Below, piece after piece: positions 1 to 32,744 of a stretch of 32,744 bases of DNA. Under the pieces are notes generated by a model. It made no database searches. It had not been told where the DNA came from and saw nothing but the letters and a program-made list of their open reading frames with translations. Location: positions 1-32,744 of the forward strand of contig BQXS01010821.1 in assembly GCA_024181965.1 (NCBI GenBank), in the 5' to 3' direction. Both the position numbers and the translations under genes were made by a program. Every line of letters begins with the position of its first letter. Position 1 is the stretch's first letter. Source of the stretch: Aduncisulcus paluster (taxonomy: Eukaryota).

Positions 1-2
1 AA

Positions 3-422
3 GAAGAAGAAGAAGAATATAGTACTGAAGACTCTGAGGAATCGACTGAGAGGAGGAAATTGCGTCATTCCAAACGTCGGGAGAGGAAGAGAAGACAACG
101 TGAGAGGGCGAAACGGAAGCAAGAAAGAGAAGGAAGTGATGAGGATTCTTGTGCTGATAGTTCAGATCTGGTGGATTACGCAGAGAGGAAAGTGGAGGAA
201 GAGCCTGAAGAAACGGTTGTTAAACGAACCATAGGAGACCTTGTTACGGATATGCTCGATATTATGGAGGAAAGACAAGGAATTAAGGAGAATGAAACAG
301 AAAAACAACCAGTGGGAATTACTGAGACTCAGGGAACATCTGACATTGAGAAAGCTGAGTTTCTTAAGAGTCAAAAGGCAATATCTACGATTGTTAATGA
401 TTTATTTGATGATTTGTTCTAG
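3..422 (+). CDS. 3' part of a hypothetical low-complexity Glu/Arg/Lys-rich protein (5' end lies outside the window)
   Basis: The frame is open from base 3 (EEEEEYSTEDSEESTERRKLRHSKRRERKRRQR...) to TAG at 420-422. Purine-rich coding-like composition drops to AT-rich sequence after the stop. The ORF-track start at 60 is an internal TTG. Confidence 0.75.
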   Translation, partial: EEEEEYSTEDSEESTERRKLRHSKRRERKRRQRERAKRKQEREGSDEDSCADSSDLVDYAERKVEEEPEETVVKRTIGDLVTDMLDIMEERQGIKENETEKQPVGITETQGTSDIEKAEFLKSQKAISTIVNDLFDDLF

Positions 423-603
423 ATATTTTCGTGTCGTATTCTTTCGCTGTATTGAAATCGTATTAATAATAAATTATTTCTTAAAATGACATTTACATGT
501 CTATTTTGTGGTATCAATGTTGTACGTTGTTTAAACAATGAGGGAGGGTAAATCTTCCATTTTCTTCTCGTATTGATGTGATAAACACACAACAAATTTA
601 TGT

Positions 604-1554
604 ATGGGAAATATTCAAGCATCTTTTCCAGATTCTCCTTTCGTTCGAGTTGATTCTAGAGTTGTAGTTCCCGAATTTGCAAAATCTCTGGTTGATGGGA
701 AAGATGATACTACATCAAAACAAAATATTCGTAAATTTATTGAATGTGAGTATTTTATTGCTTTTAATTCTCTATCACTCCTATTTGATCATCCATATTC
801 CTTCGAGTCGATTCAGTTTGCGTCTGCATGCACAAATAGGCCAACACAACTTTCTTTTGTTTTTTCAACATCTTCAGGGAAAGAAATTAAAAGAATCTGC
901 TCAATGAAACGGGTTAGTGATACTCTCCCTGGTAATTTAATATATCTTTGTCCTGTACATGTTCACAATGTAATTAGGTGTGAGATAATTTGTAAATCAA
1001 CATCACACTCTGAAAAAACATGTGAAATCATGAATTTATTTTTCATACAATTTCAAAACCCTTCGTTATTTCCTTTAGCAACAGCTGTGTCTCACTCTGC
1101 TTCTGATGTAATTCATGCTCAATTTTTGAAAGAAGGAGATTGCAAACATCCGCTTATTCCTTATTTATCGCCTCAAATTATCCAGCCCTTTGATTTTGGA
1201 GGTATTTTTGCCCATGATTCAACACTGAAAGATCTTGTTGAAAGTGTTGAGAAAGGGAAAATGGTTAAGTGGTTTTCAATATCATTCTCTCTACCGCCAT
1301 TAAGTCATGTTGATTGTATTGATATCTGTGTTGGATGGAATAGACCAATTGAAATGGAAGTATCATGTTGTACGGTGTCTGATTGTGTTGTTACAAAAAT
1401 AGTTCACATTTCAAGACAGAGTGGTTGGTTTAAAATTGAAATCGGAATCAAAAATGTTGTTCGGTGTGAGTTGCGATGTTTAAAATCTCAAGAGGGCTTG
1501 CTTTGGGGAAAGACCAATGCCATTCAAGTCATTGCGCATGAAAGTGAAATGTAA
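604..1554 (+). CDS. Hypothetical protein with two copies of a ~150-aa beta-rich domain (same family as 12607..15600); possible N-myristoylation
   Basis: 316-aa ATG ORF. Two internal repeats: PTQLSFVF...NVIRCEIICKS...IMNLFF and PIEMEVSC...GWFKIEIGIKNVVRCELRCLKS...NAIQV. The N-terminus is MGNIQAS. Confidence 0.8.
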   Translation: MGNIQASFPDSPFVRVDSRVVVPEFAKSLVDGKDDTTSKQNIRKFIECEYFIAFNSLSLLFDHPYSFESIQFASACTNRPTQLSFVFSTSSGKEIKRICSMKRVSDTLPGNLIYLCPVHVHNVIRCEIICKSTSHSEKTCEIMNLFFIQFQNPSLFPLATAVSHSASDVIHAQFLKEGDCKHPLIPYLSPQIIQPFDFGGIFAHDSTLKDLVESVEKGKMVKWFSISFSLPPLSHVDCIDICVGWNRPIEMEVSCCTVSDCVVTKIVHISRQSGWFKIEIGIKNVVRCELRCLKSQEGLLWGKTNAIQVIAHESEM

Positions 1555-1621
1555 CATTTTTTAGTATTTTGCTGACCTTGAAGGCATATCGTATTTTATT
1601 ATATTTTTAGATTAAAAGCTG

Positions 1622-1641
1622 GAAATTCTAAACTTTAGAAA
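1622..1641. other. Palindromic intergenic motif GAAATTCTAAACTTTAGAAA between convergent genes
   Basis: Inverted repeat TTCTAAA-C-TTTAGAA. Close variant of the motif at 15837-15867 and 23730-23758. Confidence 0.35.
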
Positions 1642-1710
1642 CATGAACTTTTTCAATTCGATATTTCCACCCTCTTTCTGTATCATTGAGATATTTTGTA
1701 CGGAAACAGA

Positions 1711-2271
1711 TTATTCTTCTTTTATTATTTCTGATGAATCGGGGCATGATTCGTAAAGTTCTTTCACTGTCTTCATAAGTCTAGGATGTTTTTTCTCAGA
1801 CCAAAACTCCCTAAGAGGTTCTAAAACAAACCTTCTTTCAGTCATAAGTTTATGAGGGATGGTAAGATCAGGCGTTTCGATTGAAGAGTCGCCATAAAAA
1901 AGAATATCTATGTCAACAGGTCGACTCTCATACCCATCCACAGTCTTCTTTTCTCTTCCGAAACGTTTCTCAATCTTCTGAGTTAAATGCAACAAATCAT
2001 GAGGTAATAAAGATGTTTCTAACTCAATTACTTGATTGGTAAAGGCGTCATCACTTTCAAAACCCCATGCTTTGGATTTATAGAAACTTCCAGTTTTTAT
2101 AATCTTGCCCACCTCTTCAGATAATGCACTGACAACATCTGAAAAGGTTTTTTTAACGTCCCCTAGATTACCTCCTAGCTGTAAAATTATTTTGGATGGA
2201 GAATGAGAATCGGTAGAATCGTGAGGAATCAAAATATCAGGTCTAAGTATTTTTCCAGTTATTTTGGCCAT
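1711..2271 (-). CDS. folK: 2-amino-4-hydroxy-6-hydroxymethyldihydropteridine diphosphokinase (HPPK), stand-alone bacterial type
   Basis: HPPK motifs in order: LGGNLGD, YKSKAWG, FTNQVIELET, IEKRFGR, SRPVDIDIL (two Mg-binding Asp), LTIPH, ERRFVLEPL. There is a ~24-aa extra segment at the N-terminus. Confidence 0.95.
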   Translation of the reverse strand: MAKITGKILRPDILIPHDSTDSHSPSKIILQLGGNLGDVKKTFSDVVSALSEEVGKIIKTGSFYKSKAWGFESDDAFTNQVIELETSLLPHDLLHLTQKIEKRFGREKKTVDGYESRPVDIDILFYGDSSIETPDLTIPHKLMTERRFVLEPLREFWSEKKHPRLMKTVKELYESCPDSSEIIKEE

Positions 2272-2650
2272 TTCAAGTATAATATATCAATATATCAAAA
2301 AGAATTGATTGGTTTTATAAAAGATGTGTTGTCAAATCGAAAGTAATCATCAAATAAGATTAGAACCGGTTAGTTCTGCTACCGCCGCCGGCGGAACCGA
2401 AAAATCTCATTCTTCTGCGACAAAGTTTTGATCGCCTTCACAATCCCAACTTATTTATGAATAATTATTATTGCTAACTGTATATCTCAAATCGAAGCCT
2501 TTTCTGATATTATCCATTCATTTCATGATATCCGATAGAATTGTCTCCATCATCTCATAATTGGACTTATTAGATATAATGTATATATTCTCCATTCCAG
2601 GCCTTTTCATATTGGCAAAGATTTCACTGAATGGGATTATTTATTCCAAA

Positions 2651-2879
2651 TCACGGTCCCGTGCAGATTTTTTCTTCTGGGTTCTCAATCTCTCACATGG
2701 TTGCATCAGCCTCGGTCAATTCCTTCTCAAGCTCGAGATTACGGGTTCTCATATGTGTAACTTCCTAGTTGTCGCTGAAGAACCTCCGTAAGTTCTTCCA
2801 TCTTTGAATTAGCATTGATAAGAAGTGTTATTTCCTTATGGGGATATTCCAACCGTATATGTCGCTTTATTCGTTTATT
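2651..2879 (-). pseudogene. Possible decayed coiled-coil coding fragment
   Basis: Manual translation gives NKRIKRHIRLEYPHKEITLLINANSKMEELTEVLQRQL, then a +1 frameshift to EVTHMRTRNLELEKELTEADATM*EIENPEEKI. It has heptad-like composition, one frameshift and one internal stop. Confidence 0.3.
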
Positions 2880-2987
2880 TTATCTTAATTTTTCTTTATT
2901 ATTCGGATGAAAATAGGTTAATAATCAATAATTAATCAAAATACATCCTATTTTGAGAGCCTTATTGTTCATGTTGTTTGGAATAAG

Positions 2988-3167
2988 ATGAAATACTATT
3001 CTACTCAGGACAAGAACGAAGTTTATAACAAAGATTGGTACATGGGGCAGCACAAGACTGCTCAAACAACAGCGTGGCAGAAGTTTCAGAAATGGATCTT
3101 ATTCAAGAAAAACGAAAATACAAAGAATATAAGCGTTTTAAGACATATTTTCTATTATAAAAAATAA
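2988..3167 (+). CDS. Possible small ORF (59 aa), function unknown
   Basis: MKYYSTQDKNEVYNKDWYMGQHKTAQTTAWQKFQKWILFKKN...; the frame is open from 2925. It is more GC-rich than its flanks. No recognisable homology. Confidence 0.2.
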   Translation: MKYYSTQDKNEVYNKDWYMGQHKTAQTTAWQKFQKWILFKKNENTKNISVLRHIFYYKK

Positions 3168-3490
3168 CAGAAACCAAAAATAACCTTATATATATAAAAA
3201 AATGAATTAAAAAAGAATCATACAACAAAGAACTCGAGAATAGGAGAATATAATCCTAAATTCTTTACGGCTGCTCAAAAAACAAAAATCATAAAAACAG
3301 GGCGAGTCAAAACAAAATAAAAAAACGAAACTTGTTATATAAGCTGTAAAAGATGTAAAAAACAAAAACAATGGAGTAAAAATTTGTACAATTATATAAA
3401 AAATTATACAATAATCGTTAGATTTTGTCACAAAAATCGTGCGAGAGTAAGCAGGAAAGGACACCATAATGACTATGACAATCCAAGGAA

Positions 3491-5366
3491 CTAGACTACA
3501 ATATCTTCAACACAATACACCATTCCAGTTGTTGGATCTCTGCTTTGATACTTGAATTGACTACAGTCACATCCACACATATCGAACTGGAATGACATGG
3601 CCATCCAGTTCTCATCGGGGTTGTAGTACGCCTCTTCCTCCTTCCACGTGCAAGAGAACATGAATCCGATGGGAATATTCACAGTGTATCCGAACTGATG
3701 CTCGAAGATGTTAGAGAAGGCATCCCCAAGGTATATTGAAGTAATGATCTTCAACAAGGCACTCCACTGGGTGATCTGATCATCGGTAATGTCATCAGAA
3801 GGCAACACAGAGAGGGAAGATGAGACGGGAGAGATGGAGTTGAGTGAATAAAAGTTCTGAATTGTGTTGATATAGGCATGGTCGGATAATAGAATGGCTT
3901 TGAAGGTCATCGATACAATAAAGCTCACTTCAAAGGCAATAGGATCTGTGTCCGCTCGGCTAGAATACTGTTGCTGAGAGTATTGATCGTTTTTATCGCT
4001 GTAAGAGTCAGGGATAACACCACGGACTGTGACATAGACATCGTTGTAATCAAGATAAAACCCATCAAGAGCGATACTCATGAATTCTGGGATAACGGGG
4101 TCCAAGTCAGGGGAAGAAAGGCCCCAGGATACTTCGAGGTTACATCCAGGACAAGCCAAAAGCTCATCAATGCCGAGGTCAGCGTAAGTGTCTGTCTCGA
4201 ACATGAAGGAAAGAGCACTGTCAGCCTCATACTCTCCACTCGTCCCGCAGCCATCTTTCTCGGTGATACACCCTATTCTCGTGCGGGTGGCTGTAAATTG
4301 GTTCAGCTCTTCCCACGTGGCTCTGTTGGAGGTGAATTGTTGGTATAGAGCAGCGTGGACAAAGCCTGGCGATACAAAAACTGCCATGTCTGTTCCAGCA
4401 TATATATCTGGGAAAGAAGGGAACCAAAATGGATCGTATTCGAGGAGGATTGGATCGATATATGTCAATGGGTTGTCATTCTCATCGTTCATGGTGTGTG
4501 CGAAGAAGAAAGGCATGTCACCATAGAGATCTGAAAAGGATATGGGCCCACCGATGGCTAATTCAAGGAATGTCGGATAAGGATCATAGGTATACGTGTC
4601 TCCATTTACAGGACGCAAGAACCCATTAATGAGATCAGCAGCATACGAAGACAAGAATTCTGTAAACATGGGAATCATTGCATCCTCCAAAATATCAGTG
4701 AGCAATTCGAGAATTGGGTTAACATCACCAACGTAAGAAATATGGAACTTGTCGATATTCACCTTCAAGTATGTAAAAGCTAAATCAACAAGATAACCAC
4801 ATGCATCAAGACCACAAGATTGATCGGTCGTATCAGATGTGACGACAGCTTCAATGGCAGCAGAAATATCAAAACCTTCCAGAGTAATAACTGCAGAACC
4901 AGCCATAGAAGAATAAGGAAACGTCGTTAATTTCAATGCATAGTCAACACTCATCACAAGACCAGCATCAAATAGCTCCAATTCAATTGAGTCAGGAACA
5001 ATAAAATCAACAATCATTTCGTCGTCTTGGAAAAAAGTAAAGGACTCGATATTAAAATCAGAAAAAGAAATTTCACCTTTTCCTACGCCAATATCAAAAG
5101 GAATTACACTATCAGGAATATCCATGGCATAAATGTAATCATCGAAATACGGTTCGTAGGACGTAACAGGTTCTCGCTAAATTTTTAAACACTAGGATTT
5201 TACGATAAATTGTTGGTTCGAGGCCTACATCCACCAAGTTCTTCACGCCTTGCTTAGTAATTACAAGTTTTGATGTAACGCCTGCAAGTTGTAATTCGGT
5301 ACATACAAAATTAAATAGGAATACGAAGATAATAGAGATAATAATAAACCGATAAAAATTTCCCAT
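3491..5366 (-). CDS. Secreted BPI/LBP (TULIP) family lipid-binding protein; 5' part (ATG at 5366) and main body are in different frames and need removal of a 3n+1 segment
   Basis: The upstream ORF gives a signal peptide (FYRFIIISIIFVFLFNFVCT) plus AGVTSKLVITKQGVKNLVDVG. The downstream frame gives PYFDDYIYAMDIPDSVIPFDIGVGKGEISFSDFNIESF. Together these match the BPI N-terminal pattern (ISQKGLDY...G...IKIPD...F.I...GKG..SF...I..F). The reconstructed protein is ~603-607 aa, acidic, with a Cys-rich tail. Confidence 0.8.
5151..5220 (-). other. Intervening segment in the BPI-like gene: 64-nt unit bounded by CGAACC direct repeats, or an overlapping 52-nt GT-AG intron (5228..5177)
   Basis: GGTTCG occurs on + at 5151-5156 and 5215-5220. 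Deleting 64 nt joins the two frames. The alternative GTAGGC...TTTAG intron also restores the frame. Confidence 0.6.
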
Positions 5367-5738
5367 CAAATTCACAATATAATAATTAATATTAGAATGA
5401 CAATGTTTTTTAGTAATATAAATAGCAATAATAGATAATTAATTCAGGTGGATTGCTGGATTTCGGGGGGAAAAAACTGAAACAGTTCTCTTCCTGAATA
5501 TGCAAAGAAAAATCTTGAAGAGGGCATTAATGTCAATTATAACTGTAATTTCCTCAATAAATATTAATTATCCAGAGAGATTAAAAAGTTAGAATTATCA
5601 TTCGAGATAGTCAAAATATATGGAATTTAAAATCTAAATTTTACTGATTTTTGTATTATTAATTGAAAATTATCAAAGGACTTTAAGTTCTTCGTTTTTT
5701 CATTTTACCCCAAAAATTGTTGGATTTTTGTCAGTTTC

Positions 5739-6728
5739 ATGTTTTCTAGAATTTCTTCGAGGGAAGGTCCTTTTGGATTTCCTTCATGGGATGAAGATCC
5801 TGTACATTCTATGTTGAGTGAGAATAATGTTTCGTCTCAACAAAGTCAGTGCAAGTTGTTGTCAGATCCCCCAACCGATACCGCGGAAGATCATGAGATT
5901 CATTATCCAAAAGATACCGCGGAAGATCAAAAGATTCATCATCTTTTGGATGATCGTGATCAGTTCTCTAAAACCCTAGACGGCAAAAAACCACTTGGTG
6001 TTTCGAGCCCCGTCTGTAACCCCACTGGTTTCTTCGATAGATCTACTGGCAAAAGGAGATATCTCGAGCGTGATTATCTATGTAAACATGTGAAAAATCG
6101 ATATTGTGACGACTCCATGGCGTTCTTGCTTCTCTTATTTTCTAAGTACATACCTTTGACGGCAGGCAAACGCGCTAAACTCTTGGGTCCTCTTTTAGCC
6201 GGGTGTGATTGTGAAACTGCTTTAAAGGAAGCTGGGAAGTACTGGGAGAACAGGTATCGTCATATCCCTCGTTTTTCCCTCGATAAAAAAGAAAAGTTCG
6301 GGAATATCTGGGAATCCGCTCTCGATGGAGGCACCCTTCGGGGTATTTATCAAACTGTGTTTGTAGACAGTGCTCCTGAACCAAAGAAACAAATGCTGAA
6401 AGATGTTTTCAAAGAATTATCCGAGATGAAGGGTAAAGATCCCCTTACGGAAACTCCTGGATGCGTGACATTCCACGTCGATACTCCTATTCACGAAATT
6501 GACGGTGGTCGTTATATTCGATTCATGTTTCTCCTGGCAAATTCTAACACAAAGGAATTATCCACAATCCCACAATCCATTGTTCCTTTAACACCGGATA
6601 AGGGAAAGAAGAAACAACTTTTCTGTTACTATTCGGAACCTGAGCAGAAAAAAAAGATATATGATGCTGTTCTCGCTGTTTCTACTTGTAAATATAAGGA
6701 TGACAAGTCTTGTCAGACAAGACAATGA
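5739..6728 (+). CDS. Hypothetical protein
   Basis: 329-aa ATG ORF, clearly more GC-rich than its flanks. No motif recognised. Confidence 0.75.
   Translation: MFSRISSREGPFGFPSWDEDPVHSMLSENNVSSQQSQCKLLSDPPTDTAEDHEIHYPKDTAEDQKIHHLLDDRDQFSKTLDGKKPLGVSSPVCNPTGFFDRSTGKRRYLERDYLCKHVKNRYCDDSMAFLLLLFSKYIPLTAGKRAKLLGPLLAGCDCETALKEAGKYWENRYRHIPRFSLDKKEKFGNIWESALDGGTLRGIYQTVFVDSAPEPKKQMLKDVFKELSEMKGKDPLTETPGCVTFHVDTPIHEIDGGRYIRFMFLLANSNTKELSTIPQSIVPLTPDKGKKKQLFCYYSEPEQKKKIYDAVLAVSTCKYKDDKSCQTRQ
5877..5944 (+). repeat. Intragenic tandem repeat with 36-bp period (DTAEDHEIHYPK / DTAEDQKIHH)
   Basis: GATACCGCGGAAGATCA begins at 5877 and again at 5913. Confidence 0.85.
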
Positions 6729-7464
6729 AAATGCCTTAGGATCAAAAGAAGAAAGAGGACTCCGCTTCATCGTATGTGAACCTGAGCTATATAAGGCTGT
6801 TTTACAAGTTCCTAAGTGTGGATAACTTGGAAATACTCCAAAATTGAATGTTAATTTCTCTGTTTTAATACTTATGATTTTCGATCATCAAATGTTTATG
6901 TTTGGGTGTGATTTGGAGCTGATTTATGTTAGTAACGAGATAGATTGATTTCTGATCATCGTGAATATGTGGATCTAGTAATGCTCCAGTCACTCAATAA
7001 GATTATTGAACTTCGTCATATAAATAAAGAGAACTTCATAATATTTCTATTGAGATTTAACAAGTCCATTTCTTTGGATTACCGATAGATTTGGATTGTA
7101 ATAAATTAATATCTAGCATTTTTGACTCCTATTAACTCCTGAACTCATGAAAATTGTGAGTGCCACTCATTTTCAGTGAAAATGTTCAACATTTAATGTT
7201 GTCCGCTTAATTATAAATAAATCGTACAAAATATAATATTTTACATGATATAAAATACATTTTTTGTTCCTTTTTGTCCATGAAATCTCTCTTTTTTTAC
7301 GAATATTGGCTCGAAGTTGAGGATGTTGTCGTTTTGCAAGATATTGAACTCTGATCAGAATTTTGAAATTGAAATTCACGATCATTGGGATATCAAAAAC
7401 AAAATTATTCTATATTATTCTTTTTTTATACTAAGATTCATTTTTGCCCGTTCGACAATTTAAT

Positions 7465-10400
7465 ATGCGTGGATTTGTACTTTTTCTTATTATTATCTCA
7501 ATAATTCTTCAATTATATCTTCCAGTTATGGCTGAACCTAGTGATAACCATGATGGGATAGAGGATATTGAAGATCCCTCACCCATTTTTCCCGCTGATT
7601 CTAGCTTTCTTTTGAATAATGAGGATGAATTTTATAGCACTGATACTCAAGAAGTTTTATTTTCTTCGAAACTTTTGGAGGAAAATAGGTCAGAAGATCC
7701 TCACGATGATTCTTCTTCAGACCCTATTCTCTCGGATGATTTATCCTCGATTCGTTTGTCTTTCATTGAATCCAAGGCAACGCCAGTTGTGTATTTTGAT
7801 GAGGAAACTTTTTTTTGGTATCCTTTACTTGCGATTGCGTGGCCCTTTATTCTCATTTTATGTAGTCGAGAAGAGCAATGTTATTCTGTCGATTGTATTG
7901 TTGAATGCATTCTGGATTGTTGTAAAACTTTTTTCAGTGTGTGTTTCCATGCTCTTGTTGGAGGTGGATTCATTATGTTTGGTATCATTTATGTGAACGA
8001 TGCTGAATATCCTGGATGGATTAGTTTTGCAATATTTGTCGGCTTTTTGTACCTCGTTATTGCAATTGTTGTGGCTGTATTCATTAATAATGGTTCGAAT
8101 CTTGGGTCTGTCATTTTTGTCTTGGTCGGATACTTTATTTGTGGTGCCACAGTATCACTTGGAGTGTTCATAAACCCCCTGTTCTTCATTGTGCCTGCGG
8201 CTTTGTTCATCATGTTCACGGCTGTGTCACTATGCGTTCGTTATGGCCATCCTTTGACTAAGACTGAGAAACTCAAGTTGGTAAACCTTTTTGCCTTGAT
8301 TATATGTGGTCTTGTATTCATTATTGGGATTGTTCTTGGGCTGAATGACTCTGAAATGAATATAATGTCCCTTATTGCCGGTGTATATCCTTCAATATAC
8401 CTTTCCATATATATCAAGGGGAAACTTTGGGTCTCAAATAAGCGATATGTTGTGCTCTTCATATCCGAAATCATTTCCATTGTTGGATTCATTATGTTTG
8501 GTATCATTTATGTGAACGATGCTGAATATCCTGGATGGATTAGTTTTGCAATATTTGTCGGCTTTTTGTACCTCGTTATTGCAATTGTTGTGGCTGTATT
8601 CATTAATAATGGTTCGAATCTTGGGTCTGTCATTTTTGTCTTGGTCGGATACTTTATTTGTGGTGCCACAGTATCACTTGGAGTGTTCATAAACCCCCTG
8701 TTCTTCATTGTGCCTGCGGCTTTGTTCATCATGTTCACGGCTGTGTCACTATGCGTTCGTTATGGCCATCCTTTGACTAAGACTGAGAAACTCAAGTTGT
8801 AAAACTTTTTTCAGTGTGTGTTTCCATGCTCTTGTTGGAGGTGGATTCATTATGTTTGGTATCATTTATGTGAACGATGCTGAATATCCTGGATGGATTA
8901 GTTTTGCAATATTTGTCGGCTTTTTGTACCTCGTTATTGCAATTGTTGTGGCTGTATTCATTAATAATGGTTCGAATCTTGGGTCTGTCATTTTTGTCTT
9001 GGTCGGATACTTTATTTGTGGTGCCACAGTATCACTTGGAGTGTTCATAAACCCCCTGTTCTTCATTGTGCCTGCGGCTTTGTTCATCATGTTCACGGCT
9101 GTGTCACTATGCGTTCGTTATGGCCATCCTTTGACTAAGACTGAGAAACTCAAGTTGGTAAACCTTTTTGCCTTGATTATATGTGGTCTTGTATTCATTA
9201 TTGGGATTGTTCTTGGGCTGAATGACTCTGAAATGAATATAATGTCCCTTATTGCCGGTGTATATCCTTCAATATACCTTTCCATATATATCAAGGGGAA
9301 ACTTTGGGTCTCAAATAAGCGATATGTTGTGCTCTTCATATCCGAAATCATTTCCATTGTTGGATTCATTGTTGTTGGATTCTACACTCCTGGATTAGTG
9401 TGGTGGTCGACTCTATTATTCGTGCTCTTCTTCTTGTTGTTTGTCAATGCTATTATTGGGACCGTCTGTGTCCACTCTGTGGCTTCCATCTCCAAATGTG
9501 GAACAAGTCTCTCAGTGCCAGCTATCTTTGTCAATATATGCCTCATGAGCATCTCTATTGGTCTCTTCGCTGTTTTCTTGGAATGGAGTGCACTCGTAGG
9601 GTTCATCTTCTTCCTTGGCCTGGTGGTGTTTTCCACTGCTGGTCATCTGAAGGGATTTGAAAGAGCCCATGAGTTTATCCCTCTCCCCTGGTTCACAGGA
9701 CCATTGACATTCATATGTGTCCTAGCATGGTTCCCTCTCCTTCTTGCTGGCATTGTGTGGCAGGTGTTTATGTCTTCAACATTATCTTTCTATGCCACTG
9801 CTCTATTTGCACTTGGAGTTTATGCTTTCATGTTTATTCTTGGTGGATGGAAGAAGTGGAGTGATGAGTTGATGACAAATGACATTAATACTCAAAATTT
9901 AACCAAATTCCTGAGTCCTTTGACTTCTTTCCAATTTTTGATGGTTAGTATCTCTTTTACCTTCTTTGGATGGATTGTTGGTGCTGCTGATTCATTTTAC
10001 TTTGTTGGATTGGCCATTTTCATTCCATTTTTGGTTATATTTGGGATATTTGCCCATCACAAATGGGATCTCTTCAGAGATTCTTCCTACACTGGTTCAC
10101 ACTTCTTCGTTCCAAATATTTTCTTTGGGATCTTGTCTATTGTGGGTATTTGCGCTTCCATTTTGTTCTTCTTCGTGGATGCTGCATATCCATACCATAT
10201 ATTGTGTGCTCTAGTTGGTGAATTGGCACTTGCTATGCTTGTATTTACTGTTTGTCACATAGCATTCAATCCTCAACCAATTAGACTCCTTGATGTTTTC
10301 TCATTGTTATTGTCTGGATGTTTGGGATCTTGTTTGTGTGCTTTTATCCTTAAAAAAGACATTTCTTCAAGTTTGTTCTTCATTTTGCTCGGAGTCAGTG

Positions 10401-12301
10401 TGGTTCTCTTGGTCTGTTCAATAATATGTTTGATATTCTATATATCGAAATCGACACCATCGAAGAGTCTTCTTCCGAAAGGAAATACTCCCGTGCCGGT
10501 GGTTTCTCCAAATGTTGGGGCTTTCCAGAGGGTAGGTTCACCGAGAAAGGCAAGAAAGAAGAAGAATCAAGAGGAGAAGAAACAGAAAGCAAAAATCAAG
10601 AAGCAAAAGCAAGAAGAGAAGAAAAAGAAAAACGATGAAAGAGTGAAGAGAATGAAAGATGATGAGGAAAAAAGGCAGAAAAAGGCCGAAGAAAATAGAG
10701 GTAAGATGAAGAGTAGACTGAAAAAACAGAAGAAATTTTTCAAGTTAGAAGAACAAATGCGAAGGTACAAAGTCTTTGATANNNNNNNNNNNNNNNNNNN
10801 NGGTTCACCGAGAAAGGCAAGAAAGAAGAAGAATCAAGAGGAGAAGAAACAGAAAGCAAAAATCAAGAAGCAAAAGCAAGAAGAGAAGAAAAAGAAAAAC
10901 GATGAAAGAGTGAAGAGAATGAAAGATGATGAGGAAAAAAGGCAGAAAAAGGCCGAAGAAAATAGAGGTAAGATGAAGAGTAGACTGAAAAAACAGAAGA
11001 AATTTTTCAAGTTAGAAGAACAAATGCGAAGGTACAAAGTCTTTGATATTAGTCCCAAGAATGTTAGAGTATGTCCTGTCCCCATTGGAAAGGGTGGATT
11101 TGGATCCATTCATGAAGGAAAGTTTAAAAAACTTCCTGTTATTGTCAAGAAGGTAAAGAGTACGGCCGTGCCCCTTCTTGAATCGAAGGGAGAACTATAT
11201 TATCAGTGGAAAATATACAAGGCATTCCAACACCAATTCTGTCCCGTTCCGGTTCCATATGGAAGGTATTTCAACGAAGAAGAGGAGAGATTATGTCTTG
11301 TGATGGAACATTGCAAGGGTGGGTCAATTTGGGATATATTCAATGGCGAAAATAGCATGTATGATTCACCTGAAATTGGAACTGAGGATGGAGCTTTACA
11401 AGCTGTTTCTATTTGTTCTGGAATGATTTGCTCCACTGGAATTATTATTCAAGAAATGAAAAAATTTCGACATTTAGATTTAAAGCCTGAGAATTTCTTT
11501 ATCCGAAGAAAGGGGAAATACGGAGAGGTGATTGTCGGTGATTTGGGTTTTGCCAAAGTTGAATCGACACTCTCTCGTTCTACACTTGCCAAGCAAGACA
11601 TAAGAGTATCGTCAGCCGACAGAGAAGAATCTTCTTGTTCAGATGCTGAAAGCGGTGCCAAAAATAATTGTGCTCAGGGAGATCCTCATTATTGGCCTTT
11701 GGAAATATGTGAAAATCTTTCGAATCCCACGAATCTTATTCTTTCTCGATGTGATAGCTATGCCTTGGGTTTGTGTATTTATTATGTCTTTTCAAGTGGT
11801 AACTTAGCTTTTTCATATCCTACGAGTCCATTGAATGAGAAATCTCCAAAGTTTCTGGTCCATGTTAAAGAAATGATAAGGCTACGAAAGGAAGAGCTTC
11901 CCAAGCTCGAAGGTACTGTTCATTACAAAACATTGAAGGCTAGCAAGTGTGAAAAGAAAAGGGAAATTGCAGATATTTTCCTCAAAATCTACAATGGTTT
12001 GACCACAAATGATTATCACAATAGGATGAAAATTGCAACTTATTTGAAGAAGAGCAAGAAACATAATGAGAAGAAAGACGGAGAAAAGAAAGATGAAGAC
12101 AAGGATGAGAGTGAAAAGGATGAGAGTGAAAAGGACTCAAAGAAAGAGCTGAAGAATAAGGAAAAGAAAGAGCAGAAGAAGAAGAAGAAAGAGAAGAAGA
12201 AAGGAAAGGGGAAGGAAGAAGAGGGAGATACTGCCTATTCTTTGATTCAATCCATTGCAAAAGAAATTCCAAAATTTGAGTTTACGTCAAATGAAAAATG
12301 A
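7465..12301 (+). CDS. Polytopic membrane protein kinase (signal peptide, acidic ectodomain, ~19 TM segments, Lys/Glu coiled coil, non-RD kinase domain); split into two ORFs here by duplications
   Basis: ATG at 7465 is followed by a hydrophobic signal. Kinase motifs: GKGGFGSI, VIVKK, LVMEHC, HLDLKPEN, GDLGFA, GDPHYWPLE, CDSYALG. Removing the 877-bp internal duplication and the 267-bp gap duplication leaves one 3693-nt ORF (1230 aa). Confidence 0.85.
7919..9370 (+). repeat. Exact nested tandem duplication/triplication inside the kinase gene
   Basis: 7919-8493 = 8796-9370 (offset 877), and 7965-8280 = 8484-8799 (offset 519). Junction microhomologies are TGGATTCATT and GTTG. No differences were seen between copies by eye. 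Confidence 0.92.
10535..11048 (+). repeat. 247-bp exact duplication flanking a 20-N gap (probable scaffolding overlap artefact)
   Basis: 10535-10781 = 10802-11048; Ns at 10782-10801. Confidence 0.92.
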
Positions 12302-12606
12302 AGTTTAATGCTACAAATAGTGGGATGTGGAGTAGATTTCTGAATTTAACCAGCCACTGGCAACACCTTTTTGCGGATGAAATATTAATGAGCTTTACAT
12401 CGACTTTATTTATAGCTTTACAATTTAGCGAGAACCGCTTTACAAACCCATTATCATTTATCCAAAAATAAACAACATCAGATATTCATATGAAGGTTTG
12501 GTGATAAATCTATTGAAATTTCTGTGAAATATCATCTATAATTACATTATTCAGGATATTTATTTTTTGAATTTGTAAGGGTGTTATTTGGAAGGGAAAC
12601 GAATTT

Positions 12607-15600
12607 ATGATAAGAATCTCTGGAAAGTTAGTTAGTGAAAAGGATGTTTCACCTCCAATTCCTTTATTGTCCCCACGGGTTGTCCAATTAAACTATTCGT
12701 TATCAAAATCTACATATTGTGGCAAATTCAATGAATATCAAAGTCAGTTTTTAGATGGATGTGGAATTTGTGACTTTAAAGACCTCGAATTTGTGTTTGA
12801 AAATCCAGCAGACATTTCCACAGTGTTTTTGTGTCTTAATTCCTTCAGTTGTACATCCCTCAATTTTTTTATGGGTTTTAGAAGGTCAAATGGCTTGTTT
12901 ATTGCCAAATCATTTGATGTATCTTTTGAATCTTGTAAAAACAGTTGTTGGTTCAGTTTTGATCTCGGGATACTTGAAGACATTCAAAAGGTGATAATCA
13001 AGTGTATTCCCAGTGATCATTCAACCCCACAATGTGTTGGGGTTAGATTTATTTCCTTGGAAACAGATTTTATCCGATCACAAGAGTTGTCTCACCAGTC
13101 TCGTCAATCGAGAATAATCAAATATTCGCAGTTTTCTCGTTTAATCATGACTGCTTCAACTGCCTTCCATAAACGTATTGAATTGCATTTTCCTCGAATT
13201 GATTCTTTATATGCTCGGATTTCAAAGAGACATTCATATGGAACTTTTTCGATGAATCAAACGCGTCATCATATGAAGGAGTTTTTTGATGGTATCTGCA
13301 CGCTATCTTTTAGTCATCTTCATATCGCATTTACTTTGCCATATTCGATTCAAGGTGTGTTGTTCTTTTGTGATGGTTATTATTGGCAGCCGAAGGATAT
13401 TGATTTTGTTTTTCACACTCGTTATGGAGAATCTATAACGATAGAACAACAGATGGTTGATATTAATTCCATTAAAACTGTTGAATGGCATCAATTTGAT
13501 GTGGGATTTGATGTTTTGAAGGGTAAAGAAATCGTTTCTTGTGATATTATTTGCAAAGGTTCCAAGAATGGAAACCCATGGTTCCAACTTCGTAGTATTA
13601 GATTTATCCGTGATGATAGTGAACCATTTTCTGAGAGATCTTATTCATATGATTCTCATTCACATCCGGATGTGGTGACTTCTTCGAGCCTTTTCTCTCC
13701 TCATCTTACTTCATCTTTGTGCGATCAAATCTTTCGTTCTGGCTTATCTCCAAAGGTGTTCAGTTCGTTTGTGTGTAAAGGTATTGCAAGTCATGCTCCA
13801 ATTACTGATTGTGATCCTCGAACTCTTCGCATCAATAAGCCTGGATGTTTCCTCGATTGTTCAATGGACGATGAAAGGATGGAGCATGGGGCTGAACTGA
13901 GTGCTTTATTTGATTATCATTCATTAATTCGAATGTCCATGCTTCATGTTTCTTTTTCAAAACCATATTCTTCAGTTTTCGATGTCTTTATAAATGCTGC
14001 AGGATCGAAACAAGGCCAGAAAGATCCTATGCAACCAAAGGACCTTGTTTTTATATTTAATATTCCTTCTAAAACAAGGTTTTCAAAACCAAGAAATGGT
14101 AGAGGAGAAGAAGAAGATTCCTCAAAAGAAAGTTCCAAAATTATTATTATCCCCTGTCGTGTGAAGAAAATGAAGAATTATGAATGGCATTCTCTCCGAG
14201 TTAATGTTTCTATTGCAGAATCATGTGATATAATCTGTGTTTCTTCCTGGGAAGATACTGATTGGTGTTATCTAAATGGTCTTCTATTTTCCAAGAATGA
14301 TATTGATTACAAGAAATCATTGTCCTATATAGCCAAAAAGAGGGAAGAAAGAATTGTCAGTGTGAAAGCCAAGTCCATTCCAGGGTTGTTCAGTGCTGCA
14401 AGGCAAGGAGACTTCGTTTATGGTATTGCTCCAATACTTCTTGGAGACCTCACAAGCACTCCGTTCTGTGCGATTCACCCCGATGTTATTCCTGTTGATA
14501 TTGACACCTCTCATGGAGATTTTGTTTCTGTTGACCCTGATTTCATGGATTCTAATGATTATAAGAGAGAAATAATTGGGATGCTAACTCGATCTGAGAG
14601 AATTCCTTTTTCAAGTTTGCATTGTTTCAATTCCCTATTTTTCTCTTTTTCTCGTGTTTCTGTGGTTTCTAAGATATATATTTGCATTGATAATGTCTCG
14701 AATCTGTCGAATCCGAAAGATTTGGACTTTGTTTTCTATGATTCCGCTGGAAGCAAGATATTGAAGCCTGTCCGAATTGAGATTGGTGAAATTTCTTTAA
14801 TCCTCAGCGAAACCAAATCAATGAAAAAGAGGAAGAGGAAGAGACTCAAAATGGCAAAACAGGGAAATGCCGAATGGCATTGTATTTCTTTTGTGCCTTA
14901 CTTGACTAATATTATTGCGTGTGACGTTATTAGTCGAGAATCTTATATTGGGAGAGTTTGGTCCGGATTCCATGGAATTAGATTTGTCTCTCCTCAGAAA
15001 GATCCATCCTTGTCATTCATCGAAGACACTACAGTTGCTCAGAGGGAGGAAGAAGAAGAAAGAATAGTTATATCTCCAATGAGACAAGTGATGAAAGATC
15101 ATTTCTACAGAAACGGTGCATCAATGGGAATGTTTTGTGCACTTGGTGCTGCAGAACAGCGTATTCTATCTGGAATATCGGTTGATTCTGTCTTTCCATT
15201 GAGTTTCAAGTTTTCTCAGGACAAGTGGATTCACCGTTTGGAACTTTTTACTCAAAACTCTACCCAAGCTCCTCGAGACATTGATCTTGTTATCACCGAG
15301 GTTTCTCCAATATCATCTAAAAGGAAGGTTGTGATACTTAAATATCGCCTTGACAAACCCTCTAGTTCCCTTTATCATGAGGATATTTATCATATTCCTT
15401 TGGATTCTTGTCCCATCGAAAAGTGTGATATTATTGGTGTTAATTCATGGTGTGGCGATTCTATTCTATCCTTTTTTAAAATTAAATTTGTGGAACATAC
15501 CAAGGTTCAAAGAGGGTCTTCAAGAGATAAATATCTAACAAAAATATGGGAAAGGCAACTTCAGTTTTTGAATCAACAATATGACAACTTATGGAAATAA
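12607..15600 (+). CDS. Hypothetical protein with about five tandem copies of a ~150-200-aa beta-rich domain (possibly a galactose-binding-like/APC10-type jelly roll)
   Basis: 997-aa ORF. Recurrent motifs: PKDIDFVF / PKDLVFIF / PKDLDFVF / PRDIDLVI; WHQF / WHSL / WHCI; SCDIIC / SCDIIC / ACDVIS / KCDIIG; terminal GVRF / SIRF / GLLF / GIRF / KIKF. The fold assignment is inference. Confidence 0.85.
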   Translation: MIRISGKLVSEKDVSPPIPLLSPRVVQLNYSLSKSTYCGKFNEYQSQFLDGCGICDFKDLEFVFENPADISTVFLCLNSFSCTSLNFFMGFRRSNGLFIAKSFDVSFESCKNSCWFSFDLGILEDIQKVIIKCIPSDHSTPQCVGVRFISLETDFIRSQELSHQSRQSRIIKYSQFSRLIMTASTAFHKRIELHFPRIDSLYARISKRHSYGTFSMNQTRHHMKEFFDGICTLSFSHLHIAFTLPYSIQGVLFFCDGYYWQPKDIDFVFHTRYGESITIEQQMVDINSIKTVEWHQFDVGFDVLKGKEIVSCDIICKGSKNGNPWFQLRSIRFIRDDSEPFSERSYSYDSHSHPDVVTSSSLFSPHLTSSLCDQIFRSGLSPKVFSSFVCKGIASHAPITDCDPRTLRINKPGCFLDCSMDDERMEHGAELSALFDYHSLIRMSMLHVSFSKPYSSVFDVFINAAGSKQGQKDPMQPKDLVFIFNIPSKTRFSKPRNGRGEEEDSSKESSKIIIIPCRVKKMKNYEWHSLRVNVSIAESCDIICVSSWEDTDWCYLNGLLFSKNDIDYKKSLSYIAKKREERIVSVKAKSIPGLFSAARQGDFVYGIAPILLGDLTSTPFCAIHPDVIPVDIDTSHGDFVSVDPDFMDSNDYKREIIGMLTRSERIPFSSLHCFNSLFFSFSRVSVVSKIYICIDNVSNLSNPKDLDFVFYDSAGSKILKPVRIEIGEISLILSETKSMKKRKRKRLKMAKQGNAEWHCISFVPYLTNIIACDVISRESYIGRVWSGFHGIRFVSPQKDPSLSFIEDTTVAQREEEEERIVISPMRQVMKDHFYRNGASMGMFCALGAAEQRILSGISVDSVFPLSFKFSQDKWIHRLELFTQNSTQAPRDIDLVITEVSPISSKRKVVILKYRLDKPSSSLYHEDIYHIPLDSCPIEKCDIIGVNSWCGDSILSFFKIKFVEHTKVQRGSSRDKYLTKIWERQLQFLNQQYDNLWK

Positions 15601-15809
15601 TTTAGGTTTTTGAATAATATAAATACAACATTTAAAACTCATGCAAAACGGATTGAATCTCAAACTCTCTGTTTCTCCGTTTGGGTGATCTGGAGGGGTT
15701 GATCTGAGGAGAAGGTGGGATGATAGTCAAATTTGAAGTGGGGGGTTTGGTTTTTTGGTGAAAATGGTGTTTTTGAACAATTTAAAAATGATATTATTGA
15801 ATATTTGTC

Positions 15810-16387
15810 GATTTAAAGACATTTGAGTTTTTTTGATTTCTAAAAATAGAAATTCTAAAAATAGAAAATGTCATTATTTTTTCGCTGGTATTATCGATAT
15901 TAATATTTCATGCTCTTGACAATAATTTTTTTTTGTTATTTTGGAATCCTATGCTTTAATTTTTCCCTGAAATTTTTTCAGGGTTTTAATAATAAAAGTA
16001 AACAATATCTTGACAATTACAACATAGCCTAGGGTTTAACACAGCGATTTCAAACTCAATGAAAAGGATGTCTTTATTCGTTCCTATGNNNNNNNNNNNN
16101 NNNNNNNNGATTTAAAGACATTTGAGTTTTTTTGATTTCTAAAAATAGAAATTCTAAAAATAGAAAATGTCATTATTTTTTCGCTGGTATTATCGATATT
16201 AATATTTCATGCTCTTGACAATAATTTTTTTTTGTTATTTTGGAATCCTATGCTTTAATTTTTCCCTGAAATTTTTTCAGGGTTTTAATAATAAAAGTAA
16301 ACAATATCTTGACAATTACAACATAGCCTAGGGTTTAACACAGCGATTTCAAACTCAATGAAAAGGATGTCTTTATTCGTTCCTATG
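15810..16387 (+). repeat. 279-bp exact duplication flanking a 20-N gap (probable scaffolding overlap artefact)
   Basis: 15810-16088 = 16109-16387; Ns at 16089-16108. Confidence 0.92.
15837..15867. repeat. Tandem palindromic motif (TTCTAAAAATAGAAA)x2 between convergent genes
   Basis: A 15-bp unit occurs twice, each an inverted repeat TTCTA-AAAA-TAGAA. 29 bp are identical to 23730-23758. The motif is also in the gap-duplicated copy at 16136-16166. Confidence 0.7.
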
Positions 16388-16693
16388 GTACGAATATGAC
16401 AGCAGTGATTTTAGGAAATTGTATCCCCGGACTTGGTACCACAATATCTGACAAGACCAGTTGTCCTTGAGACTGAGATCCACAAACATAGCGAAATTTA
16501 TTGATTTGTGATTTGGATCAAAGAGTGACGAATGAATATTTTACAATATCTATTATTGCAAAGGCACTCCAAATCTGAAAGATCAAATACCTAAGTCTTC
16601 GTTTATCGATATCATGAACAACATAACTCGATAAAAGAAGTGATACAAATAATACAAAATTGAATGAATTTGAGATATCATATAATATGATTA

Positions 16694-19600
16694 TTATTCT
16701 TCCTTTTCTTTCTTGAGTTTGAACAATTTCCAACCCTCTTTTGTAATCTCCAACATATCATCGTGGAAAGGAATCACAGATTTTCGATGTGCGACACTGA
16801 TCATAGTGATATCAAGTCTAGCCATCTCTGAGAGAAGTCTTTCCTCAAGATCTTGTTGAAGCGCAGACGTAGCTTCATCCATCACAGCGAAACGAGGACA
16901 GTGCCACAATACACGGGCAAATCCAAGACGTTGTTTCTCACCTCCGCTCAAAATATCACTCCATGGCTGGGAGGAATCAAGATTATACCGGTCGAGGAGA
17001 TTATCAAGTTCACACTTCCTCAGAACATCCACAAACACATGGGCCGGAGTACCGATAACCTGAGATTCAGGAACAGGATATACAATCTGAGCTCTAAGAG
17101 AGGCCCCATTCACAAGATACGGTGTCTGTGGCACAAAGAATATCCCACTGCCAACATCACGAGGCCGACCAATTCGTGTATTCCCTGGCAATTCCCATAG
17201 ACCACCAACAACTCGAAGAAGGCTACTCTTGCCGACCCCACTAGGCCCAACGACAACAATACCTTTCGTTCCTTGCTCAACTTTCATGTCAAGGTGTTTC
17301 ACAAGAGCTTCTCCCTTTGGAGTGGAGACAGATACATCGTTCATGGTAATAGCATCAGGGTTATGATAGTAGTTGAGTTCAGGAGGCTTCATGGAGGTAA
17401 GGGTGGCATGCATCTGAGAAACACGTGATAAAGTTCCCGTAAAGGCTGCAAGTTGAGGTGCCAAATTGAGGAAAAGACACAAAGTAGCCAAGATTTGTTG
17501 GATGGCAGCGAGAATGATCTGGAAGTTTTGCATATCAATTCCAGGCTCGAAGAGATACACCATAATAACAGAAAGAATGGAACCAGCAAACTCATAGATC
17601 AAATGGTTGGTCAAAGAAGCCCAAAAAGTGATGCCTGCAAGACGCTTTTGTTCCTGAATAAGTGGTTTAAAACAACGCTCAGCCTCAGCTTTACATTCAT
17701 CTTCTCCCTCGTAAAAAGCAATACTCTCAGCGAATTCACGATACCTTGAATGGATGTATCTGAAATCACCCTCTTGTTTCTGCCGGTTAGCGGTTGCTCC
17801 CTTCACTCGATAAGTCGTAAGTGTTTGAATGACAACGAACATAACGAAACATGCGATAGGGGTGACAACAATTCTCCAGTCATGGAGGGATATGAGTTGG
17901 AAAAGGAAGACAACGACATTAATTACAACATACCAAGCACCTTTGCTTCCAAACAACAGACTCTCATTCATGGGAACTGTGGATCCACACATGGAGTATA
18001 TGGCAAGAGAAGTATCGGCAACAATTCTTTGATCACTGTTATCAAGGCCTTTCATGGTGTTTTCAACTCTGTAAAAGTTATTGTCTTTGAAATAAAGAGA
18101 ATGGAGATCCTTCGTCGAGTTGTACCTCATATAATTGCCCAGTTTCAATGAACCAAAGGATATCACAGAGTTTACAATCAAAGCAACCAGAGACCACACG
18201 TTGGTCTCTTTGGTCTGCTGTGCGAGAGAATCAATATCTATACTATCGCCTCCATCAGCACAATCCACAGTACTAGTAATATTGCTTGTGGCATACATAA
18301 TCATCAAATTGGTAACTGGAACCAAGATTGTTATAACGACAACGACAATGAAGCTTGTAAACTCGACAGATGCAAGGGAGGTAATACCTTTTGAAAACAA
18401 CAACATAACAGATTTGAAAAAACCCATAGGTGGTGGCACCTGTGGTCTGCCATCCTCATTTTCAAGAGTCACCAAAGAAGTTTCATATTTGGTCTCTTTC
18501 ACAAGTTCCACTGGAGGAATAGCAGACAAGGGATGCCTAACAAGATATTCATCGACAGAACGCACATGAATATTAGTAGGGGTCATTACTTCGATCACCT
18601 TCTTGTGGAAAGGTACGACAGACCTTCGATGCGCAACACTGATCATCGTGATATCAAGTCTACCCATCTCTGTGAGAAGTCTCTCCTCAAGGTCTTGTGG
18701 AAGGGCAGATGTTGATTCATCCATCACAGCGAAACGAGGGCAGTGCCACAACACACGGGCCAAACCAAGACGTTGTTTCTCACCCCCGCTCAAAACATCA
18801 CTCCACGGTTGGATAGAGTCGAGCTTGAACCTCTGCAACAAATACTCAAGTTCACAAATCCTGAGAATATCCTCCATTTTGCCGCACACCTCTTCGTCAA
18901 GCTCAGGGGGTGGCTGAGGATACGTGATTTCAGCAGCAAGCTTCTTGTTGATCAAATAAGGGGTCTGAGGTACAAACATGGCATTCTTTGGCATGGACGA
19001 ATACCCCTCTGGGACTGGCCAGATTCCAGCGAGAACTCTCAATAGACTACTCTTACCACATCCACTTGGACCAACAATAACAACACTCTCCCCTGCTTCC
19101 ACTTCATACGTGAAATTCCGAACGAGAATCACATTGTTTGGATTCAAAACAGTGACATCAAACCATCCACATTTCTCTGGGTGGTGGATAGCAACGGAAG
19201 ACCTTGGGAGAGAGAGATCAACACGTCCAGCAGTGCTCATCCTTCCAGAAGCTCCAGAAATATCACCGAATTCCTCGTCCATGCCACCAGCATTGTATCT
19301 TGAATCTTCACTTGTCATTTCAGACAAAAGAGGAACTTTTTCCTCCTTGACATCGAAACGTTTCTTCTTTCCTTTTGATCCCTTGGCACCTGAACTCCCC
19401 ATTCCAGAAGAAGAGGAAGAAGAGGAAGAAGAAGAAGAGTTAGAGAAGATTCCAAGCACACTTGCCATGTCGCTAACACGCTTGGAAATGCCTCCCAAAG
19501 CAGCGATTCCAGGTCCAATATCCAACAATTGGGAACAACTCCAAATGAAATTAAGGATAAAATTAGCATTGTTGAGGAATGTCTGGCCATCAACACAAGT

Positions 19601-20566
19601 ATTGTCTTTCTTGTATATAAGATAGAACATTGTATAAGGGAACCAATAAATAGAGGTTTGGAAGAAATTTCTATTCGTAATAGAGAGCAACTTTCGATGG
19701 ATGACTCTGTTCATATTCAAGAAGGCACGGAGAAGGAGGTTGTCAGCAATTTCTTTCTCATGATTCCCACCCTCATAAAAGGCAATACTTTCCATACCCT
19801 CACGAACAGTTGCATGGTGGAAACGGAACTCTCCCTCTCGTTTTTCCTGTTGTGCAACAGGTTTGGGAAGTGGAAGATTTGCAGCCCAAGTCAACAGGAC
19901 TGAAAAGAAAAAGAATATAATGCAAGACACCACCATAACTGGCTGATTCACTTTGAATAAGCAGATCAATGGGACCACAAAGTATCCAAACATGCAAAGT
20001 ATCCCACGAACACCAAATATCACACCGTTTGTTGTCGGTTCCACACTTCCACACATGAAAGAACAATAAATTCGAATATCTGAAGCTAGACGTTGATCAG
20101 TATTATCAATAAAATCATTGTTATTACTGTTGTAAAATTTAGAAGAGGAGAAATACAATTCATGGAAATGATTTGTTAAAAGTTCTCTCCAACAAGCACC
20201 CGAATAGAATCCAATCCAATCACCAAAACTAAGACTGGCAGATTGGAAAAGAATAACCATAGTGCACTGTAGGGCATACTTCCAAAAAGTAGAATCGTCA
20301 AAGCCAGCAGAACACTGAGTGGCTGAACAGATGGCATTATTGAGAGTTGTAGAGATTAATGTCGGACAAGCACTAACAACAATAACCATGAGGATATTCA
20401 AAACCAGAAGAATAATCATTTCCCGAGAATTAAACCCGATTTTAAATAAAACCTTAAAAGTTTCCCAGAAGCCAAAATGTTGATATTTTGGCCAAAATGT
20501 TGATTTATCATTTACATCAGTTTCACTATCATCTTCGTGATGCTGTTTATAATCGGAATTATTCAT
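16694..20566 (-). CDS. Full-size (TMD-NBD-TMD-NBD) ABC transporter of subfamily D
   Basis: Both halves have ABCD loop motifs (DNTDQRLASD / DNSDQRIVAD), EAA regions (EGEFRFHH...ESIAFYEG / EGDFRYIHSR...ESIAFYEG), Walker A (GPSGCGKSS / GPSGVGKSS), Q-loop FVPQTPY, signature LSGGEKQR, Walker B (AVMDESTSAL / AVMDEATSAL) and H-loop ISVAHR. Confidence 0.95.
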   Translation of the reverse strand: MNNSDYKQHHEDDSETDVNDKSTFWPKYQHFGFWETFKVLFKIGFNSREMIILLVLNILMVIVVSACPTLISTTLNNAICSATQCSAGFDDSTFWKYALQCTMVILFQSASLSFGDWIGFYSGACWRELLTNHFHELYFSSSKFYNSNNNDFIDNTDQRLASDIRIYCSFMCGSVEPTTNGVIFGVRGILCMFGYFVVPLICLFKVNQPVMVVSCIIFFFFSVLLTWAANLPLPKPVAQQEKREGEFRFHHATVREGMESIAFYEGGNHEKEIADNLLLRAFLNMNRVIHRKLLSITNRNFFQTSIYWFPYTMFYLIYKKDNTCVDGQTFLNNANFILNFIWSCSQLLDIGPGIAALGGISKRVSDMASVLGIFSNSSSSSSSSSSSGMGSSGAKGSKGKKKRFDVKEEKVPLLSEMTSEDSRYNAGGMDEEFGDISGASGRMSTAGRVDLSLPRSSVAIHHPEKCGWFDVTVLNPNNVILVRNFTYEVEAGESVVIVGPSGCGKSSLLRVLAGIWPVPEGYSSMPKNAMFVPQTPYLINKKLAAEITYPQPPPELDEEVCGKMEDILRICELEYLLQRFKLDSIQPWSDVLSGGEKQRLGLARVLWHCPRFAVMDESTSALPQDLEERLLTEMGRLDITMISVAHRRSVVPFHKKVIEVMTPTNIHVRSVDEYLVRHPLSAIPPVELVKETKYETSLVTLENEDGRPQVPPPMGFFKSVMLLFSKGITSLASVEFTSFIVVVVITILVPVTNLMIMYATSNITSTVDCADGGDSIDIDSLAQQTKETNVWSLVALIVNSVISFGSLKLGNYMRYNSTKDLHSLYFKDNNFYRVENTMKGLDNSDQRIVADTSLAIYSMCGSTVPMNESLLFGSKGAWYVVINVVVFLFQLISLHDWRIVVTPIACFVMFVVIQTLTTYRVKGATANRQKQEGDFRYIHSRYREFAESIAFYEGEDECKAEAERCFKPLIQEQKRLAGITFWASLTNHLIYEFAGSILSVIMVYLFEPGIDMQNFQIILAAIQQILATLCLFLNLAPQLAAFTGTLSRVSQMHATLTSMKPPELNYYHNPDAITMNDVSVSTPKGEALVKHLDMKVEQGTKGIVVVGPSGVGKSSLLRVVGGLWELPGNTRIGRPRDVGSGIFFVPQTPYLVNGASLRAQIVYPVPESQVIGTPAHVFVDVLRKCELDNLLDRYNLDSSQPWSDILSGGEKQRLGFARVLWHCPRFAVMDEATSALQQDLEERLLSEMARLDITMISVAHRKSVIPFHDDMLEITKEGWKLFKLKKEKEE

Positions 20567-21225
20567 AATATAACTCCTTTGCCAGCCAAAAAAGATTGTT
20601 TATTGGATTGGAAAAAGGTAGAATCGGCTAAATCACATTTCACTGAGAAATACCTTATCCGTAATAATATTCATTAATAACCAGGAGAGTATTTTACTAT
20701 TATATTTTTTTTATTGCATCATTTCATTTGCATCGAGCGATTTGAAGAAATTTCAGAAAAAACCTTCAATTCAAAATGAACATAAATTATTTGAGCATTT
20801 TATGATTCTAGGTTAAGTGAATGTTCGTTTAGCAGCAGCATCTGGCTGGAATTATCTCTTGAAGACGATTTAGACATGGTTCTTCCTTTACATGGTATTC
20901 ACTTTTACTTGTACTAATATGACGGCAAAACTCTGCAAAAGTGATGATCACTTTTCAAAATGTCTGAAATGAACTACCATCAAAAGGAAGTTTTTGTTTA
21001 TTTCTATTCGCACAACTGCAGATTAAAATATGATATTTTCTGCTTTTAGTTTTTCGGACCTTCATGTTTTTCTGCTATAAACCCCAAAAAATTCGATATT
21101 CAACAATCATTATTGTGCGTTCAGTTATTGGGGAAGGCCTGTTTGAGAAAAATTCGGTTGCGTAGTGACACTTTTCATGAAACCAGCAATATTCCATTCT
21201 GCAAAAATAAGTGACCATATTTAGA

Positions 21226-21723
21226 ATGTGGAACCAAGATGCCGAACTCTCTCATTGCGTCCATTTGGCTGTAACAACTCGAGTGAGCTTCCAAACTCTC
21301 ATATTTGCAATGTTCTACATGTTTTTGCTCCGTCCTACTGAATTTGGACAGTGCTGCGGCTGTTATTGTCGAACTCAAGAGGACGTTTGGCCGATAATTG
21401 TTTGTTGTATCGGTCATGTCCTTATATCCATCGCTGTCTACATTCTCGTTGGGTTTTCTTCCCTTTTGGGCACTATAAACCTCGGAGATGATTGGAATAG
21501 AGACCTGTTTGAGCATATCAATGCATCACTCTGTGATCCCTTCGCTTTTGTTTTCCTATACGTTGGTCGGATCTCTCGGTCTATTTTCAAGGACATTGAT
21601 CTTGTCGGTGTTATTCGGTTATATCCTATTTTTGTACTGTTGTTCTCTCTTAATGATTGGGTGTGTTTGTTTGGATTAGCGGGTTGGTTTGTTCTCTCTT
21701 TCTTCAGAATTCGAATAAAATAA
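21226..21723 (+). CDS. Possible small multi-pass membrane protein, or remnant of a longer decayed gene
   Basis: 165-aa ORF from ATG 21226 with 3-4 hydrophobic stretches and a CCGCYC cluster. The flanks contain stop-interrupted hydrophobic frames. No homology recognised. Confidence 0.4.
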   Translation: MWNQDAELSHCVHLAVTTRVSFQTLIFAMFYMFLLRPTEFGQCCGCYCRTQEDVWPIIVCCIGHVLISIAVYILVGFSSLLGTINLGDDWNRDLFEHINASLCDPFAFVFLYVGRISRSIFKDIDLVGVIRLYPIFVLLFSLNDWVCLFGLAGWFVLSFFRIRIK

Positions 21724-22319
21724 GCTGTCAAGTGGGGTTGAACATAATAAGTACTACATATTGTGTGGAAACGATCCAATAAATAACAAAGAATAAGGTC
21801 TTATTGAATAGACACCATATTTTTGTGAAAGATTAATCTCACAGACCTTGTAGAAAGATGAAATTGACAGATTGATATAATTTGTTGCAATAGCAGGTTA
21901 GATATCGATATTAATTCAATATGAAGGAATAAAAATTATTTCATGCCGAAAAAAAACATCAGAGAAATCCTCCAAAGATATTGATTGCTGACAAAATCGT
22001 TTGAAAGTTTCGATTTCAGATTTCGTTCGTTTTGTCCGACACTTCCCTCAGAAATCTTCTTTATCCTCCACTCTTTGAGAATATTTTGCTTGGTGTGGCC
22101 ATAATAGTATGTGTTTGTGCGAGATATTGATGGGTTTGCATTGTCATTATTTCTCAAGGGGAATATGATGAATTCAAAACAATATTTATCAACATTTATA
22201 TTGCACTTTTATAAAACATCTCTATTATAATGAATATCATTTCAATTATCTTTTCTTATATCCCTGTCTCTTCTTTTATTTCTTCGAAATCAAACTCCGA
22301 TTCGACCCCAAAGGAACTA

Positions 22320-22339
22320 GTAATAATAATAATAATAAT
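22320..22339 (+). repeat. (TAA)n microsatellite
   Basis: taataataataataataat immediately upstream of the gene starting at 22377. Confidence 0.7.
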
Positions 22340-22376
22340 CGATTCAAACCAAAAACAATTCAATATAGTTAAATCA

Positions 22377-23729
22377 ATGTCTCAACTCCATCAACCTCAA
22401 GTTTCCCCAATTCCTCAGAAAGCTCACACTCAGCTTAAAGCTTTGATAGAATCTATCAAACAATCACCAAATTCATCCGACTTAAAATGCATCTATGAAG
22501 AAAATATTCCCCATCTAAAGACAATTTTCAAAGATTTTACAAACCTTCAGTCTTCAAGAGAACTCCCTTTTGTCGCTTCTTCTCCCTCATATCTTGCCAT
22601 GGATGGAGAAGTATCCAGACAAGAAGTTCTTCTTATTATGGGTAAACATCTTGAAGAACATCACTTTTGATAAGGATAACATCAACCCTCATAAAGACCG
22701 TTGTTCACGACTTTGGTTTGTATTCCATCCTGTCTTGGATGTTGTGAAGGATATTGACATTCCACTTGATGAAGATTATGAAACAGATCTCTGTCCACTT
22801 GATGTTGATATTCTAATATCATGCATTTCATTCTTTTCTCATTTGTGTTGCATCCCTTCACAAGCCATCGAAGTCTGTAATAATATCAAAGATGGACTTC
22901 TTGATGGATGGTTGGAGTTAGCNNNNNNNNNNNNNNNNNNNNAAACATCTTGAAGAACATCACTTTTGATAAGGATAACATCAACCCTCATAAAGACCGT
23001 TGTTCACGACTTTGGTTTGTATTCCATCCTGTCTTGGATGTTGTGAAGGATATTGACATTCCACTTGATGAAGATTATGAAACAGATCTCTGTCCACTTG
23101 ATGTTGATATTCTAATATCATGCATTTCATTCTTTTCTCATTTGTGTTGCATCCCTTCACAAGCCATCGAAGTCTGTAATAATATCAAAGATGGACTTCT
23201 TGATGGATGGTTGGAGTTAGCAAAGAGAATCAAAAAATATGAGAGGAATAATAATGTTATTGAATGCCTGTTTAAACTTATTTCCATGTTTCCTGCTGTT
23301 CCAGAACTTATTCCATATATTGCTGGTAAATACGATGAAATTGTGGAGTGGTATCACAGTGATGATGGAAGTGTGAATGAGATGTATGAAAAATATTTGA
23401 CAGAAGTATGTGCATCAAGATATTTCATAGAGCACGATTCTCGTCTAAAGAAGTTATCAGACGATATCGAAACAATTACCAAGAAATCAATGGATTCAGA
23501 TGGTCCTTTAAATCTATACCCTGAACATATTAGGATCATTGAAATGCTTGCAAAGAGAAACTCTTATTTCATCAGACTTCCTTTACTTACCCTTATCAAA
23601 CCATTTCTTATAAATATGTTGAAAGGTCCTGACTATTTAGATTTGTTCCGTGGTGATTATGATTTGTTCAGTAGTAATTATCTTTTGGGTTTCTTTTTGA
23701 TTAGAATAGATGATAATAATTTTTTGTGA
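22377..23729 (+). pseudogene. Frameshifted member of a lineage-specific alpha-helical protein family (pseudogene or mis-assembled gene)
   Basis: ATG 22377 gives MSQLHQPQVSPIPQKAHTQLKALIESIKQ...IFKDF. The sequence continues in another frame as SLLLPHILPWMEKYPDKKFFLLWVNILKNITFDKDN...LWFVFHPVLDVVKD. After removing the 299-bp gap duplication the length is 3n+1, so a frameshift remains around 22540-22590. Confidence 0.6.
22644..23221 (+). repeat. 279-bp exact duplication flanking a 20-N gap (probable scaffolding overlap artefact)
   Basis: 22644-22922 = 22943-23221; Ns at 22923-22942. Confidence 0.92.
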
Positions 23730-23758
23730 TCTAAAAATAGAAATTCTAAAAATAGAAA
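23730..23758. repeat. Tandem palindromic motif TCTAAAAATAGAAATTCTAAAAATAGAAA between convergent genes
   Basis: Identical to 15839-15867. It starts immediately after the TGA at 23727-23729. Confidence 0.7.
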
Positions 23759-23929
23759 TCACTTCTGAAATATCCATTTTTACTCCAAAACGGTTCATTT
23801 AGTGATCAAAATAACATTTTTAGTGTTTTCTGTTGTCATGGGATATTTTTCACGGGGATTCCTTTCGAAGAAAAGAGTTATCCATACAGGTCTGAAGTTA
23901 CCAAGGAGATTTATTATTTGTCATTCAAT

Positions 23930-26900
23930 TCAATCAATTTCCCATGGATCATCAATTGTTCCAGTTCCAGGAGGTGCAAATGAAGAATTGGAGTTTCTAT
24001 TTGGAGTTTCTGATTGAGGATTTGAAACTGCACTCGGCAATGAAAACACTTCATCAGCCTGTCCTACAGATTCCAGCGGATTTTCAAGAGCTCCAGATGA
24101 AGAATGAGTAATTGGAGGTCTCTGCGGAACTACTGGGAAATCATTTTCAATTGAAATGATCTCAACGTCATCATCCTCTTCCATTGGAGCCACACTTGTT
24201 GCATTAGAAATTGGACCTATATGATATCTTGGTGGAGCCTGTGCCAGAAATGGTAATCTTCGATCTCTTGAAGCTCTTGCAGCGGCCTGTTCAATGAGCC
24301 TTGTCATATAAGGAAGATGTCGATGACGATGATCAATTGCTCCCTCAAATAAAGAGTCATCATAATCATCATCGGAGTATTCATCAGGCAAACGCCGAGC
24401 ACGATACCAGTATGGTGGTTCCTCACCCTCTTCTTCTAGCACTTCACGACGGAATATATCACGCCGAATTTGCTCAAATCGACGCTCAGCCTCCTTCTCG
24501 GCTTCATTCCTCTTTTTCTCATTATCATCCTTTCCATTCCCCGCCTCACTGATCCGACGCTTTCCAATGGTACCCAAAGAGCTCCCCCCTGCACCACTGG
24601 CATTAGACTCTCCTCCCCTGGCTCGTTGATCCTCTTCAAGAGCATTGGCCCAACTATCATCGCTGGAACTCTCAGAGTCGTCGGATTCTCCATTCAGATC
24701 TTCTTCTGAGGATCCTGCGCTTGTCACAGATGCAAGAGCCTGCTCTAATTTGGGAACATCAATGATATATTTGGGAAGATAATATTCCAGTTTAACCATT
24801 TCGAACAACGAGAGTTTTGGCAACACCCGAATATCACCATTTCCAATCTCCGTTTGATTCTTCCCAATGAAGGAATCATAAAGGATTAATATTTCATTCT
24901 TTTCATCCTCTGTCAGTTCTCTAACGGGAATATCATCAATCTTCCGCTGTTGGACACGAGGATCCAATAAAACAGAAAGAAAATCAGTATCGACGATCAA
25001 ATCATCCAACGCAATAGATTTCAAGCAACAAGGACATTGATATTTCTTGCTATATAATGAAAGAAAGAGAAACGATTCGAGATCAAAGCAAGTTTTGTGT
25101 TGACAATGTTCACTCCGGGCTGGAATCTTACACATTCCACGTAATAACGGACAAGTAATGGGTAAAGACACCATGCATTCTTCGAGATCACTGTCCTCTT
25201 CATCTTTCTCGTCTTTCTTTTTCTTCTGATAAGAGAGTAACGGAAGAGATTGATTGGAGAGCTTTTCCAGGATTGATTTCTCTCTCTTCTTTAAGGAAGG
25301 CTGTTTCTTTCCCAATAATGATAAATGTTTCTCATCATCTTTTAAATAATAATCATATTTCCATGAAGGGAACGAAGGCAAAGCATTCACGTAGAATCGA
25401 ACAGGTTTGGATGTCACCGATGCACTCGTACTCTGCTTCTGAAATCTATCATCCCGAGCTACTTGAACGAATCTACTACGAACAGAACCAACTGGAGCAA
25501 CAGTGGATGTTTTATCACTCTTGTCATGCTGTAATACTCCAGAAGTTGTAGTCATTGTCCTAGTCCCTACTGTTTGTCCCCCTGATGTGGGTACTGTACT
25601 ATTCTGTCGATATAACTGAGACGCGGGGACATATTCTCTCTTGCTAGTGGTTCCTATCCCAACACTCTCATTATTCACTCTCTGAGATGAAGATCCAATA
25701 TCGGGTGAATGTGCTGGAGGTACAAATTTTGGTGGAGGTACAGATTTTGGTGGAGGAGGTTGAGTAACAGGAGGAGGTGGTGGTGGCTTTGAAGAAAGTT
25801 TAGTAGAAATACTGGCTTTGATTTGTTCAATAAAACGGAGTCTCAATTCAGCATCATTATTAAAAGGCTTTGAATCAGGACTGATGGTGGTATCGGCATC
25901 ATGTCTGTCATCATCGTTATGCTGCAAAAAAACAAGAGAAGGAATACTCTTTACAAAACTATCAATCCAACTGTTAAAACGATGAGGAATTGCTCCAGGT
26001 TCATGTTCTTCTGTTTTAGTAGATTGCGATTGAACATAAGAAACTCCCTTGCGTTCACCCTCCTCTCCTCTCTTCTCCTCTCCTCTCTTCTCTTCACTTT
26101 CTCTTTGTTCGTGTTCTTCCCCTTTTGTGCCCTCATTGTCTACAGATGCTGTTGACTCATCCTGGTGAACAATAGTTGAGGATGAATCAGTGATAACTGG
26201 TGCTTTTGGGTTGATTGGATCGCCCACGTTATTCTCAGCCGGCTGTTCTATGATCAATGATTGAGAATTATTGACAGATTGGACCTCTACTTCTTCTTCT
26301 TCTTCTACTTCTTCTTCTTTTTTCTCTGGAGATTTCTTCATCAGGAGTTTATCAGAAATACTTGAATGAACACCGCTCTTATTCATTACAATTCGACATA
26401 TCTTTGGAATGTCATTCTTGATCGCAAACCGAAATACAGCACCGAAATTTCTATTTTTAGCATACTGAATATGATTTACGGCGTCAGGTCCGAAATGTTT
26501 CTTTTCTTCATACTGCAAGTCATAATTTGAAAAAAAGGGGAGTGATAAATTTATATTGATTGTAACATTTGTTGTGATCCCTTGACATGCTTTGACAATC
26601 TCAAAGAGGGAATTAGGTCCCAATTCATGAATTCTGTCCCAAATCTGAGACCTTCTCTTTTCCAAAGATAATTTGTTGAATTCTTTCTTTTCTTCTGGAC
26701 TCATACTCTCAAGAATAGAAAGCATGCGATTTTGATATATTTTCTTCTTGATTTGTACCAACCATTGAGATACACGGGGATACAAAAGCTTTATAAATTG
26801 ATCCGTAAAATCGGTCACAATGGTATTTGAAGGAAATGACACCGATTTATGAGTTGCCGGTGGTGGACATGAAATTCGTTCCGTAGTTCGTATAGTAGTT

Positions 26901-28159
26901 CCAGAGGAAAGACTTGATGTCTCACCGGAAGACGATATAATTTTATCCATATATTGGCAAGAAATGTTTTTAATTTGAAGTTCCATTGATCCATTAACCT
27001 GGCATAACATCCGTTCACGAACTACCGCTTCAAGGGACATGAGAGAAACACGACGAGGCTCAGGAAGAGGTGGTAGACGAGCAGACAGATCGACAGTAAT
27101 AAGTTTGTTTCGAGAGAAAAACTCCTTTCGTTTTTTAAGTGCAATATAAGCTCGAATAAACACATCTTCCGCACTGCCTTCGCCCAAGATAAGGTCATAA
27201 ACAAGCGTTGGAGAGGAATTAGAAATATCTTTGAGCATAGAATCAGAGTTAAGCTGCCATATCCTTTTGGCCTCTCGTTTCCACTTTGACAAACACTCTT
27301 CAGAAAATTCTGACGATTGAAGCTTCTTTTCCAGGTCAGCCTCATCAAGGAAATCTGTTCTTGACGGATCTGAGGAAACCGATGCATGGAATTTCCTCAA
27401 CTCTTCCTTCCAACCCGATTCAAAATGTTTTTTTCTCGCAGAAGTTGTTATTTTTTGACTGTCTGTAGCCCAAGGAATTGCGTGAGTTATAATTCGAATG
27501 TCGGTTGGTGGAATAAAAATATCCTTTTCTTCTGCTGGACCATGAGATGAAAGCTTTTGATTTATAAATTGCGATTGCTCTCTCGTTATCGTTTTAAGAC
27601 CCAAACTCTGCCTCATATCACGGGTTATCGGAGAATCTAGCTGTAAAACGGTAAAAAAGGGAATTGATATAATTGTCGAATGATTAAAGGTTTTGCCAGG
27701 TCTAATATCAATAATATGAAATGGAGAGGCTATGGGGGAATATTTTATGTTTGTAAAGCCATATTTGATGGCAAATTGCTGTGATGGTTCAATATTATCA
27801 AGGGATAGCTTTTCTAAATTATTTGAAAGAGAAGGAGATTCAACAGAGTATTTTGGAGACTTTCCTAAGGCAAAATGTACAATAGCGTCAACCAATTCCA
27901 GTTTTCGACAATATTTGAAATTACGGACATTTTTCATACAGGCGGATGAAAGAGTTTGTCTGTACTTGCTCAAGTCTGAATTATCTCTGAATACTTCAAG
28001 AATACTCTTCAATTCACTGACACGAAGACGATAGTTCAAACGAGTTCGATCAACAAGAAGAGCATTGAGAGCAGAATTGGAAATATTTGGAATTTTAGCT
28101 CTAATAGCAGTTTTCAACTCGGCAATAACCCTTGTTGTCATAAATGTCGAAAGAGCCAT
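23930..28159 (-). CDS. SP-RING (zf-MIZ) domain protein, PIAS/Siz-like E3 SUMO ligase
   Basis: SP-RING: VSLPITCPLLRGMCKIPARSEHCQHKTCFDLESFL...YQCPCCLKSIALDDLIVD, preceded by acidic EEDSDLEE. SAP-like N-terminal LRVSELKSIL...RKLELVDAI. SIM-like DDDVEIISIE and C-terminal DDPWEID. First ATG at 28159. Confidence 0.88.
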   Translation of the reverse strand: MALSTFMTTRVIAELKTAIRAKIPNISNSALNALLVDRTRLNYRLRVSELKSILEVFRDNSDLSKYRQTLSSACMKNVRNFKYCRKLELVDAIVHFALGKSPKYSVESPSLSNNLEKLSLDNIEPSQQFAIKYGFTNIKYSPIASPFHIIDIRPGKTFNHSTIISIPFFTVLQLDSPITRDMRQSLGLKTITREQSQFINQKLSSHGPAEEKDIFIPPTDIRIITHAIPWATDSQKITTSARKKHFESGWKEELRKFHASVSSDPSRTDFLDEADLEKKLQSSEFSEECLSKWKREAKRIWQLNSDSMLKDISNSSPTLVYDLILGEGSAEDVFIRAYIALKKRKEFFSRNKLITVDLSARLPPLPEPRRVSLMSLEAVVRERMLCQVNGSMELQIKNISCQYMDKIISSSGETSSLSSGTTIRTTERISCPPPATHKSVSFPSNTIVTDFTDQFIKLLYPRVSQWLVQIKKKIYQNRMLSILESMSPEEKKEFNKLSLEKRRSQIWDRIHELGPNSLFEIVKACQGITTNVTININLSLPFFSNYDLQYEEKKHFGPDAVNHIQYAKNRNFGAVFRFAIKNDIPKICRIVMNKSGVHSSISDKLLMKKSPEKKEEEVEEEEEVEVQSVNNSQSLIIEQPAENNVGDPINPKAPVITDSSSTIVHQDESTASVDNEGTKGEEHEQRESEEKRGEEKRGEEGERKGVSYVQSQSTKTEEHEPGAIPHRFNSWIDSFVKSIPSLVFLQHNDDDRHDADTTISPDSKPFNNDAELRLRFIEQIKASISTKLSSKPPPPPPVTQPPPPKSVPPPKFVPPAHSPDIGSSSQRVNNESVGIGTTSKREYVPASQLYRQNSTVPTSGGQTVGTRTMTTTSGVLQHDKSDKTSTVAPVGSVRSRFVQVARDDRFQKQSTSASVTSKPVRFYVNALPSFPSWKYDYYLKDDEKHLSLLGKKQPSLKKREKSILEKLSNQSLPLLSYQKKKKDEKDEEDSDLEECMVSLPITCPLLRGMCKIPARSEHCQHKTCFDLESFLFLSLYSKKYQCPCCLKSIALDDLIVDTDFLSVLLDPRVQQRKIDDIPVRELTEDEKNEILILYDSFIGKNQTEIGNGDIRVLPKLSLFEMVKLEYYLPKYIIDVPKLEQALASVTSAGSSEEDLNGESDDSESSSDDSWANALEEDQRARGGESNASGAGGSSLGTIGKRRISEAGNGKDDNEKKRNEAEKEAERRFEQIRRDIFRREVLEEEGEEPPYWYRARRLPDEYSDDDYDDSLFEGAIDHRHRHLPYMTRLIEQAAARASRDRRLPFLAQAPPRYHIGPISNATSVAPMEEDDDVEIISIENDFPVVPQRPPITHSSSGALENPLESVGQADEVFSLPSAVSNPQSETPNRNSNSSFAPPGTGTIDDPWEID

Positions 28160-28835
28160 CACTTATAATCAATAGAACGAGGGGAAACAATTTATGGAAT
28201 ATATAAAGTAAAGAATATGAAAAAATATAACAAGAATTAATATATTCGACTAATAAATATAGAAATATCTAATTAAAAATCTTTATAGTCAATAGCTCTC
28301 CCAAAAAAGGAGATTTTACGATTGGATCGATAATATGAAAAAAAATATTTCGAAATCCAATTGTTTTTAATTCTATAACCATTATAAAAATTGTTAATAT
28401 TTACAAATATAAGTTTTAATTATTAGATAATGAGATGTCTTTCAATATCTTTCCCAAGCGATTGTCGAAAGTAGTATATGATTTATATTACATTTTTTAT
28501 CATTTATATGAGCAGTTTGTTCCGGATTCCCATTTTTAATCACCATATTAATAAAGAATACCGTACTACGGTCAAAGTATTGATTTTTTTTCCTTTGACC
28601 TTTAAATAATAGTCTTGTCATGGGCAATAATAAAAACAAAATGGGATCTAACTTCCAATTTATACAGTTGATCATCAATATTATGCGATTTCCATGATTT
28701 ATTGGCTATAGACGCATATTAAAGGCAATTGTGAAAAAATTATTTAATGCAATAATCTATATCTCCTATTTATTGTAATCTCAATATTTATTTTTTGATT
28801 TTCTTATCATACTTTGTTTTGCAAAAAATCAATTG

Positions 28836-30611
28836 ATGTTGGAACTCTTTGGAACACAAATGAGGGTTGTTCTTCTAAAAGGTAAACAAGAAACATCTGT
28901 TGTGCAAAATATTAATGCTTGTTATTCTATTTCAAGTCTTTTAGCCACTACTCTTGGACCTAGAGGATGTGATAAACTTATCACTGAACTTAATGGGCAT
29001 ACAACATCCAGTAACGATGGAGCTACCATCATTAAATTGCTTGATGTTGTCCATCCTGCTGCTAGACTTCTTCTCGATATTTCAACTTCTCAGGATGTCG
29101 AGATTGGAGATGGAACCACAACTGTTGTTCTGATTGCTGGAGAGCTTCTCTCTGCTGCCAAACCTTTTATTCATGATGGTGTTCACCCTCGTCCTTTGAT
29201 TGAAGCTTTTAGAAAGTCTTGCGCCTTGTGTGTTGATCACTTGAAAAAAGTTGCCATCAAACCTGAAGGAGCCAGAGGAACTCCTGAATTCCGTGATCGT
29301 TTGAAGAAATTGGCCTCTACAGCCATGAATAGTAAGCTTATTTCAGCTCATAAGGGTTTGTTTTCCGAAATTGTTGTATCAGCTATTGAAGGTCTTGATG
29401 AGGACCTTGATCTTGATATGATTGGTATCAAAGAAGTTCTTGGAGGTTCTTTGTCCGATTCTGTTCTCATTGACGGAATTGCTTTTGAAAAATCATTCTC
29501 ATATGCTGGTTTTGAACAGCTCCCCAAGATATTCAAAGATCCCATCATTTCTTGTGTTCACATCGAATTAGAGAAAAAAGCTGAGAGAGATAATGCCCAA
29601 GTTAAGCTCGATGACCCTGAGAAATATAGGGAAATTATTGAAGCCGAGTTCAAGCGTCTCTACACTCAACTCGATGATATTATCTCATGTGGTGCCAATG
29701 TAATTCTTTCTGATCTTCCAGTTGGTGATCTTGCCACTCAATACTGTGCCAAATATGGTGTTTTCGTTGCTGGAAGGATTGATTCTACTGATCTTAAGAG
29801 AGTTGCTGATGCCACTCATTCTAAGATTATTTCCTCAACCTCTGGTCTCAAGGCCTATAAAAAGAAGTTTGAAGAGTTAAAAAAGGCTGATCCTGATACC
29901 AAACATGCTATTTTTGGAACTTGTAAGAAATTCGAAGAAACCCAAGTCGGTAAAAAAAGATACAGTAACTTCACCGGATGTCCCTCCCACACCGCCCGTA
30001 CTATCATTCTTCGTGGTGGTGCTGAACAATTTATCAAGGAGACTGAGCGTTCCCTTCATGATGCTCTCGAAGTTGTCCGTAGAGCCATTAAAGCTCCCGA
30101 TATGGTTGCTGGAGGTGGTGCCATTGACATGCAATTAAGTTGTATGCTGAGGAAACATGCTAAAACCATTCCTGGAAAAGAGCAAGTGTTCATGAAGGCT
30201 TTCGCTGATGCTCTTGAAATCATCCCTCGTCAGCTCAGTTCCAACGCTGGTTTTGACATTACCAAGGTTATGAACAAACTTCGTGCTGCTCACACCGTTG
30301 CCCAATCTGCTCCTGGTAAGGAACCTTGTTGGTTAGGTGTTGATATCGAAAGTGATAGTGATGTTTGTGATACCATGAAATCTCACGTGTGGGAGCCTGT
30401 TTTAATCAAACTTAACGCCATTAAGAGTGCTACTGAGGCCGCTTGTATGATTTTGTGTGTTGATGAAACCATTTCTGCCCCTCAGGACGATGCCCAACAA
30501 CTTAGAGAAGGAAGAGAGAGACAAGCCATGATCAAGAGAAGGTTGGATGCTGCCGGTATGCAAGGCCATGTCGGAGGAATGCAAGCTTTCCAAGGAAGAG
30601 GAGGAAAATAA
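28836..30611 (+). CDS. CCT7: T-complex protein 1 subunit eta (CCT7), cytosolic chaperonin
   Basis: Group II chaperonin motifs TLGPRG.DK, NDGATI, VHPAA, EIGDGTTT. Eta-specific FEKSFSYAGFEQ.PK, AERDNA, LPVGDLATQY, LRGGAEQFIKETERSLHDA, VWEP, and a Gly/Arg tail. An alternative start lies at ATG 28860. Confidence 0.95.
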   Translation: MLELFGTQMRVVLLKGKQETSVVQNINACYSISSLLATTLGPRGCDKLITELNGHTTSSNDGATIIKLLDVVHPAARLLLDISTSQDVEIGDGTTTVVLIAGELLSAAKPFIHDGVHPRPLIEAFRKSCALCVDHLKKVAIKPEGARGTPEFRDRLKKLASTAMNSKLISAHKGLFSEIVVSAIEGLDEDLDLDMIGIKEVLGGSLSDSVLIDGIAFEKSFSYAGFEQLPKIFKDPIISCVHIELEKKAERDNAQVKLDDPEKYREIIEAEFKRLYTQLDDIISCGANVILSDLPVGDLATQYCAKYGVFVAGRIDSTDLKRVADATHSKIISSTSGLKAYKKKFEELKKADPDTKHAIFGTCKKFEETQVGKKRYSNFTGCPSHTARTIILRGGAEQFIKETERSLHDALEVVRRAIKAPDMVAGGGAIDMQLSCMLRKHAKTIPGKEQVFMKAFADALEIIPRQLSSNAGFDITKVMNKLRAAHTVAQSAPGKEPCWLGVDIESDSDVCDTMKSHVWEPVLIKLNAIKSATEAACMILCVDETISAPQDDAQQLREGRERQAMIKRRLDAAGMQGHVGGMQAFQGRGGK

Positions 30612-30946
30612 ATTTAACTCAGTGTTTGATCCAACATATTGAAAAACTTTTATCCATCACAATTCCCTTGTCAGAGCAAAAATGTAATAAAAAAATAAAT
30701 ATCAAAGCTCAATAATCTTCAAAAAATGCTATATATTTCCGATATTCTAAGGGAAACATTAAAAGATTTATTATATCCATTTCTACGAACTTATTGAATG
30801 AAATTACTCGCAATTTTTTTATAGATTGCAGATTAAGTAAATTATCATTCATCGATATGCAGCAAAAATGGTTCCTTCCCCGATCTCTGGGAAATGGATC
30901 TGGTCTTGCAGATTTTGTCGCCAAAGCTCAGAATTTTATAATTAAA

Positions 30947-32744
30947 ATGGATGAACCAGTTGCCGAAACGCTTATCCCAAAGTTTGTAATTGGATTCAAT
31001 GGTATGTTTTCTTTGGCGCTTTCTTATTTTATGCAGTAATGAAAATCTAGGTTAGATTGGATTTTGGGGCTGTTTAACATATATATCAATCTTATTTACA
31101 AAATATTTTGTTTTCTTTTTTAATATAGGGAAAATCAATGATGGTGTGATATGTCATCCTGATGGAGAGCATGTTATTTCTTGTCTTGGTCGTTTTGTCA
31201 TAATTAGAACGCTTAGTAACTTCAAGTTAACGAAAAAAGTCTTGTCAGATCACACTCAGAATATCAATTGTATTACTATTTCTAATTCTGGACGTTATTT
31301 TGCCACTGCTACCAAAACTCATGAAGGGTTCACTTGTGAAATTTGTGTTTGGGATTTCGCTGAGTTAAAATTATTAAAACTTATTAAATATCATACTGAA
31401 GCCGTTGTTGATATTGCTTTCAGTGCCGATGAGACATCTCTTGTCACCGTTGGTGGTGAGTGTGATATGAGTCTTGTCGCCTGGGAAATAGATGGAACCC
31501 CTATTGCTAGAACCAAAATACCTGGAAGAAAGGTCAATTTCCTCAAAGCATTTACCGGTGACAGCGATTCTTTCCTTATGGGTGGAGCCACTCGTCTTGG
31601 TGTTTGGAAACTTGACAGAATTAAGAAAATATTCTCAGAAAACCTTGTATCCCTCGGTTCTCTCCGTAGAAATGCTACATGTGCTGTTGTATGTGAGGGA
31701 GATGAGGATGCTTTCATTGGGACTGCTAGTGGAGATGTTCTTCATGTATCTCTGTCTTCCCGCCTTTTCAAGAACTCTGCCCCAAAGAAGAAGCTTCTTT
31801 CTGGTGGTGTTACTGCTGTTTCTATCACCAAGAGGGGAGACATTATCCTCGGATCTGGTAGAGGAAAGATGGGCATATTAAGAAGAAGAAATATGACTGC
31901 TGTTCGTAGTCTTGACCTTCATGGTGCCATCACATCTCTCTCGACAACCTTTTCCCATGACCATATGATCGTTGCTACCAATACTGGATGCATCTACCTC
32001 ACCGATCAGGACACTCTTGACTCTGACCTCATTCACACTGCTCACTCTGACCCCATTAACGCTGTCGCCTTCCCTAAGGGCCACAGTGGAATCCTCGTGT
32101 CTGCTTCTGGCCACGAGATAAGGCTGTGGGATATGGAAGTAGGAGAAGAGAAACTTAGGATTAACGTTGCTGAGGTCACATTCTCCTGTGTTTGTGTGAG
32201 TGACGATGGTAAACAAGTCATTAGTGGCTGCTCTGATGGTAAGATCCGTGCTTTTGGCCCTCGTTCTGGAAGACTGCTATACGTGATTGACAATGCCCAC
32301 AGAGGCAATGTCACTGCTGTTAAGATGACATACGACTGTTCCCACATCATTTCCAGTGGTGAGGACAGTCTTGTCAATGTATGGAGAGTCACTCCCCAGA
32401 GCCGTACTCTTGTGAGATCTCTCCCAGGTCACGCTGGTGCTGTTCGTTCCTTAGCCATCATCCATACCCCCGAGGCTGGAACTGAGGCCTACAGTGGTGG
32501 TGCTGATGGAAATATCATTGCCTGGGATGTTACTAGCAAATTTATCTACACTCAACAGCTTCACGGTAGAGGAAGTGTGGCTTCAGTTATGGTCCACCCC
32601 GAAGGATACCAATGTGTCAGCGTTGGTGCCGATAAGCGTGTTGTCTGGTGGGACATTGGCCAAGGCGATGAAGTTCGTGTCCTTGATGGAACTGAAGGGG
32701 CCGAGGGTACTTGTGGAGCCATATCTCACAGTGGAGAATGGTTT
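30947..32744 (+). CDS. CFAP52: Cilia- and flagella-associated protein 52 (WDR16), WD40 protein; exon 1 30947-31001, exon 2 31129 to beyond the window end
   Basis: Spliced translation: MDEPVAETLIPKFVIGFNG|KINDGVICHPDGEHVISCLG...SNSGRYFA...GFTCEICVWD...AFSADE...DGKIRAFGPRSGRLLYVIDNAH...HPEGYQCVSVGADKRVVWWD. This matches CFAP52 hallmarks (VIGFNG, CHPD.EH, DGKIRAF.P..GRL.YVI.NAH, HPE..Q....G.D). It is absent from the ORF track because it has no stop in the window. Confidence 0.92.
31002..31128 (+). other. Spliceosomal GT-AG intron (127 nt, phase 1) in CFAP52
   Basis: Donor GTATGT, pyrimidine tract TTTTGTTTTCTTTTTT, acceptor ATATAG. It contains in-frame stops, and removal joins VIGFNG to KINDGVICHPD. 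Confidence 0.9.

Follow-up and report, generated by a model that had tools for sequence, protein, structure and literature searches.

A BPI-like gene of Aduncisulcus paluster, a free-living fornicate, is interrupted by 64 nt that we attribute, with a probability of about 0.9, to a recent insertion of a non-LTR retrotransposon of the restriction-like endonuclease (RLE) type, extremely truncated at its 5′ end, flanked by a target-site duplication (TSD), and probably inactivating one of many BPI-like paralogs. The segment is an ordinary insertion and not an unusual intron. It lies in the window, by which we mean the whole 32,744-nt stretch of DNA that was analyzed.

The interrupted gene and its paralogs

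On the minus strand, direct repeats of CGAACC at 5220–5215 (the 5′ copy of the TSD) and 5156–5151 (the 3′ copy) enclose a 58-nt core at 5214–5157, which has the same sense as the host gene. Upstream of them, positions 5366–5221 encode the start codon, a hydrophobic leader that appears to be a signal peptide, the first strand, and the beginning of the first helix; the 3′ coding part, 5150–3491, contains no further stops or shifts. Read from the ATG at 5366, the frame runs into a premature stop at 5141–5139 after 75 codons, and a second frame of 561 codons (5176–3491) continues downstream of the stop, its next in-frame ATG at 5125 giving a 544-aa product without the leader (P0001). Deletion of 64 nt yields a single 603-aa frame. 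The repeats, the frameshift, and the stop are thus as described in the initial annotation.

A search of the genome with the protein returned at least 28 matches, the gene itself included, some matches being the second part of a gene already matched. Open frames of 603–685 codons are present in nine close paralogs; the closest paralog is only 44–45% identical, and no near-identical second copy was found among the genome matches listed. A profile of 14 family sequences matched human BPI (E value 1.4e-8), PF01273 matched 2 of the 14 members, and a Pfam search of the 561-aa frame alone gave no family. The predicted structure (pLDDT 69, pTM 0.54) had BPI as its first match (E value 1.7e-17), followed by LBP and CETP. 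By profile and predicted structure, the product is assigned to the BPI/LBP/CETP (TULIP) superfamily with a BPI-type fold, in agreement with the BPI-like call made at first reading. It resembles these proteins in its profile and fold matches and in belonging to a multicopy family, but is ∼12% identical to BPI and has extra Cys-rich inserts. Expanded BPI-like families are described from diplomonads, with 40 members in Trepomonas (PMC4967989).

As had been suggested initially, we aligned paralogs over the helix at the insertion, using 15 of the 27 nonself loci; fragments, second parts of a gene, and five distant members were omitted. The spacing in all 15 is that produced by removal of 64 nt, and none carries element-derived residues. 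Against the family profile, the reading with 64 nt removed scored 185.6, compared with 173.4, 172.2, and 156.5 after removal of 52, 31, and 130 nt, respectively. The claim that exact excision gives the best protein and that the canonical 52- and 31-nt alternatives fit worse therefore holds, but its cause lies in the recreation of an earlier allele and not in removal by the cell: as the 64-nt removal alone fits 15 of 15 paralogs, it recreates what is, by comparison with the paralogs, the pre-insertion allele. We infer that the event was recent, since the gene is otherwise free of lesions and the core matches the commonest copy of the element without a difference.

A recently active RLE-type element would have entered the gene by target-primed reverse transcription, a chemistry that we adopt from the R2 literature. 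The nuclease of the element would have cut the target with a 6-nt stagger; reverse transcription, begun near the 3′ end of the RNA, would have ended after 58 nt; and CGAACC would have been left on both sides by repair, staggered cutting being described as an origin of TSDs (PMC6895275). The net gain of 64 nt would shift the frame and leave a 75-aa dead-end peptide or, at best, the leaderless 544-aa protein; loss of function of the gene appears most likely. The knockout would be tolerated because of the many intact and presumably redundant paralogs, and an insertional knockout in such a family is of little import by itself.

Four paralogs (L019, L021, L022, and L024) have a canonical GTATGT–AG intron of 81–98 nt in the Glu/Gln codon inside the TSD; the remaining 11 paralogs in the alignment, the closest among them, lack this intron. 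In a 13-row tree, the window gene clusters with six intronless paralogs with 100/100 support, which argues that it was intronless at this position when the element arrived. The chance of the TSD overlapping an intron position is ∼1% (two intron positions, seven equivalent cuts, and ∼1810 nt) in a comparison that was made post hoc, and we treat the overlap as a coincidence; a shared insertion-prone site is a conjectural alternative.

A family of 5′-truncated retrotransposon copies

The search for other copies of the core, also proposed at the outset, was productive. The 58-mer has at least 44 matches in the same genome with up to three mismatches, at least 36 of them exact, and its reversed control has none; the last 21 nt have at least 57 matches, again with none for the control. 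These counts are lower bounds; the 57 rows include several duplicates that stem from the assembly. The copies have a common 3′ end, and the same 9-nt continuation is found in 39 of the 57 listed; the window copy is without this terminus, which is wholly missing in only 4 of the 57. The 5′ ends, in contrast to the common 3′ end, are scattered over 22–689 nt in the 36 listed copies whose 5′ junction can be seen (10 of the 36 are shorter than 58 nt), and the remaining 21 run into contig edges or gaps. A repeat of at least 6 nt flanks 19 of the 36 copies vs. 121 of 1258 (9.6%) mismatched flank pairs serving as control, with the proviso that some of the script-called TSDs are distant from the element end and a few possibly due to chance.

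The flanks of the copies revealed no common target, and no poly(A) tail was found on the copies. The 3′ end of the element and the TSD are separated by 0–27 variable bases, and many of these stretches begin with one of two short strings. Such stretches, of up to ∼20 bases, were seen at L005, L008, L039, L044, L045, L050, L057, L058, L186, L188, and L192, and may represent read-through from the flanks of two source copies together with untemplated bases. Pairing between target and tail was considered as a cause of the missing 9-nt terminus and rejected, the cases being two (the window and L194, which has a similar target) and the match poor.

Walking upstream through the overlapping copies L053, L069, L076, L118, and L124 (overlaps of 288–1080 nt at 96–99.8%), the chain leads from the core to a reverse transcriptase (RT; PF00078, 47.3 bits, cut-off 29.6). 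By eye, the frames of L118, L125, L076, and L069 show the RT followed by CCHC and then by nuclease motifs in variant form, with GH for RH, PD..D, K..K without the Y, and G..G for RG.W; the reference set given for the R2-type nuclease is of the CCHC, RH, PD..D, K..KY, and G.W type (PMC4838377). No Pfam model matched the nuclease part of the element. An RT profile of five pieces, two from the element family and three from sister families, matched R2 proteins best (E value 4e-18) and then LINE-1. The copies recovered include none of full length and lack the 5′ end of the element; core and RT are linked through successive overlaps, and the copy with the RT is both broken and nested. Taken from these sequence comparisons, the core is the 3′ end of an RLE-type non-LTR retrotransposon with variable 5′ truncation. 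Protein searches for its clade returned the organism's own or unnamed proteins, and one piece alone gave weak matches. The unnamed relatives P0004, P0006, and P0007 appear CRE-like by their motifs. Our literature search found no Aduncisulcus retrotransposon, and the family is apparently undescribed.

By hand count, ∼380 low-complexity residues interrupt the nuclease after the K..K helix and ahead of the last strand (L118:6203–7155, L076:1–1007, and L069:4981–5662); in the sister family L132, the insert is shorter and at a different point. The RT-bearing copy has another RT element nested within it (L118:7155–8084), two element 3′ ends meet tail to tail in L042:529–641, and another short copy (L195) lies upstream of the BPI paralog L013.

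Among eight other copies checked, two, L186 and L045, are in long open reading frames, both in antisense. Their net 74 and 398 nt shift frames of 500 and 481 codons, in which translation ends 9 and 4 codons past the junction, respectively, with no donor nearby.

Splicing, elimination, and assembly error

In 31 Ras-family loci, we called host introns by profile score, imposing only GT or GC and AG. There were 23 calls, 19 of which start with GTA(T/C)G, 16 of the 19 being GTATGT; four calls were dropped, two over the assembly gap in L154 (margins of 0.3 and 1.2 bits) and two at frameshifts (L171 and L172). Added to the 19 were eight introns from the four BPI paralogs, chosen with the donor motif as a condition, the donor being tested by the Ras set only. 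The resulting 27 introns are 67–175 nt long and 43–65% T, with donor scores of 2.9–12.9. As seen in L135–L181, host introns have a near-invariant GTATGT donor and a T-rich body, and no branch-point motif is evident close to the acceptor. The related Rab-like genes L171 and L172, in which a frameshift falls about halfway through the GTPase domain, are probably pseudogenes.

The frame of the window gene can be restored by GT–AG pairs removing 52 nt (5228–5177) or 31 nt (5203–5173), both recognized in the initial annotation, and also by pairs removing 58, 70, 88, 130, and 148 nt. The 130-nt pair (5306–5177), which had been overlooked, joins a GTATGT donor at 5306 to an AG at 5178–5177 supplied by the element and is the only frame-restoring candidate with the host consensus donor. 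Its donor scores 9.7, compared with 1.0, −6.3, and −20.7 for the 52-, 31-, and 64-nt candidates, all three of which are shorter than any of the 27 host introns. The proposed rescue of a TSD-flanked insertion by cryptic splice sites was right about the insertion and improbable in the sites named, and the sequence comparison makes the 130-nt pair the best candidate for a rescue route.

We regard it as unlikely that the spliceosome rescues part of the transcripts through the AG at 5177 and an upstream donor, in the manner of an intron being born; the GTATGT at 5306 would be the most plausible donor, and that of the 52-nt pair a less plausible one. The score of the 5306 donor and the 130-nt length are within the real ranges, the 5177 acceptor (score 1.4) beats 3 of the 27 real acceptors, and among six AGs 55–190 nt downstream of the 5306 donor only that of the element restores the frame. 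Against this, the candidates are only 28–32% T (28% for the 130-nt one), far from the 43–65% of the real introns, and the 130-nt form falls 29 bits under the ancestral reading, its removal deleting 29 conserved codons. The motif GTATGT is not sufficient for splicing, since intronless paralogs contain it six times in 16,935 coding bases. Slightly more doubtful still is the fuller version, in which the element's AG and the dormant 5306 donor would give a spliced, in-frame, secreted variant at an insertion-prone site shared with the paralog intron. A real 130-nt splice would offer a testable example of an intron founded by a fragment of a retrotransposon, and this in a lineage in which intron loss has been studied.

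Separately assembled contigs bear on all readings in which the segment is absent from RNA or DNA. The X1 contigs 2714–5185 and 5186–5840 contain both junctions, with a depth equal to that of the unique flanks, and continue unforked from the TSD into the core, and the X2 contig 2714–5186 holds the 3′ junction; they reach 29–30 letters into the core, the bridging rule being 31 letters. The X2 contig passes the acceptors at 5177 and 5173 without a break, by only 10 and 14 letters, and may be DNA. No joint skipping any part of the segment was seen in the contigs of X1 or of X2, the latter only guessed to be RNA, and positions 1–7400 contain no known intron as a positive control for splicing. X2 leaves uncovered 315–581, ∼5435–5784, and 6940–7400, all intergenic, as would be expected of RNA; they are, however, also AT-rich (26–31% GC). 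X1 and X2 come from one sample, the window DNA may itself derive from X1, and contigs drop rare forms. No empty-site contig was found among the 40 scored of 63 genome candidates. Overall, the contigs lean slightly toward retention of the segment.

Exact excision of the 64 nt from RNA as a noncanonical intron would explain the best protein, and TSD-flanked noncanonical introns are reported from elsewhere (PMC11282704). We consider it very improbable here: as noted at first reading, sliding the boundaries yields no GT–AG, and none of the seven equivalent cut positions has GC–AG or AT–AC either, the ends scoring −20.7 as donor and −17.1 as acceptor. No RNA fold joins the ends (z 0.67), and Rfam gave nothing at gathering level in 5000–5500. 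The core is moreover a retrotransposon 3′ end whose sister copies differ in length and in orientation, and the contigs contain no corresponding joint.

Programmed DNA elimination, or an insertion-free allele kept in the culture, would likewise leave the gene working, and the direct repeats at the ends would permit exact loss by recombination. This we find scarcely credible, as neither the genome search nor the X1 contigs, which enter the core without a fork, showed an excised form, an empty site, or a gene copy closer than the 44–45% paralog, with the reservation about rare variants made above. An assembly error pasting a repeat into the gene is negligible in our judgment: the window does have three N gaps flanked by exact duplicates, and X1 is possibly not independent of it, but X1 contigs hold both junctions and X2 the 3′ one, and a 6-nt TSD of the size usual for the family is not expected from misassembly.

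Relation to known elements and further features of the window

The retrotransposon insertion, which we continue to prefer, resembles those of RLE-type elements, listed as the R2, R4, NeSL, CRE, and HERO clades (PMC4640811), in the order of an RT followed by CCHC and a nuclease of the PD..D, K..K type, in the common 3′ end with variable 5′ ends, and in the short TSD from a staggered cut. Unlike most R2, R4, NeSL, and CRE families, the Aduncisulcus element has no fixed target, HERO being the mostly nonspecific clade; it also differs from the reference elements in lacking a poly(A) tail, in the variable bases before the TSD, and in the low-complexity residues of its nuclease.

The insertion also recalls introners, being a short repeat, near-identical among copies, that lies with its TSD in a coding exon. 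Introns derived from transposons can come from non-LTR elements (PMC12130899, PMC11282704), and ∼5% of categorized introners are attributed to non-LTR retrotransposons (PMC12130899). Unlike introners, however, the core has no splice signals at its ends, no terminal inverted repeats, and no fixed length, and the three copies found in long open reading frames all shift the frame. We rejected an introner identity, as no GTA(T/C)G donor of the host type exists on either strand in the last 270 nt of the element and the host frames are broken instead of left intact.

The case documents a recently active, non-site-specific RLE retrotransposon, apparently new to the literature, in a free-living fornicate. 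The element scatters very short fragments, some of them into genes, which can mislead gene annotation.

Elsewhere in the window, three 20-N gaps have exact flanking duplicates of 247–279 nt (10535–11048, 15810–16387, and 22644–23221), and tandem copies at 7919–9378 are 99% identical; both the duplicates and the tandem are probably assembly artefacts. A stand-alone HPPK gene of the folate pathway lies on the minus strand at 1711–2286 (PF01288, E value 1e-32) and is possibly of bacterial origin.
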